Positions 1 through 64,000 of a stretch of 64,000 bases of DNA are shown here, one piece after another; positions within the stretch are counted from its first letter, which is position 1; the number at the start of each line of letters is the position of its first letter. The notes under the pieces were generated by a model. That model made no database searches and was not told the origin of the DNA. It saw only the letters and a list, made by a program, of their open reading frames with translations. This stretch comes from Candidatus Obscuribacteraceae bacterium (GTDB lineage Bacteria > Cyanobacteriota > Vampirovibrionia > Obscuribacterales > Obscuribacteraceae), in the NCBI GenBank assembly GCA_044229845.1, contig JBGASG010000013.1, positions 1-64,000 on the forward strand, in the 5' to 3' direction. The position numbers were made by a program, and so were the translations under genes.

Positions 1-50
<50 letters not shown>

Positions 51-155
51 GTACTGAGTTTTTAATGGTAGCATAGTTCGCCTCCCGATCTTGAACCCGG
101 GCTAAAGCTGTGCTAATTCAACAGCCGCCAGCGGGCGCGAAAGGCTCACCAACGC

Positions 156-611
156 ATGAAAGCTGTACTGCAAAGAGTCAGCAAAGCATCTGTAACAGTT
201 GATGGAAACGTCGTCGGGTCCATCGATACCGGCTTGATGATTCTCGTCGGCGTCGAACAGGGCGACAGCGAGAGCGACAGCGCGTTTCTCGCCCGAAAAT
301 CAGCAGAAATGCGCATTTTTCCGGATGAGGAAGGCAAGATGAACCGCTCGCTGACCGATGTCGGCGGCAGAGCACTGGTGATTTCGCAATTCACTTTAGT
401 TGCCGATTGGAAGAAGGGTCGCCGTCCCAGCTTCATCAAAGCCGCTCCACCAGAGGAAGGCAATCGGCTCTATGAGCACTTCGCGCAAGAGATGCGTGCA
501 CTGGGAGTGCACGTCGAGACCGGCGTATTCGGCGCGCACATGGATGTGTCGCTGGTAAACGACGGTCCCGTCACGATCTTGCTGGAATATCAATCAGCTC
601 GCGGTGATTGA
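156..611 (+). CDS. dtd: D-aminoacyl-tRNA deacylase
   Basis: [13 protein letters not shown] and NDGPVT motifs. Confidence 0.97.
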
Positions 612-619
612 TACCACAT

Positions 620-1132
620 CTAATGGTCCCGATCCGCGATCTGCTCAGCCAGTGCCAGCTTACGCCGCACTTCCGCCGTGCGAGAGATGTCGCCGACAAA
701 TTCCAGTCGTTGATCGCCAAATCGGGCTACTACGGTCGGTGTAAAGACAACCCCGTCCGTTTCTGCGGCGCCCGGGTTGCGATCGACGTTGACCACTCGT
801 ATCGAGTAAGTCTCCATCTCACGATCTGCAAGCACCTCTCGCAGATTGGTAAAAGCCTGGTTTCGCCGTCCTGCCACATACAATGTGAATTGCCAGCCGT
901 CAGTCCGTTCGCCGGAAACCGGCATTTCCAGGACCTTGCCGTCTGTCTCAATCTCACCATGCCACTCACTCATTTGGGACTCGATGTCGTCCAAGCGCAG
1001 CTGCGAGGCTTCGGCTTGCTTCGAGATCTCATCCGCCAGGTCATCGTACCCACGCTGCTGAGCGAGGAAGTAGAGCCAATCCAGATCCCGCATGGGTTCG
1101 TTGTTTTCTTCTGCTCTTGTATTCTCGTTCAT
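620..1132 (-). CDS. KaiB-like (thioredoxin-fold clock family) protein with an acidic N-terminal extension
   Basis: C-terminal ~90 aa FTLYVAG...YSIRVVNVDRNPGAAETDGVVFTPTVV...FVGDIS match the KaiB pattern LKLYVAG...LKVIDV.KNPQLAEEDKILATPTL...IIGDLS. Confidence 0.8.
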   Translation of the reverse strand: MNENTRAEENNEPMRDLDWLYFLAQQRGYDDLADEISKQAEASQLRLDDIESQMSEWHGEIETDGKVLEMPVSGERTDGWQFTLYVAGRRNQAFTNLREVLADREMETYSIRVVNVDRNPGAAETDGVVFTPTVVARFGDQRLEFVGDISRTAEVRRKLALAEQIADRDH

Positions 1133-1284
1133 TTCGTATCACTCCAATGAGAGCATCCGCCCCTCTTGCGAAGGGCTCTTTGCGCCTCCCCAGAGCAGAC
1201 GCGATAGGTGCGATTGGGTTCCGAAAACGCATGGTTAAACGTGACGAATTTAAGATTCGCCGTCGACCATCTCAGACAAAAACC

Positions 1285-2013
1285 TCAGGCCTGCGGCACC
1301 TGCTGCGGATCCGCGGCGGCACGCTCGCGCATCAGATTGCCGAGCGATTGATGATCGTCCGCACCAAGCAGCTCGCGAACCGCCGTACGCAATTGCTTCT
1401 GCACTTCTTCCACGGGCGCATCGGCAGCCACGACGCGGAAGTTGTATTCACCGATGGCGCGCTCGTATTCCTGCAGAATCTTGGATTGATAGAGCTTGAA
1501 TGATTGATAGAGGTCGGTCGACATACCGATGTCCCGTCCCGACTCGTAGAAGTCCAGACCACCGCGGGTGGTGATGATTCGACGCAACAGTGCGTCCAGA
1601 TTCATTTTCAAATAGAAGACCAGATCGGGTTCGACAGCAAAGCCGTACACCTTGCGAACCCAGGCCGGATCGGCGCCGCGGACGACGTCGCGAGCGAACG
1701 CGGTATATGTATAGCGGTCGGCAATCACCGTCAGACCAGCCTTGAGCGCCGGCAGAATCACGTGATTGAGCCGGTCCGCCAGGTCGGTTGCATAGAGCAA
1801 TGAGAAGGTAATCGTATTGAGTGCGTTCTTGGATTTGGCTTTGTCAATGACGCGCGAAATCAGTTCGGACGACTTCCACTCCGTGAGCACCACGCCGAAG
1901 CCCTCCACTTCCAGCCAGTGTTGCAGAAGCGCCGCATGAGTCGAACGTCCAACACCGTCGGTGCCTTCAATAACGACAAGTTTTCCTGGATATGGATGCG
2001 CCACTTGGTTCAC
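1285..2013 (-). CDS. Thymidylate-kinase-like protein, copy 2 (P-loop Lys replaced by Arg)
   Basis: IEGTDGVGRST P-loop variant, ADRY motif, paralog of the adjacent gene. Confidence 0.9.
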   Translation of the reverse strand: MNQVAHPYPGKLVVIEGTDGVGRSTHAALLQHWLEVEGFGVVLTEWKSSELISRVIDKAKSKNALNTITFSLLYATDLADRLNHVILPALKAGLTVIADRYTYTAFARDVVRGADPAWVRKVYGFAVEPDLVFYLKMNLDALLRRIITTRGGLDFYESGRDIGMSTDLYQSFKLYQSKILQEYERAIGEYNFRVVAADAPVEEVQKQLRTAVRELLGADDHQSLGNLMRERAAADPQQVPQA

Positions 2014-2025
2014 TACCTCAGCTGA

Positions 2026-2700
2026 TTATTTGGAGGTGACGCCGAGAATCTCGGAGGCACGCTCGCGGAAGAACATTTGCTGCTCGTGGATTGGATGGGT
2101 TGCCGGCATGACGTTGAAGCCGAACTCACCGATCATGTTGTCGTACTCATTGATGATCATGGTCTGGAACAGCTGGAAAGACTCTTTGGGGTCGGTAGAC
2201 AGACCGACGTCCATGCCCGACTCGTAATATCCCGGCACACGGCTGTGCGTGATGCGCTGGAGAGAAACTTCAACCGGCACCTGGAAGTAGAAGGCGCCAT
2301 CCGGACGAATGGAGAAACCATATAGGTTGCGCACCCACTCTTTATCGACACCGCGAGCGACGTCGCGAGCAAATGCTGTGAAGCAATAGCGATCGGCAAG
2401 TACAAACAATCCAGCCTTCAAGGCTGGAATGATGATGTTCTCCAGCCGGTCGGCGAAGTCTGTAGCGTGCAAAATGCTGAACGTAATCGGAATCAACTGG
2501 TTGTTCCGCTTCGCCTGCTTGATGGTTTTGGAAATTAGTTTTGAGGAGTTCCACTCAGTGAAGACGACGCTGTGTCCGCGCGCTTCGAGCCAGTTGTGCA
2601 AAAGATTGAGCTGGGTCGATTTGCCCGAACCGTCAACGCCTTCAACGACTATGAGTTTTCCCGGGTAGTTGTGCTTTTGAAATAAACGCATGCCCATCAT
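2026..2700 (-). CDS. Thymidylate-kinase-like protein, copy 1 (true start may be ATG at 2691)
   Basis: VEGVDGSGKST P-loop, ADRY motif, TEWNSS in place of canonical TREPG. Confidence 0.92.
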   Translation of the reverse strand: MMGMRLFQKHNYPGKLIVVEGVDGSGKSTQLNLLHNWLEARGHSVVFTEWNSSKLISKTIKQAKRNNQLIPITFSILHATDFADRLENIIIPALKAGLFVLADRYCFTAFARDVARGVDKEWVRNLYGFSIRPDGAFYFQVPVEVSLQRITHSRVPGYYESGMDVGLSTDPKESFQLFQTMIINEYDNMIGEFGFNVMPATHPIHEQQMFFRERASEILGVTSK

Positions 2701-2765
2701 TATAGATCGTCAGATCTTAAATTTAGTTTCCTGGCACACAGGCTCTTGTGTTCTACACTGTGCCC

Positions 2766-3662
2766 ATGATGACAATATCCACTAAGAAAACCAGATTCAC
2801 AGCCCTCCTGGCGGTCAGCATTGCGCTCATGACAACCGCCGCTTATGCGCACAAAGAGGACGCGGACGACAACGCCCCGCTCGAAGAGCTGAAAGCCATA
2901 ACCGGCGCCATACCTGGTTCCACGCCGGCAATTGATGATGTAAAAGCCATCCCTGGTGAAGCGGCGGAAGACATCACCGACAAACTCAAAGAAGAAGCGG
3001 CGGGCGGCGAAGCCACTAATGATGAGGACAGAGAGAAAGCTTGCGACACATTAGCAGGTTCTCCAGATCCGCACGACTACGATCCGGTCCCCTATTATGA
3101 GCAAGGACTAACGGCGCTGAAGGCGAAACGCTATCAGGACGCCCTCGATTGCTTCAACCACGCTCTGAAGATCGACCCCAATTTCTACAAAGCGTCATTT
3201 CAAAAAGCTGTGGTTTTTCAGGTAACCGGTTATCCCGACCAGGCGATCAGACGCTACGAACAGCTGGTCAAATACCATCCGGAGATGGCGGAAGCGCACA
3301 TCAATCTGGGGTCGCTGTATCGCGACCGCGACAAGATTCGTGCCGAACACGAATTTCGCAAAGCCATCGAACTCTACTATTACTCGCTGCCGGCGCACTA
3401 CAACCTGGCTAACCTGCTGCTCGACATGGGTCGGTACGAAGAAGCCATGAAGGAATACAAGGCTTGCCTGAAGTTCAATCGCAAGACCGCCTTCATCCAC
3501 AACAATATGGGCGTCATCTACCAGAAGAAAAAGTATTACGAGGAAGCAGCGCAGGAATTCACCGTCGCTCTGCGTTTGTCTCCGCAAAACAAAATCTTCC
3601 AGGACAACCTGCGGGCTGCCAGAAAGCACATTGCCGGTGCTCCGGTACCGGGCACGCAATAG
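2766..3662 (+). CDS. Secreted TPR-repeat protein
   Basis: Signal peptide ending AYA, acidic linker, multiple TPRs (e.g. AEAHINLGSLY, PAHYNLANLL). Start moved to ATG 2766. Confidence 0.9.
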   Translation: MMTISTKKTRFTALLAVSIALMTTAAYAHKEDADDNAPLEELKAITGAIPGSTPAIDDVKAIPGEAAEDITDKLKEEAAGGEATNDEDREKACDTLAGSPDPHDYDPVPYYEQGLTALKAKRYQDALDCFNHALKIDPNFYKASFQKAVVFQVTGYPDQAIRRYEQLVKYHPEMAEAHINLGSLYRDRDKIRAEHEFRKAIELYYYSLPAHYNLANLLLDMGRYEEAMKEYKACLKFNRKTAFIHNNMGVIYQKKKYYEEAAQEFTVALRLSPQNKIFQDNLRAARKHIAGAPVPGTQ

Positions 3663-3677
3663 CTCACGCGCAACTGC

Positions 3678-4499
3678 TTAGTTGATCGAAAGTCCGAGAT
3701 CGTTGGTGAGCAAGACTTCCAGCTCTTGTCCCGGCTGCAAGCTGACGTTGTCTCCCGTACGAAACAGCGCGATGGCACTGCTACCAATGGCGGTGGCAAC
3801 AATCGGAGCTCCCAGAGTAGCGACGTTGGCGGCCACAAGAGCGCCGTTCGTGGAACCATCGGGATTGACACCTGCTACCGATTTGACCGCCGAGTTGACA
3901 CGGGTGCCGAGGTTGGTGCCGGGATCGAGCTGACCGGTTTTATTGGTCATGCCTTTTTGAAACTCCAGAGCCGCATCAAGTGGTATCACTTCGCCGGTCG
4001 GGGTGACGATCTGATCCAGCTTCAAGCCGATTTTGGCGGCGCGGCTCAGCAAGCGGGGTTTGACGATTTCGACAACACGTCCGCGCACCAGGCTGCCCCG
4101 GGCCAGAATCAATGAACGACCGAGAAACAGATCTTCTTTGACGTGCGCTTCGAAAATATCTCCGGGTCGGCTGACTTTGGCATCGATGGGATATTCGAGC
4201 ACCAGCTTCATGCGGGTGGAGACCGGCAAGGTCGCCGACTCGACATTGGCTTGCAAAGGCGTTCCCGGTGCTTGCGACGTCAATCCTTGTTGCGGCGAAA
4301 TGTTGCCGGGCGGTGCATAGTCCGGGACGTTTTTCGGCTCTATGCGTTGCGGCACCATGGATGGTGCGGAGTTGGTGCCGGGCACGAAAATGGGAGGACG
4401 CAGATCGGTCGTATTGGCTGCAGCCGGCTGTGGTAGGTTTCCTGCCAGCAAAACCGCACTCAGTGCGCCGAACAACAATGCGTCGCCTTTTCTCACCAT
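3678..4499 (-). CDS. Secreted hypothetical protein with a TrbI/VirB10-like beta domain
   Basis: AGGAGG SD before ATG 4499, signal peptide, Pro-rich linker, GSLVRGRVVEI...LKLDQIVTPTG motif. Confidence 0.65.
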   Translation of the reverse strand: MVRKGDALLFGALSAVLLAGNLPQPAAANTTDLRPPIFVPGTNSAPSMVPQRIEPKNVPDYAPPGNISPQQGLTSQAPGTPLQANVESATLPVSTRMKLVLEYPIDAKVSRPGDIFEAHVKEDLFLGRSLILARGSLVRGRVVEIVKPRLLSRAAKIGLKLDQIVTPTGEVIPLDAALEFQKGMTNKTGQLDPGTNLGTRVNSAVKSVAGVNPDGSTNGALVAANVATLGAPIVATAIGSSAIALFRTGDNVSLQPGQELEVLLTNDLGLSIN

Positions 4500-4576
4500 C
4501 AATCCTCCTGACAATCGCCAGAGCAATTCCACGACGCATTGTACGCCACCACGAGCAAGCGCGCCGGGTCAGCTGT

Positions 4577-5335
4577 CTAAACAGCCAGCAGCGCTTTCTC
4601 GACGGCTTCCACGTCTTCGGGACGATCGACCGCCAGCGAGCGGTGCGCAACCGGCACCACCATTATGCGAATGCCATTCTCGAGAGCACGCAACTGTTCT
4701 AGTTTCTCAATCTCTTCCAGAGGCGTCGAAGGCAGCTGCGAGATGGAAAGCAGCGTCTGCCTGCGATAAACATAGAGCCCCAGGTGTCCCCAGTGTTTGG
4801 TCTGGTTGAAGCCCAGCTGATCGCGGTCGTGCGGGATTGGTGAGCGTGAAAAATAAAGTGCAAATCCGTTCTTATCAAGCACGACTTTGACTACGTTTGG
4901 ATTGAGAAACTCTTCCTCCGACTTGATCGGCGCGCAAAGCGTGGACATGGAGATGTCCGGCGCATCAAGCAACGGGCCGACCGCTGCATCAATATTGCCC
5001 GGGTCTATGAGCGGTTCGTCGCCCTGGACATTGACGATGATATCGAGGTCTGGGCGGGCGGCAGCGACCTCGGCCAGGCGATCGGTACCGTTTATATGAT
5101 CGTCCCGCGTCAACACGACCGTGCCGCCGAAACCGGAAACAGCGTCGAAAATGCGCTGATCATCGGTAGCAACGATCACTTCGTCCAACAGCTGGGCTTG
5201 GCTTGCCTGCCGATAGACGCGCTCGATCATCGAAACTCCGCCGATGGGCACCAGCGGCTTGCCGGGGAATCGCGTCGATGCGTAGCGGGCGGGAATAATC
5301 GCCGCAACTCGGGTTTTCTGGCACTTTTCATTCAT
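4577..5335 (-). CDS. kdsB: 3-deoxy-manno-octulosonate cytidylyltransferase
   Basis: IIPARYASTRFPGKPL, NVQGDEP, LEQLRALENG. Confidence 0.97.
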   Translation of the reverse strand: MNEKCQKTRVAAIIPARYASTRFPGKPLVPIGGVSMIERVYRQASQAQLLDEVIVATDDQRIFDAVSGFGGTVVLTRDDHINGTDRLAEVAAARPDLDIIVNVQGDEPLIDPGNIDAAVGPLLDAPDISMSTLCAPIKSEEEFLNPNVVKVVLDKNGFALYFSRSPIPHDRDQLGFNQTKHWGHLGLYVYRRQTLLSISQLPSTPLEEIEKLEQLRALENGIRIMVVPVAHRSLAVDRPEDVEAVEKALLAV

Positions 5336-5580
5336 AGGTCAGTCATTTTAATCGCTTGCCGGACGCCATCCACACTGGCACTGCAGGCTCATTTAATGTT
5401 AATTTGGAGCGGTCCAAACACCATTTTTTGGCTATCGTCGCCGCAGCCGCAGGTTTTCGAGGTTGCCAACAGCGGGAATATGAGTGATAACAAATACATG
5501 CGCGCCTAATTCCGCTGAAACTACAGTCAACCTCATCGTATGACCAACGACGTGTTGTCCGAACCCGGAGGGTACTCATC

Positions 5581-6102
5581 TTGTCGAATTGCCGATGTTT
5601 CGACGCTGTTCAGAGCTCTGACGGTCACCAAGATGCTGAGCTGGTAGACGTAGCAAAACGCGTAATGCGGTCGGCTAGCGACCCGGTAACCGCGGTCGTA
5701 CGCTTCTTGCAAGAAAGACCGGAAGGCGTTTCTTTGCCGGGGTTTCTGGTCGCTCGCATTCTCCACGAATCGTTCGACGGACTGGAAAACGTTCCCGGGA
5801 TTATCAGAGTCCTGACCGGACACGTTCACGAGATCATCCGCCACTCCAACGTCATCGACATCATCAACGAACATCCAGCCATGGAACGCTGGGGCACATA
5901 CCTGATTAAGCAGAAAGACCGCATCAAGTTCGAAGTCGGTCTGGAAAAAGGTAAACTTGCCCTGAAAAACATGAGCGGACTGGTTGCTATTGAGCACGGC
6001 ATTGAATTGCCGCTGGAAAAAATCCTGATCGTCCCGCCGAAGCTGGAAGTTACCCTGCGACTCGGTCTGCTCTCTCCCAAGAGAGTAGTGGATATTGTCT
6101 GA
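5581..6102 (+). CDS. Hypothetical protein
   Basis: GGAGG SD before TTG, coding-like composition, 8-nt overlap with the next gene. Confidence 0.75.
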   Translation: MSNCRCFDAVQSSDGHQDAELVDVAKRVMRSASDPVTAVVRFLQERPEGVSLPGFLVARILHESFDGLENVPGIIRVLTGHVHEIIRHSNVIDIINEHPAMERWGTYLIKQKDRIKFEVGLEKGKLALKNMSGLVAIEHGIELPLEKILIVPPKLEVTLRLGLLSPKRVVDIV

Positions 6103-6859
6103 TCTAAAGCAGCCCCAAATCATCGCCCATCGCGGCGGCCGGGAATGGGCCCCCGAAAATACGCTGGCAGCCTTCAAAAAGAGCATCGATCTGAAGGTCG
6201 ACGGCATCGAGCTGGACATCCACCGGTGCAAGAGCGGCGAACTGGTCGTCATCCATGACGATGACTTGAACCGCACCACCAATGGTGGCGGCTATGTGAA
6301 AGACGCCACCCTCGACGAACTGCGTCGCCTGTCGGCCGGAGCCTGGTACAACCAGGAATTCGCCTCAGAGCGCATCCCCACGATGAAGGAAGTGCTCGAT
6401 TTCGTAAACGGCGATCTGATCATCAATATCGAAATCAAAAACACGCCGATGAACTATGTAGGCATCGACGACGAACTGATCGAGCTCTTGAAGCCGTACA
6501 AGCATCGAGACAAGATTATCGTTTCATCCTTCGATCATAAGATCATCCAGTCGTTTCACAAAAAAGAACCTGAGATTCCGATCGCGGTGCTGGCGGCGGC
6601 CCGTTTCGTAGACCTCGGCGACTACTGCAAGAAGGTCGGTGCCAACTATTTCCATCCAGCGTTCGATTGCTCGACGGAAGATGCGATTCGCGAAGCGCAC
6701 GATGCAAAACTGCACGTCAACTCCTGGACTATCAACGCACCGCGCGACTGGAAGACGTCTCTCAAGTGGCAGATCGACGGCATTGTCACCGACGACCCGG
6801 CCGGACTCAAGAAGTTTCTCGCCGAGGTGAATAAGTCATTGAGCCTGGGCAGCCGGTAG
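6095..6859 (+). CDS. Glycerophosphodiester phosphodiesterase
   Basis: IIAHRGG, PENTLAAF, IELDI, HD, NIEIK, GIVTDDP. Confidence 0.95.
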   Translation: MSDLKQPQIIAHRGGREWAPENTLAAFKKSIDLKVDGIELDIHRCKSGELVVIHDDDLNRTTNGGGYVKDATLDELRRLSAGAWYNQEFASERIPTMKEVLDFVNGDLIINIEIKNTPMNYVGIDDELIELLKPYKHRDKIIVSSFDHKIIQSFHKKEPEIPIAVLAAARFVDLGDYCKKVGANYFHPAFDCSTEDAIREAHDAKLHVNSWTINAPRDWKTSLKWQIDGIVTDDPAGLKKFLAEVNKSLSLGSR

Positions 6860-7690
6860 CTGTTGCTTGTCTTTTGTCTCGCGATCGCATTGTTGGATGA
6901 AAGACAGTAAGCGCTCGTAGACCGGTGCGCCGCATTCATCTAAAGGATGCGAGCCTGGAAAGAACGAGATGTCCTTTTTGCAATTGGCCGCTTTATAGAT
7001 GGCGCTGGACCAGGCAGGAGGCTCCACGACATCGAAGATGCCGGAGATCACCAGCAGTCGCCGGTCACCGAATGACTGCACCGGATTGGCTCCGTAGGGC
7101 TGGCTGGAGAGTGCGGCGGCGGCGATCACCTGCGGCTCCAGAGACGCGGCGGCGATTGATGTGGCAGCACCAAGAGAGTGCCCGACGACAATGATGCGCG
7201 AGTTGCCTCGACTTTGAAGAAACTCTACAGCCGCGCGCATGTCGTGCACAGTTTCATCAAAGGGAGCGCGCTTGCGCAAACAAAGATGGACAGCCGAAAA
7301 GCCTTGTTGCTTGAGCGAGGCGCCAAGCCGGTTGTAGACGTTTTGCGCCGGTGAATCGAAGCCACCGCCGATGCCACCGACAAAGGCAACACCCAGGGTC
7401 GAACCGGGAACCAGAAATGTTTGCATTTTGATTGGTCCGCGCCCGGAGTTAATTATCTCGATGGGCGGATCGGCAATCAGTTGCGCGCTCTCGGTCAATG
7501 TAATAGTAGGTTTAGTGGATACTTTCCAGCTGTCATCCACCACTGCCGGCAGCGGCAGATGCAGATTAATACCCGCCGGCAAAAAGAGCGGATAAAGCGG
7601 GTTGAGGTCGTAGAAAATCGCCAGTCCGCTGGAAAGCAACAGCCAGGGCAGAAGGCGTCGCCAGAGTTTCTTCCGCGGTTTGTCGGGCAT
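6836..7690 (-). CDS. Membrane-anchored alpha/beta hydrolase
   Basis: N-terminal TM, GHSLG nucleophile elbow, candidate Asp (GIFD) and His (GSH). Confidence 0.85.
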   Translation of the reverse strand: MPDKPRKKLWRRLLPWLLLSSGLAIFYDLNPLYPLFLPAGINLHLPLPAVVDDSWKVSTKPTITLTESAQLIADPPIEIINSGRGPIKMQTFLVPGSTLGVAFVGGIGGGFDSPAQNVYNRLGASLKQQGFSAVHLCLRKRAPFDETVHDMRAAVEFLQSRGNSRIIVVGHSLGAATSIAAASLEPQVIAAAALSSQPYGANPVQSFGDRRLLVISGIFDVVEPPAWSSAIYKAANCKKDISFFPGSHPLDECGAPVYERLLSFIQQCDRETKDKQQLPAAQAQ

Positions 7691-7699
7691 TTTCCTACA

Positions 7700-8104
7700 C
7701 TACATCTGCTGTCGAACGACTTTGGAGATCAATGGAATCGGCGGCATTTTGCCAAGCAACGCACCGACCATTCCATAGACGAGCAAGAGGTAGAGCGCCT
7801 TGATGATGATATCGACCGTCAACGCGATGCCGCCGATAATGGCATCTGAGTGTGCGTTCGCTCCGCCTGTGAACATCTGCACGATGCCGGCGACCACCAT
7901 GATAAAGATTCCGGTGCACCAGTTGAGCAGAAAAAAGATGATCGTCAAAATAATCGACTGCAGAAAGTGATACCGGAAAAACTGGGTCTGATTCGGGCGA
8001 GCGATGATGATATAGAGAATTCCCGCCAGCCCTCCGGTCAGGTAGCAGACGCCGGAGATAATGCGCTCTTTGGCGTTAGGTTGGTTGGCGACGCGCCAGG
8101 GCAT
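7700..8104 (-). CDS. DUF4870/Tic20-like membrane protein
   Basis: Three TM segments, FFRYHFLQSI and GKMPPIPLI motifs. Confidence 0.7.
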   Translation of the reverse strand: MPWRVANQPNAKERIISGVCYLTGGLAGILYIIIARPNQTQFFRYHFLQSIILTIIFFLLNWCTGIFIMVVAGIVQMFTGGANAHSDAIIGGIALTVDIIIKALYLLLVYGMVGALLGKMPPIPLISKVVRQQM

Positions 8105-8180
8105 GGATGCGAATCCTCGAAACAGCAGGCTATATAGCGCATTTATACAACGTCTGGAGAAGCGCAGCCATTAAAGTCTG

Positions 8181-9473
8181 CTAGGCCGGACCCTGTCCAT
8201 AGGCAGTCGATTCGTCCTGCCGTTCGCGCAAGAAGTGCAGCAGTCGGTCTTGCGGGACCTTCGACTGCTCTCCGCCACGCATGTCTTTTACAGTGACTGT
8301 CCCACTGGAAAGCTCGTCTTCACCCTGAATTACCGTCCAGGAAACCCCCAGCTTGTTGGCGCGCTCGAGCTGTTTGCCGAATGCCCTGGACTTCTGTCCG
8401 GTAGCCGGAAAGTCCATTTCGCAGGAGAAGCCTTCGCGCCTGATGGCTGTAGCCAGCTGCAGGGCACCTTCGGTCGTGTGCGCCACCACGAATACAAATG
8501 GTGCCGCCGGCTGACTGTCGGACAGGAGGAGACGCCAGCGCTCCATGCCCAGCGCCCAACCGACGCCGGCAGTCGGAGAGCCACCGAGCATCTCGACCAG
8601 ATAGTCGTAGCGCCCGCCTCCGAGAATAGTCGACTGCGCTCCCAGGCGTGGATCGTCGACGATGATCTCGAACACGGTGCGGCTGTAATAATCTAATCCG
8701 CGCACCAGCCTCTCATTGACCACCAGGGGCACATCCAGTTGACCGCAAAGAGCCAGGAAGCCCTGCCAGTGTTCCTCGCACTCGGCGCACAGATGATTGA
8801 TGGCGGCCGGCAGATCGTTGTACTGCCCCTGACACTTCTCGTTTTTGCAGTCGAGCATGCGCAATGGATTGCGTTCGAAACGATCGTGGCAGTCTTCGCA
8901 AAGCTGATCGAGTTTGGCTCTCAGAGCCTCTTTTAGAATTTCGCGATAGGCGGGACGGCAGTTTTTGCAGCCGATGGAATTGACATTGACTTTGAAATTG
9001 TCGATGCCGACACGTTGCAAAAGATCGACGCCGATCAAGAGCACTTCCGCATCGATAGCCGGTCCGGCGCTGCCGAAGACTTCGACGCCCGTCTGGTGAA
9101 ACTGTCTCTGGCGGCCGGTCTGAGTGCGCTCATAACGGAACATCGGACCCATGTACCAGAGCTTCACCGGTGCCGGCTGCCTGGACAACCCGTTGGTAAG
9201 ATAAGAACGAACAACGCCGGCCGTGCACTCCGGACGCAATGTCAGCGAGCGGTTCGACTTGTCCTCGAACGTGTACATTTCTTTATTGACAATATCCGTA
9301 GTTTCACCGACGCCGCGATGAAACAACTCAGTGTGCTCAAAAATCGGCACCCGAATTTCTTTGTAGCCGTAGTTCTGGATGGTTGAGCGCAAAATCTGCT
9401 CAAGCCGCTGCCAGCCGTCGGTGTCCGGCGGCAGAATGTCGTAAGTTCCTCTTGGCGGCTGAATCTGGGGCAT
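8181..9473 (-). CDS. hisS: Histidine--tRNA ligase
   Basis: PRGTYD, KEMYTF, LRPECTA, FRYER, LVRGLDYY, GGGRYD. Confidence 0.98.
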   Translation of the reverse strand: MPQIQPPRGTYDILPPDTDGWQRLEQILRSTIQNYGYKEIRVPIFEHTELFHRGVGETTDIVNKEMYTFEDKSNRSLTLRPECTAGVVRSYLTNGLSRQPAPVKLWYMGPMFRYERTQTGRQRQFHQTGVEVFGSAGPAIDAEVLLIGVDLLQRVGIDNFKVNVNSIGCKNCRPAYREILKEALRAKLDQLCEDCHDRFERNPLRMLDCKNEKCQGQYNDLPAAINHLCAECEEHWQGFLALCGQLDVPLVVNERLVRGLDYYSRTVFEIIVDDPRLGAQSTILGGGRYDYLVEMLGGSPTAGVGWALGMERWRLLLSDSQPAAPFVFVVAHTTEGALQLATAIRREGFSCEMDFPATGQKSRAFGKQLERANKLGVSWTVIQGEDELSSGTVTVKDMRGGEQSKVPQDRLLHFLRERQDESTAYGQGPA

Positions 9474-9872
9474 TGGTCAATTATAAATCCACCGACTCCG
9501 GTGTCGCCACCGAGATGCCACAATGCGACGTTTCTTTAATAGAAGAGTCGCTCACTTCGGCACCATATCCGGTATCACTGCCGCGCCTGTCCGGGCCGCC
9601 CACGCTACCATATGCGATACCACCGGCAGACACCCGGTGATGGCTCGACAGTCCCCGGTCCCAAAGGTGCGCCCACATCCTGGCAGTTTTCACGCCTTAG
9701 TTCTAAATCGCCCGCCGGGAGGCTCATTTGCCGGTTCTGCCATAAAAGCCTGCCCCCACTGTCCGATATTCCGCCTCAATCAAGTTAATGAGACTCCACC
9801 AGATGAATACATACGGATGACGATCAGACCTTAAATCGATTGATATTAGGCGCTGGTGGGCAGAAAGGGTGT

Positions 9873-11477
9873 ATGGGTCACCTGGTAGAGAACGTCGAAA
9901 ACCAGCTAGCGCTGCTGAGCACCATCGATCTCGATGAGGTCATGGAGACAGTGGCGCGCATTCTGCTGGAAGCCGGGGAGGCCAAAGCCGTTTCTATCCT
10001 CATGTGGGACGAGGACCTGGAGAGTTTCGGCGAGACCGAAGTCTTCGGACCCAAGAAGAAAGAATTTGCCAAGTTCGTCGAAGCGGTGTCCGAAGCGGAC
10101 AGCGACAACCTGTTCAACGGCAAAGTCAGCGGCGAGCTGGACCTCGATGAGGTTTCGGCAAAACTGCCGTCCGACCTGGAATCGGTCATTTACCACAAGC
10201 TGGAAGACTCCGCGGGGCGCTGCGGGCTTATCTTAATCGCCGGCGTCGACCCGGAAGAAGCCGCAGAACTGAGCGAGGAGATCTCGCGCTATCCGATTTT
10301 GCACGCCTTACGCAACTCCTGGGAGGTGCGCGAACTGCGCCGCGAGAACGAGCGCTTGCGCAGTCTTTACGACGAGATGGAACAACAGAACAGCATGCTC
10401 GAAGAGCAAACCCGCAAGCTGATCCACGACACGATGGCCAAGGAGTCTCTGCGCACACGGCATATGGAACAAGCGAAGCTGCTCTACGAGATCAGCAACG
10501 CGGTGCGCAGTTCGCTGGAGATCATGCAGGTGCTGCAGACTTCGGTCGCCAAGATCGGTGTCCAGTTTTCTCTCAGCCGCTGTTTGATCTTGCGCCCGGT
10601 TGCCGGTGGCGATGATGTTGCCGTCAGCGAATATCATCACCCCTCGGTTGAATCAATCAGCAAACTATTCACCGAGGTCGACGGCAGAGAATTTCTGCAA
10701 GCCGCTCTGGAAAGAACAGCGCCACATGATTTCGGCGACCCGTCCATGGAATGCGATCGCGTCTTCAATAACGCGTTGATCAAGCAAATGGCGATGCTGT
10801 CGGGGCTTCTGGTGCCAATTATCATGCGCGACAGGGCGATCGGAGCCATGCTGCTGCAAGACTGCCAGACGCCGCGCCACTGGTCCATCGACGACACCGC
10901 CTTTTTCGGATCGCTGGCCGACAACCTGGCGGTCGCGATCGAAAATGCCGACTTGCACGAAGAGAAGAAACTACAGGCGGTGACTGATGGATTGACGGGC
11001 GTCTCCAACCGCCGCCACTTCAACGACATGTTCCAGAAAGAATTCGAACGCGCCAAGCGTTATGCAGAGCCGCTTTCCTTGATCATAGTCGACCTCGACT
11101 ACCTGAAGAAAATCAACGACACCTACGGTCACCAGGCAGGCGATGAAGCGATCAGATCGATCGGCAAAGTCATGTCCCAATCCTGCCGTTCGGTCGACCT
11201 GCCGGCGCGCTACGGCGGCGAAGAATTCTGCTTGCTTCTACCTAACACCGACCTGGAGATGGCAGCGGTAATTGCTGAACGCCTGCGCAAGCTAATTAAT
11301 GAAACTCAGATCGAAGGACCGGGCAACATCAGCGCCAGCATAGGTCTGGCCAATTACCCGCTGCATGCCAACGAAACAGACTCACTTTTCATGCGCGCCG
11401 ACGAAGCGCTTTATAAAGCCAAGCAAAGTGGTCGAAACCGGGTATGCATAAGCGATGGCGAGCCATCCGCGCACTAA
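9873..11477 (+). CDS. GAF-domain diguanylate cyclase
   Basis: Coiled coil, GAF (PRHWSIDD), TDGLTG, RxxD I-site (RSVD) and GGEEF. SD GAAAGGG before ATG 9873. Confidence 0.93.
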   Translation: MGHLVENVENQLALLSTIDLDEVMETVARILLEAGEAKAVSILMWDEDLESFGETEVFGPKKKEFAKFVEAVSEADSDNLFNGKVSGELDLDEVSAKLPSDLESVIYHKLEDSAGRCGLILIAGVDPEEAAELSEEISRYPILHALRNSWEVRELRRENERLRSLYDEMEQQNSMLEEQTRKLIHDTMAKESLRTRHMEQAKLLYEISNAVRSSLEIMQVLQTSVAKIGVQFSLSRCLILRPVAGGDDVAVSEYHHPSVESISKLFTEVDGREFLQAALERTAPHDFGDPSMECDRVFNNALIKQMAMLSGLLVPIIMRDRAIGAMLLQDCQTPRHWSIDDTAFFGSLADNLAVAIENADLHEEKKLQAVTDGLTGVSNRRHFNDMFQKEFERAKRYAEPLSLIIVDLDYLKKINDTYGHQAGDEAIRSIGKVMSQSCRSVDLPARYGGEEFCLLLPNTDLEMAAVIAERLRKLINETQIEGPGNISASIGLANYPLHANETDSLFMRADEALYKAKQSGRNRVCISDGEPSAH

Positions 11478-11557
11478 TAGCGTATACATCCTTATCCCTG
11501 GAGTATGGAAACCGGATCTGTGAGTAAATAGAGACTAGGCCGCACAGGAGAAATTTC

Positions 11558-12088
11558 ATGGGACTATTTGACGACGTCGTAAAGAATGTCCAGAGCACGG
11601 TTTCGAAGCTGCAGAACACCTCACAAGAGGTCGTGCAAACCGTCAGTATCAATAGCCGAATCAATTCCCTGGAAGCAAAGAAAACCGCCAGTTTCACCAA
11701 CATTGGCAGGCTCATCTACGACAAATACGCCAAAGGCGATGAAGTCTCGGAAGATCTTTTGAAAGAGAAGGTCAAAGAGATAGATGAAATTCAAAAAGAA
11801 ATTGACGTTCTGAAAGCCGACCTGGCCGGCATGAAAGCCCAACACGACCCGGATGTGCCGCGCTCGGCCAAGGCGGACAGCAAAGCGGGCTATACTCCCA
11901 CTCCGGGATTCGAATGCCCGACGTGTCACGCACCCGCCGCTCGCGATAAGCATTTCTGCGTATACTGCGGCTCGACCTTGGGTGAAGCAGCCGAAAAGGC
12001 TGAGAGCGCAGAGAAGAAAGAAAAGTCTTCCAACGGCAAGTCCGGCCATCATGAAGAAGGCGATGGCGACGGCGACAGCGCAGATTGA
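11558..12088 (+). CDS. Coiled-coil protein with a C-terminal zinc ribbon
   Basis: AGGAG SD, helical N-terminus (MGLFDDVVK...IGRLIYD), CPTC-x10-CVYCG. Confidence 0.88.
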   Translation: MGLFDDVVKNVQSTVSKLQNTSQEVVQTVSINSRINSLEAKKTASFTNIGRLIYDKYAKGDEVSEDLLKEKVKEIDEIQKEIDVLKADLAGMKAQHDPDVPRSAKADSKAGYTPTPGFECPTCHAPAARDKHFCVYCGSTLGEAAEKAESAEKKEKSSNGKSGHHEEGDGDGDSAD

Positions 12089-12762
12089 TCGGCGACGTAC
12101 CACCGGACTTAAGACAACTACTGGATGAGGCGCTGACGCGCGTTCATCAGGACATTACCCGGGTCTGGCTGCGCGCTTCGCTGACATACGAATCGGGCGT
12201 GCAGGACAAAAAAGCCATTTTGGTCGGCGGGTCGTGGTCGCCCTTTTTTCTGGACAAGCGGGCGGAGAATCCCTCCCCCTGGGACATGGTGGGCGCCGGC
12301 GCGTTGATTTACAGCCCGCGCATTTTGCACGTCGATGCCATTGACGAAAGCGACAAATTGGAAGACTGGGTGGCGCCACTGCAGGGTTTCGCCAGAGCCG
12401 CCGATGGGTTGCTCTTGATCGCGGACAGCGTCACAAACTCCGAACTGCTCGCCACGCTCGTCATCAACAATGCACGCGGCACGCTGGCGTGCGCTCTGGT
12501 AAAGCCCGGGAAAGAGCCGCCTCCGTCGCTGTGGAAAGTGAACGGACGCAAATACGACACCACCAACAAGGCTCAGCAAGCCCTGGTGCGACGCACAGCT
12601 ACAGCTATTCTTTTTGAGCCGAAAGGCGAAGCGCAACTGCGCAGCCACCTCACCGATATCGCTGTGGTGGCAGTGGGCGGCAAAGATTCCAGCGATATCA
12701 AAGCACGCCTGGACATTACAGCCAGACTGCTTCTCGACATGGAAGAACGTTTCGAAAGCTGA
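12085..12762 (+). CDS. Stand-alone GroEL intermediate+apical-domain-like protein (candidate natural minichaperone)
   Basis: Ordered GroEL-like blocks: [60 protein letters not shown]. No equatorial GDGTT/TLGP motifs. Confidence 0.78.
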   Translation: [225 protein letters not shown]

Positions 12763-12774
12763 ACCGATTTCTTC

Positions 12775-13722
12775 CTACATGCGGGCGTTTTTGCCGCAAT
12801 CCGGACAGAAGAAAAAGTTCGGGCTGACCTTGGCACCACAATGCGGACATGTGCGCAGGTTGAGGTTTTGTTCTTCGGTCGGATAACGACCAGCCATGAT
12901 TTCTTGATACTGCTTGCTCTCGGACCAGTCTTTGATTTCCTTGGCGCGATAGACCGGCAACGGGTGGCTGAGCCAGAGTTCGAAGAAGAACTTGTAGAAC
13001 TTGTTGAGCATGTCGTGATCGAGTTCTTCGTACTTCGCACCTTGTTTGAGAAACTCAGCATGATCGAGCTGGTTGTAGATAGTCTTAGAGCCTGCAGTCA
13101 TCTTCATGTGCGTCTCGAGGCAGACTTCCACATCTTGAGCGACGATCAGCTCAGCGCGGTCGGCAGTCAGTTCAGACTTGCGAGCCCACTCGAAGAGCGC
13201 CACCAGCACACCCTGGGTGATCAACTGGCTCATGCCGAGCGGAATGTTGCGCAACAGAATTTCGAGCAAGAAATAAACGATGGTGCGGTAAAGCACATGT
13301 CCAGCTTTGATGTGTCCAAGTTCGTGTCCGATTACACCCATCAGTTGCTCTTCAGTCAGCAAGTCGACAAGCTCGGAGTGCAACACGATGAACGGGCGCT
13401 CGACACCGAACGTCCAGGCATTCACCGTCCAGTGGTTGATCAAAAACAGATCCGGTTCGTGCATGTCCAGAATGTCGCAAGCTTCTTTCAATAGCTTGTA
13501 GACCTTCGGGCATTGCTTCGGCGTCACGTTTACGGACATGCCCATCAGTCTGACGCGGAAGATGCGCTCGAAGCCCAGCTCCAACATTTTGGTGAATATC
13601 TTGTCTATCAGAGGAATCTTTTTGACCGCATCGAGCGCCGCTCTGTCCAGTGGATGTTCAAACGCGCTGGACGAAATGCGTGGAAACCTTTTTCTGCTTT
13701 TGACTTCTGAAACTGCGCTCAT
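12775..13722 (-). CDS. M48-family metallopeptidase with a C-terminal zinc ribbon
   Basis: NAWT, HELGH, ELTADR, SHP, CPHC-x10-CPDCG. Confidence 0.92.
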   Translation of the reverse strand: MSAVSEVKSRKRFPRISSSAFEHPLDRAALDAVKKIPLIDKIFTKMLELGFERIFRVRLMGMSVNVTPKQCPKVYKLLKEACDILDMHEPDLFLINHWTVNAWTFGVERPFIVLHSELVDLLTEEQLMGVIGHELGHIKAGHVLYRTIVYFLLEILLRNIPLGMSQLITQGVLVALFEWARKSELTADRAELIVAQDVEVCLETHMKMTAGSKTIYNQLDHAEFLKQGAKYEELDHDMLNKFYKFFFELWLSHPLPVYRAKEIKDWSESKQYQEIMAGRYPTEEQNLNLRTCPHCGAKVSPNFFFCPDCGKNARM

Positions 13723-13909
13723 GCCGCCTCCGGTTTACTGGCTTCTGCTTACCTTTCTACCCTCTTTTCTATCTTCTTGCTTGCTTTACAACGGGTTTGG
13801 ACCGCGCAATGCCGCAGAAAGGGCACCCTTTTTTCGGGTCATATCTAGCTTAAGGGGCGGAGCCCTGCCTGAGCATAGGGTTTGCCCCAGAGCGTCTCTG
13901 GTCCCAAGG

Positions 13910-15907
13910 TCAGGACAATGTAATGATTTCGATCCCTCGACCGACGATGACGGCCAGGTTTTCTTTGATGGAAACCGCGGACGCGCCGTTAACGACATTG
14001 AGCGACGCAATCACCTTAGGCGCCCCACCGGAAGAAATGTCCACCAGAGTGGCCTGGTCCTTGCCTTCGCCGGTGTTGCCGACCGTTACCACTTTGTTGC
14101 CGGCCACTGCCAGTGCCGTCCCGTCCTGGGGCAGTTCGATGGAGCCGATTGTGGGCAGATCTGGTTTTTCCACATCGAGCAGCAGCAGAAAGCCGCGCGA
14201 GTTTTGATCGATGGCAGTGATCATCGCGTATTTCTCAGTCAGCACCAGGTCGCGAATGGCCAGGTTAGTGAAGTTGCGAGTCGCGACTTGCTCAACGTTA
14301 TCATCGGCAACTTTCAATAGCGTCAGATCGTTTACGGAAGAAACCAGAAGTTGCCCGCCCAGACACGATGCCCGGCGGAACACCGACGGCAGAGGCATCG
14401 CCTTGCCGGCCTGCAAGTCGTCGCTGGAAAGGTCGATCGAACTGACGGTAGCCTTGTCATTTTTGCTGCTCAAAAGATAGCCGCGCTTTTCTTCTGCGTC
14501 GTAAGCCAGATAACTGCCGGCAATTTTCAACTCGGACGCGACTTCATCCGGTTTGGTCAACGACCGCATGGTCAGACCTTCTCCGGAAAGAATCACGACC
14601 TTGTCACCGACTGCCACCATCGAGCGCACCGGGCTGCCGACATCAGTTGATTCCACGAGAGTCGGGCGTTCCAGTTGCTGCAAGTCGTAGACCTTCAAGT
14701 CGGCACCACCGAGAAGAGCTCGATTTTGCCCGAGCACAACTGACGCCGCCGGCAGCCTGGGGATGGTGTGACTGTACATGTACTCCCACGTGCCTGTCTG
14801 GTTCGTCAGTACCTGCACGCCGCCCCAATCGGAGGCCACATAAGCTTCTTTGACCGTCGCCACGATGCGCGCTTTGGAAGCAGGGCCGCGTTTGCCGGAC
14901 GGCAACAGCACCACATTCGATGCCACCAGCTGCAAGGCTTTGTTGTAGGTTACCGGCAGCACAGCCTGACGTCCCTTGTGGTTGACGAGCAAGAGCAGTT
15001 GCCCCTTTTGAGCCGCACCGTCGAGAATGTCGGTGACGCCCGGCAGGCGCAGCCCCCGCACCACATGCAGTGTCGGCTTGAAACCAACGGCATGAATTTC
15101 GTAGTCTTTTTCCAGATTTTGTCCGCCGACGAGGAAGAAGTCTCTCGTCTTGGCACAGACCTGGTAGGTGCCTTTCAACTTGACGGGCTTGCCCTTGGCG
15201 CGCGGATTGAGCGCCGGCACGATATCGATTTGCGTTTCTTTCGCATCAGCCTGGACTACGATCAAGTTTCTGTCCAACATCTCCAGCTGCGTGATTGGGC
15301 GGTCGAACTGGGCTGAGGCCAGGAGCGTCGGGTCGGCTTTGCGTGAGCGGCTGGCACCGTATACGATGACCTGATTTTCGCCGTTGGCACCGGTTCCAGC
15401 CACCGCCACGATATCGCCGGAGAGAGCCAGTGAAGTGGGCTCGGAGAATCCGTGCAAAGGCATCTGGGCTATTATCGTCGGATCGCTGGACGGCATCAGG
15501 CTGACCACCACCAGCGACCAGACGCCTTCGCCGCCTTTATCCGACCAGGAAAGCGCGTAAGACCGCTGCATGGTGATCGCCATAGCCGGAACACGCTTGC
15601 CGATGCTGGACAGCTCACTGATGACATTGGGAGCGTCGGATTGCTTGAGATCGACAATCACCAGGCGCCCGCCGCTGTCGCCAATCACCGCATAGCCTTT
15701 TTCGCCGACACCTATGTAGTCGGGGACGATCGAAGGCGGCCATTCCTGCCGCGAGATCGAATGAGGTCCGGAGATCGGCTTGCTGGGCTGTTTCTTGCCC
15801 TTAGCGGGCTTCTTTGCAGCGCCGGCTTTGCCGCCCAATGCAAAGGCAGCTTCGGGCGAGATAGCCGCCGCCATTAATCCCAGTAGAAAGCTTCGCCGCG
15901 TAAACAT
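13910..15907 (-). CDS. Tat-exported beta-propeller (LVIVD-repeat-like) protein
   Basis: MFTRRSFLL twin-arginine signal, repeats such as RLVIVDLKQSDAP, LKVYDLQQLERP, LLLLDVEKPDLP. Confidence 0.75.
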   Translation of the reverse strand: MFTRRSFLLGLMAAAISPEAAFALGGKAGAAKKPAKGKKQPSKPISGPHSISRQEWPPSIVPDYIGVGEKGYAVIGDSGGRLVIVDLKQSDAPNVISELSSIGKRVPAMAITMQRSYALSWSDKGGEGVWSLVVVSLMPSSDPTIIAQMPLHGFSEPTSLALSGDIVAVAGTGANGENQVIVYGASRSRKADPTLLASAQFDRPITQLEMLDRNLIVVQADAKETQIDIVPALNPRAKGKPVKLKGTYQVCAKTRDFFLVGGQNLEKDYEIHAVGFKPTLHVVRGLRLPGVTDILDGAAQKGQLLLLVNHKGRQAVLPVTYNKALQLVASNVVLLPSGKRGPASKARIVATVKEAYVASDWGGVQVLTNQTGTWEYMYSHTIPRLPAASVVLGQNRALLGGADLKVYDLQQLERPTLVESTDVGSPVRSMVAVGDKVVILSGEGLTMRSLTKPDEVASELKIAGSYLAYDAEEKRGYLLSSKNDKATVSSIDLSSDDLQAGKAMPLPSVFRRASCLGGQLLVSSVNDLTLLKVADDNVEQVATRNFTNLAIRDLVLTEKYAMITAIDQNSRGFLLLLDVEKPDLPTIGSIELPQDGTALAVAGNKVVTVGNTGEGKDQATLVDISSGGAPKVIASLNVVNGASAVSIKENLAVIVGRGIEIITLS

Positions 15908-15987
15908 CCGGAAACGTATTATATAGGCGTGGAAGCGCGAATGCTTGCTTTGTTAAACGCCCCGTGTCCGCATAGGCGCTGGACGGT

Positions 15988-16227
15988 CTAAGGCAGAGCC
16001 ATTCTGATAGCGCTGACCGCTACCTGCAAAATCACAATCGCCACCATAGGCGACAGGTCGAGTCCGCTAACCGGCGGAATGATTTTGCGGAAGGGCGCGA
16101 GAAATGGACGCACTCCGGCATCAAGTGCCTTGAACGGCTGCTTGTACCAGTTGATATTAGGAAACCAGGAAAGTAAGCACCAGAGAACGACCATGGCGAT
16201 GTAGAGGTTGACTATCCCGGCAACCAT
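15988..16227 (-). CDS. YggT family membrane protein
   Basis: LLSWFPNINW and PFRKIIPPVSGLDLSPMVA. Start uncertain (16227 or 16257). Confidence 0.92.
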   Translation of the reverse strand: MVAGIVNLYIAMVVLWCLLSWFPNINWYKQPFKALDAGVRPFLAPFRKIIPPVSGLDLSPMVAIVILQVAVSAIRMALP

Positions 16228-16334
16228 TTCGCCGACCGACACCGCTCCGTAATGCACGACTGCACCTTCTTGCTAGACGCTACACATTTTGAGATTGTAA
16301 CATTACCCCGTATTCCTCGCTTATCGCCAGGCTC

Positions 16335-17309
16335 ATGCAAGAAATGCAGCCAGACATTCAGCCGGCTCTGACGCGCGAACAGGCTCTTGTCGAATCTATC
16401 AAACAGTGGACCGGCGAGCGCCTGATTGGCGACGATTGCGCCGTGTTGCCGGGCGGCACCCTGGTTACCACCGACACGCTGGTGGAAGGCACACACTTTC
16501 TGCCTTCCATTAAATTCGCCGACCTGGGCTGGAAGGCGGTTGCTGTGAATCTCAGCGACATTGCCGCTATGGCCGGGCGTCCCCGCTACATCACAACCAG
16601 CCTCACCCTACCTCCCGACATTCGCCCGGAAAAGGTAGAGGAGTTGTACCGCGGCATGGTCGAGTGTGCGCGTACATACAGAACCCGCATCGTCGGGGGC
16701 GATCTGACGCAGGGAGCCCTCGTCAGCGTTTCCATTACCGCTCTGGGTGACGTTCACGAAAAAGGGTGCATATTGAGGTCCACTGCTCAGCCGGGCGACA
16801 TAGTTGCCGTCACCGGCGATTTCGGCGCCGCCGGAGCCGCACTGGCGGCCCTGAAAGCCGGCAGCCTGAGCGAGTTTCCGCACCTGACCCGCGCACATTT
16901 TCATCCGCTGCCGCGCCTTTGCGAGTCATGGGCACTGGTGCGCGCCGCCGGCCCGCGGGCGGCCCTGATGGATGCCAGCGACGGGCTCGCCGACGCCCTG
17001 TTTCAAATAGGGCGCGAAAGCGGTGTCGGCATGGAGATTGATTTGAGCAAAGTGCCCGTGCATGCGGAAACCAGGCAGGCGGCCGAGCGGTTTGCGACGC
17101 CGATCGATGACTTTGTTCTGTACGGCGGCGAAGACTATGAACTTGTTGCGGCAATTGATCCGCAAGCCTGGAAAACGCTATCGCAGAGCACTTATAATCC
17201 GTTCGTGGCAATTGGAGCGGTTTCAAGCAGTCGCGAAATTCGTCTTCAGGGACACAGCAAATTGCAGTTGCTGGATGCATCAAAAATGTACCAGCACTTC
17301 CGCAGTTAG
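16335..17309 (+). CDS. thiL: Thiamine-monophosphate kinase
   Basis: IGDDCAV, NLSDIAAMAG, GGDL, MDASDGL, GGEDYEL. Confidence 0.96.
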   Translation: MQEMQPDIQPALTREQALVESIKQWTGERLIGDDCAVLPGGTLVTTDTLVEGTHFLPSIKFADLGWKAVAVNLSDIAAMAGRPRYITTSLTLPPDIRPEKVEELYRGMVECARTYRTRIVGGDLTQGALVSVSITALGDVHEKGCILRSTAQPGDIVAVTGDFGAAGAALAALKAGSLSEFPHLTRAHFHPLPRLCESWALVRAAGPRAALMDASDGLADALFQIGRESGVGMEIDLSKVPVHAETRQAAERFATPIDDFVLYGGEDYELVAAIDPQAWKTLSQSTYNPFVAIGAVSSSREIRLQGHSKLQLLDASKMYQHFRS

Positions 17310-17344
17310 ACGCAGACCGCAAGAGGATTACACAAGGTGATTCG

Positions 17345-18238
17345 ATGCCAGAAGGACTGACAACGCAAGCGCAACGCATGGACGGCAACGCGCTTTCGAC
17401 CATAGTTAAAGAAGAGCTCTCCAAAGAAATCGCCGAGTTCGTCGCTGCCGGCAAGCGACGCCCTGGACTGGCCGTGCTCCTGATCGGTGATGATCCGGCC
17501 AGCCATATCTATGTAAAAAACAAAGTTGCCTCTTGCGGCAAAATCGGCATCGAAAGCACTTTGCACGAATTTCCCTCGACGGCGACCGCCGAAGAGGTTC
17601 TGGCGACAATCAAGAAACTCAATGAAGACGAAACGGTCGACGGCATTCTGGTGCAGTTGCCGCTGCCCAAGGGACTGCCCACCGACACGATACTGAATGC
17701 GGTATCACCGAAGAAAGACGTGGACGGATTGCATCCGTTGAACGCCGGTCTTTTGCTCTCCGGCAAGCGCGGTTTGCGTCCTTGCACTCCCTTCGGCATT
17801 ATGGTGATGCTGGACCGCTATCAAGTACCAATCGAGGGCATGAACGCAGTTGTGATCGGCCGCTCCAATCTAGTCGGCAAGCCGATCGCCCTTATGCTCA
17901 TGGAGCGCAACGCCACCGTCACGATCTGCCACAGCCGCTCCAAGAACTTGCCCGCCATCGTCGGCGCCGCGGACATACTGGTGGTGGCAGCCGGCAAAGA
18001 AGAAATGGTCAAAGGTGAATGGGTGAAGCGCGGTGCCGTGGTTATCGATGTCGGCATTCACCGCCGCGAGCTGGAAGGCGGCAAATCGAAACTGGTCGGC
18101 GATGTAGAATTTCAAACCGCCAACCAGCGAGCATCGCATATCACACCGGTGCCGGGGGGCGTTGGACCGATGACGGTGGCGATGCTTCTGGCAAATACTG
18201 TCGAAGCCTATAAGTCAAATCATTCAGCGAAGCAGTGA
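17345..18238 (+). CDS. folD: Methylenetetrahydrofolate dehydrogenase/cyclohydrolase
   Basis: YVKNK, LVQLPLP, KDVDG, GRSNLVGKP, PVPGGVGPMT. Confidence 0.98.
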   Translation: MPEGLTTQAQRMDGNALSTIVKEELSKEIAEFVAAGKRRPGLAVLLIGDDPASHIYVKNKVASCGKIGIESTLHEFPSTATAEEVLATIKKLNEDETVDGILVQLPLPKGLPTDTILNAVSPKKDVDGLHPLNAGLLLSGKRGLRPCTPFGIMVMLDRYQVPIEGMNAVVIGRSNLVGKPIALMLMERNATVTICHSRSKNLPAIVGAADILVVAAGKEEMVKGEWVKRGAVVIDVGIHRRELEGGKSKLVGDVEFQTANQRASHITPVPGGVGPMTVAMLLANTVEAYKSNHSAKQ

Positions 18239-18852
18239 GCGAAGCAGAAGTAGCAGTCAAACGAATTCCCTTCTGGGCACGAGTTCTAATCGGAGCCACC
18301 GTCTTCTTTATCATCGCCGGCAGCGGTTTTCTGGTCATGACTTCGATGGCGGTTGTCCAGTATTTGCGCGAGAGCACCAGCGCCGCACGCATCGAAAAAA
18401 CCTTGAACGAAATTGCTCTCTTTGGTCCTTTGCCTGCGACGTTCAAATGGGCATTCGCCATGAGCACGCAGATCAATGATGAAACTGCCGGTGTCGCCCT
18501 CGCCGATTACAACCATGAAAACAATCATTCGCGAATGATCATCACGCGCCTGGCGGCCAATAATCGCCGTAAGTTTCCCGATCCAAATGTGTTGATCTCG
18601 CGGTTGGCAGTCAGCGGTATGGCTAACTCCAAGCTCGACATCAAAGAGCGCGGACAGCTGCCGGTGGCGGGCGAAGTCATGTATTACGGCATCGGTCCGG
18701 TGTCCGGCACCAGCGAGAAGACCCAGGGATTTGCCGGCGCTGTTTATCCGTCCAATTCCGACAAGGTGATCGTGCTCTTCGGCGGCACCGCCGGTGATGC
18801 CTACGACATGGATGCCACCAAAGAGTTTCTTTCCACGATCAAGTCATTCTAG
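18235..18852 (+). CDS. Hypothetical single-TM membrane protein
   Basis: GTGA overlap with the folD stop, N-terminal TM followed by a globular domain. Confidence 0.75.
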   Translation: MSEAEVAVKRIPFWARVLIGATVFFIIAGSGFLVMTSMAVVQYLRESTSAARIEKTLNEIALFGPLPATFKWAFAMSTQINDETAGVALADYNHENNHSRMIITRLAANNRRKFPDPNVLISRLAVSGMANSKLDIKERGQLPVAGEVMYYGIGPVSGTSEKTQGFAGAVYPSNSDKVIVLFGGTAGDAYDMDATKEFLSTIKSF

Positions 18853-18880
18853 CGAAACGTCACCGTATCGAGGAACTGCC

Positions 18881-19837
18881 ATGACCAGCACAAAGCCCAT
18901 GAACACGGGCGCCAAATTGACGGAAGTGATCCGTCCGACTACTTTCATCGAAAGTCCGCGGCTGTCGAAGCAACTGGGCGTGGTGTTGACTTTCGCGTCG
19001 GAGACTTTTCAGATCACCGGCAGTTTCAAGTTTCGCGCCGCCTACAATCTGGCAGCCAATGTACCTGAGACCGAGATTATTACGGCTTCTTCGGGCAACT
19101 TCGGGCAGGCGCTCGCTTATGCCTGCACGCTGCTGGGCAAGCGCGCCACCATCGTCATGCCGGAAACATCGGCGCAGGTAAAGATAGATGCGGTGCGCGA
19201 ATTCGGCGGCATCGTCGAATTGGTAGACACGCGCAAAACCCAGCGCGCCGAGAAAGTCAGGGAGCTGGCGCAGGCCAATCCCCGAGCTCGTGTCGCCAGT
19301 GCGTACGATGAAGATCTGGTGATCGAAGGCAACGCCAGTCTCGGGCATGAAATCGCCGGGCGCGGCGATTTCGACTGCGTGATCGTGCCCGTGGGCGGCG
19401 GCGGTTTAATCGCCGGCATCGTCACCGGCATCCGCAGAGCCGGCAACCAGAAAACTGCGGTGATTGGCGCGGAGCCCCAGCTCGCCAATGATGCCAGCCG
19501 GTCGCTCCAGTCAGGCAATATCGTGCGCATGGAAACGGAACCGCCGACAATTGCCGACGGCGCCCGCACCATATCACTCGGCAACGCCAATTGGGAAGTC
19601 ATACGGCGCGAAATTCACGAGATTATCGAAGTCCCCGATGATCAGATCAAATCGGCGGTGAGGCTGGCTTTCACCCATGCCAACTTGAAGACAGAGCCGA
19701 CGGGAGCGCTATCCCTGGGAGCGCTGGTGGCAAACCGCAAGCGCTTTGCCGGGCAGAAGGTGCTCTGCGTCGTCAGCGGCGGAAACGTTGACCCGGCTGT
19801 GTATCAGGCAATATTGTCCGAAGCAGACCGCGGTTAA
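18881..19837 (+). CDS. PLP-dependent threonine/serine dehydratase or racemase family protein
   Basis: TGSFKFR, SSGNFGQ, PVGGGGL, SGGNVD. GAGG SD before ATG 18881. Confidence 0.93.
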   Translation: MTSTKPMNTGAKLTEVIRPTTFIESPRLSKQLGVVLTFASETFQITGSFKFRAAYNLAANVPETEIITASSGNFGQALAYACTLLGKRATIVMPETSAQVKIDAVREFGGIVELVDTRKTQRAEKVRELAQANPRARVASAYDEDLVIEGNASLGHEIAGRGDFDCVIVPVGGGGLIAGIVTGIRRAGNQKTAVIGAEPQLANDASRSLQSGNIVRMETEPPTIADGARTISLGNANWEVIRREIHEIIEVPDDQIKSAVRLAFTHANLKTEPTGALSLGALVANRKRFAGQKVLCVVSGGNVDPAVYQAILSEADRG

Positions 19838-19941
19838 ATTTCTTAACCGGGACCGGTCGCGAAAACGGCCGCCCGCCAGCGTGCGGCTGTATCATAATCC
19901 TGCAACTATGAAGGCATAGTGACAACTAACCGGGAGCGTAT

Positions 19942-20157
19942 ATGTCGGAAGCAAGCCACGAACATGACTCGTCGCCGAGATGGCTGATCTTCTTTTTCGT
20001 TTGCTTCGCAATCGTGATGACTATCGGTCTGGTCGCCATCTTCACTTATGATGCCAACGCTCCAGAGCCGGCAGCCGCCAGCGGCGGTCACGGCAGCATG
20101 CTGCTGCCTATGGATGGCGAATACGCCTTGCATGCGCGCATCTGGCCGCACGTCTAA
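19942..20157 (+). CDS. Small single-TM hypothetical protein
   Basis: GGGAG SD, one strong hydrophobic helix, upstream CATAAT. Confidence 0.65.
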   Translation: MSEASHEHDSSPRWLIFFFVCFAIVMTIGLVAIFTYDANAPEPAAASGGHGSMLLPMDGEYALHARIWPHV

Positions 20158-20164
20158 AGACTCG

Positions 20165-21493
20165 TTAGCCTTCCGCTTCTGATTTCACCTTGGACGGGAA
20201 GACTGCTTCCGGATCCAGAAGGTATTGCCTGACTAAATTGAGCGCATCCGACGAGGTGCGCTGGCGAATGTCCTGGCGAGACAGGTGCCGTGGATAGTTG
20301 TAGCGACGCACCGCCGTAAACTCATCGGTGCTGATGCCGATATACACCAGTCCGACCGGCTTGTCTTCCGAGCCACCGTCCGGGCCTGCAATGCCGGTCA
20401 CCGCCAGTCCAATGTCGGAGCCCGACATGAGCTGAACGCCTTCCGACATGGCTTTCGCGCATTCCTGGCTGACTGCGCCGAATTCATCAAGCACCGCTTT
20501 CGGCACTTTCAAGAGTTCTTGTTTGGCTTCGTTGCTGTATGTCACCACATTCAGTGACACATAACGCGACGATCCGGGCACGTCGGTTAAGCGCTTGCTG
20601 ACCAGCCCGCCGGTGCAAGACTCGGCGCACGAGATAGTCAATCTGGCGGCCGTCAGCAGTTTGCCGACTACCGATTCGAGCGTTTCCTGATTTTCGCCGT
20701 AGCAAAGAAACTTGCTTTCGCCTTTGATCTCATCGAGCACGGGCTTAGCCAGTGCGATTGCTTCCGCCTCGGTAGCGGCGCGCGCGGTGACGCGCAAACG
20801 GCATTCACCGAGTCCGGCATAGGGTGCGACCGTCGGATTGGAAAGTTCCAACAAGTGGTTGTACTTCTCGGCCAGCAACGATTCGCCGATGCCGTAGTGC
20901 TTCAATTCGCAAGACCAGACTATGCCTGGGCCGTACTTCTTTTGCAGAAACGGCCGGGCGATGTCCATCCACAGTCCTTTCATCTCGCTCGGCACACCGG
21001 GAAAGGTCAAAACAACGCGCTCGCGCTCGGGATGCGGGATTCCCTTTGCCGACAAAAGCGGCTGCGTGAGAGTCCAGCACACACCAGGAGCGGTGCCGCG
21101 CGGATTATTCATACGCTCGGCGCCGAGCGGTCTGTAAGCTTGCTTCTTATTGGACTCCGGCATGGGGACGCCGCGCTGATCGAAAAACAACTGAATGCGC
21201 GAGAGCACATCTTCGTCCAATTGCATGTCAACGCCGAAGAAATCAGCCAGCATCTCGTGCGTCAAGTCGTCCGGCGTCGGTCCCAGTCCGCCTGTAATCA
21301 GCACCACGTCTACCCGACCGAGGGCGAGACGCAGCGCTTCCTTCATGCGATCGACGTTATCGCCGACCACGGTGTGATGATAACAGTTAATACCCAGCTC
21401 GGCTAATTGCTCAGAGAGATAGTGCGCGTTGGTGTTGAGGACCTGCCCGAGAAGCAGTTCCGTACCTATACAAAGAATCTCTGCAATTGCCAT
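20165..21493 (-). CDS. cinA: Competence/damage-inducible protein CinA (with PncC-type C-terminal domain)
   Basis: IGTELLLG, GGLGPTPDDLT, PGVPSEM, AESCTGG, TGIAGPDGG. Confidence 0.96.
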   Translation of the reverse strand: MAIAEILCIGTELLLGQVLNTNAHYLSEQLAELGINCYHHTVVGDNVDRMKEALRLALGRVDVVLITGGLGPTPDDLTHEMLADFFGVDMQLDEDVLSRIQLFFDQRGVPMPESNKKQAYRPLGAERMNNPRGTAPGVCWTLTQPLLSAKGIPHPERERVVLTFPGVPSEMKGLWMDIARPFLQKKYGPGIVWSCELKHYGIGESLLAEKYNHLLELSNPTVAPYAGLGECRLRVTARAATEAEAIALAKPVLDEIKGESKFLCYGENQETLESVVGKLLTAARLTISCAESCTGGLVSKRLTDVPGSSRYVSLNVVTYSNEAKQELLKVPKAVLDEFGAVSQECAKAMSEGVQLMSGSDIGLAVTGIAGPDGGSEDKPVGLVYIGISTDEFTAVRRYNYPRHLSRQDIRQRTSSDALNLVRQYLLDPEAVFPSKVKSEAEG

Positions 21494-21585
21494 GTCACCA
21501 ATTTTGCTTTATTGACAAGGGGCAGCGGGTACAATCGCACTAGAGCGCAATATCAGGAAACCCACGCTAAGCCTATGTCAAGCGA

Positions 21586-21978
21586 TTGCGGCAATTTCTA
21601 GGCCCGAGCTTCCGGGTGGCGCCTCCTTGTCAGTGGAGCGGGCGGCTCCGTATCGCCGCCGCAGTTCTAATAGTGATGCTGACAATTGTCTCAATGGCGA
21701 CGACTAATTCATATGCAGAGCCACAGAAGCAACCGCCTGAAGATCCAAAGGACGGCCAGCACCGAGGTGATTCTTTCAGATCACGATCCCGACCTGGGCA
21801 ACTTCTTTATCGCGATCAACTGGGCAGGCGGAATAAAAAGACGCGCATGCTGGAGCCCGGCTTGTTCATCGTTCCTTTTGAGTTTTCACTGATTCAAGCT
21901 CTCGACCGGGAACCACTGGTGTGTATGCGCTGGCGCACTCGCATGAGCCCAGTGATTGCAAGTTCAAAAATCGACTGA
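21586..21978 (+). CDS. Possible small secreted hypothetical protein (start uncertain)
   Basis: Only sizeable ORF in the gap. Signal-like stretch RIAAAVLIVMLTIVSMATTNSYA. No recognisable family. Confidence 0.35.
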   Translation: MRQFLGPSFRVAPPCQWSGRLRIAAAVLIVMLTIVSMATTNSYAEPQKQPPEDPKDGQHRGDSFRSRSRPGQLLYRDQLGRRNKKTRMLEPGLFIVPFEFSLIQALDREPLVCMRWRTRMSPVIASSKID

Positions 21979-22479
21979 TCAAAATGGCGGCGGTACTAAA
22001 TATGGTGACTGCCAACCATGGTCACTACATGACCGGACGCTAGAGAAACCTTCAGGGCTGCGGGCTTCTCTGCACTGCCCGCACCCCGTTACCCATTAGA
22101 TCGCATTAGATCGCGAGCCCTCGCCAGTTGCTCGCAAATTCGTTTGCTTCTCTGTCTCTCGAAAAAATTGACGCAGCGACCGCCCGGAAGTTCCGACAAA
22201 ACGAGATTAAACGCAGCCCAGAAATCACCATTTGGCAAACTGTAGAAAAGCTGTCGAGAACTATATAGGGCTAGGCGGCATCCGACATCTTTTCGGCGAC
22301 CAAGAGGCGCAACAGGTGAGCGACAGGGCGATTTTGCATATACAGAAAATCCCTTGTAGAAAACAGGCGGCCTCTGCACCTGACATTTTGCGGTTTTAGA
22401 TAAATCCGTACGACAATACGGCGAATTCATATGCAGATCGCCGCATCAGCGCATAAACAATGAGCCTCCGGCGCAGCGA

Positions 22480-23574
22480 TCACAAGATGAGCATCGCATC
22501 GCCGTAGCTGAAAAACCGATAGCGCTCCTCAACGGCTTGCATGTATGCCCGGCGCACCAGGTCGTAGCCGCCGAAAGCCGACACCAGAACCAGCAAACTG
22601 GATCGGCTGAGATGGAAATTAGTGACCAGCCCATCGAGAATGCGAAATTGGAAACCGGGTTTTATGTACAGTGTGCTGGCAGCGCGTTCTGCCGGTTGCA
22701 CCAGTCCGCCGGCGCCGGCTGTTTCCAGCGTGCGGCAAGTGGTGGTGCCGACTGCGACTATTCGCCTGCCGACGCTCTTCGCTTGATTTATGCGGCGCGC
22801 ACACTCTTCGCTGATCGAATACTCTTCGGACTCGATCGTGTGTTCGTCCAGTCCTTGCGAGATGGGCTTGAAGGTTCCTGGTCCGACGTGCAACGTGATT
22901 TGCTCGATGGTGATGCCTTTCTCCTGCAGTTGAGCCACTACGTGCTCCGAAAAGTGCAGTCCAGCGGTGGGAGCTGCCACCGCCCCCGGTGCGGCTGCAA
23001 ATATGGTCTGGTAGCGCTCCAGGTCGGTGTCTCGCGACGTCTCGTTAAGCGAGCGCCCGCGTTCGATATAAGGCGGTAAAGGCGCATTGCCTACATCCGC
23101 CAGAAGCTTGTAGGTGTTTTCCTGTCCACCCAGATTCACCACTGCCCTTTTGTGCCCGTCGGGACCCAGCTCTATCTGCTCGATGACAATCTCCGCCTCG
23201 CGCCCCGACGGTGCATCGACACGCAACACATCACCGGCCTTCAACTTGCGCATCGGATTGGCCATCGCGTGAAAGCGACCGGGCGAGTCGCCTTGCGGCT
23301 TGAGCAGAAGAATTTCCACCTGCCCGCCTGTTGCTCTGCGAGCCAGCAAGCGTGCCGGTATCACCCTGGTGTTATTGACAACGACGACGTCGCCCGCTTG
23401 CAAGATGTCGACAATGTCAGCAAAATGGCGATGCTCAATCGAATCCTTGGCTCTGTTCACGACCAGCAATCGTGATTCGTGACGCACGGGCGTCGGATTC
23501 TGAGCGATCAGCTCCGGCGGCAGGTCGTACTCAAAGTCTTCGATGGTGTAGATGCGCTGTGATGTTTGACTCAT
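22480..23574 (-). CDS. queA: S-adenosylmethionine:tRNA ribosyltransferase-isomerase
   Basis: DFEYDLPPELIAQ, PLPPYI, AAPTAGLHF, LHVGPGTF, TNFH, YRFFSYGDAMLI. Confidence 0.98.
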   Translation of the reverse strand: MSQTSQRIYTIEDFEYDLPPELIAQNPTPVRHESRLLVVNRAKDSIEHRHFADIVDILQAGDVVVVNNTRVIPARLLARRATGGQVEILLLKPQGDSPGRFHAMANPMRKLKAGDVLRVDAPSGREAEIVIEQIELGPDGHKRAVVNLGGQENTYKLLADVGNAPLPPYIERGRSLNETSRDTDLERYQTIFAAAPGAVAAPTAGLHFSEHVVAQLQEKGITIEQITLHVGPGTFKPISQGLDEHTIESEEYSISEECARRINQAKSVGRRIVAVGTTTCRTLETAGAGGLVQPAERAASTLYIKPGFQFRILDGLVTNFHLSRSSLLVLVSAFGGYDLVRRAYMQAVEERYRFFSYGDAMLIL

Positions 23575-24604
23575 GAGCCTGAAACAGACGGTTGTCGATC
23601 TGGCGGCTGAAGTGGGTTTTCAGCGCTGCGTCGTGGCGGCTCTGCAGCCGATGCCGGAAGCCAAAACCAGATACGATGCCTGGCTGTCCCGCGACTTCGC
23701 GGCTGACATGGATTATCTCAAACGCGACTCAAATTTTAGGACATCGCCGCAACTTCTGTTTCCAGATGCACGAACGGCACTGGTCGTATCGGTCAGCTAT
23801 TACACGCCGCCGCCGCCCCATCCGGGCAGACAATACGGACAGGTGGCTGCCTACGCGGTCGGTCTCGACTATCACGTTGTTCTGCGCGCCAAATTGAAGC
23901 AGCTGCAACAAAAGCTCGAGCATAAACTCGGAAGCAACATAAAAGGTCGTGCTTTCACCGACAACGTCGCTCTTTACGAACAGGCTCTGGCTGCACGCTC
24001 TGGGATGGGTTTCCCTGGAAAGAACACCTTGATCATCGGACCCAAACTCTCGGGTTCCTACAATTTCATGGCAGAGCTTTTTCTAGACATTGATCTGGAT
24101 GCGGACGAACCTTATCAGGGCACCTGCGGCCAGTGTTTTCGCTGCGCGTCCGCCTGTCCGACCGGTGCCATCGTTGAGCCGCGCACCCTGGATGCTCGAC
24201 TCTGTATTTCTTATCTCACGATCGAAAATAAAGAAGACATCCCACCCGATTTGCGAGCCAAGCTGGGAGGCTGGCTCTTCGGATGCGATATCTGTCAGAT
24301 GGTCTGTCCGTACAATCAAGCACCACCACCGACACCATGGCCGGAGTTTCAACCGGAGGCAGGCGTTGGGCATTTCGTCGACCTCTTCGACTTATTGCGC
24401 ATCGCCACGCAAGAAGAGTTTCATGCCCGTTTCGTCCGGTTTGCCATCAGACGTCCGAAGCGCCGCGGGCTTTTGCGCAATGCACTGGTTGTCCTCGGCA
24501 ATCAAATACCTGAGGGCGGCGAGAAGGAGATACTCGCCTTTTTGGATCGCGAATCAGACCCGTTACTGCGTGAGCATGCCGCCTGGGCACTGGCGCAGTA
24601 CTAA
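23573..24604 (+). CDS. queG: Epoxyqueuosine reductase
   Basis: YAVGLDYH, GKNT, CGQCFRCASACPTGA, CISYLTIE, GCDICQMVCPYN. Confidence 0.96.
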   Translation: MSLKQTVVDLAAEVGFQRCVVAALQPMPEAKTRYDAWLSRDFAADMDYLKRDSNFRTSPQLLFPDARTALVVSVSYYTPPPPHPGRQYGQVAAYAVGLDYHVVLRAKLKQLQQKLEHKLGSNIKGRAFTDNVALYEQALAARSGMGFPGKNTLIIGPKLSGSYNFMAELFLDIDLDADEPYQGTCGQCFRCASACPTGAIVEPRTLDARLCISYLTIENKEDIPPDLRAKLGGWLFGCDICQMVCPYNQAPPPTPWPEFQPEAGVGHFVDLFDLLRIATQEEFHARFVRFAIRRPKRRGLLRNALVVLGNQIPEGGEKEILAFLDRESDPLLREHAAWALAQY

Positions 24605-25656
24605 CCGGTCTTCTCGGCGGTTTCGCTCTTCACGTAAGGTGTAATTTTGACGGCCCGACCTTTTTCGGCCGATTCAGCAATTGCTTCCATGATGCGCACG
24701 TCCTTCAAGCCCTCGAGCCCGCTGGGCTTGGGCTGCTTGTCCGCCAGAATGCAAGCCGAAAAATAGTCGATTTGAGCGGCAAACTGATCGGTCTTCTCGA
24801 ACGTTTCGGTTTCGGTTTCCGCTCCGTCGACGCTCACCTTTTGCACTTTGTCCATCGAGTAGCCGTATGCATCTTCGAGAATCAAATTGCCTTTGCTGCC
24901 CACTACCTGATAGCGCACAACCGGAGCCGCTCCCAGGCTGCAAATAAACTGGGCGAGCCGATTGCGAGGGAAGCGCATCGTGACGGAAAACATCTCTTCT
25001 ACTTCCGAAAAGCGTTCGTCATCTTCGCCGCTTTCCATCATGGCCATCACTTCCGTCGGTTCATCCTGAAATAGGTTGCGGGCCGCATTGACGCAATACA
25101 CCCCGATGTCGAAGAGCGATCCACCGCCCAGTTTGGCGATGGTGCGGCAGTTATCCGGTTTGACCTGATAGCAAAATATGGATGTGAAAAAGCGTGGCTC
25201 TCCGATTTTCTTCTCTTGCAGCATGGCTTGCGAGAGCAAGTTGGCTTCCTCGAAATAGAGTCGATAGGCGGTCATCAACTTGCAGTTGTTGGCGTCAGCA
25301 GCGTCGATCATTTCCTGGCAGGCGTGCGTCGTCATCTCCAGCGGCTTCTCGCAGAGCACGTGAATACCCTTGTTGAGGGCTCGAATCGCATACTCTCTGT
25401 GCAGCGTGTTCGGCAGCGCGATAAAGATGGCATCGACTTTGCCGCTGCTCAGGCAGCGATCGAAGTCGTCATAGTGCCAGCAGTGTTTGACGTCGTACTC
25501 CTGCGAGACGCCGTGCAGCTTGTCGACGCTGCCTGATACCAGCGCCGTCAGCTGCGAATAAGCAGTATTGGCAAAGGCAGGCAGCACGGCTTTCTGCGCG
25601 ATGTGTCCGAGCCCGACCACCGCGTATCTGATTTTAGGAAGTTCTCCTGACGTCAT
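24601..25656 (-). CDS. Gfo/Idh/MocA family oxidoreductase
   Basis: VVGLGHIA, HVLCEKP, GGGSLFDIGVY. Confidence 0.94.
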   Translation of the reverse strand: MTSGELPKIRYAVVGLGHIAQKAVLPAFANTAYSQLTALVSGSVDKLHGVSQEYDVKHCWHYDDFDRCLSSGKVDAIFIALPNTLHREYAIRALNKGIHVLCEKPLEMTTHACQEMIDAADANNCKLMTAYRLYFEEANLLSQAMLQEKKIGEPRFFTSIFCYQVKPDNCRTIAKLGGGSLFDIGVYCVNAARNLFQDEPTEVMAMMESGEDDERFSEVEEMFSVTMRFPRNRLAQFICSLGAAPVVRYQVVGSKGNLILEDAYGYSMDKVQKVSVDGAETETETFEKTDQFAAQIDYFSACILADKQPKPSGLEGLKDVRIMEAIAESAEKGRAVKITPYVKSETAEKTG

Positions 25657-25672
25657 AGCCGCTAATCAACCA

Positions 25673-26467
25673 TCAACCCATGCCTGCTGTCAATCCACCA
25701 TCGATTGGCAAGACCGCCCCGGTGATGTAGGCCGCCTCCGGCGAACAGAGGAAGAGGACCACCGACGCCACTTCTTCAGCCTCACCGACTCTCAGCATCG
25801 GTACGTTGGCGTCTACAAATTCCTTCAGCACTTGAGGTCCTGTCTTGCCTTGCCGCGCCCCCACTTCGGCATTGAAGCGTTCGCAAAGAGGAGTGCGAAT
25901 GCAGCCCGGGCAGATGCAATTGCAGCGGACATTTCTGTCGGCATAATCCAGGGCGATTGAACGCGTCAGCTGCACGATTGCCGCTTTCGACGTGCTGTAA
26001 GCCGCATTCAGCCTGATACCGCGGATGCCGGCATCGGATGCGTTGTTGACGATGACACCACCACCGGTGCGCAGCATCTCAGCCAGCACGGACTTGGAGA
26101 CGAGATAGGTGCCGCGCAAATTGGTGCCCAGAACGTGATCCCAGGTTTCTTCCGTAGTCTCGAGGAGCGGTGAAATGAACTCGACGCCGGCATTGTTGAA
26201 CAGAAAGTCTATCCGCCCAAAGTTTTGCACCGTCTGCCGGACGCTTTCATCCACGGCTTGCCCGTCGGCAATGTCTCCCGCAAAAGCAAGCGCAACAGCG
26301 GTTCCGGCGAACCGAGCATTGATCGCGTCCGCCACTTGCTGCGCGCTTTCGCCCGCAACATCGAAAACAGTCACAGAGGCACCGGCAGCAGCGAATGCCA
26401 ACGCTGTTGCTTTGCCAATGCCGGAGCCACCACCAGTGATGAAGGCTACCTTGCCGGAGAAGCGCAC
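25673..26467 (-). CDS. SDR family oxidoreductase
   Basis: TGGGSGIG, NNAG, YSTSK, IDGG. Confidence 0.95.
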   Translation of the reverse strand: MRFSGKVAFITGGGSGIGKATALAFAAAGASVTVFDVAGESAQQVADAINARFAGTAVALAFAGDIADGQAVDESVRQTVQNFGRIDFLFNNAGVEFISPLLETTEETWDHVLGTNLRGTYLVSKSVLAEMLRTGGGVIVNNASDAGIRGIRLNAAYSTSKAAIVQLTRSIALDYADRNVRCNCICPGCIRTPLCERFNAEVGARQGKTGPQVLKEFVDANVPMLRVGEAEEVASVVLFLCSPEAAYITGAVLPIDGGLTAGMG

Positions 26468-26769
26468 TAGTCTTTGCTCTTAGTCTTCAGCTCAGCAATC
26501 GAGTCGGAACTTACCTTGTCATTCTGCAGTTGCAAGTTGAGAGCGTCCAGAATCTCATCCGCAGTCAAAAGCTTGTTGGCAACCACCAGCTGTCCGATCG
26601 GCTGTCCTGTTTCTTGCTGCTGCTTCAGAAGCTTCTCAAGATCTTCGAGAGTAATCTTGCCGAACTTGACGAGTACCTCGCCAAGTTTTTCGTGGCGGGC
26701 AAGATACTGCCACTTCTGCTCGTCAGACCAGGTTTTGTATTCGCGGGCGTCGCTTTCGTCAAAGGTCAT
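26467..26769 (-). CDS. Stand-alone MshEN-like domain protein
   Basis: Two tandem 24-aa motifs, KLGEVLVKFGKITLEDLEKLLKQQ and PIGQLVVANKLLTADEILDALNLQ, with a 5-aa linker. Confidence 0.78.
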   Translation of the reverse strand: MTFDESDAREYKTWSDEQKWQYLARHEKLGEVLVKFGKITLEDLEKLLKQQQETGQPIGQLVVANKLLTADEILDALNLQLQNDKVSSDSIAELKTKSKD

Positions 26770-26859
26770 GTTTTGCTGTGCCTACAAGAGCCGCCATCAT
26801 TATAGCGAGCAATTAAGCCAAGCAGTCCAATTGTTGCTGGGTCGTCAGCCGACCTCAAA

Positions 26860-27858
26860 CTATGCGGTGGCGGCTTTTGAAGAGGTGCCGCCGGTGGAAG
26901 GTTTCTTCCGCGTGCTCTGCCATTCGCGCCAGAGAACCAACAAGCAACTGGCGTTAAAAATAGAAGAGTACGTCCCGGAGATGATACCGATCAACATCGC
27001 CAGCACAAAGTCTCTGGTCGTCACGCCACCGAAGAAGTACAAGCAGCTGAGTGTGATGATTACGGTCAAAGACGTATATATAGATCTAGCCAGCGTCTGG
27101 TTGACACTATCGTTGGCGATGTCGCCGAAGTTGCGACGATACTCCGTGCCATCGGCGCGATGCGCTTTGCTGCCGACATACTTGGCATTCTCGCGCACAC
27201 GGTCGAAGACGACTATTGTGTCGTGAACGGAGAAACCGATCACGGTCAGAATTGCTGAGATGAAGAGGCTGTCCACCTCTGTGCCGACAACCAGCCCCAG
27301 TATGGCGAAGATGCCCATCAGCACCAGCACGTCATGAAACAGCGCAGCGATGGCACAAAGAGCAAAGTCGAATTGAAAACGGGTCTTGATGTAAAAGACC
27401 ATCGCGCCGAATGTGAGAAACAGAGCCAGAAGACCACTGCTCAAAAGCTCAGGTCCGACCACGCCGCTGACTTTATCGACCGACAAAACTTTGAACTCGC
27501 CGAACTTGGCGGCCAAATTTTCGTTGAGTTGTTTCTTCAGCTTCTCGTCTTCTTTCTCGTCTTTGAGCGCCTTGGTGCGCATGACGATCACTTCTTGTCC
27601 CGAGATCTGCGCTTCCTGGACCTGCGATCCTTCTAAGCCAGTTTCATGCAGGACCTGCCTGACGTCATCGAGTCCGACATGCTTTTGAAATTGATACTGC
27701 ATCAGCGAGCCGCCGGTGAAGTCGATGCCAGGCTTGAGCGGCGCTCCGAACTCGAAGCAGCACATGACGATGGCAATCAAGCCCGGGATCATGAGAGCCA
27801 GCGAAATGCCGAACCACCACTTTCTGTACTTAACGATGTCTACGTGCGGAAGTTTCAT
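26860..27858 (-). CDS. secF: Protein translocase subunit SecF
   Basis: GIDFTGG, ALFHD, GFSVHDTIVVFDRVREN, GTYSSIF. Confidence 0.97.
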   Translation of the reverse strand: MKLPHVDIVKYRKWWFGISLALMIPGLIAIVMCCFEFGAPLKPGIDFTGGSLMQYQFQKHVGLDDVRQVLHETGLEGSQVQEAQISGQEVIVMRTKALKDEKEDEKLKKQLNENLAAKFGEFKVLSVDKVSGVVGPELLSSGLLALFLTFGAMVFYIKTRFQFDFALCAIAALFHDVLVLMGIFAILGLVVGTEVDSLFISAILTVIGFSVHDTIVVFDRVRENAKYVGSKAHRADGTEYRRNFGDIANDSVNQTLARSIYTSLTVIITLSCLYFFGGVTTRDFVLAMLIGIISGTYSSIFNASCLLVLWREWQSTRKKPSTGGTSSKAATA

Positions 27859-29423
27859 GCCGGTTCACCGCCTTTGGCTGCAGACGCACCAAGCGCCGAG
27901 CCGGTTTTGCTGCGCGACCCCGGCTTCATACCGAAAAGCGGAACGTTCTTCGGTATCAGGTGCAAGAGCACACGAGTAGCGGTAATCGCAGAGAACATCG
28001 AGACCGCCACCCCGAGCGCCAGCGTGACGGCAAATCCTTTAACGATGGAAGTGCCGAACATCATCAAGACAACGCAGGCGATCATGCTGTTCATGTTGCT
28101 GTCGAAGATGGAACTGAAGGCGCGACTGAACCCGGCTTCAATCGCCGTGTAGAGAGTCTTGCCACTTTTCAGTTCTTCCTTGGTGCGTTCGAAGATCAGA
28201 ATGTTGGCATCAACCGCCATACCTATAGATAGGATGAAACCGGCAATGCCAGCCAGGGTTAAAGTGACTGGAATGGTCTTAAACAACGCCAGCGTCGTCA
28301 GCGAATAAAGAATCAGTGCCACGTTTGCCACCAATCCCGGTATCCCATAGATAATCAGCATGAAGAGCATGACGCTGGCGATGCCAATCACACCTGCATG
28401 CAAACTTTTTTCGATTGAGTCTTGCCCGAGGGTGGCGCCGACAGTGCGCTCTTCGAGGATCACCACTTTGGTCGGCAGCGCGCCGGCATTCAGTTTGGCC
28501 ATCAAGTCGGCGGCTTGATCCCGAGTGAAACTGCCTTGAATCGTACCCGTGCCGCCCATGATCGGCTCGTTGACACGAATGCCGTTGTATTCCTTGAGGG
28601 ACATCGGACGCCCGTCAGGTCCTCTTTCGGTCGGCAATCCGTCCAGAAAGATACCAATCTGTCTGCCCACCATGCGCTGAGTCAACTTGCCGAATTTGGT
28701 GGTGCCGTCACCCTTGAATTCAAACCCGATGTGCCAGTTCTGTCCGCCTGACAGCGGGGAAGCATTGGCTTTGCTGAAGTCATTACCTGTGATACCGACA
28801 TCTTTCCAGAGGTAGTTGCCATCTTGATCGCGAGCCGGCATGCCGGTCATCGGATCGTAGACCATTTCTTTGAATTCCAACAAAGCAGTGGTGCCGATGC
28901 GGTCTTTGGCCTGTTGCGGGTCTTTGACACCGGGCAATTCGACGATCAATCTGTCTTTGCCGCTGCGCTGCACGACTGTCTCGGAAACACCAAGGCTGTT
29001 GACGCGGTTGTTGATGACTGTCTCCACCGAAGTCATTACTTCCGGTGTGATGTTTGGTACCTCTTTAGTTGGTACCGCTTGCAGGAGAAGCTGGCTGCCG
29101 CCGCGCAGGTCCAGACCCAACTTGAGGTTGGTAATGATCGCGTAACCCTTCACATGCCCAAGCACTTGAATGTTGTTGGCGAACTGCGCCTCTTCAAACA
29201 ACAGTTTGGTGCGGCTTTCGCGCTGAAAACCGTCCATCTTTTCATAACCGGGAGTCTTTTCTACCCGGGTGAGAACATCGACTTGCAACTCTTCGGGCGG
29301 CAGGGCAGCCATGCGCTGCCACTCTTTTAGTTGGGACTCGGGCACCACCTGAAACAGGTTGGTCAACGACCAGATGAGCACACCGAGAACAGCCAACGCT
29401 TTCCAGTTCTTTTGAAACATCAA
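27855..29423 (-). CDS. secD: Protein translocase subunit SecD
   Basis: LKLGLDLRGG, VELPG, AGALP, VGATLG, GMAVDANILIFER. Confidence 0.97.
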   Translation of the reverse strand: MMFQKNWKALAVLGVLIWSLTNLFQVVPESQLKEWQRMAALPPEELQVDVLTRVEKTPGYEKMDGFQRESRTKLLFEEAQFANNIQVLGHVKGYAIITNLKLGLDLRGGSQLLLQAVPTKEVPNITPEVMTSVETVINNRVNSLGVSETVVQRSGKDRLIVELPGVKDPQQAKDRIGTTALLEFKEMVYDPMTGMPARDQDGNYLWKDVGITGNDFSKANASPLSGGQNWHIGFEFKGDGTTKFGKLTQRMVGRQIGIFLDGLPTERGPDGRPMSLKEYNGIRVNEPIMGGTGTIQGSFTRDQAADLMAKLNAGALPTKVVILEERTVGATLGQDSIEKSLHAGVIGIASVMLFMLIIYGIPGLVANVALILYSLTTLALFKTIPVTLTLAGIAGFILSIGMAVDANILIFERTKEELKSGKTLYTAIEAGFSRAFSSIFDSNMNSMIACVVLMMFGTSIVKGFAVTLALGVAVSMFSAITATRVLLHLIPKNVPLFGMKPGSRSKTGSALGASAAKGGEPA

Positions 29424-29526
29424 TAAATCCAGCGACTGTTCAGAGAGGCTATTTTAGCGCAGGCGCGACTCTCTTCGCTTGGTCGCTGGAGCAACTAAGC
29501 AAATGCGTTACTACTGGCTTGTCGGT

Positions 29527-30231
29527 TTAGACGACGCAGACGCGATCTCCGCCGCGCTGAACCGACAGTTCAAGCGCCTGGATAGCCCGGGCCACCAGTT
29601 CGTCGTGCTCGCGCGCATGCGCCGGGAACGACGCCAGACCGATGCTGGCTGTGACTTTCAGGTTGTTCCAGTTGTGCGTAATCGCTTGTGTACCGACGCG
29701 CTGGCGGATGCGCTCCGCGACAACAGCAGCGCCTGCAGCATTGGTCTCAGGCAGAATAAGGGAAAACTCATCGCCGGAGTAGCGAGCTGGAATGTCGACG
29801 TCGCGAATGCACTCGCGAAGCACGTTGGCAATAACTTTCAACACGGCATCAGATGTCAACGCACCATACTGGCGCGAGACTTCTTTGTAGCCGTCGATGG
29901 CAATCATCACCAGTGATACCGGACGCTTGTAGCGCTTGGCACGCTTCAGTTCGTCCTTGAGTTCTTTCAAAAATGTTCTCGAGTTGTAAAGCTCGGTGAG
30001 AGAGTCGAGCAGAGCCAGCCTCTCCAGTTCTTCACCCTTGGTCGAGGTGAGCGTGCTTTGAGCGCTCTGCAACACAGAGCGGCTCTCCAGCTCTTTAATG
30101 CGGTCCATTACCTGACCGTCGACGTTGGCACGGGTTTGCGAACCGGTGACCTTGCCTCGTTGCGGGTTGTCCAGTACTCGGCAAAACATGCAAGTTCTGC
30201 CGCTACAAATGTGATCGGTCCTGCCTACCAT
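29527..30231 (-). CDS. GGDEF-domain protein (SGDEF variant) with a short Cys-rich N-terminus
   Basis: DSLTELYN, RxxD (RDVD), YSGDEF, N-terminal HICSGRTCMFC. Confidence 0.9.
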   Translation of the reverse strand: MVGRTDHICSGRTCMFCRVLDNPQRGKVTGSQTRANVDGQVMDRIKELESRSVLQSAQSTLTSTKGEELERLALLDSLTELYNSRTFLKELKDELKRAKRYKRPVSLVMIAIDGYKEVSRQYGALTSDAVLKVIANVLRECIRDVDIPARYSGDEFSLILPETNAAGAAVVAERIRQRVGTQAITHNWNNLKVTASIGLASFPAHAREHDELVARAIQALELSVQRGGDRVCVV

Positions 30232-30376
30232 AAACTCTCTCTTCGCCAGCGTGGAATTAGTTCGGGTCTGGGTCTGGCTGCCAATTTTATGTTACCCGGC
30301 TAGATTAAACGTCAAACCCCACCACAGTATATTCAAAAAACTTATCTGCAGTCAGGGATAACGAAAAGAAATAATA

Positions 30377-31798
30377 TCAAGTGCTGGCGGAAGCGACCGC
30401 ATTTTCTCGGAAGTTGTCTGGGGCGGGAAGAGAACGGACCACGGCCCCGCCCTTCACAATCGACTCGCCGTCCACAAACACATCAGTAACCCGAACGCCC
30501 CCGTGCATCAGCATCTCGTACGGTTTCTCCCGCGCTCCATGGGTTATCAGCTGGTCGATGGCGAAGACGGCCAGATCGGCAACCTTGCCTACCTCCAGGC
30601 TTCCGAGCTGGTGGTCCATTCCGAGCACGCGCGCGGCGCCCAGGGTGAGATGCCGGAAGAAAGTTTCAGACGCCAGTCCGTGTTCAGGTTCGAAGAGACG
30701 CAGCGCGTGCAGACTGAATCGGGCATCGTGCAAAACGGACAGGTCGGGCGCGGATGCAGCACTGTCGGTTCCGAAACCCAACTTCACCCCAGCCTCAAGA
30801 AAAGCGGACACCGGTGCAAAGCCGTTGCGCAAACGGGCGTTGCTGCGCGGGCAATGGGCAACTCCCACCTGGGCGGTCGCCAGGGTGTCTATGTCGCCGG
30901 GCGCCATCTGCACAGCGTGCGCGCAGACGAGATTGCTGGACAGCAACTGGTGCCGGCGAGCATACTCTACCGGCGAGGCGGCTGCGCCCGCCTGCCGCCA
31001 GCTCGTGATAGTGGCAATCTCTGCCACATCCCGGCCATACACCCAGGACAGGTAGCCGACAATGTCGTCACCGCCACCCGACAGGAAGTCGCATTCGGCT
31101 TGCGACTCGGCAAGATGGCAGAGAACCGGCAACTCGGCTGACTGCGCCCACTGCAGAGCGCGCCGCCAGAGCGGCGGCGATACCGTATATGGTGCGTGCG
31201 GCGAGACAGTCAGGGTCACCCGCCCATCGCCCTCCGGGCACAGCCCGGCTTGTTTTCTGGTCTCAGACAGACGCGTCTTCAGCGCTGAGAGCTTCGTCAA
31301 CCACTCCTGCCAGATCTGCTCCTGCCGCTCTCCATCGATGCCGAAAAGCTCCAGTCCGACCACCGCCCGCAAGCCTACCAGGGCCGCCGCCTCGGCAGCC
31401 GCACCGCGAAAAGAGCAGTCAGCAATCAGAGTGGTTCCCGAAGTTGCTACTTCCGCCGCTCCCTGTAAGGCCGAATCCAGCCAGTCACTTTCATGAAACT
31501 GCCTCGAACCGCTAACCAGCGCTCTCAACCAGCCGAACATGGAGGAGTCGGTATCGACGTGGCGCAAATATGTATAGTCGAGATGGGTGTGCAGATTGAT
31601 CAAACCCGGCGTCAAAATCGCGGCGCCGAAATCCACCAGCTCAGCATCGGGAGCCAGATTGCAGATCCTGTCGCGCTCGCCGACTGCCTTGATGACAGCA
31701 CCCTCCAGGAGCACCGCGCCGTCAGCGATCGGTTCAGCGCTCACCGGCACAAGCCAGCGAGCAGAGAGGATCTTTCGATTTACAAAACCGGCACTCAT
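30377..31798 (-). CDS. Amidohydrolase, nucleoside deaminase type (MTA/SAH or aminodeoxyfutalosine deaminase-like)
   Basis: HTH, SPHAPYT, HLAES, HCPRSN, GTDS metal ligands. Start moved to 31798. Confidence 0.88.
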   Translation of the reverse strand: MSAGFVNRKILSARWLVPVSAEPIADGAVLLEGAVIKAVGERDRICNLAPDAELVDFGAAILTPGLINLHTHLDYTYLRHVDTDSSMFGWLRALVSGSRQFHESDWLDSALQGAAEVATSGTTLIADCSFRGAAAEAAALVGLRAVVGLELFGIDGERQEQIWQEWLTKLSALKTRLSETRKQAGLCPEGDGRVTLTVSPHAPYTVSPPLWRRALQWAQSAELPVLCHLAESQAECDFLSGGGDDIVGYLSWVYGRDVAEIATITSWRQAGAAASPVEYARRHQLLSSNLVCAHAVQMAPGDIDTLATAQVGVAHCPRSNARLRNGFAPVSAFLEAGVKLGFGTDSAASAPDLSVLHDARFSLHALRLFEPEHGLASETFFRHLTLGAARVLGMDHQLGSLEVGKVADLAVFAIDQLITHGAREKPYEMLMHGGVRVTDVFVDGESIVKGGAVVRSLPAPDNFRENAVASAST

Positions 31799-31890
31799 GC
31801 ACCGCAACTCATGTGTATTGAATGTGAAGGTACAAACGTGTTGTACTATAAGCACCGCTCAAAGCGGCTCCCATTCTAACTTGAACACCC

Positions 31891-32367
31891 GTGAAAATAA
31901 GTCTCGACGAACTCCAGTCTCTACCGTCCGGACGGCTCGATGTCGATTTTACGACCGGCATGCGCGTCCTCGGTCATGTGCAGACGCTGCTCAAGCTCAA
32001 TTGCCACCGTTGTCTCAACCCGTATTTCTTGAGCCTCAACGTGGAAATCGACGAAAGGTTCGTCAGTGAGCACGTTCAGGGCTTTTCTTCGCGCAACATC
32101 CAGAAAGAACGAGAATTGTCGGCTGGCGACTTCGTTGAATACCTGCCGGAGGACGACATTCTTGACATCAGCGATGTCGTTTATCAAGCTGTAACCTTGG
32201 CTACTCCCACCACTTGTCTTTGCGGAGAGGACTGTCCGGGACCGCAATTGACGCCCCAGACCAGCAGATCGGTTGTCTTAGCAGAAGATCAGAAAGTCTC
32301 TAAGAGCGAGAAACCCATTGACCCTCGATGGAGAAACTTGAAGAGTCTGTTTCCAAACGACGAATAA
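31891..32367 (+). CDS. yceD: DUF177/YceD family protein
   Basis: CHRCL, LC.EDCPG, IDPRW, position upstream of rpmF. Confidence 0.9.
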   Translation: MKISLDELQSLPSGRLDVDFTTGMRVLGHVQTLLKLNCHRCLNPYFLSLNVEIDERFVSEHVQGFSSRNIQKERELSAGDFVEYLPEDDILDISDVVYQAVTLATPTTCLCGEDCPGPQLTPQTSRSVVLAEDQKVSKSEKPIDPRWRNLKSLFPNDE

Positions 32368-32440
32368 TAAACAAGATCAGTCATAATTATTGACCGCGTC
32401 TGCCCCGTCGCACGGGTTTTTTGTCCGGAGAAAAAGTGTT

Positions 32441-32638
32441 ATGGCTCAGCCAAAGAAAAAGACATCGCATCAAAAGCAGGCACAACGTCGTGCCAAAAAC
32501 TATCTCAAAATGGAAACTGCCAATCTGAGCGCTTGCGGTCAGTGCGGTCAGCCCTGCCGTCCGCATCAAGTGTGCGCGTCGTGTGGTTATTACAGAGGTC
32601 GTCCGGCTCGCCGCCGCGATAACCTGCTGAGCGAATAA
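32441..32638 (+). CDS. rpmF: 50S ribosomal protein L32 (Zn-binding form)
   Basis: MAQPKKKTS, CGQC...PHQVCASCGYY, GGAG SD. Confidence 0.96.
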   Translation: MAQPKKKTSHQKQAQRRAKNYLKMETANLSACGQCGQPCRPHQVCASCGYYRGRPARRRDNLLSE

Positions 32639-32670
32639 CTAACACACACGATACCGGGCGCACCTGAGGC

Positions 32671-33699
32671 ATGGAAAAAATTCGCATTGCCGTTGACGCC
32701 ATGGGCGGTGACCACGCCCCACGCGAAGTCGTCCACGGAGCAGTGCTGGCAGCAAAGGAATGGAGTGACCTCGAGGTTCTGCTCGTAGGCGCTCCGGACG
32801 CCGTCGAGGCAGAACTTGCCCGTCACGGCGCGCGCCTTGCCAATATCAAAATCGTGCCGGCATCCGAAGTTATCGGCATGGACGAAAAACCCAGCCGCGC
32901 CATTCTCAAGAAGAAAGACTCATCGATTGTCGTAGCCACCAAGCAGGTAGCGGACGGACTGGCGGACGGGATTGTGGCAGCCGGCTCCACCGGGGCGGCT
33001 GCTGTGGCGGCACAACTGGGACTGGGTCGCATCACCAATGTCGACCGGTCGGCAATCGCCTGCACAATGCCTTCGTCGGGGACCAATCCCACCATCATGC
33101 TGGACGTGGGAGCCAACGTCGACTGCACGCCATTTCAACTGCTGCAATTCGGACTGATGGGCGTGATCGTTTGCGAAGCGCTTTTCGGCACCAAAAACCC
33201 CAAGGTGGCAATTCTCAACATCGGCACGGAAGAAACCAAAGGCAACGAGCTGGTTCAAGGTGCCTACCGGCTTTTCAAAGAAAACGATCAGCTGAACTTC
33301 ACAGGCTTTATCGAAGGGCGCGACTTCCCGATGGCTAAAGCAGATGTAGTCGTCACCGACGGTTTCACAGGCAACGTCACGCTCAAGACAGCTGAGGGCA
33401 TCGCCAAGATGATCGGACTGATGCTGAAACAAGAGTTGCATGCCAATGTGCGCACCAAAATTGGCGGCAAGATTGCCGAGCCGGCATTCGACGCTCTCAA
33501 GCGCCGCATTGATTACAGCGAATTCGGCGGCGCACTTTTAGTCGGGGTCAAAGGCGTGTACGTGATCGCCCATGGTGGTTCCACCCACACGGCAATCAAA
33601 AACGCAATTCGCACTGCGCGCGAAATGGTGGTACACAAAATGGTGGAGCGAATCGAAGCGTCGCTATCCAAAGTAGCGGCCGGTTCGACCGCCAAATGA
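32671..33699 (+). CDS. plsX: Phosphate acyltransferase
   Basis: IAVDAMGGDHAP, DVGAN, NIGTEETKG, VTDGFTGN, HGGS. Confidence 0.97.
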   Translation: MEKIRIAVDAMGGDHAPREVVHGAVLAAKEWSDLEVLLVGAPDAVEAELARHGARLANIKIVPASEVIGMDEKPSRAILKKKDSSIVVATKQVADGLADGIVAAGSTGAAAVAAQLGLGRITNVDRSAIACTMPSSGTNPTIMLDVGANVDCTPFQLLQFGLMGVIVCEALFGTKNPKVAILNIGTEETKGNELVQGAYRLFKENDQLNFTGFIEGRDFPMAKADVVVTDGFTGNVTLKTAEGIAKMIGLMLKQELHANVRTKIGGKIAEPAFDALKRRIDYSEFGGALLVGVKGVYVIAHGGSTHTAIKNAIRTAREMVVHKMVERIEASLSKVAAGSTAK

Positions 33700-34754
33700 A
33701 GCTGCCGATCGGGGCGAAGATTACCGGAGTGGGAGCGGCTGTTCCTGCCCATATCGTCACCAATGCCGATCTGGAAACTCTGGTCGACACATCGGACGAG
33801 TGGATCAAAACGCGCACCGGCATCGCCCAAAGGCGCGTGGTGGCACAGGACGAAACCACGACGGGGCTGGCAATTGAAGCGGCTCGCGACGCGCTGGGAT
33901 TTGCCGGGGTCGACCCGTTGCAACTGGACCTGATCATTGTCGCCACATCAACACCGGACAATCTTTATCCATCTACTGCCTGCATGGTGCAGGGAGCCAT
34001 CGGTGCATCGAATGCCGCCGCTTTCGACCTGGAAGCCGCCTGCACGGGCATCGTTTATGCCCTGGCCGTCGGGCAGCAATTTATTGGTTCAGGCACCTTC
34101 AAAACAGTGCTGGTGATTGGCGTCGACATTCACTCGCGTTTCCTCAACTGGGAGGATCGCAATACGTGCATCTTGTTCGGCGACGGGGGTGGAGCGTTTC
34201 TTCTGCAGGCATCGGAAGACGAAAACGACATGCTCTCGACCTATCTGCGCGCCGACGGCACCGGGTCACACCTGCTCTTCATCCCCAACACGGGTGCCGG
34301 CTATCCGCATCAGGACGGCACTCAGCCCAAAGCCGCCCACCGGTATCTGCAAATGAACGGCCGCGCCATCTACGAGTTTGCCGTCAACGCAGTACCGGAA
34401 GCGGTGCGTGCTTGCTGCGCCAAGGCCGGCATTCGAGTTGAAGACATCGACTTTCTGGTGCCTCACCAGGCCAACCATCGCATCATTAAAGCGGCGGCTG
34501 ACCGGCTGGGGCTGCGCAACGAACAGGTAATCAGTAATCTGGATCAATTCGGAAACACATCGGCTGCCTCAATTCCCCTGGCGTTTGCCGACGCCGTCAT
34601 GCGCAACTCCATACAACCGCCGGCGCTCTGCGCGCTGGTCGGCTTTGGGGGCGGGTTGACCTGGGGCTGTTCCATCGTGCGCTGGACAGCCGAAGACAAA
34701 CGCGGCGTTCGACAGAGCTTGCTCAAAGAAGAAATCAAAGAGACAACACCATAG
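33696..34754 (+). CDS. fabH: Beta-ketoacyl-ACP synthase III
   Basis: DTSDEWIKTRTGI, AACTG, PHQAN, GNTSAASIP, GFGGGLTWG. Confidence 0.97.
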   Translation: MKLPIGAKITGVGAAVPAHIVTNADLETLVDTSDEWIKTRTGIAQRRVVAQDETTTGLAIEAARDALGFAGVDPLQLDLIIVATSTPDNLYPSTACMVQGAIGASNAAAFDLEAACTGIVYALAVGQQFIGSGTFKTVLVIGVDIHSRFLNWEDRNTCILFGDGGGAFLLQASEDENDMLSTYLRADGTGSHLLFIPNTGAGYPHQDGTQPKAAHRYLQMNGRAIYEFAVNAVPEAVRACCAKAGIRVEDIDFLVPHQANHRIIKAAADRLGLRNEQVISNLDQFGNTSAASIPLAFADAVMRNSIQPPALCALVGFGGGLTWGCSIVRWTAEDKRGVRQSLLKEEIKETTP

Positions 34755-34762
34755 GTGATATC

Positions 34763-35719
34763 ATGGCAAAACTCGCATGTCTATTTCCCGGTCAAGGTTC
34801 GCAATCCGTTGGCATGGGCAAAGACTTCTTTGATAATAGCGCAGAAGCCCGCCAGACCTTCGAAGAGATCGACGGCATTGCCGGAAGGTCGCTGTCCAGC
34901 CTCTGTTTCGAAGGACCAGAAGACGAGTTGAAACGCACCATCAACACGCAGCCGACGATTCTCGCCGTATCGCTGGCCGCCTGGCGCGCCTGGGAGGCGG
35001 CTGGTGGCCCTCAACCCGTTTATACCGCTGGCCATTCGCTCGGCGAATTCACCGCACTGGTGGCCGCCGGGGCACTGTCGGTGGAGGCAGCCGTGAAGCT
35101 GGTCGATAAGCGCTCGCGCTTGATGGAGACCTGTCCGCGCGGCGCCATGAGCGCAGTCATCGGTATCGCAGCCGAAGATCTTTCGCGCTTTTGCAGTGAA
35201 GCTTGTGATGAAACCACTTCCATGAACAGCCTGCCGGTCTGCATCGTCGCCAACTACAACACTCGCGAGCAACTGGTAATCTCGGGCTCGCCGGAAGCGG
35301 TCTCGGTGACGGGCGAAAAGGCTAAGAAAGCCGGTGCACGCGTAGTGCCGCTGCCGGTCGGCGGTGCCTTTCATTCACCACTGATGGAGGCAGCCGCTGT
35401 CGAATTCGAGTCAGAACTGGAGAACTATCAACTTAGCGACGCCAGATTCGATGTCGTGCAAAACTTCGACGGTAAGCCGTCCAGACAGTCCAAAGAACTG
35501 CAAGAGAAACTTTCACAACAGATGCCCAATGCAGTGCGCTGGGTCGACACGATAGAATTCATGCTCGCGCAGGGCGTCGACACATTTGTAGAGATCGGTC
35601 CCGGCAAAGCACTGGCCGGCATGGTCAAGAAAATCGATCGCAAGGCGACCGTCCACAACGTCTACGATCCGGCAACACTTTCAGAAACGCTGACCGCACT
35701 GCAGTCAGTGCCCGCCTGA
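34763..35719 (+). CDS. fabD: Malonyl-CoA:ACP transacylase
   Basis: FPGQGSQ, GHSLGE, GAFHSPLM, EIGPG. Confidence 0.97.
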   Translation: MAKLACLFPGQGSQSVGMGKDFFDNSAEARQTFEEIDGIAGRSLSSLCFEGPEDELKRTINTQPTILAVSLAAWRAWEAAGGPQPVYTAGHSLGEFTALVAAGALSVEAAVKLVDKRSRLMETCPRGAMSAVIGIAAEDLSRFCSEACDETTSMNSLPVCIVANYNTREQLVISGSPEAVSVTGEKAKKAGARVVPLPVGGAFHSPLMEAAAVEFESELENYQLSDARFDVVQNFDGKPSRQSKELQEKLSQQMPNAVRWVDTIEFMLAQGVDTFVEIGPGKALAGMVKKIDRKATVHNVYDPATLSETLTALQSVPA

Positions 35720-37723
35720 ACGGCCTCGATTCGCCGATGGCGGTTGTTTCATTTGACGATAGGCGGTCGCCAGAGCAGCCTCGGCTTGACTGATCTGGTC
35801 GGCATTGCCGGTTTCGCTCAGCTTCAAGATCCTGATGCCTTCTACGTAGTCGGGCACTGAGAGGTCAGGTCGTCCGCGCCTTTGATTCAGACCCGCAATG
35901 TGAATCAGCAATCGCCCGCGCTCTTCCTCTCCTTTCTTATGCTGGATCAGATCATCGGCCGCGCGGCGCATGTATCGCGATCCTTCCTCGGCTTCTCCCT
36001 CTGCGAAAAGGCGCTCTCCGTATTCGCGATAGACCTCAAACATGTTGAGGGCGGGCGAATCACCGGTGTCGAGGTCGATTATCTCCTTCAAAAGTTTCAG
36101 GCGCGCAGGAGCGTTGGCAAGTTTCTCGTAAAGCTCCCGCCGTGCCTTGATTCGTTCATCGTTAACGGTCCGCGTCACCGCTTGATTCTCTGTCCGTATG
36201 TCTCGAAACACCGCATCATAGAAGGCGACTCTGTCGGCTGGGCTTTTCCGGTTGGAAAACAACTTATCCACAGACTTGCAATACCACTCGAAATCTTCGC
36301 GCGACTCGACTGTATTCCCCACATGAGACTCCGCAATCAGAGCCTCCTTGAAGTCGCGAACGGCTATTCGATATAGTTCGTCTCGGCGCCGCTCATAGTA
36401 AGGTTGCACGCTCAGCGAGCAATACAGCCAGGCACTGTTAGACATAAACCAGGCATAGACGCCCTCGCCCAGCAAACCCCTCTGTTTCTGCAGCCGGTGA
36501 ACGCGCTCCTCCAACTGCTCGGGCGTGACGGGATTGAGACCGTAGAGAACCGCCTGTAAATACAAGTCGGCAATCAATTTTTCCTTCTCGTCGGCCGGAA
36601 AGTGGTGGGTGGCTTCCACCGCCTCTCTGGCAAACCGCAGCGACTCAGACTGCTTGCCCAGTCTCGTTCTCCAGTGAACTTCCTTCAGTGCAGCCCGATA
36701 CTGCTGACGATACCGCGTCTCCTCCTCCAGCTGCAGGTCGTGCTGTGAAGTTTGATAGGCTCCGGCGCACAGCGCGATGCCAATCACAATCAAGGTCAGC
36801 ACCAAAAGAAAACCTCTCAAACGCTTGTTCGAGATTCGGCGCCGCACTGTATATGGTGCAGCACCGGTAAGTGCTTGAGTCATACCATCGGCGGTGGCAA
36901 ATCTGGCGTCCGGTTGGGCGCTCAGTGCCTGCAGTATTACGCCCTTCGTGCGCGCCGAGATGCCGGAGGGTAGCGGACGTGGCTCAGCCTGCCAGCGGGC
37001 CTGCAGGTCCGCCAGATTGCCTGAACCATCCCAGGGCAAGCACCCGGACAGCGCCTCGTAAAAGCATACGCCCACTGCGAAAAGATCAGCCCGCCCATCC
37101 AGTGGCCGCCCGGTCAACTGCTCCGGACTCATGTAGTCAGGCGTGCCGACGATGGCGCCGGACTGCGTCAATTTCTGCCCAGCTTCCGCATCCAGCGATT
37201 TAGCAATGCCGAAATCGATCAACTTCACTGCACCGTCGGCGGTGATCAGTATGTTGGCCGGCGTGATGTCGCGATGGATCAGACCACGCTCGTGAACCAG
37301 CGCCAGCGCGCTGAGAACCTGGTTGAATATCGAGATCGCCTCTTGCTCCGGAAGAGTCCGCTGCTCAGCGAGCAACTTTTTCAGACTGCTTCCGTCGACA
37401 AATTCGCTGACGATATAGAGTCGCCCATCCGACGAGAGCACTACCTGATAGATCGCGCAGATGTTGTCGTGGCGGACCTCGCTAAGCGCTTTGGCCTCGC
37501 GTCGCAAACGCTGTACGGCTGAGCGATCCTGAACTTTGTGCTCGTGCAGAAGCTTGATCGCCACCATACGCTCGAGCTGGAGATCTCGCGCTTTAAACAC
37601 ACGTCCCATGCCGCCAACTCCCAGAAGATGAAGAAGTTGGTAGCGTCCGTCGATTAACTCGGCTACATCTGGAGATACACAAATGTCGTCGTCGGCTGTC
37701 GGCGCCGGCTGCTCTCCAGACAC
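35705..37723 (-). CDS. Membrane Ser/Thr protein kinase with a TPR-like C-terminal region
   Basis: LGVGGMG, VAIK, HRDITPAN, DFG, GTPDYMSPE, one TM, helical repeats. Confidence 0.93.
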   Translation of the reverse strand: MSGEQPAPTADDDICVSPDVAELIDGRYQLLHLLGVGGMGRVFKARDLQLERMVAIKLLHEHKVQDRSAVQRLRREAKALSEVRHDNICAIYQVVLSSDGRLYIVSEFVDGSSLKKLLAEQRTLPEQEAISIFNQVLSALALVHERGLIHRDITPANILITADGAVKLIDFGIAKSLDAEAGQKLTQSGAIVGTPDYMSPEQLTGRPLDGRADLFAVGVCFYEALSGCLPWDGSGNLADLQARWQAEPRPLPSGISARTKGVILQALSAQPDARFATADGMTQALTGAAPYTVRRRISNKRLRGFLLVLTLIVIGIALCAGAYQTSQHDLQLEEETRYRQQYRAALKEVHWRTRLGKQSESLRFAREAVEATHHFPADEKEKLIADLYLQAVLYGLNPVTPEQLEERVHRLQKQRGLLGEGVYAWFMSNSAWLYCSLSVQPYYERRRDELYRIAVRDFKEALIAESHVGNTVESREDFEWYCKSVDKLFSNRKSPADRVAFYDAVFRDIRTENQAVTRTVNDERIKARRELYEKLANAPARLKLLKEIIDLDTGDSPALNMFEVYREYGERLFAEGEAEEGSRYMRRAADDLIQHKKGEEERGRLLIHIAGLNQRRGRPDLSVPDYVEGIRILKLSETGNADQISQAEAALATAYRQMKQPPSANRGRSGGH

Positions 37724-37730
37724 GGTCAGA

Positions 37731-38363
37731 CTAGCCTTCGCGGGCGCGGCGTTTAGCCAGCTGAATTTGACGCTCGGCTTCCCGAGGATCTGAGAGCATG
37801 ATGAGTTGCAACTTAGTTTTGGCTGTCGTCACTTCCACACCATTGCCTGTCGCACGGGTGGTCACGATGTCGGTGAGCGGCACAGCCGTATCGATCGGAT
37901 CGCGGCGCCTGGTCCAGGCGTAGGAGACACCGAGCAGACGCTTATTGGTGACCACATAGACCTGCTTGCGGTCGAACAAAAAGACAATGATGAGTCCGGT
38001 CACAGTCAGGATCGCAAACAGAATCAGTTCGCCTTTTCCAGCGCTGTGGAACGCCATGGTGCCCAGGCAGAGCACGGCAAAGAAGATGGCGAAATAGAAT
38101 TTAGCCCGCTCCAGTGGACGTTCCAGCCAACGCACCACTTCGTTTTCCTGCAAGCTCTGCCTGATCGCTTGGCGACCGAGACGGGGCAAGGCATCGAACT
38201 GCCTGGCGCCGACCGTGAACTCGGCGACTTTCACCTCTTCTACGGAGCCATCGGGGAGGCGCACCAGCCCCGGGCTCCAGTCGTTCTCAAAGCTCATTGC
38301 AACCATCCACTTTCTTCTGAAATTATCACTTCGTGCGATTCTAACGGAAATGTAAGGCTTCAC
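37731..38363 (-). CDS. Two-TM membrane protein with a bacterial PH-like domain (start probably 38306 or 38297)
   Basis: LQENEVVRW, two TMs, YVVTNKRL motif. Confidence 0.65.
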   Translation of the reverse strand: MKPYISVRIARSDNFRRKWMVAMSFENDWSPGLVRLPDGSVEEVKVAEFTVGARQFDALPRLGRQAIRQSLQENEVVRWLERPLERAKFYFAIFFAVLCLGTMAFHSAGKGELILFAILTVTGLIIVFLFDRKQVYVVTNKRLLGVSYAWTRRRDPIDTAVPLTDIVTTRATGNGVEVTTAKTKLQLIMLSDPREAERQIQLAKRRAREG

Positions 38364-38394
38364 GTTAGGCGTATGTCAAAAATGGGACCTTTGA

Positions 38395-38418
38395 AAAGTG
38401 TATGCGATAATACACTTT
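38395..38418. promoter_or_regulatory. Inverted-repeat operator candidate with an NtcA-like TGTA-N8-TACA core
   Basis: AAAGTGTAT-GCGATA-ATACACTTT, perfect 9-bp arms, in the divergent promoter region. Confidence 0.55.
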
Positions 38419-38483
38419 ACTCAGATTCTGGCCTGGTTCTCAACCCGTGTTGAAGATGCCTCTGGTCGAAAGGGTTGATTATC

Positions 38484-38771
38484 ATGAACAATAAGCTTTT
38501 CGTGGGCAACTTGGCCTATTCAGTTACTGAAGACGAACTTCAGCAACTGTTTGGCGAGTTCGGCGAAGTAACCTCGGCCGTAGTGCCGAAGGATAGAGAA
38601 ACTGGTCGCCCGCGCGGATTTGCGTTCGTTGAAATGCAGACCCAAGCTGCTGCCGAAGCCGCTATCAAAGGTCTCGACGGCCGCGAAATGTCTGGACGCC
38701 AGATCAAGGTCAGCCCATCCCAACCAAAACCGCGCACCGGCGGCGGTGGCGGCGGACGTTATCGCTATTAA
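38484..38771 (+). CDS. RRM RNA-binding protein (cyanobacterial Rbp type)
   Basis: LFVGNL (RNP2), RGFAFVEM (RNP1), Gly-rich tail. Confidence 0.96.
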   Translation: MNNKLFVGNLAYSVTEDELQQLFGEFGEVTSAVVPKDRETGRPRGFAFVEMQTQAAAEAAIKGLDGREMSGRQIKVSPSQPKPRTGGGGGGRYRY

Positions 38772-38788
38772 GCAAAGGCTAGGCACCC

Positions 38789-39622
38789 GTGATTGAATTC
38801 GTAGTCGCATTTTTGCTCTTCTACATGTGGCACGGCATGGGCATCACAATCGGATACCATCGACTGTTAGCCCACCGCTCCTTCCAGTGCACGAAGGCGT
38901 TCGAATACTTCTTCATCCTCGGTGGCTACTTCGCCTACCAGGGATCGCCCATCTGGTGGAGCGCGATTCACCGCGCCCATCACAAGTATTCCGACACCGA
39001 CCTCGATCCGCATTCACCGCGCAAGGGCCTGTACTGGGCGCTGCTCGGTTGGATGCTGGAAGGCAAATATCCCGATCACGTCAACGGTCAGTTGCACTGC
39101 AAAGATTTGATCACCGATCCGATCTACCGTTTCGTTGAATGCGGCGGCAGCTTGAAGAAAGCCACGTTACTCAACTTCGTGATCAACTGCGTTTACAGAG
39201 GTTTGCTCTGGGCCATCTTCGGATGGAAGATTGCGCTGGCCAGCCTGCTGGCTTCGGTCATGGTCTTCACGATTCCGCAAATGTTGAACGTGGTCTGTCA
39301 CATTCCGAAGTTCGGATATCAAAACTTCACCACCAAAGAAGACAGCAGGAACGTCTGGTGGGTCGGACTGTTGGGCATGGGCGAAGGCTGGCACAACAAC
39401 CACCACGCCTATCCTGGTTCGGCTCAAACAGGCATTCGCCCGCACGAGCTGGACGTCAGCTGGCAGACGATTCGCCTCGGCAAATTCTTCGGCTGGGTGA
39501 AGAGCGTCAACACCCCCAAAGATGTTCAGCGCAAGCTGGCTCAGCGGGATGGTGCTCGAGTGCGTTTGGCTAACTTCCGCCGCATTCGTCGCCTGCGTCA
39601 ACGCTCGGCTTCTGCAGCCTAG
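38789..39622 (+). CDS. Delta-9 type fatty acid desaturase
   Basis: His boxes HRLLAH, HRAHH and GEGWHNNHH, plus DPHSP. Confidence 0.94.
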   Translation: MIEFVVAFLLFYMWHGMGITIGYHRLLAHRSFQCTKAFEYFFILGGYFAYQGSPIWWSAIHRAHHKYSDTDLDPHSPRKGLYWALLGWMLEGKYPDHVNGQLHCKDLITDPIYRFVECGGSLKKATLLNFVINCVYRGLLWAIFGWKIALASLLASVMVFTIPQMLNVVCHIPKFGYQNFTTKEDSRNVWWVGLLGMGEGWHNNHHAYPGSAQTGIRPHELDVSWQTIRLGKFFGWVKSVNTPKDVQRKLAQRDGARVRLANFRRIRRLRQRSASAA

Positions 39623-39646
39623 TCCAAACCAGACGAACAAACTATC

Positions 39647-39682
39647 AGGGGTGCAGCCACAAGCTGCACCCCTTCTTTCTTT
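39647..39682 (+). terminator. Intrinsic terminator after the rbp-desaturase operon
   Basis: AGGGGTGCAGC-CACAA-GCTGCACCCCT followed by TCTTTCTTT. Confidence 0.85.
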
Positions 39683-39736
39683 CTCGCTGTTGTCCGATCT
39701 GTCTGAGTTCTGACTTTCCTGACTGATCCTGATCGA

Positions 39737-40417
39737 TCAGGCAATCTTGCGTTCGCGTTCGACGTAAGGATTGATCAAGCCCTGCACCTTGTTGCGAGCG
39801 CGGGCGATGCGAGACTTGACTGTGCCCAGTTCGGTTCTGGTCAAAGTAGCGATCTCTTCATAGGACATTTGCTCGACTTCGCGCAGAACAATCGCTTCGC
39901 GGAAGTGCTCGGGGAGCTGATTCATCGCGTCCTGCACCACGGTCTCCAGTTCTTTGCGCTCGGCGATCTCAGCAGGACCGGCGGCACTGTCGGCGATATC
40001 ACGGGTGGCGCCTTCTTCCTGCTCGTCGTTGCCCAGAGGCTCGTCCATGGACACCAGACGCAGCTGGCGCGGTCTCTTTCTCAGTTCATCGTAGAAAAGA
40101 TTTTTGGCAATTTGATTGAGCCATGTCTTAAAGGCGCGCGGGTTTTTCAAAGACTTGATGTTGCGCCACATGCGGATGAAGACTTCCTGGGTCAAGTCAG
40201 CCTGGTTATCCCAATCGGGAGCCATTTTATAGACGAGACCGGTGATCAACCGCTGGTGTCTTTTGATCAAAATATCGAAGGCGCGTTGATTGCCTTGCTG
40301 GCATAGAAGAATCAGTTCGACATCGTCGAGATCCTTCATCGATTGCCCAGCCGGAACCAGGCGCAGCTTCGGTCTTGCCGACGAGGATGATGCTGATGAT
40401 TGCTCTTGCGAAAACAT
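39737..40417 (-). CDS. ECF sigma-70 factor (RpoE/cyanobacterial SigG-like)
   Basis: DLTQEVFIR, FKTWL..IAKNLFYDELRKR, SYEEIA...GTVKSRIARAR. Confidence 0.94.
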   Translation of the reverse strand: MFSQEQSSASSSSARPKLRLVPAGQSMKDLDDVELILLCQQGNQRAFDILIKRHQRLITGLVYKMAPDWDNQADLTQEVFIRMWRNIKSLKNPRAFKTWLNQIAKNLFYDELRKRPRQLRLVSMDEPLGNDEQEEGATRDIADSAAGPAEIAERKELETVVQDAMNQLPEHFREAIVLREVEQMSYEEIATLTRTELGTVKSRIARARNKVQGLINPYVERERKIA

Positions 40418-40594
40418 GGCTTTGGATTCCTTTTTGTATTTCTCTTGTTGGTATCAACGGGGTTGCTTGGTCCGTACACTTACATTTTGACCATTTCGCA
40501 AAACTTCCCCAGCCATGCAAACCTGTATGCCGGTATAGGAAAACTCTATAAATGCCACCCCTGTGAGCATTTATAGCCTCAAAAACCGTTAGAT

Positions 40595-40612
40595 ATCACC
40601 CGATCGGGTGAT
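40595..40612. promoter_or_regulatory. Perfect 18-bp palindrome, operator candidate upstream of the sigma factor gene
   Basis: ATCACCCGATCGGGTGAT is its own reverse complement and is intergenic. Confidence 0.6.
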
Positions 40613-40712
40613 TGCACCTACCCTCTCGGGGTGTTGCTAAATCGCTGATCAAGCCGGCAATCAGATGATTAACGGCTGCAAATTGGCAACTGTTGAGTTA
40701 CTCCTATGCGGC

Positions 40713-41951
40713 TCAACGGGCGTTGGCAGCCAATCCCGAGCCTGCGGACTTGCGAGCATTGCCGCCGGTGGACTGCGTCAAAGTTTCGTCCGTGATGCGC
40801 CGCATAATAATGGAACGTTTCGCCAGCTCGGTGAAGAAGAGTTCGGGCGGCACGCAGACCTCCGGCGCCAGAACGCCGCGATCGTTAATCACACCCAGAC
40901 CGATCATCTGGGCCACGATCGAGGGCGGCACGCCCGTATCAAGAGCACCGCAAGACACCTTCCACTCGGGGTTGGACAGAACCGTCGTTTCCATGCGCAC
41001 CGAAGCAGGGCGTCCGTGCTTGGTGCCCAGCACATCCACTCGAATAACTTCCGCGTCATCGGGATCTTGGGTGGGCATCGGATGTTTGCCGATTATCGCC
41101 GCCAGAATCGCTCGCGGATTTACCTGAGCACCATCGACGCTCAGCGAATCTTTTTCAGCAAAGCCCAGGTCAACTAGAAACTTCATGCGCTCATGAAACT
41201 GCGCCGGCAGCCCCAGTCGATAGGTGCAATTCTTAATTCCTTTATGCTGATAGTTGAGAGGAATGGTGGCAACTTCCGAATGCAGGGTGAGAAACGCCCG
41301 CATGCGTCCCACCGGTTCAGGCAAATCAAGCCACTGCTCGCCGGACATAGGCGGCTTGGCGAGAAACTTGCCGGCTTCAAAAACCCACGGCTCCAGCGCA
41401 TACTCATCCAGAATCGTATCAAGGGCATAAGGCGGCAGGCAGGGATGGTTGCACTGCACGAAATCGACGCCGGCGACCGCGATATCCACAGTCTCTACAG
41501 CATCGAGCTCATGGGCAGCATGGGCGGCCATGATGTTGGTGATGCCGGGTGCAGCGCCCATGCCCAGACACGCCAGAAGATTTTTTTGCTTGAACTTTTC
41601 ATTCAATTCCAACTGCTTGCGCGTGATGTGAAACAGTCCGCCCAAATCCAGATAGTGACAGCCGGCTTCCAGTGCCGCTTCCATCACTTGCACGTTGAAA
41701 TAATAGGGAGTCGAATTGACCACCACAGAAGCGCCGCTGAAAGCTTTTTTGAGACTCTCAGGATCCTTGAGGTTGGCAGCCGCCGTCGATATCTTGGTGC
41801 CTCCGCTCTGCACCGACTTGCGCACTTCCTCCGCTTTAGAAGGATTGAGATCGGCAATCACGATCTGCGCATCACCGGGGGTTGTGTGAGCCAGATCCCT
41901 GACGATCACCTGACCCATAGCCCCGGCACCACCGAGCACCACAAACTTCAT
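40713..41951 (-). CDS. Saccharopine dehydrogenase family oxidoreductase
   Basis: LGGAGAMG, HYLDLGG, GMGAAPGITN, HSE, GVLAPE. AGGAGG SD before ATG 41951. Confidence 0.9.
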   Translation of the reverse strand: MKFVVLGGAGAMGQVIVRDLAHTTPGDAQIVIADLNPSKAEEVRKSVQSGGTKISTAAANLKDPESLKKAFSGASVVVNSTPYYFNVQVMEAALEAGCHYLDLGGLFHITRKQLELNEKFKQKNLLACLGMGAAPGITNIMAAHAAHELDAVETVDIAVAGVDFVQCNHPCLPPYALDTILDEYALEPWVFEAGKFLAKPPMSGEQWLDLPEPVGRMRAFLTLHSEVATIPLNYQHKGIKNCTYRLGLPAQFHERMKFLVDLGFAEKDSLSVDGAQVNPRAILAAIIGKHPMPTQDPDDAEVIRVDVLGTKHGRPASVRMETTVLSNPEWKVSCGALDTGVPPSIVAQMIGLGVINDRGVLAPEVCVPPELFFTELAKRSIIMRRITDETLTQSTGGNARKSAGSGLAANAR

Positions 41952-41998
41952 TTTCTGCCCTCCTGGGGGCAAAAAGTGTACCACGGCCAGGCATACGC

Positions 41999-42493
41999 CT
42001 ACTTGGCCAGTCCTTCAATTACCTGCACGAGCGGGATTTTGAGCAGCTCCGTGGGACTTACTAAAAGCTTGGAAGAGCGGTTGCCGCCGCCGATCACGAC
42101 TTTGCCGGCGCTGTTCATGACCTGCGAGTCGACGAAGATCGGCATCTCGGGCAGTCCGACGGGCGTCACCCCGCCGATTTCCATACCGGTGAGGGCGAGC
42201 GTTTGCTCGGCCGAGGCGAATGATGCCCGTTTCACGTCCAACAGTTGGCAGAGTTTCTTATTCACATCCAGGCGGGTATTGGCCAGAACCAGGCAGCAAG
42301 CGTATTTAACCGGTTCGGCTTTGGACGCGCCAATGATGGCGTTGGCAGCCTGGTCGGCGGTGAAATTGTAGTGCTGGCAAAACTGAGCCGTATCGGCCAG
42401 AGTCGGGTCGCAGGCAAGAGTTTCGAAGCTCAGGTGAAACTCTTCCAGTGCCTTCTGGACCGCCGGATGCAGGATGCTCAGGTCAACCGTCAT
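41999..42493 (-). CDS. YbaK/EbsC (aminoacyl-tRNA editing domain) family protein
   Basis: SFASAE, TGMEIGGVTPVG, GGGNRSSK. Confidence 0.88.
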   Translation of the reverse strand: MTVDLSILHPAVQKALEEFHLSFETLACDPTLADTAQFCQHYNFTADQAANAIIGASKAEPVKYACCLVLANTRLDVNKKLCQLLDVKRASFASAEQTLALTGMEIGGVTPVGLPEMPIFVDSQVMNSAGKVVIGGGNRSSKLLVSPTELLKIPLVQVIEGLAK

Positions 42494-42578
42494 GAATGCA
42501 ATTCTAAGGCATGGACAGGAACAGGCAAACCCAACTTGCTGTCTCATTCGAATATCGATCAAACAAGAGGGTCATCAC

Positions 42579-42833
42579 ATGCAAAATGTGCCGCCAAGAG
42601 GCGATTTAAAAGAAGCAGAGTGCGAGTGCGCCGCGGATGCGGCACTTTCAGAGCCGATAGCCTCAAACGTACAAGGCGTTGAGGACACTGAGGTCGGTGA
42701 ATTGCTCGAAGAAAAGCGGCAAGCCAAATGCGGCGGCGATGAAGATGAAGCCCGGCATCTGGACGGCAAACTGCGCAAGCGCATTATGCGCGATCTCAAC
42801 GAGATGGATGGCGACTACAAATCGATGGCTTAG
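42579..42833 (+). CDS. Small acidic hypothetical protein
   Basis: AAGAGG SD before ATG 42579, fills the gap between genes. Confidence 0.6.
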   Translation: MQNVPPRGDLKEAECECAADAALSEPIASNVQGVEDTEVGELLEEKRQAKCGGDEDEARHLDGKLRKRIMRDLNEMDGDYKSMA

Positions 42834-42864
42834 ACGGCACCACATACGGTGCGCCTGGCTCGAC

Positions 42865-43389
42865 TCAAAACTGGCGCTTGCCACTGGCGGGCGCGCCGCA
42901 AGCGGCCGGTGCACTCGTGTATGGCGCGCCGGTTTGCGCGGCAGCACCGTTCTGTCCGGGGACGTAGAAGCGTTGCGGCTTGACGGCGGCGGCTGCATTT
43001 CTGGTGCGCTGGGCAGCCGCGCGTTTGGCAGCATCGGCTTTTTTCTTCGCCACTGCCTGCGCGTACTGGTCCTGATACATGACCGCACCATTGCCGGAGC
43101 GCACAGTGTTGTTGTACAGATTGTCGCCCGGCGTTCGAATATGACTGCCGGCGTTCACCTTGGGCAAGCTGGTGCCGATGCCGGCGGCGCCGCCTTTGGC
43201 GGAACCGGACATGGAGCTGTCGACGTACGTCGGTGATGGATTGGAGAGTCCGTTCTGGCTTTGCTTGACCACTCGCGTGTTGCCGAAGCTGGAGTGATAA
43301 CCGTTGTTCTGAGCCCCGGCCGGTAGCGCACCGGTCAGAAAAACTACGGCGCTGCAGATCACCGGCAGCGAATTGATGAGAGTCGACAT
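42865..43389 (-). CDS. Secreted G/S/N/Q/A-rich protein, paralog B
   Basis: Signal peptide ending AGA, colinear similarity to the adjacent gene. Confidence 0.85.
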   Translation of the reverse strand: MSTLINSLPVICSAVVFLTGALPAGAQNNGYHSSFGNTRVVKQSQNGLSNPSPTYVDSSMSGSAKGGAAGIGTSLPKVNAGSHIRTPGDNLYNNTVRSGNGAVMYQDQYAQAVAKKKADAAKRAAAQRTRNAAAAVKPQRFYVPGQNGAAAQTGAPYTSAPAACGAPASGKRQF

Positions 43390-43408
43390 GGCACTATATC
43401 TGGTGCGG

Positions 43409-43957
43409 TTAGAAACCACGCCGTCCATTGCCGCCGCCGCCGCTGTTGCCGGCTTCGGCGTAGGTGGACATACCGCCCGGGTTGTAATATGTCTGTCCGC
43501 CCGCTTGCACGGTGGCGGAGCCGTTCTGTCCCGGCACATAGAAGTTGCCGCTCTGTTGGCGCACCTGTTGTCCGCGCTGGCGTGCCATCATTTTGGCTTG
43601 CTGATTCATGGCTGCCTGCTTTTTTCTGGCCTGTTCTGCCATGTATTGGTCCTGGTAGAGGAAAGAGCCGTTGGAGGCACGCATCGAACCCTGGTCGTTA
43701 TACATGTTGTCGCCGGCGGTGCGGACGTGGCTGCCCATGTTGACCACAGGCAGAGCGGCGCCGACGCCCGCTGACTTACCTTGTGCGGAACGAGACATAG
43801 TCCCGGCACCGATGTAGGTCGCCGATGGCGTATAAAGTCCTGTCTGGTTCTGTTGCACAACCCGGCTGTTGCCATAGCTCTTGTGATAGCCCTGGGCGAA
43901 CGACGGCAAAGCGGTGACGGAAAGCAAGGCTGCCAGTAACAAAGCGCTATTTTTCAT
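43409..43957 (-). CDS. Secreted G/Q/S/N-rich protein, paralog A
   Basis: MKNSALLLAALL...SFA signal peptide, colinear similarity to the adjacent gene. Confidence 0.87.
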   Translation of the reverse strand: MKNSALLLAALLSVTALPSFAQGYHKSYGNSRVVQQNQTGLYTPSATYIGAGTMSRSAQGKSAGVGAALPVVNMGSHVRTAGDNMYNDQGSMRASNGSFLYQDQYMAEQARKKQAAMNQQAKMMARQRGQQVRQQSGNFYVPGQNGSATVQAGGQTYYNPGGMSTYAEAGNSGGGGNGRRGF

Positions 43958-44090
43958 AAGGTTAGGCCTAGTAAGTTGGGGCGGGGTGCGACCACATGTT
44001 GACAATCCTAACTTACTTATACCCAAAATGTAACTTAGAATTTCGTGGAAATGGCGTGGAATGCCTCGCCGAGCCCCAAAATTCGGACGT

Positions 44091-44792
44091 TCAGTCCATA
44101 AACCGGTACTTAAAAAGAGCCCAGATGGCGCCAAAGCCGTCCTTCCAGGTGATTTTCTTCCCTTCGGCATAGTCGCGCCCGAAGTAGGAAATAGGCAACT
44201 CGTAGATGCGTACACCCTGTTTGAGTACCTTGGCCGTGATCTCAGGCTCAAATTCGAAGCGGTTTGACTTGATGACGACGCGCTTGAATATGTCGGCTTT
44301 GAAGACCTTGTAGCACGTCTCCATGTCGGTCAGCGTGCAGTCATAGAGGATGTTGGTCAACAACGACAAAAACTTGTTGCCCACATAGTGCGTGAATTTG
44401 AAAGCCCGCGCCACCTTGCTGCCCGTCAGGCGGGAGCCGTAGACGACATCTGCGTGCCCGTCCAGAATCGGTGTCAAAAGATTGGGATATTCGTCCGGAC
44501 TGTACTCCAGATCAGCATCCTGAATCATAATGATGTCGCCGGTTGCTTTGCCCTGCCCCGTACGCAAGGCAGCGCCCTTGCCTTGATTCTTCTCGTGCAT
44601 GAAGATGCGGGCATGATATTTGTCGGCATCCAGAGTCGACAGCAGATCTCGCGTGCCATCGGTCGAGCCGTCATCAACGATAATCAGCTCCTTCTCAAGC
44701 CCGAGCGTGTTGGAGTTAGCCACCTTGTCGAGCACTTCGACGAGAGTCTTTACTTCGTTGAAAACTGGAATCAGGATCGACAGCTTTTTCAT
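44091..44792 (-). CDS. GT2 glycosyltransferase (DPM1-like)
   Basis: IPVFNE, VDDGSTDGT, NQGKG, QDADLEY, DMETCYK. Confidence 0.95.
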   Translation of the reverse strand: MKKLSILIPVFNEVKTLVEVLDKVANSNTLGLEKELIIVDDGSTDGTRDLLSTLDADKYHARIFMHEKNQGKGAALRTGQGKATGDIIMIQDADLEYSPDEYPNLLTPILDGHADVVYGSRLTGSKVARAFKFTHYVGNKFLSLLTNILYDCTLTDMETCYKVFKADIFKRVVIKSNRFEFEPEITAKVLKQGVRIYELPISYFGRDYAEGKKITWKDGFGAIWALFKYRFMD

Positions 44793-45524
44793 TTAGGCGC
44801 GCAAGTGAAGGGCATGCTGGTGGGCCTTCGTTTCCAGAAGGTCGTTCAGCGCTTTTAACTGTACATCACCATGGCGTCGTTTGAGCGCACGAGCAATCAG
44901 TTCGTCGGTAAACTGTGGATTTTTCGGCAACAGCGAACCATGCAAATAGGTGCCGTAAACCATGCCTTTGCCTACTTCCTGCGCACAACCTTCCAATCCG
45001 TCGTCACCGTTGTTGCCATTACCAGTGGTTACTTTCCCCAGCGGCTTCACTTCGCTACCGAGAATGGTTTTGCCGCTGTGATTCTCAAAGCCAACCAGAG
45101 TCGAACCGTCGGCGCGCTCGACGACAACATTGCCGATCATGCGTCGATTTCCCGCTACCGTGTGCGCATCCACCAGCGAGATGCCTTTCAAATCGTCGCC
45201 GCCGTGCGGCCTGTAGTAATGTCCCAAAAGCTGATAGCCACCGCATATCGACAAGATCACCGCACCACTTTCTACCGCCTCGTGCATCGCCTGTCGCCTT
45301 GCCTGCAAATCGACGGCAATCACCTGTTGCTGCTTATCCTGTCCACCGCCGATGAAATATATATCGAAGCGATCAATATCGATCTTTTCGCCGATCCCGA
45401 CGGGCTCTACCTCGGCGTCGATGCCGCGCCAGCGGGCCCGTTGCAGCAAGGTGATGATGTTGCCCCGGTCACCGTAGATGTTGAGAAAGTGCGCATAAAG
45501 ATGGGCGATGCGAAGTGTGTGCAT
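44793..45524 (-). CDS. gatD: Type 1 glutamine amidotransferase, GatD (CobQ-like) family
   Basis: LNIYGDRGN, GGGQD, ICGGYQLLG, GFENH, TYLHGSLLPKN. Confidence 0.9.
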   Translation of the reverse strand: MHTLRIAHLYAHFLNIYGDRGNIITLLQRARWRGIDAEVEPVGIGEKIDIDRFDIYFIGGGQDKQQQVIAVDLQARRQAMHEAVESGAVILSICGGYQLLGHYYRPHGGDDLKGISLVDAHTVAGNRRMIGNVVVERADGSTLVGFENHSGKTILGSEVKPLGKVTTGNGNNGDDGLEGCAQEVGKGMVYGTYLHGSLLPKNPQFTDELIARALKRRHGDVQLKALNDLLETKAHQHALHLRA

Positions 45525-45546
45525 GCAGCAAGTATCGCACATGCTG

Positions 45547-47208
45547 CTACTTGGCGTGCCGCTTGACCGGATGCTTGGTGCTTTTTACCGAAGACTGAGT
45601 GGCAACCGGCTTCAGCAGCGCCGGATTCTCCGTTTCAATTTTTTGCAAAATATCACGCTTCATCTCGCGGGCAGCTTGCATTTGTTGCGAGTTCTCGCCG
45701 TACTGGCGCTTCTCCATCACTTCCAGATCTTCGGCCGCTTTCAACGCCGTGGACAGATGTCCGGTAGCCGAGGACACCTCGGCTAACCGCGTCAGACAAT
45801 CTGCATATAGAGCGGTGTCGTGACCGGTGCTCAGACATTGGCTTGCATACTTCAGATAATAGAAAGCCAGCTCCGGCCTTTTTTGTCGGTCATAGAGGTC
45901 AGCCAGAAGAAACGCCGCCGCGCCGGCATGCGCAGACAGAGCACCGAACTTGGACATCCGGTAGTCGAGAGCTTGCTCCAGAAATTCGCGTGCGGACTCA
46001 CCGCCCTCATGAGACTCCATGCCGTCGGCCACATACGCCAGTTCTTGGTCGCTTTTGATCTTGGGCGTCACTTCCTGCATGCCCATGAGATTCACCATGA
46101 TCACAGGTTCGGCAAACTCAAAATAAACGACCAGTGCCAGTGCACCATATACGATGGCACGCAACGCAATGCGCATCCATTTGCCCTGCGGCGAGTTAAG
46201 CTTGCGCAACAGGCGTTTCCAGCCCGGCACCAGTGGACGCTGCCCCTTGATGCCGGCACCAATCGAATCGCGGAAGTCCAGCGCACTCTGAAATCGTTCT
46301 TCGCGTCGCTTTGCCAGTCCTTTGCTAACTGCCGCTTGCAACTCAGGAGGCACCGTGTCTGCCACATCTGTGCCATCGAAGGTCGGCACCGGTCCGCCGA
46401 CATGCGCGCTCATGCACTCCATCGGATTGCCGGCGAATGGTTTGACTCCCGCCATCGATTCGAACAACGAACAGGTCAGAGAATAGACATCCGAACGCCC
46501 GTCCAGTTTCTCACCCAGACATTGCTCAGGACTCATGTAAGCAGGGCTGCCGATTGTCTGTCCTGTCGATGTGATCTCCGAAATTTCGGCCGCCGGTCCG
46601 AGCGACTTGGCCAAGCCAAAATCGACAATCTTGACCGTGCAGCCGCCGACAGTTCCCTCAGTGATAAACAGATTGCTGGGCTTGATGTCGCGATGCACCA
46701 GCCCCCGAAAGTGAGCATATGCCAGGCCTTCAGCCGCCTGCTTGAAGATCTCCACAGCTTGCGGCGGGCTCAGTTTGCCCGATCGCTTCAGGCGATCGGC
46801 TAGCGTTTCGCCTTCCAGATGCTCCATGACGATATAAGGCTGTCCCATAGGAGTCAGCCCGTAATCATAAGTAGCGACTATATTCGGATGGGACAGCCGG
46901 CTAGCCGCCCGCGCCTCATTTTCAAACCGCCGGCGCTTTTCCTGGTCGGAAGCCAGCGGCAAATGCAAAAGTTTGACCGCCACCAATCGCTGCAATTTCT
47001 CATCGCGAGCCCGATACACCATGCTCCAACCGCCGATGCCCACCGGCTCCTCAATGCGAAAGCGACCATTGATCACCAGATTGATATACGGGTCGGCAAT
47101 CGCTGCCGGCAGCGGAGAGCAGGCATGCGAAGCCGCTTCGCTGTACGGCAAACTACAGTCGGCGCAGATCTTCACGTCGGTTTCTTGCTCTGCGTCTTTC
47201 AAGGGCAA
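45547..47208 (-). CDS. Membrane Ser/Thr protein kinase with a TPR-like C-terminus
   Basis: VAVK, HRDIKPSN, DFG, GSPAYMSPE, TM segment. Confidence 0.94.
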   Translation of the reverse strand: MPLKDAEQETDVKICADCSLPYSEAASHACSPLPAAIADPYINLVINGRFRIEEPVGIGGWSMVYRARDEKLQRLVAVKLLHLPLASDQEKRRRFENEARAASRLSHPNIVATYDYGLTPMGQPYIVMEHLEGETLADRLKRSGKLSPPQAVEIFKQAAEGLAYAHFRGLVHRDIKPSNLFITEGTVGGCTVKIVDFGLAKSLGPAAEISEITSTGQTIGSPAYMSPEQCLGEKLDGRSDVYSLTCSLFESMAGVKPFAGNPMECMSAHVGGPVPTFDGTDVADTVPPELQAAVSKGLAKRREERFQSALDFRDSIGAGIKGQRPLVPGWKRLLRKLNSPQGKWMRIALRAIVYGALALVVYFEFAEPVIMVNLMGMQEVTPKIKSDQELAYVADGMESHEGGESAREFLEQALDYRMSKFGALSAHAGAAAFLLADLYDRQKRPELAFYYLKYASQCLSTGHDTALYADCLTRLAEVSSATGHLSTALKAAEDLEVMEKRQYGENSQQMQAAREMKRDILQKIETENPALLKPVATQSSVKSTKHPVKRHAK

Positions 47209-47276
47209 TCTCGTCGGAAACCCAACAGCATCTGCATTATGCCCAGTCCTGAACGGGCCGGCACAACCGTAAATGC

Positions 47277-47312
47277 AAAAAGGGAGAGGCCGGAATAATC
47301 CGGCCTCTCCCT
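47277..47312 (-). terminator. Intrinsic terminator
   Basis: AGGGAGAGGCCGGA-ATAA-TCCGGCCTCTCCCT with an A-run on the left (U-tract on the minus strand). Confidence 0.88.
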
Positions 47313-47349
47313 CACCCCTCGTGATAAAACCTTGTGCTGACGCGCCTCG

Positions 47350-47670
47350 TTAGCGAATCGCCCGCTTATAGCGATCCTCTAACAGTGGCGGCATGCCGGT
47401 GGCAGGCAAATGCTCCACCGGGGCATACGAACCGATTGTCGAAAGTCCTGTGTCAGCCTGGTTCGGTTCAGTCGGACCGACATCAGCAAACGGCTGGGCG
47501 ATCACCAGCCAGAGCGCGAAGGCAAAGAGAATCAGCGATGCCGTCGCAAACAACACGACGCCCAGACCTTCTCCGTCTCCGTCAAAAACGTTCCATTGTG
47601 GTTCAGACTGTGCTGTGGCCCGGTTCTCACGAATATAGAAGTTAGGTTTTCGCTTCTCCAGAACGGCCAT
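47350..47670 (-). CDS. Small single-TM hypothetical protein
   Basis: AAGGA SD, one TM, followed by a terminator. Confidence 0.65.
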   Translation of the reverse strand: MAVLEKRKPNFYIRENRATAQSEPQWNVFDGDGEGLGVVLFATASLILFAFALWLVIAQPFADVGPTEPNQADTGLSTIGSYAPVEHLPATGMPPLLEDRYKRAIR

Positions 47671-47770
47671 TTTCCTTGCCTCTGTTTCGCAAAAGACGCT
47701 CTGTCAGTTGCACAGGAAGTGACGCGAAAGGCGTATCGCGTGTTCCCGTCAGGCACAGCAATAATTATGT

Positions 47771-48772
47771 TCAGCGCTGATACCGGCTCCAGAGCCGCTC
47801 GTAGGTCGCCCAGTCGTCAGGCGTGGTTGTGTACTCAGCAAATACACAGACGCCGCGCAGCACTGCTTTGCGGCTGCGGCTGGAGAAGTAACCGTCACGC
47901 ACAGCCTTCAAAGACAATGGCAGCGTTTCAGCATGATTGCTGTGCCCGATGGTGCCATCTTCGAAAGTAGGGATGCCCAGCAAAACAGCGCATCTGCCTC
48001 CCGCCGCCTGATCGCAAGCGTCGCTGACACGAATGACATTTTCGCGTACCAGCCAGACATACGCGCGCGGCAGATAAAAGTAAGAGTCGTAACACATGAC
48101 GCAGATCTGATCGCATCGTCGGGCTACTTCTTTGTAGTACCGGCTGTCCCATCCCCAGAGTCCGTTGAGGGGATACCACATAGGAGTAGCAACTGACAGC
48201 ACTTTATCGGCGGGCACCACCTGCCTGGTTGCATCTAATAACTTTAGAAACCCGGGGTCGCCGTTGAAGCAGAATTCGTAGTCAAGCTGCACCCCATCGA
48301 ACCCGCAATCGTCAATCAGCCACTTGACCTCCTTGACGATTTGCTCGCGCACAGGCGGCTTGGACAGATCCACGCCACCGTATTCGGGGACAGTGCCCAG
48401 GTACACCCAGGCGATCACCTTCGTGCCGGGGCTGCCCTTGCGAACGCGCGCGATCAGTTGCCGGGCTTTATCAAGATAGTGAAAACGCAAAGTGCCGTCG
48501 GCAATGATGCCGCGCACATGAAAGAAAGCGTACTTAAAGTGTTCATCTTTCAACCGCTTCAACATTCGTTGCCATTCGGCCTCAGAATGTTCGTTGAAAT
48601 ACCACTTATAGCGAAGCCAGATACCGTCCTCGCTTTGAGCAGGCACGGTACCCGCAACTTTTGCGGTCAGCGGATAGACGAAATAGTCGACGACCAGCAA
48701 TAAAGCCGCCAAGCAGACTACTACCTTGATTATCAAAAGAACCACCGGGCGGCGTTTGCGCGTCTCGTCCAA
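47771..48772 (-). CDS. Membrane-anchored GH18-like glycoside hydrolase fold protein
   Basis: FDGVQLDYE (variant of DxDxE), VMCYD, LLGIPTF. Confidence 0.75.
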   Translation of the reverse strand: MDETRKRRPVVLLIIKVVVCLAALLLVVDYFVYPLTAKVAGTVPAQSEDGIWLRYKWYFNEHSEAEWQRMLKRLKDEHFKYAFFHVRGIIADGTLRFHYLDKARQLIARVRKGSPGTKVIAWVYLGTVPEYGGVDLSKPPVREQIVKEVKWLIDDCGFDGVQLDYEFCFNGDPGFLKLLDATRQVVPADKVLSVATPMWYPLNGLWGWDSRYYKEVARRCDQICVMCYDSYFYLPRAYVWLVRENVIRVSDACDQAAGGRCAVLLGIPTFEDGTIGHSNHAETLPLSLKAVRDGYFSSRSRKAVLRGVCVFAEYTTTPDDWATYERLWSRYQR

Positions 48773-49177
48773 ATCGAATGCTCCACCGGTCGCTACCGTA
48801 TACGGTGCATGCTATCGCACACCGTGCCACCGCGCATGCCACCAGAGTTGCTGACATTTGGCGATTATCAGTCACTGCCGCCATAGTAAAAACACTAGCG
48901 CCCCATTATGGTGCAGCCGGTTCGAATTCTTGATAAGCCGGAAGGGGGAACGTCAAGCGCTGCAAGCGATTCCGGCATTGGCAACGCATATATATTGGGG
49001 ACCCTTCGTAACTAGATTAACGGAATTTAAGATGCTCTCAGATCCCGCCAACAGTGGCTCTTCAGGAAATGCAAAAAGCAGTAGTTACTTTTACAGTTAT
49101 TCCTACTACTAATCACTGAATCAATTGGGGTATATTGCTGACCGTAGGAGTCAGGGTCGAAAGGGAGTGATTTCTAA

Positions 49178-49741
49178 ATGAACAAGGGGATTGCAGCCTT
49201 ACTATCAGCAGCTGTTGCTCTAGGGGCAAGCACTCTAATTACTATTCAGCCCGTCAATGCACAGGGCGCAACCAACATCAGTGAACTCACTGACGTGGTA
49301 GGTAATGAGTGGGCATACAATGCACTCAAGGAATTGGTTAACCATCCTTGCCACATCTTGGTGGGTTATCCGGATCGTACGTATCGCGGTCAAAAAGCCA
49401 CGACACGTTTCGAACTAGCGGCAGCCCTATATAAGTACGAACAGTGCATCGTCGAAAGACTTGCACAAAAGGCCGATAAAGCTGACCTCGAGAAATTCGC
49501 AGCGTTGCTCGATGAGTTCCGCGGTGAATTGAACGCGCTCAAAGCGCGTGTCGACGATCTCGAGCGTCGTATGAAACTGGTCGAAGAAAAGAACATCGAA
49601 CAAGACATGCGTCTAGCCTATGCTGAACGCCAAAAAGGCTTCATCTGGGAACGTGTCGTTAAAGGCACAGTTATTGACGTACGTGACGTCGCCATCGGCG
49701 GTGTCCGTGCTGTCCGTGGACTCTACGAATTCCTGTTCTAA
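49178..49741 (+). CDS. SLH-domain plus coiled-coil envelope protein lacking a porin barrel
   Basis: Signal peptide ending VNA, LTDV..NEWAYNALKELV...GYPDRTYRG...TRFELAA, coiled coil, ends EFLF. Confidence 0.9.
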   Translation: MNKGIAALLSAAVALGASTLITIQPVNAQGATNISELTDVVGNEWAYNALKELVNHPCHILVGYPDRTYRGQKATTRFELAAALYKYEQCIVERLAQKADKADLEKFAALLDEFRGELNALKARVDDLERRMKLVEEKNIEQDMRLAYAERQKGFIWERVVKGTVIDVRDVAIGGVRAVRGLYEFLF

Positions 49742-49780
49742 TCACCCTCGACTAGTCAGCCAATCGGCAGATCTCCTATT

Positions 49781-49823
49781 GAAGCTCCCGTTGCATAAAC
49801 GGGAGCTTCCCATTTGTTATTTT
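49781..49823 (+). terminator. Intrinsic terminator after the SLH gene
   Basis: GAAGCTCCCGTT-GCATA-AACGGGAGCTTC followed by a T-rich tail. Confidence 0.85.
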
Positions 49824-49994
49824 CTATATACAGAGCACCGCAGGTGATGCCCCGAGCAGCCACCATATTAGGTGCCACGCCCGCACCGGATACACCGGAT
49901 GGCATCCGATGTCTAAGAGCGACCGGAACCCCACCTTGATATCGTTTTTCGCTGTTAAATCGGCGACAATGACCTTTTGTTGTCAGGGAATTCG

Positions 49995-50813
49995 ATGGTG
50001 CAATCGCAAGTGCAAGTGCCGATAAAGGGCAGTCAGGAGCTGCAGTTCGCAGTAGCAGTAGCCGAAAGAGCTGGTGCGGTAGCGCTCGAGCACTTTCAAG
50101 AAGGCATCGAGGCCACTTACAAAAGCGATGACACTCCTGTCACCAAGGCTGACCGAGAGTGCGAGCGCTTGATTCGGGAAGCGATTGCCGAGACCTTTCC
50201 GGATGACGACATATTGGGAGAGGAAGAGGGTGAGTCAGTAGCCCATCAGGGTCATACGGGTCGCCGCAAGTGGATTATCGACCCCATCGACGGTACTTAT
50301 AACTACATGCGAGCGGTGCCCATTTTTTCGACGCTTCTGGCCTTCGAGCAGGACGGAGAAGTGCGGATCGGCGTTGTGGTGGCGCCCGGCATGCAAGAGG
50401 TGTATTACGCCGAGCGGGGCAATGGCGCCTTCCGTAACGGCAAGCCTATCCGTGTGTCAGCAATTTCCGATGTCAGCCGTTCTCAGTTTGGCTTCGGAGC
50501 ACCCTCGCGCATCCTCCGGGATGGACTGTGGGAGGGTCTGGGGCGCATTGTCCAGGCAACCTATCGACAACGTGCCTTCGGCGATTACCTGGGCTTCGCC
50601 CACGTCTTCGACGGGCGCGCCGAAGCCCATCTGGAGCTCGGATTGAAAGTCTGGGACGTGGCACCCATGCAAGTCATCGTCGAAGAGGCAGGCGGCCGCT
50701 ATTGCGACCTGGAAGGCGGGCGGGACATCTATCGCGGCAGCTGCTTGATCTCCAATGGACTCGTCCACGATCAACTGATGCGCCTTCTGCTGGGGGCTGA
50801 CGACGAAGACTAG
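49995..50813 (+). CDS. Inositol monophosphatase family protein (histidinol-phosphatase HisN-like)
   Basis: KSDDTPVT, GEE, WIIDPIDGT, WDVA, EEAGG. Confidence 0.9.
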   Translation: MVQSQVQVPIKGSQELQFAVAVAERAGAVALEHFQEGIEATYKSDDTPVTKADRECERLIREAIAETFPDDDILGEEEGESVAHQGHTGRRKWIIDPIDGTYNYMRAVPIFSTLLAFEQDGEVRIGVVVAPGMQEVYYAERGNGAFRNGKPIRVSAISDVSRSQFGFGAPSRILRDGLWEGLGRIVQATYRQRAFGDYLGFAHVFDGRAEAHLELGLKVWDVAPMQVIVEEAGGRYCDLEGGRDIYRGSCLISNGLVHDQLMRLLLGADDED

Positions 50814-50828
50814 AGACGCAATGCGCCG

Positions 50829-50845
50829 ATCACACAACAATCACA
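50829..50845 (+). promoter_or_regulatory. ATCACA direct repeat at 11-bp period (OmpR/PhoB-type box candidate)
   Basis: ATCACA-CAACA-ATCACA about 105 nt upstream of the response regulator. Confidence 0.45.
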
Positions 50846-50950
50846 GAGGTTGCCGGCACCTCGCGAAGTCAAGGTAGGGTTTCATTCGGCATAATTGTTC
50901 TGGTAGATTCTGATAACTAGGAACGTTTCGCAAATTCAAAGGGATCTCTT

Positions 50951-51658
50951 TTGGCCAAGATTTTGATTGTTGAAGACGAGAAAGACCTGGCGACACTGAT
51001 CTCGGATCGCCTGACACTCGAACATCACCTTGTCGAAGTCGCCCACGACGGCACCAGCGCGCTGGAGAAGTTGAAAGCCAGCATTTACGACGTCATCGTC
51101 CTCGACTGGATGCTGCCTGAGGTTTCAGGCATCGACGTCTGCCGGCTCTATCGAGCTCAGGGCGGCAATGCCGGCATCATCATGCTGACAGCCAAAGAAT
51201 CAATCAGCGACAAAGAAGTAGGATTCTCGGCCGGCGCCGACGACTACATGACCAAGCCTTTTGAACTAAAAGAACTGGCCATGCGAGTCAAGGCCCAGTT
51301 GCGACGCGCCGAAACGACTACTCACACCTCCTTCCACATCTACGACATTCAGATCGATATTGAAGAACATCGCGTTACCAGAGACGGCAAGGAAGTCTAC
51401 TTGATGCCCAAAGAATTCCGGCTCTTAGAATTCTTCGTGCGTCATCCGCAACGCGTTTTTTCCTCTGAAGAACTCTTGTCTGCAGTCTGGGAAAGCGAAA
51501 GCTATGCAGGCAACGATACGGTTCGCGGTCACATCACTCGCTTGCGCAAGAAACTCGATTCGCCCGGTCGCGAATCAATTATTACCACCGTCCATGGTGT
51601 CGGTTACAAATTAGGATTGGACAGTGCTCACCCGAATGCGAGCCAAGCTCGCGCTTAA
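50951..51658 (+). CDS. OmpR/PhoB family response regulator
   Basis: IVEDE, LDWMLP, MLTA, GADDYMTKPF, winged-HTH ending TVHGVGY. Confidence 0.96.
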   Translation: MAKILIVEDEKDLATLISDRLTLEHHLVEVAHDGTSALEKLKASIYDVIVLDWMLPEVSGIDVCRLYRAQGGNAGIIMLTAKESISDKEVGFSAGADDYMTKPFELKELAMRVKAQLRRAETTTHTSFHIYDIQIDIEEHRVTRDGKEVYLMPKEFRLLEFFVRHPQRVFSSEELLSAVWESESYAGNDTVRGHITRLRKKLDSPGRESIITTVHGVGYKLGLDSAHPNASQARA

Positions 51659-52847
51659 CTTCGCCTACCTCGTCCTCTGTCTCTACGCCATAGCCGGTCT
51701 GGCTTCGCTCGCCATGTTCTACCACGGCATGACGCGCGCGACCGAATCACTGCTCTTCAACTCGCTGGCTGAAATACGTCCGGCAGTCAAAGTCGTCGAA
51801 CAGCACGCGTCTCTCAAGGAGTGGGCGGCAGCGGCCAGTTCTGAAGATCTGCCAGTGCTGGCCACTGTGCAGGTGTTCGATCCGAAAAACAACCTGATCG
51901 AACACTACGGTCCCGACGGCGCACCACGCCTGGGCACGGGACATCTAACCACCAAGACTGTCTCGGTTCGTTCGGCCAATCAAAGAATCATTCACGAGGG
52001 CGTGAACTACGGCACTCTGCAGGTGCAGGTTTCCACGGCTCAGGACGATCGAGCGATTGCCGAATTGGCATTTGCGATCTGCATCGGGATTCCGATCATC
52101 GCCGCCCTGGTTTCTCTAGGAGGATACTTCTTCGCCGGTCAGGCTCTGCAGCCAGTGGAGACCACCATGGACCTGTTGCGCCGTTTCGTAGCTGACGCCG
52201 GACATGAATTGAAAACACCGATTTCGATCATTGAAGCGTGCATTGAGACGCTTCAGGACATGCATCAGAAAGAAGGACTTCCGGATACCCAGATTCAGAT
52301 GCTGCGCTCGGCAAGCACGCGCATGCGCGAACTGACGGCAGACCTGATGTTTCTCGCCAAAGTCGAAGATCCAATGTACGCCTTCGACAAGAGACACATC
52401 GCCCTCGATCACCTGGTGGCATCGGTGGTGGACGAGTACAAACCGCTGGCCGAAACCAGCCATGTTTCGCTGGATGTGAGCACCGACGAGAAGGTGACGA
52501 TCTACGCCGAGCCGGAGGCTTTCCGGCAATTGATGAGCAACTTGATCAGCAACGCCGTCAAGTACACCGACACCGGGGGCAGTGTCAAAGTCGGGCTCAG
52601 TAAAGATGGCATTCACGCGGTGATCACCGTCACCGATACGGGCATCGGCATTCCCCAAAACAGCCTGCCGAACATATTCGACCGCTTCTACCGAGTCGAT
52701 AAATCTCGCTCGCGTGAAGCAGGCGGAGTCGGACTGGGTCTATCGATTGTGAAGGCGGTTGCAGAAGCACACGGCTCGCTGGTGATCGTCAACAGCGAGG
52801 TGGGAAAAGGCACGACCTTCACTGTTACTGTGCCGCTCTCGCAGTAG
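51624..52847 (+). CDS. Sensor histidine kinase
   Basis: Two TMs, DAGHELKTP, NLISNAVKY, DTGIGI, FDRFYR, GVGLGL. Confidence 0.95.
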   Translation: MLTRMRAKLALNFAYLVLCLYAIAGLASLAMFYHGMTRATESLLFNSLAEIRPAVKVVEQHASLKEWAAAASSEDLPVLATVQVFDPKNNLIEHYGPDGAPRLGTGHLTTKTVSVRSANQRIIHEGVNYGTLQVQVSTAQDDRAIAELAFAICIGIPIIAALVSLGGYFFAGQALQPVETTMDLLRRFVADAGHELKTPISIIEACIETLQDMHQKEGLPDTQIQMLRSASTRMRELTADLMFLAKVEDPMYAFDKRHIALDHLVASVVDEYKPLAETSHVSLDVSTDEKVTIYAEPEAFRQLMSNLISNAVKYTDTGGSVKVGLSKDGIHAVITVTDTGIGIPQNSLPNIFDRFYRVDKSRSREAGGVGLGLSIVKAVAEAHGSLVIVNSEVGKGTTFTVTVPLSQ

Positions 52848-52894
52848 TAACCCTGAAGTGGGCGCCAGAGCCCGCTTACAGGGGGATCTTACGT

Positions 52895-52950
52895 ATCACA
52901 AATCGTCACGATGGCGCTCAGAGCCTGAGCCGATCACAAATCTAGCACAT
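52895..52950 (+). promoter_or_regulatory. Two ATCACAAATC-containing direct-repeat boxes upstream of sulP
   Basis: ATCACAAATCGTCACG at 52895 and ATCACAAATCTAGCACA at 52933. Confidence 0.45.
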
Positions 52951-53095
52951 CGTAGGTCTATCTTTGATTCAAGCAATCAAGCGCTTCTCGAGCATTGATA
53001 CACGAAAAGCATGGATACCGCCAACCGATATAGCCGACTGACCGCAGATTGCGGATGTTTTGTCGGCATGTTCGTCCTTTTGAGGTCTTGTCTGA

Positions 53096-54790
53096 ATGAG
53101 TCAAACAACAGCCAACAACCCAGCCGTCGACACTAAGCCGACCGACGGCAACGAAATTCACCTCAGAGCTTCTGGAATGAACTCACAGACAACTCGGACA
53201 CCCAAAGACTATCTGCCAGGACTTTTGCAGAACTGGCAATCGGACATCGTCTCCGGACTGATCATTTTTCTGATTGCTCTGCCTCTTTGTCTGGGCATCT
53301 CAATCGCATCAGGGGTGCCACCAATGGCCGGCATCATTGCGGCCGTTGTAGGCGGCATTGTTGTTTCTCAGATCAACGGCTCTTATGTCACCATCAATGG
53401 ACCAGCTGCCGGGCTGATTGTCGTGATTCTCGGTTCGGTAGACCGCCTCGGGGGCGGCGATGTGGGATACCACGCGACGCTGGCCGCAGTTGTCGTATCC
53501 GGCATCCTGCTTTTCCTGTCCGGCATTTTCAAAGCCGGAGCGCTCGGCGACTTCTTTCCATCGACTGTCGTGCACGGCATGCTGGCATCGATCGGGATCA
53601 TCATCATGAGCAAACAGTTGCCCTTCGTGCTTGGGGTCAAGCCTCCCGCCAAAGAGCCGCTGGAGCTGATCGCCAAGATTCCCGAGATGTTTGCCAACGC
53701 CAACCCCGAGATAGCCATCATCGGCATAATGAGCTTGCTGATCCTGGTCATGCATGCATCGATTTCCAACAAAGCGTTAAAGCGCATTCCGGCACCGATT
53801 GTTGTCGTACTGATCGCAATCTTTCTGGGCGGCTACTTCGACCTCAGTCACGCGCACCGCGACATGATCGCCGGGCATGCCGTCGAGCTGACACCGAAGT
53901 TTCTCGTCACGCTGCCGTCCAACTTAAAAGACGCCATCCAATTCCCGGATTTCTCGCATGCACTGTCTTATGCCTTCATGCTCTCGGTGGTCTCAATCAC
54001 CCTGGTCCAGGGCATTGAGACTCTGCTCAGCTGCGCCGCAGTAGATAAGCTCGACCCATACCGCCGCCACGCCAACTTGAGCCGCGACGTCGGTGCTGTC
54101 GGACTGGGCAGCGCCATCTCAGCCGCCATTGGCGGTTTGCCCATGATTGCTGAGATCGTCAGAAGCACAGCCAACGTGGCCAATGGTGCCAAGACGCGCT
54201 GGTCGAATTTCTTCCATGGCTGCTTCATGCTGGCGGCGATTTTGTTCTGTGCGTCCTACATCAACCAGATTCCACTGGCCGCACTGGCTGCACTATTGGT
54301 GTTCACCGGCTTCCGACTGGCTTCGCCCAAGGTCTTCAAAGAAGCCTATCAAATAGGAGCCGAGCAACTGTTCATCTTCGTCACCACCATCATCGCGACT
54401 TTGATGACTGATCTTTTGATTGGCGTCGCCGTCGGCATCGCTACCAAATTCGCTCTGCACACCATGCGTGGCGTGCCGGTTCGCTCGTTGTTCAAATCTC
54501 ACGTCAATGTCAAAGACCTGGGCGACAACAAATTGCTCGTCGAAGTGGAAGATTCAGCCATCTTCTCCAACTTCATCTCGCTGAAGCGACAACTGGAAAA
54601 ACTTGGTGCCGGCAAGAACATGACTGTCGATCTCAGTCGGTGCAAACTGGTCGACCACACAGTAATGGAGCGCTTGCACGAGTGGGCGGAAGACTATGCG
54701 CACAAAGCTGGTCAGACCTGCACCATCATCGGTCTAGACTCGCACAAAGCTGCTTCCAGCCATCCATTTTCGGCACGCCGCGCCGTGTAG
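53096..54790 (+). CDS. SulP/SLC26 family anion (possibly bicarbonate) transporter with a STAS-like C-terminus
   Basis: FLIALPLCLGISIASG, GPAAGL, ETLLS, GGLPMIAEIVRS, NQIPLAALA. Confidence 0.93.
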   Translation: MSQTTANNPAVDTKPTDGNEIHLRASGMNSQTTRTPKDYLPGLLQNWQSDIVSGLIIFLIALPLCLGISIASGVPPMAGIIAAVVGGIVVSQINGSYVTINGPAAGLIVVILGSVDRLGGGDVGYHATLAAVVVSGILLFLSGIFKAGALGDFFPSTVVHGMLASIGIIIMSKQLPFVLGVKPPAKEPLELIAKIPEMFANANPEIAIIGIMSLLILVMHASISNKALKRIPAPIVVVLIAIFLGGYFDLSHAHRDMIAGHAVELTPKFLVTLPSNLKDAIQFPDFSHALSYAFMLSVVSITLVQGIETLLSCAAVDKLDPYRRHANLSRDVGAVGLGSAISAAIGGLPMIAEIVRSTANVANGAKTRWSNFFHGCFMLAAILFCASYINQIPLAALAALLVFTGFRLASPKVFKEAYQIGAEQLFIFVTTIIATLMTDLLIGVAVGIATKFALHTMRGVPVRSLFKSHVNVKDLGDNKLLVEVEDSAIFSNFISLKRQLEKLGAGKNMTVDLSRCKLVDHTVMERLHEWAEDYAHKAGQTCTIIGLDSHKAASSHPFSARRAV

Positions 54791-54817
54791 AATTGGGATT
54801 CTTTCAGGAATACGGCT

Positions 54818-55738
54818 GTGAATATAGTTCTTGCTGTTGATAACTCGCCCCATTCTCAGGTCGCGATCGATGTGGTTTTGAACCGCGTCTGGCCGGAAGG
54901 TTCCACCTTAAAGGTATTTAGCGCAGTCGAAAAACGCGAACACGTTTTCGCCGTCATGAAAAGCGATGAAGCTGAGTCCTTTCAAGGCAAGGCACTGTCC
55001 GCCGCCAAGACCTTCACCGAGGACGTGGCCGCCAAGATTCAAGCCAAGTTTCCCAAGCTGAACGTCACCAGCGAAGCGGCGCTCGGTGACTGCAAAGAAC
55101 TGATTCTCGACCAGGTCAACTGGCCGGCCGACCTGATCGTTGTTGGATCACATGGACGCCAGGGGCTGCCGCGCTTGTTTCTTGGCAGTGTCTCGCAAAC
55201 GGTGCTGCTCTACTCGCCCGTTTCTACACTTGTAGCCCGCTATCAGCACGCGCACGAGGGCGTACCGGAGTTTGACAAGAACATCTTGATTGCGGTCGAC
55301 GATACTCCACACTCGCGCAATGCCCTCGACTGGGTCGCGAAGATGCCCTGGCCGAACGACGCCAAGTTCACGCTGCTCTCCGTGCTGCCTGCCATCGTTG
55401 ATAAGTACTCCGACGGCATCGACGCCCTATATGCCCGCAAGTTTTCCGGCGAGCGCCTGGAGATCAGACAGTCCGCCCAGAAGTTCCTCGACGCCAGCGC
55501 CCGACGGCTGGAAAGCAAAGTAGGTGCCGGCAACGTCAATGTCGACCTGCGCGAAGGCGACCCCGCCGAGTCGATTCTTTTCGTTGCCGGCAACTGGCCG
55601 GCTGGACTGGTCGTCATGGGCTGCAGGTCGCGCGGACAAATGACCCGGCTTTTTATGGGTAGCGTCTCACAAGAAGTGGTTTTGCAAGCACCGTGCCCCG
55701 TCGAGGTGATCAAACGGTTGAGCGATGGGATAATGTGA
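54818..55738 (+). CDS. Tandem-domain universal stress protein
   Basis: Two USP domains: LAVDNS...VVGSHGR...LGSVS and IAVDDT...VMGCRSR...MGSVS. Confidence 0.94.
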   Translation: MNIVLAVDNSPHSQVAIDVVLNRVWPEGSTLKVFSAVEKREHVFAVMKSDEAESFQGKALSAAKTFTEDVAAKIQAKFPKLNVTSEAALGDCKELILDQVNWPADLIVVGSHGRQGLPRLFLGSVSQTVLLYSPVSTLVARYQHAHEGVPEFDKNILIAVDDTPHSRNALDWVAKMPWPNDAKFTLLSVLPAIVDKYSDGIDALYARKFSGERLEIRQSAQKFLDASARRLESKVGAGNVNVDLREGDPAESILFVAGNWPAGLVVMGCRSRGQMTRLFMGSVSQEVVLQAPCPVEVIKRLSDGIM

Positions 55739-55798
55739 AGTTGCCGGGAGGCGGTTGCTCCCGACATTCGTCTAGATCCGAGATCCGGTTAGAAGCGC

Positions 55799-57991
55799 GT
55801 GCCAGGCAAAATGAAATGGGCCCGTTCCCTTAGAGGGCGGATGACTCTGGTCATCACCGCTTCCGGACTCTTGCCGATTGCTATTTGTCACTTGATCGTC
55901 GCAGGCGTCAATGGTTTCAACCCGCTAGACCTGCTCTGGGACATCCCGCTCTTACCGATTCTTTTCTTGATCAACTGGTTTCTCACCGGTGCGCTTCTCG
56001 GTCCTCTGCGCAATTTGATCGGTTCAACCAATCGCCTGGCGGCCATGGACATCAGGCAACGTCTGGAAGTCGATGCCAGCGAACAACAAGAGATGCTGGA
56101 GTTACGCCGGGCATTCAACAAGCTCCTGAACCGGCTGGAAGAATCTCTCAATATTCAATGTCAGTTCGTAGCCGACGCCTCACACGAATTGCGCACGCCC
56201 CTCACTTCCATTCAGGGCTATACCAAACTACTACAGCGACGCCGCGGCGAGATAGACCAGCAGCTGCTCTCCGAAGCCCTGCAAACTATCTCTGACGAAT
56301 CAGGACGTCTGATTCGCCTCGTATCGGACCTGTTGGCTCTGGCTCGAGCGGATGCCGGACAGGCCATTATTGCGCAACAAGAAATCATCGACCTGCGGGA
56401 CGTCTTACAAAGCGTGGAAGACACAGTGACTGTAATTGCTCCCGAACAGGTGGAAATCCAGTTCATCATTCCGCAGAAGCCTGTCTGGGTCTCCGCCGAC
56501 GCCGACAAACTGAAGCAGGTTTTTCTCAACCTGACAAACAACGCCATCAAAGCCACGCAGAGCGGCGGCAAAGTCACAGTGACGCTGAGATCTTCCAACA
56601 ACCAGGCCATCGTCCGCATTATCGACACCGGAATCGGCATCGCGCCCGCCGATCAACAGCGCATCTTCGACCGCTTCTATCGGGTGGAACGGTCGCGCAC
56701 CCGCAGCAAACTCTATGGCGGGGGCACCGGACTGGGCTTAGCCATCGCGCTGACGATCATTCGCGCTCACGGTGGTACGATCGAATTGGAGAGCGAACTC
56801 AATAAAGGTTCTACATTCACCGTGCGATTGCCGATTACCGAAAAGGAACCGAGGGAGAAACCGGGCAGAGATCCGCAAGCAGCGGCCGTGGGCATGTTCC
56901 TTTTGCTGGCACTACAAATGGTGCCAGGCGTACAAGCCGAAAATGTCGGCACAGCGAAGAGAAAAATTCAGCAAGGCGGCATTCAACATGACGTCACGAC
57001 ATCGGGCAACGAGGTGGCGCCGGATCAAAGCGGCAGCGCCACCCCGCAACAGGCGGGATTGACGCACCAGCAGCAGCAAGATTTGCAGAAGAACACTCTG
57101 CAACAGAAAAAGTTCGACGCCACCATCGACATGGGCAACAAGCTTTACGCCGCCGGCAAGTATCAAGACTCGATCAAGGTCTATGAAAAAGCAATCGCCA
57201 TCGACCCTTACGATTGCGTCGCGCACTTCAACCAGGCCATGGCACTCATGGAACTGGCCCGCTACAAAGAGGCGATTGACCACTTCAATGAAGCCATTCG
57301 ACTGGAGCCGAAATTCTTCCTGCCTCGCTTCGAGCGAGGCGTTGCCTATATGCGCTCCAGCGAATACGAACGGGCGCTCAATGACTTCACGATCGTTAAA
57401 CGGCTGAATCCCAAACACATCGACAGCCAATATTATCAAGGTCTGGCTTTGATCGGACTGAAGCAGAATCAGCCCGGCATACAGGCTTTGCGAGCCGCTG
57501 CTGCCGCCGACAACAAGTTTCCTCGCCGTTATCTCTATCAAGGTATGGCACTGTCGATGCTGAACAGACCTAAAGAAGCGGTCAAGCAATTCGACATTGC
57601 CGTCACCAAATCGAAAAACCCTTCGGAAGCACTTGCCGAGCGCGGCAAGCTTTATGCCAAGGCTGGCAATATCGAAAAAGCAACCGCCGACTTCGATGCG
57701 TTGATCAAGCTCAGTCCCGGGCGACCGCTACCCCTGGTGCTGCGCGGTATCGCGGCGGCATCTGCCGAGCAGTACGTGCAGGCTTGCGGGTACTTCGACG
57801 CAGCGATTGAACTGAGTCCCGACTTTCACCTGGCGTACTACAATCGCGGATTGGCTTGCATGCAGGCCGGCGACCTGGCAGCCGCCCTCAATGATTTGGA
57901 AAAGGCGAAAGAAGTAAATCCAAATTACCAGCCGACGCTGCAAGCACTCGAACAAGTGCACTCGATGATGAAGGCTCAACAGACCAACTAA
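55799..57991 (+). CDS. HAMP histidine kinase fused to a hydrophobic segment and a C-terminal TPR array
   Basis: Two TMs, HAMP, DASHELRTP, N/G1/F/G2 boxes, then AAAVGMFLLLALQMVPGVQA and about 8 TPRs, all in one open frame. Confidence 0.88.
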   Translation: MPGKMKWARSLRGRMTLVITASGLLPIAICHLIVAGVNGFNPLDLLWDIPLLPILFLINWFLTGALLGPLRNLIGSTNRLAAMDIRQRLEVDASEQQEMLELRRAFNKLLNRLEESLNIQCQFVADASHELRTPLTSIQGYTKLLQRRRGEIDQQLLSEALQTISDESGRLIRLVSDLLALARADAGQAIIAQQEIIDLRDVLQSVEDTVTVIAPEQVEIQFIIPQKPVWVSADADKLKQVFLNLTNNAIKATQSGGKVTVTLRSSNNQAIVRIIDTGIGIAPADQQRIFDRFYRVERSRTRSKLYGGGTGLGLAIALTIIRAHGGTIELESELNKGSTFTVRLPITEKEPREKPGRDPQAAAVGMFLLLALQMVPGVQAENVGTAKRKIQQGGIQHDVTTSGNEVAPDQSGSATPQQAGLTHQQQQDLQKNTLQQKKFDATIDMGNKLYAAGKYQDSIKVYEKAIAIDPYDCVAHFNQAMALMELARYKEAIDHFNEAIRLEPKFFLPRFERGVAYMRSSEYERALNDFTIVKRLNPKHIDSQYYQGLALIGLKQNQPGIQALRAAAAADNKFPRRYLYQGMALSMLNRPKEAVKQFDIAVTKSKNPSEALAERGKLYAKAGNIEKATADFDALIKLSPGRPLPLVLRGIAAASAEQYVQACGYFDAAIELSPDFHLAYYNRGLACMQAGDLAAALNDLEKAKEVNPNYQPTLQALEQVHSMMKAQQTN

Positions 57992-57995
57992 GTCA

Positions 57996-58024
57996 AAGAG
58001 AGAGGGCGACCGAAGCCGCCCTCT
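57996..58024 (-). terminator. Intrinsic terminator for rplY (possibly bidirectional)
   Basis: Minus strand AGAGGGCGGC-TTCG-GTCGCCCTCT then a pyrimidine tail. Confidence 0.75.
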
Positions 58025-58047
58025 GATTGCTCTGATTAGCTGCCTTG

Positions 58048-58686
58048 CTATTCCTTGTCTTTTTCCTTGCTGGCGGCAGCGGGAGCTGCAGCGGCAGGAG
58101 CGGCTTCGGCAGCAGCGGCTTTGGTTTCTTCAACCATGGCTTTCTTGGCCACCACACGGGCAACCAGTTCTTCCGGTGGGTTGAGGACCACGACGCCCTT
58201 CGGCAGTTTCAGTTCGGAGAAGTGAATGCCGTGATCGACTTCGACGATTGTGGACAGGTCGACTTCGATGAAGTCAGGGATGTCGCCCGGCAAGCATTCG
58301 ACTTCTGCATCAGCAAAGTTTTCGATCAATTGACCGCCTGCGGCAACCGCCGGCGATTCGCCGAAGAACTTGAGCGGCACGTTCATGGTCACCTTACGGT
58401 CTGCGGCCACACGGTAGAACTCAACGTTCAAGACTTCGTGAGTGGTGTGCTTGCGCTGCACATGGCGGATGATCGCCTGGACGGTTTTCTTGTCAGGACC
58501 GCCTTCCAGCTCGATAATGTGCGAGTAGGCGGCAGCCGGCAGGCGGGTGAACTCGCGTTCATTTACCTGGACGTTGATTGACGGCGAGCCCGGACCGTAA
58601 ACGGTGGCGGGGATTTTGCCGTCGCGACGCAGCTGATTGGGCTTCCGCTCTTCGCGCGTCTCAAGCTTGAGCTTGAACTTTTCCAT
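58048..58686 (-). CDS. rplY: 50S ribosomal protein L25 / Ctc (long form)
   Basis: LRRDGKIPATVYG, CLPGDIPDFIEVD, LKLPKGV, Ala-rich tail. Confidence 0.95.
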   Translation of the reverse strand: MEKFKLKLETREERKPNQLRRDGKIPATVYGPGSPSINVQVNEREFTRLPAAAYSHIIELEGGPDKKTVQAIIRHVQRKHTTHEVLNVEFYRVAADRKVTMNVPLKFFGESPAVAAGGQLIENFADAEVECLPGDIPDFIEVDLSTIVEVDHGIHFSELKLPKGVVVLNPPEELVARVVAKKAMVEETKAAAAEAAPAAAAPAAASKEKDKE

Positions 58687-58758
58687 GAGAACTGACCTCT
58701 TTAGACAAAACGGGGAGCCAAGAAGCGAGTTTCCTCGCCTGGCCGCCGCACTTTCAAT

Positions 58759-58830
58759 CTGGGGCGCAAGGATTCGAACCTCGGAATGCCTGGACCAAAA
58801 CCAGGTGCCTTACCGCTTGGCGACGCCCCA
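58759..58830 (-). tRNA. tRNA-Gln (TTG), CCA not encoded
   Basis: Reverse complement TGGGGCGTCGCCAAGCGGTAAGGCACCTGGTTTTGGTCCAGGCATTCCGAGGTTCGAATCCTTGCGCCCCAG folds as a cloverleaf. Confidence 0.97.
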
Positions 58831-58851
58831 GCGCAGCAAACGCAATCAGGG

Positions 58852-58881
58852 ATTGTATTTAATAACTAAGCGCTGTGTCAA
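58852..58881 (-). promoter_or_regulatory. Sigma70-type promoter of tRNA-Gln-rplY
   Basis: Minus strand TTGACA-N18-TACAAT, 21 nt before the tRNA. Confidence 0.75.
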
Positions 58882-58927
58882 CTTCACATATATGTCTGTA
58901 ACTTAGGCTGAGCGCCTGCTTCTGGCT

Positions 58928-59329
58928 TCAGACCGGGTCGCGGCGGGCGGCCCATTTGGTCAACATGGACTGTAATTCTTTGGCGCTGAAGGGCTTTTCG
59001 AGATAATCGTCCAGTCCGGCGGCCATACAACTGTCACGCAGGTCGTCAGCTAGAAACGCCGACATGGCAACCACCGGAATCGGCGGTCCAGGCAGGACCT
59101 CACGCAATTTTTGGGTGCAGATGAGCCCATCGAAGTCCGGCAGCGCGATATCCATCAAAACCAGCGTGAATTGATTTTCAGGGCGGCGAGCATGCTCCAG
59201 AGCCTCTTGCCCACTGCCGGCCAGAATTACTTTGTAGCCGAATTCCTCGGCAAGCAGCGCAATCACTTTTTGCTGTGTCTGATTGTCTTCGACAACAAGG
59301 ATCACAGGCTTTTCCACGGCCGTACTCAC
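58928..59329 (-). CDS. Single-domain response regulator (receiver)
   Basis: LVVEDN, LMDIALP, AMSA, YLEKPF. Confidence 0.92.
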   Translation of the reverse strand: MSTAVEKPVILVVEDNQTQQKVIALLAEEFGYKVILAGSGQEALEHARRPENQFTLVLMDIALPDFDGLICTQKLREVLPGPPIPVVAMSAFLADDLRDSCMAAGLDDYLEKPFSAKELQSMLTKWAARRDPV

Positions 59330-59545
59330 TCAACCAACTTCGCTAATACCAGAAGCAGATTAATACCTCTCTGGCAGGCTGGTAAAGTAGTGCGCGAAAC
59401 AGCAGTGCAGACGATCTTAGACGTCCTGCGCGCAGATCAAGCGTCAGCAACTGCTTTCGGCGTTTGCTGTACGTCAACATAAAATTTGTGCCGCTCACCA
59501 TATATGGTGTCACGTCCATAAGCATATGCCGGTTGAGCCATTGCC

Positions 59546-60526
59546 TCAGATAGGGTAAGCCGCCGGTTCCATGGCCGGCATGTGGAAGTTCTGAGTATAG
59601 GCATAGTCGGGGATCCAGCGCTTCTGCCAGTCCGAGGGGGGCGAGATCATGCTGACGCCGTTGGCCAGTTCCACAACTTTGCGACCGCCGACCGTGTAGC
59701 CGACATTGCCCTTCTGATCTACTTTGAGGTCCAGTTCCGGGTAGGGCGTCGCTTTGCCGCTGGCTTCTGTAAACACCCATGTCTTGCCACCATCCTCGGT
59801 GGCCCAGCTCGTGCCGTCAATGTTCTTGATTCCGACCAGGGCTCCCTTTTGGTAATTGAACTCGCGCAGCGCCGTGCCGCCGAAATCGGTAACTCTACTG
59901 ATCAACGATCCGTCCTTCTCCACCTGCGCCCAGTTAGCCCGCGTGTTCCAGTCCGATCGATGCCAGAAAGAGATGGCAGTATGCTCGTCCGGAGTCAAGG
60001 TGACCCGGGCGCCAATCGAGGGATTGTCGAAGGAAATGTTGCCGTGACTGTCCACCATCAACCACTCCATCGCCGTCGGCGAGAGGTTGTTGTACAAGTC
60101 TTTGAATTGCCACTTTCCTTGTGAGTTGACTACATAAGAGCCATTAGGCAGGACCACTTCATTGAGGTTGCCGTTGCTGTCATATTTGAAGCGCCGCACA
60201 TCGTGGCCGCTCGTGTCTTTGACGGCCCGAATACGGCCGTTGTTTGACGAATCGGTGTCGGCGAAATACTCATTTGAATACATGTGGTTGGCGACGCTGT
60301 CGAGTTCGCCGTCGATGTTGCGACTCTTGTCGCCACCGATCGCTTTGCCTGGGCCTTCGTTGCTGCCATCGGCTTCTTTTTCCTCGTCGTCGTGATGAAA
60401 GAGCTCTTTCAGCTTGTGCCATTCATCACTCACGAATTCAGCGAGTCTTTGCAACGGGCATTCGTGCTGTCCGTTGACCAGAGTTGCGGTACTGTCCGCA
60501 ACACCACCTACGGTGTTGTCCGCCAT
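59546..60526 (-). CDS. Hypothetical protein with YD/RHS-like beta repeats
   Basis: RRFKYDSNGNLNEVVLPNGS and REFNYQKGALVGIKNIDGT. Start uncertain (60526 or 60553). Confidence 0.7.
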   Translation of the reverse strand: MADNTVGGVADSTATLVNGQHECPLQRLAEFVSDEWHKLKELFHHDDEEKEADGSNEGPGKAIGGDKSRNIDGELDSVANHMYSNEYFADTDSSNNGRIRAVKDTSGHDVRRFKYDSNGNLNEVVLPNGSYVVNSQGKWQFKDLYNNLSPTAMEWLMVDSHGNISFDNPSIGARVTLTPDEHTAISFWHRSDWNTRANWAQVEKDGSLISRVTDFGGTALREFNYQKGALVGIKNIDGTSWATEDGGKTWVFTEASGKATPYPELDLKVDQKGNVGYTVGGRKVVELANGVSMISPPSDWQKRWIPDYAYTQNFHMPAMEPAAYPI

Positions 60527-60619
60527 TCCATCACCTTGCCCTAACCTAGCCACGGGGATCGCTACAACGGTATATAGGCAAGGAGAAACTTTTTTGGACG
60601 CGCTCAGATTAAACTCTGC

Positions 60620-62305
60620 CTAAAGGCGCGAAACATCCTCGAACAAGGACCGGGCGAAATCAATGCTGGCTTGCCCCTGCTGATCGCCACCGGCCATGGC
60701 GGCCACCGCTTTCACCCTCTCTTCGCTATCCAGAACCTGGCAAGCAATTGCTGTTTTGGTGCGCGTTTGTTCCTTGCGTACCTCTATATGATGATCGGCC
60801 ACGGACGCAATGATCGGCTGGTGAGTGATGCAGAGTATCTGGTGCGATCCGGCCAGTTGAGCCAGTTTCTCCCGCATGGTTTTCAGCAATCGACCGCTCA
60901 AGCCTGTGTCGATTTCGTCAAACACCACTGTATGCACCCGGTCGGCCTGGGCAAAAATCGTCTTCACCGCCAGCATCACTCGCGACAGTTCGCCGCCGGA
61001 GGCGATCTTGGCCAGCGGCGCCAGCGGCTGTCCGGGATTGGGGGCAATCAGCAGCTCGACTCGATCGCTGCCGGCCGGGCTCAATCCGGCTTCGCTGGTG
61101 ACTGAGACACTGAACTGGCAGTGAGTCATACCGAGGTCTATCAGTTCGGCAAGAATGCGTTTGCTGACTTTTTCGGCCAGCGAGGTTCGTTTCTGAGAGA
61201 GCGCCCCGGCCTCTTTGAGCAGTTCCTTTTCCACGTCGGCATGCTCCGCTGCCAGCTCCGCAATTGTTTCATCCGCAGAGCTCAGCCGCTCAATCTCCTC
61301 GGTCAAGTCAGCCTGGCGGTCGATTGCCTCTTGCAAGGTGGGTCCATACTTACGCTTAATGGCAGACAGCTGCCCGGCCCTCTCCTCCAGTTGCCCGAGC
61401 TGTTCGGGATCGCTTTCGATGCGCTCGCGATAACGACGCAACTCCCTCTGACAATCGGCAAGAGCATCGATTGAAGAAGCCAGCGTGTCTTTGACCGGGT
61501 CAAGGGTTTCGTCGAACTCGCAGGCTTTTTGCACGTCGACCAGGGCCGACTGCACCAGGTCGAGTGCACCGCTGCCAGTATCATGATCGCCGCCGGCGAT
61601 GGCCGTCTGCGCCTGCAAAACCAGCTGCTCGAGATCGACGGCATTAGCCAGCAAACGGCAGTGGGCGCTGATCACAACGTCCTCATCGGCAGCGGTGAGG
61701 CGGGCTTCCGCCAGTTCAGCCAACTGAAACCGGGCGAAGTCGAGTCGTCGCGTGCGCTCCTCCGATGAAAGCGTCAGCGTCTCCAGTTGTGTTTCCAGCT
61801 GGCGGAAGCGGACATAAAGAGTGCGCACTTTTTGCAATAGCTTTTTGTGCTCGCCGTCACCCAGTCCATCCAGAAGTTCTAGCTGCGCCTGAGGCGACAT
61901 CAGCGTTCGGGCCTCATGCTGAGCATGCATCGTCAATAATCTGGAGCGCACTTCCTGCACCAGGGATATATTCACCAGCGTGCCGTTGATGCGACACTTG
62001 CTACCGGATTTGGTGACCTCGCGAGAAAGAATCAATCCATCGAACGTGTCGTCGCCCAGTTCATTTTGTTTCAACCAGGCAGCCACATCCGGGGTGAGCG
62101 CGAACGTCGCCTCGACATTGGCTTTTTCGGCGCCATTGCGGATTACGGACGATCCCACTTTGCCGCCGAGCACCACATTTAATGCGTCGATGATGATCGA
62201 TTTTCCGGCTCCGGTCTCTCCCGTGAGCACGTTAAAACCCAACCCGAAAGACACGCGAACCCGCTCTATGAGCGCAAAGTCACGGATTTCTAGCTCTTGC
62301 AGCAC
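60620..62305 (-). CDS. recN: DNA repair protein RecN
   Basis: LTGETGAGKS, PNPG, ASGGELSR, FDEIDTG, CITH. Confidence 0.97.
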   Translation of the reverse strand: MLQELEIRDFALIERVRVSFGLGFNVLTGETGAGKSIIIDALNVVLGGKVGSSVIRNGAEKANVEATFALTPDVAAWLKQNELGDDTFDGLILSREVTKSGSKCRINGTLVNISLVQEVRSRLLTMHAQHEARTLMSPQAQLELLDGLGDGEHKKLLQKVRTLYVRFRQLETQLETLTLSSEERTRRLDFARFQLAELAEARLTAADEDVVISAHCRLLANAVDLEQLVLQAQTAIAGGDHDTGSGALDLVQSALVDVQKACEFDETLDPVKDTLASSIDALADCQRELRRYRERIESDPEQLGQLEERAGQLSAIKRKYGPTLQEAIDRQADLTEEIERLSSADETIAELAAEHADVEKELLKEAGALSQKRTSLAEKVSKRILAELIDLGMTHCQFSVSVTSEAGLSPAGSDRVELLIAPNPGQPLAPLAKIASGGELSRVMLAVKTIFAQADRVHTVVFDEIDTGLSGRLLKTMREKLAQLAGSHQILCITHQPIIASVADHHIEVRKEQTRTKTAIACQVLDSEERVKAVAAMAGGDQQGQASIDFARSLFEDVSRL

Positions 62306-62438
62306 AGTGATAAAAGACCCCCAACAGGGTCAATCATAACTGAAAAACGATCGGCGGCAACAGGCAAATACTTGCGGTCTTGAGGGTTAGCGGATAGAGT
62401 AGAAGTAAGCAGCTGCCAAGAGGTCCCTTAGCCGCGCC

Positions 62439-62813
62439 ATGACTTCGTCTTTACGGGAACACCAGGAGCACTACCGCGCGCACCATCGCACGGTTGGATG
62501 CAAGCTCACACACCTCTTCGGCGTGCCCATGATCGCGCTTTCGATCCCAGCGCTTCTCTTCAATCGCAAGCTTTCCGCCTCGCTTTTTTTCACCGGCTGG
62601 GCCCTGCAGTTCATCGGTCACTTCGTGTTCGAAAAAAACAAGCCGATGCTGTTCAAAGATCCGAAAGATCCACTTACTTATTGCTCGGCACTAATCTTTG
62701 TCACGCAAGAGTGGCTCAGTCTGTTGAATGGCGGGCGTCTCACCGGCGATGACAGTCAGGTCAGTGCGGTGACTCATTTGCGTCCACGCCGCCGTCGCAC
62801 TGGCAGCGTCTGA
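62439..62813 (+). CDS. DUF962 (Mpo1-like) membrane protein
   Basis: Y...H, HLFGVP, GWALQFIGHFVFEKNKP. Confidence 0.9.
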   Translation: MTSSLREHQEHYRAHHRTVGCKLTHLFGVPMIALSIPALLFNRKLSASLFFTGWALQFIGHFVFEKNKPMLFKDPKDPLTYCSALIFVTQEWLSLLNGGRLTGDDSQVSAVTHLRPRRRRTGSV

Positions 62814-62849
62814 CCCAATTTTTCAACAATCATGCGCTAACATAGCGAA

Positions 62850-63338
62850 ATGACGAATTTCTGGTGGGCGCTCTATATCGTAGTTTGCCTGGGATGCACG
62901 GTACCACTGATCGGGATTGCTCAGGAGAGTGAGCACTGGCGCAAAGTGCAGGGTGCCTGCATCGACAACACAACCGAAAAACGGACAATCGTCTTCGAGG
63001 TCGGCTCCAAAGACTATAAAACCTCCAACGAATCTGTCATCGATGTGTTGGGACAGCGCTTTGGAATCGACTTCCATTTTCGTCCCGGGCAAATGAAAGA
63101 GGTGATCAACGGGATCGACCCGCAGATCGGACAGCGCGTCGAACTGTACTACGACCCGCAAAATCCCTGGCAGGCAGTGGTTATGAAAGGCTGGTCGATG
63201 CCCGTCATTATCTTCATGCTGGTCACCCTGCTGCCTCTGTTGATCAGATGCGTCGCGCATTTCGGTATGAGCTGGAATCCGCGTGCGTACGGGAACGGGT
63301 ACGATCCCATAGCCAACGACAGCATCGATATCTTTTAG
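62850..63338 (+). CDS. DUF3592-like membrane protein
   Basis: TM, WRKVQG, GQRVELYYDPQNP, TM. Confidence 0.75.
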   Translation: MTNFWWALYIVVCLGCTVPLIGIAQESEHWRKVQGACIDNTTEKRTIVFEVGSKDYKTSNESVIDVLGQRFGIDFHFRPGQMKEVINGIDPQIGQRVELYYDPQNPWQAVVMKGWSMPVIIFMLVTLLPLLIRCVAHFGMSWNPRAYGNGYDPIANDSIDIF

Positions 63339-63378
63339 CCGGACTGCACCATGCGTGGTATCAGATGCAAAGCCGCAA

Positions 63379-64000
63379 TCAGACAGCCGGAACTGGCTGC
63401 AACGCCTGAATGCTCACCTGCGCAGCCAGTTGTTTGGCCACTTGTAAGAAAGCCGTCGAAACCGGATGATCAGGGTTGACTGCCGTGATCGGCTTGCCCG
63501 AGTCACCGCCCTGACGGATTGAAACATCGATGGGAATGGCTCCCAAGAATGGCACAGCCAGTTCCTTGGCCAGCTCCTTGCCACCACCGGTGGAGAAGAT
63601 ATCGGTGCGCTCTTCACAGTGCGGGCACTGGAAGAAACTCATATTTTCAACGAAACCAAGCACCGGCACCTGCATTTGTTGGAACATGGCCAGTCCGCGG
63701 CGGCCGTCCAGCAGCGCCACATCTTGCGGTGTGGTAACAATTACCCCACCGGAAAGATTGGTTGCCTGCACCATACTCAACTGTGCGTCACCCGTGCCTG
63801 GCGGCATGTCGACAACCAGGTAGTCCAATTCGCCCCATTCAACATCGCGAAGAAACTGGCGAATCGCCTTGTCCAGCATCGGTCCACGCCAAACGACTGG
63901 AGTGTCTTTGGGAACGAAGAAAGCCATGGAGATCACTTTCACTCCATAGTTTTCCGCCGGCAAGATCTTGTTATCCCGAGCTGCCGGCTGGTAATCAGGC
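63379..64000 (-). CDS. mrp: Mrp/NBP35 (ApbC) Fe-S cluster carrier ATPase, 5' part outside the window
   Basis: WRGPM, LDYLVVDMPPGTGD, VTTPQ, ENMS..CPHC. The frame stays open to the window end. Confidence 0.96.
   Translation of the reverse strand, partial: PDYQPAARDNKILPAENYGVKVISMAFFVPKDTPVVWRGPMLDKAIRQFLRDVEWGELDYLVVDMPPGTGDAQLSMVQATNLSGGVIVTTPQDVALLDGRRGLAMFQQMQVPVLGFVENMSFFQCPHCEERTDIFSTGGGKELAKELAVPFLGAIPIDVSIRQGGDSGKPITAVNPDHPVSTAFLQVAKQLAAQVSIQALQPVPAV

Follow-up and report, generated by a model that had tools for sequence, protein, structure and literature searches.

A stand-alone GroEL intermediate and apical domain protein from a Candidatus Obscuribacteraceae bacterium, a naturally occurring parallel to engineered minichaperones

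In a window of 64,000 nucleotides from a Candidatus Obscuribacteraceae bacterium (the window being the whole stretch of DNA that was analysed), we identified an intact gene for a GroEL-derived protein of 225 aa, the equivalent in nature of the "minichaperone" made in the laboratory. Structure prediction showed its intermediate and apical domains arranged like those of nucleotide-free GroEL. We put at roughly 0.55 the probability that this protein binds hydrophobic stretches of peptide without ATP, working as a holdase or an adaptor.

Domain layout and relationship to GroEL

The gene and the parts of its product are located as follows, in window coordinates.

12085..12762, + strand: GroEL-derived gene, 225 aa, TTG start and TGA stop; an intact open reading frame (ORF) comprising intermediate and apical domains
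12085..12213, + strand: first intermediate-domain segment (residues 1-43), a helix plus strands, corresponding to GroEL about 150-191
12214..12654, + strand: apical domain (residues 44-190), corresponding to GroEL about 192-374
12358..12486, + strand: helix H, strand and helix I (residues 92-134), counterpart of the substrate- and GroES-binding groove of GroEL
12655..12759, + strand: second intermediate-domain segment (residues 191-225), a strand plus the long helix M equivalent

The 225-aa protein is about 22% identical to GroEL. By BLASTP against the GroEL of its own genome, ORF residues 11-142 aligned with GroEL 157-277 at 31% identity (E 1e-7). A phmmer search of PDB sequences returned 50 distinct sequences at E ≤ 10, and 49 of these were GroEL/Cpn60/Hsp60 chains (best match E 4.8e-5), the lone non-chaperonin being a copper oxidase at E 0.8. 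When a profile was built from 47 family members and compared with the PDB, it matched GroEL (E 1.2e-24), the alignment taking in profile positions 6-188 (to 224 in some chains), and hhalign against the GroEL of the same genome aligned family columns 11-227 with GroEL 153-400 at 98% probability (E 1e-13). An earlier note, written from the sequence alone, had paired six sequence blocks of the ORF with GroEL, and all six aligned with it in the order proposed there. The individual residues named in that note also fell into register in the phmmer and profile alignments, with F54, F55, L122, V126, I127 and N128 corresponding to GroEL 203, 204, 259, 263, 264 and 265.

The same note had expected a profile match limited to the intermediate and apical domains of GroEL, and this held for the family profile and for hhalign, while Pfam itself detected nothing. 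The Pfam scan of the ORF gave 0 families at E ≤ 1, and 0 of the 47 members matched at E ≤ 0.1, that is, they remained below the curated cut-off for PF00118 (Cpn60_TCP1). With the NCBIfam GroEL models (TIGR02348 family), all six members tested scored 15-40 bits, and none passed the cut-offs of 352-1041. Neither Pfam, NCBIfam nor PHROG holds a model for the GroEL-derived family, and those family records that carry a source-given name are called hypothetical.

Residues 1-43 were assigned by BLASTP and hhalign to the GroEL of the same genome, by structural alignment and by column counts, the last of which placed the family-conserved D8, L9 and W28 within this segment. The family alignment begins at the same N-terminus as the 225-aa ORF. 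Residues 191-225 were assigned by hhalign, column counts and the secondary structure of the model; here G198 and G199 are invariant, and D204, Q205 and R208 are family-specific. The alignment by hhalign also bore out a shortening of the stretch after the PG motif and a large deletion in the K/L helical hairpin, both of which had been read from the sequence: the hairpin amounts to about 10 residues, some 29 residues being deleted relative to the GroEL of the same genome.

AlphaFold2 supplied with the family alignment produced a model with a pLDDT of 92.8 and a pTM of 0.90, and only this run was used, the model from the single sequence (pLDDT 36.6) having been discarded. VIA-align superposed model residues 1-225 on GroEL 150-409 (Z 17.1, rmsd 3.5 Å, 212 residues), and Foldseek matched the model to GroEL with an E value of 1.6e-13, the structural match being confined to GroEL 150-409 as foreseen. 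Nucleotide-free or closed GroEL chains fitted the model best (TMq 0.63-0.67, rmsd 3.5-4.5 Å), whereas GroES-bound chains fitted it worse (TMq 0.44-0.49, rmsd 9-12 Å). Crystal structures of isolated apical domains (1SRV, 1JON, 1DK7, 1KID and 5CDJ) aligned to model residues 43/44-181/192 with Z of about 14. A homodimer prediction from two copies with the family alignment (score 0.00, mark 0.42) says nothing either way. The ESM Atlas entry of the sequence is a poor model (pLDDT 0.37) that returned only low-TM rows of the STAS type, and these were taken as noise.

Every alignment, whether by profile, structure or hhalign, stopped within GroEL about 150-409. The equatorial segments are absent, as had been claimed, and the 225-aa protein consequently lacks the ATP site, the ring contacts and the C-terminal tail. 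When the two equatorial parts (N- and C-terminal) of the GroEL of the same genome served as tblastn queries, no match lay near the ORF at E ≤ 10, and at this threshold the ORF is thus not flanked by equatorial remnants of the kind that a pseudogene would leave. The family column equivalent to D398 of E. coli GroEL, which we take to be the catalytic aspartate of the intermediate domain, is variable (R214 in the ORF; E10, R9, D7 and Q6 among 42 sequences). At the hinges, the G375 equivalent is replaced by D/E, and the G192 equivalent is mostly retained (G in 30 of 44 and A in 10 of 44). These results showed that the family is devoid of everything that GroEL uses for ATP binding.

The groove, the family-specific residues and the likely activity

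Conservation was highest in the helix H-strand-helix I segment, with a mean top-residue frequency of 0.50 versus 0.31-0.39 in the other segments, and this segment was also the most GroEL-like, 15 of its 43 family-consensus residues being those of the GroEL consensus. Groove positions were mapped onto GroEL by the phmmer and profile alignments against the PDB. Positions 96, 99 and 122 (equivalents of GroEL L234, L237 and L259) are hydrophobic in 45 of the 47 members each, positions 126 and 127 (V263 and V264 equivalents) in 42 of 47 each, and N128 (the N265 equivalent) is retained in 45 of 47. Two substrate-contact positions of GroEL are lost: a small residue stands in for Y199 (A in 30 of 46), and the counterpart of Y203 varies among members. 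Part of the groove conservation could reflect packing of the fold.

We propose that the 225-aa protein would be a cytosolic member of a small, previously unmodelled family, which probably descended from a group I chaperonin that lost its entire equatorial domain, the part responsible for ATPase activity and ring formation, together with the K/L hairpin of the apical domain. It would work without ATP and without a cage, and the hydrophobic groove between the equivalents of helix H and helix I would bind extended hydrophobic segments, as engineered minichaperones do, while the conserved family-specific residues of the intermediate part probably fasten one domain to the other or provide a second contact surface. 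In PMC9138447, GroEL apical domains on their own are described as monomers that retain the surface for substrate binding and promote refolding without ATP. A monomeric apical domain is a weak binder, which counts against the proposed activity.

The family alignment has nine near-invariant columns, and its family-specific columns unlike GroEL are D8, L9, W28, R79, W95, L160, P161, W167, R169, R170, D204, Q205 and R208. The strongest family-specific invariants (W28, W95, R169, R170, G198-G199, D204, Q205 and R208) have no GroEL counterpart function and may serve an activity other than groove binding. It is therefore conceivable, and we hold it as a tentative second reading, that the fold has been re-used through its family-specific residues as an adaptor or scaffold for one dedicated, unlinked partner, and not as a general binder of unfolded proteins. 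This would suit the large share of family-specific residues among the best-conserved columns, the helix M equivalent with only 3 of its 29 consensus residues in common with GroEL, and the long branch of a family whose evolution outpaces that of GroEL (median end branch 0.71 versus 0.16-0.34). A comparable case is the Fab1_TCP domain of PIKFYVE, described in PMC2846930 as a chaperonin apical-like domain of 224 aa in a non-chaperone. On the other hand, none of the six genomic contexts offered a conserved neighbour as the partner, and it is the H/I groove, not the new residues, that forms the most conserved continuous segment. The two readings, a general binder and a partner-specific adaptor, are compatible with each other.

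Selection, distribution and genomic context

The gene is under strong purifying selection. Between the ORF and its counterpart in the sister genome G001, all 25 nucleotide differences are synonymous (Sd 25, Nd 0, dS 0.167), an outcome with a chance of 7e-16 under neutrality, and in a second lineage, represented by two Acidobacteriota-like contigs, dN/dS was 0.177, so that both comparisons gave the ratio below 1 that the earlier note had looked for. Among 1.84 billion representatives, at least 52 matches were found at E ≤ 1e-3 and at least 29 at E ≤ 1e-10, most of them 200-250 aa long and aligning end to end, and there are at least about 48 diverged clusters of similar length. The 47 aligned full-length relatives are 21-37% identical and free of stops. 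Diverged orthologues of matching length, another expectation of the earlier note, thus exist, and the fold, the orthologues, the selection and the lack of remnants together support its view of a repurposed stand-alone intermediate and apical module over that of a decaying groEL fragment.

The gene occurs in 5 of 107 genomes of the order and on an Acidobacteriota-like contig. It is rare and patchy, and its role is therefore dispensable; these data showed that it is an accessory gene, sporadic in at least two phyla. Pattern scans for relatives reach close subfamilies only and have little bearing on the true distribution; one such scan found 0 relatives in genome contigs and two in metagenome contigs, and a second matched only two genomes already known. 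In the family tree, rooted with 5 GroEL sequences as outgroup, 24 of the 51 inner branches are unresolved, so the donor lineage cannot be named. The GC content of the ORF, about 0.56-0.60, falls within the 0.51-0.61 of its surroundings and thus carries no hint of a foreign origin. At 12226-12252 (+ strand) lies a hairpin that resembles a terminator and has a T-run, although such sites are not above chance in the region (2 found, 2.6 expected).

The genome carries an intact groES-groEL operon on another contig, a check that the earlier note had called for, and its full-length groEL is the single Cpn60_TCP1 match (2 candidates scored). Every genome with the GroEL-derived gene likewise has groES-groEL. 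The groove might bind GroES, or a phage-encoded analogue of it, at the mobile loop, and so tune or block the GroEL cycle as a co-chaperonin binder or decoy. For such a decoy speak the conservation in the family of the equivalents of the apical surface that GroES and substrate share on GroEL (PMC9138447), the presence of groES-groEL in every carrier genome, and a patchy accessory distribution in variable slots, which would suit a conflict-related gene. We nevertheless consider it unlikely. The model resembles closed GroEL and not the GroES-bound state, and the contact between one apical domain and one GroES loop is weak. None of six members matched the PADLOC anti-phage defence families. With two close-subfamily patterns, 0 relatives were found on viral contigs (IMG/VR), and 50,697 phage records held none beyond H/I-region matches to full-length GroEL-sized genes; moreover, 0 of 5 members matched PHROGs, and the fold matches in BFVD were only viral chaperonins of 458-609 aa. 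Doubtful, too, is a wider version, in which a motor-less chaperonin head would act in trans on GroEL/GroES, or on a mimic of that system, by binding co-chaperonin mobile loops or GroEL clients through the H/I groove. Were it true, the protein would slow, divert or shield folding that depends on chaperonins, for instance in stress or phage infection, and it would belong to a new class of regulators of chaperonins, disseminated by horizontal transfer.

Immediately upstream lie the following features.

11558..12088, + strand: upstream coiled-coil/zinc-ribbon gene of 176 codons, sharing a transcription unit with the GroEL-derived gene; its Pfam zinc-ribbon matches are below the curated cut-offs
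12085..12088, + strand: TTGA, the four bases that the stop of the upstream gene shares with the start of the GroEL-derived gene

The earlier note had counted coupling to the upstream gene in favour of a functional protein. The overlap is physically real but incidental, in that the upstream gene belongs to the core of the bacterial family, being present in 95 of its 104 genomes, whereas the GroEL-derived ORF occupies a variable slot that in other genera holds other genes or none; in genome G014 the two are unlinked. The upstream gene is thus context and no dedicated partner. In a Rosetta-stone check, the N-terminal extensions of two longer family members did not resemble the zinc-ribbon protein encoded upstream (E 0.14-0.35). 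Across the six contexts examined, we found no conserved neighbours of the family and no link to chaperone genes. The earlier statement that neither groES nor CIRCE lies nearby proved correct: the window contains no CIRCE even when up to 3 mismatches are allowed, and the sole groES adjoins groEL on the other contig. With neither a heat-shock element nor a chaperone-gene link, the context lends no independent support to a role in protein quality control.

Contigs assembled from RNA libraries (4 runs from 4 studies) cross the junction from the upstream gene into the ORF. Those derived from the upstream side end at 12183, 12231, 12283 and 12318, and positions 12319-12663 are uncovered in the four runs; such holes are no proof, and the many synonymous strain differences in the ORF may break assemblies. 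Expression of the GroEL-derived gene is only hinted at by these data.

That the ORF is a non-functional relic, a groEL fragment or an annotation artefact with a frame open by chance, is hardly credible: the shortened relative of 173 aa with degenerate motifs in genome G453 and the failure of Pfam to recognise the ORF would fit, but the 25 of 25 synonymous differences and the dN/dS of 0.18 in the other lineage contradict it, as do the full-length relatives with their near-invariant columns, the confident fold prediction, the lack of flanking equatorial remnants and the RNA-library contigs that enter the ORF. Just as improbable is a split chaperonin, in which non-covalent pairing with a separately encoded equatorial domain would rebuild an ATP-driven subunit; the clean domain boundaries at the two hinge crossings would suit it, but conservation at the D398 equivalent is missing, the K/L hairpin, which lines the folding chamber, has been lost, and the Cpn60_TCP1 search found one full-length groEL only in a genome that is 88% complete, so that absence of a partner is not proven.

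Comparison with known systems

Chaperonins are textbook ATP-driven cages. To our knowledge, isolated apical domains are known only as laboratory constructs, plus one eukaryotic domain inside a lipid kinase, and a search of full-text literature, to whose scope subscription journals do not belong, returned no description of such a bacterial protein. The family indicates that half of GroEL, the client-binding head with its hinge, can have a life of its own as a bacterial family maintained by selection. With it, nature provides a way to test the capabilities of the apical groove in the absence of ATP, ring and lid, and minichaperone engineering gains about 48 diverged sequences of natural origin. 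The family also exposes an annotation gap, being named by no model in Pfam, NCBIfam or PHROG.

With GroEL/Cpn60 (PF00118), the family shares homology and fold over residues 150-409 and the conserved H/I groove residues, including the N265 equivalents, but it is without the equatorial domain, the K/L hairpin and linkage to groES, and its members do not reach the curated cut-offs. The engineered minichaperones (residues 191-345 or 191-376) resemble it as apical domains without an ATPase, and 1KID, 1JON, 1DK7, 1FY9, 1LA1 and 3VZ6-8 superpose on the model at about residues 36-192 (Z 12.7-14.3). Those constructs are laboratory truncations of normal GroEL, whereas the 225-aa protein is the product of a natural, selected gene that keeps both intermediate segments, has no K/L hairpin and carries invariant residues of its own. 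Fab1_TCP of PIKFYVE/Fab1, compared by its description in PMC2846930, is likewise an apical-like module (224 aa) without the ATPase part and outside a chaperonin ring; in contrast to the protein described here, its origin lies in the group II (CCT3-like) chaperonins, and it resides inside a large multidomain eukaryotic kinase.

GroEL homology and predicted fold of the ORF

The TTG start of the ORF, the first start codon in the open frame, overlaps the TGA stop of the upstream 176-codon gene by four bases, and in the family alignment the N-terminus of the relatives falls at the residue equivalent to the ORF start. The gene and its neighbors are as follows.

11558-12088, + strand: upstream gene, 176 aa; coiled coil at the N-terminus, zinc ribbon at the C-terminus, acidic/lysine-rich tail
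12085-12762, + strand: GroEL-derived ORF, intact, 225 codons (ORF list and sequence)
12775-13722, - strand: M48/HtpX-like zinc metalloprotease, zinc ribbon at the C-terminus, converging on the ORF with 12 bases between the stops
13910-15907, - strand: 665-aa protein with faint beta-propeller/LVIVD-repeat matches, all under cut-offs

Using phmmer at E <= 10, we found that 49 of the 50 distinct PDB sequences matched by the ORF were GroEL/Cpn60/Hsp60 chains, the best match (E 4.8e-5) pairing the helix H/I region with ORF residues 75-140, and BLASTP paired ORF residues 11-142 with residues 157-277 of the genome's own intact GroEL (31% identity, E 1e-7). When 1.84 billion cluster representatives were searched exhaustively with phmmer, there were 52 hits at E <= 1e-3 and 29 at E <= 1e-10, nearly all of 200-250 aa and matching end to end. 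Forty-seven of them were aligned (A1); P0002 was left out as a near-identical fragment, P0046, P0051 and P0052 because they are short, and P0050 because its match was judged spurious from the sequence, that of a 696-aa repeat protein. Searched against the PDB, the A1 profile matched GroEL chains (E 1.2e-24), with positions 6-188 on GroEL 152-340 and, for some chains, up to 224 on 404, and all 60 matches listed were group I chaperonins. In hhalign, family columns 11-227 fell on residues 153-400 of the own GroEL (98% probability, E 1e-13), about 29 residues of the K/L hairpin being deleted in the ORF and the stretch after PG shortened.

With A1 as input, which contained neither templates nor GroEL sequences, AlphaFold2 modeled the ORF at a pLDDT of 92.8 and a pTM of 0.90, versus a pLDDT of 36.6 with no alignment. 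The top PDB fold match of the model was GroEL (Foldseek, E 1.6e-13), and VIA-align placed model residues 1-225 on GroEL 150-409 (Z 17.1, rmsd 3.5 Å, 212 residues, 21-22% identity), while isolated apical-domain crystal structures aligned to about residues 43-192 at Z about 14. The model is nearer to nucleotide-free/closed GroEL subunits (rmsd 3.5-4.5 Å) than to GroES-bound ones (9-12 Å). Since the fold match and alignments are confined to these limits, and tblastn at E <= 10 found no match to the equatorial N- or C-terminal parts of the own GroEL around the ORF, the protein consists of the intermediate and apical domains alone.

The earlier note had read the ORF as just such a stand-alone module, with both equatorial segments absent, the post-PG segment shortened and the K/L hairpin largely deleted, and the agreement of phmmer, BLASTP, the A1 profile, hhalign and Foldseek confirmed the observation and supported the reading. 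The equatorial remnants that it named as a refuting case were not found flanking the ORF by tblastn. Of its profile check, the match of the family profile to GroEL stood and the Pfam match did not (0 families for the ORF at E <= 1).

Genomic setting and distribution

The neighbors of family genes differ in every context: a desaturase and an aldehyde dehydrogenase in G014, an isocitrate lyase in G493, and Uma2, porin, PIN, dienelactone hydrolase and phosphoketolase genes on metagenome contigs. The zinc-ribbon gene upstream belongs to the core set of the bacterial family (95/104 genomes) and adjoins a GGDEF gene in all 12 relatives' loci aligned; the GGDEF/zinc-ribbon/M48 synteny recurs in these loci, with M48 within reach in 7, and the GroEL-derived gene is absent from all 12. 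Adjacency of the ORF to M48, a protein-quality-control type of enzyme, is specific to the window's genus. At least one relative also has the gene for the 665-aa protein conserved downstream of M48. The contents of the slot that separates the zinc-ribbon gene from M48 are, in three other genomes, as follows.

G475, L050 875-1480: 201-aa hydrophobic ORF
G020, L057 729-1424: 231-aa ORF, putative acetyltransferase by eye
G009, L051 856-886: 30 bases, no gene

The slot has the look of an accessory-gene hot spot, and the differing neighbors and variable slot contents mark the ORF as an accessory gene inserted in a variable slot. Of the coupling proposed earlier, the four-base overlap is real; as a sign of functional partnership it failed, the upstream gene being core and the slot variable, and the overlap marks no dedicated partner. 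The zinc-ribbon protein has no Pfam match above curated cut-offs, and its weak PADLOC matches to LmuB/JetC look like coiled-coil noise.

Between 39 and 65% of sampled words of 11400-12900 were found in 17 metatranscriptome runs from five studies. RNA-library contigs from four runs, each of a different study, start at 11480-11551 (7-78 bases upstream of the zinc-ribbon gene ATG), cover that gene and end in the ORF at 12183-12318. Because such contigs may include DNA, they give only a hint of co-transcription of the two genes. A terminator-like hairpin with a T-run lies at 12226-12252 (+), inside the ORF codons of the conserved GG-x-x-SP-FF motif; the frequency of such sites in the ORF region is not above chance.

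With the A1 profile (E <= 1e-28), family members were found in 5/107 genomes and 4/38 genera of the order, namely the window's genome (G000), its sister G001, G014, G493 and G453. The shortened G453 copy (L045 1456-1977, 173 aa) stops early and has degenerate motifs, in which GA replaces GG and SE replaces SP; in this one lineage the gene may be decaying. A family gene, probably the same as the window's, also lies on a contig with the public title 'Candidatus Obscuribacterales bacterium', its 33% match to the homologue P0003 equaling that of the window protein. For G014 and the record L046 (DATNPX010000056.1), the public title is 'Oculatellaceae cyanobacterium' versus a collection placement in the family of the window's genome, which itself has a gene in common with a contig titled Candidatus Obscuribacterales; this is a probable labeling conflict.

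Among 400 further genomes sampled from the phylum, no genome's best A1 match was better than 4.6e-25, and all 149 places listed other than that of G000 were GroEL-sized frames of 417-589 aa (420 further places unlisted). For one subgroup, the seryl-tRNA synthetase encoded on the same contigs shares 92% identity with Thermoanaerobaculia-labeled proteins, which puts the family in at least two phyla. No phage record reached >=80% family coverage, the only matches being of the H/I region to full-length genes; viral contigs gave no relative with the patterns used, and fold matches in BFVD were all chaperonins of 458-609 aa. Gene DAC23_261 of Bacteroides phage DAC23 (L063 862-2484), annotated 'hypothetical protein', matches the family's helix H/I region, and its size of 540 aa suggests an unannotated full-length GroEL-like chaperonin. 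In a maximum-likelihood tree, 49 family rows split from 5 GroEL rows on a long branch (SH-aLRT 100), from which the donor lineage is not identifiable.

Conserved groove, selection and proposed function

Conservation reaches 90% or more in nine columns (G48, G49, P53, W95, L109, N128, R169, G198 and G199). The helix H-strand-helix I segment (residues 92-134) is both the most conserved, with a mean top-residue frequency of 0.50 versus 0.31-0.39 elsewhere, and the most GroEL-like, with 15/43 consensus identities versus 3/29 in the helix M equivalent. Alignment to 4ki8_A equated ORF V96, L99, L122, V126, I127 and N128 with GroEL L234, L237, L259, V263, V264 and N265, bearing out the last four assignments (L, V, I, N) of the earlier note. 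In GroEL these residues form the surface that contacts substrate and GroES. Among the 47 members, the equivalents of the five hydrophobic ones are hydrophobic in 42-45 and that of N265 is asparagine in 45. Elsewhere, the Y199 equivalent is small, those of Y203 and D398 are variable, and that of the G375 hinge is D or E. The own GroEL (L001 1444-3066) reads GFVSAYF versus GYLSPYF in the aligned PDB chain; the conserved proline of this loop is alanine in the housekeeping protein and retained in the short family.

The ORF has lost all ATP-binding parts, retains the fold and groove residues, and is under purifying selection. By analogy with engineered minichaperones, we infer that its protein would bind extended hydrophobic segments in the groove independently of ATP. 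One rival is a dedicated adaptor acting through new conserved residues, and the family does have invariants with no GroEL counterpart (W28, W95, W167, R169, R170, D204, Q205 and R208). Another is a GroES-loop binder; a passage of a review describes binding of both substrate and GroES by the GroEL apical domain (PMC9138447).

A non-functional relic is contradicted by the substitution pattern. All 25 differences between the ORF and its G001 copy are synonymous (Sd 25, Nd 0, dS 0.167), with a neutral probability of 7e-16 at 24.8% synonymous sites, and dN/dS was 0.177 over 228 codons for a pair of family genes from Acidobacteriota-like metagenome contigs. Thus, the ORF is a selected gene, in line with the earlier note's case against a decaying groEL fragment, and the same-length orthologues with dN/dS below 1 and the intact groEL elsewhere that it called for were both found. 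A split chaperonin subunit is likewise contradicted, as the only Cpn60_TCP1 match in the genome, at 88% completeness, is the intact groEL, in a groES-groEL operon on another contig that also holds the sole Cpn10 match.

No curated model names the family: Pfam matched 0/47 members, PADLOC 0/6 and PHROGs 0/5, and NCBIfam GroEL models matched 6/6 tested members weakly, far below cut-offs. A full-text literature search, with subscription journals outside its coverage, found no natural bacterial stand-alone GroEL apical-intermediate form. These are confirmed as real, rare, unannotated, motor-less GroEL head-and-hinge proteins, for which a biochemical role may be proposed. The closest natural analogue that we found in print is the Fab1_TCP domain of PIKFYVE, described in a passage of one paper as 224 aa long, with the apical domain of CCT3 as its nearest match (PMC2846930), and the likeness to engineered minichaperones lies in the predicted ATP-free groove binding.
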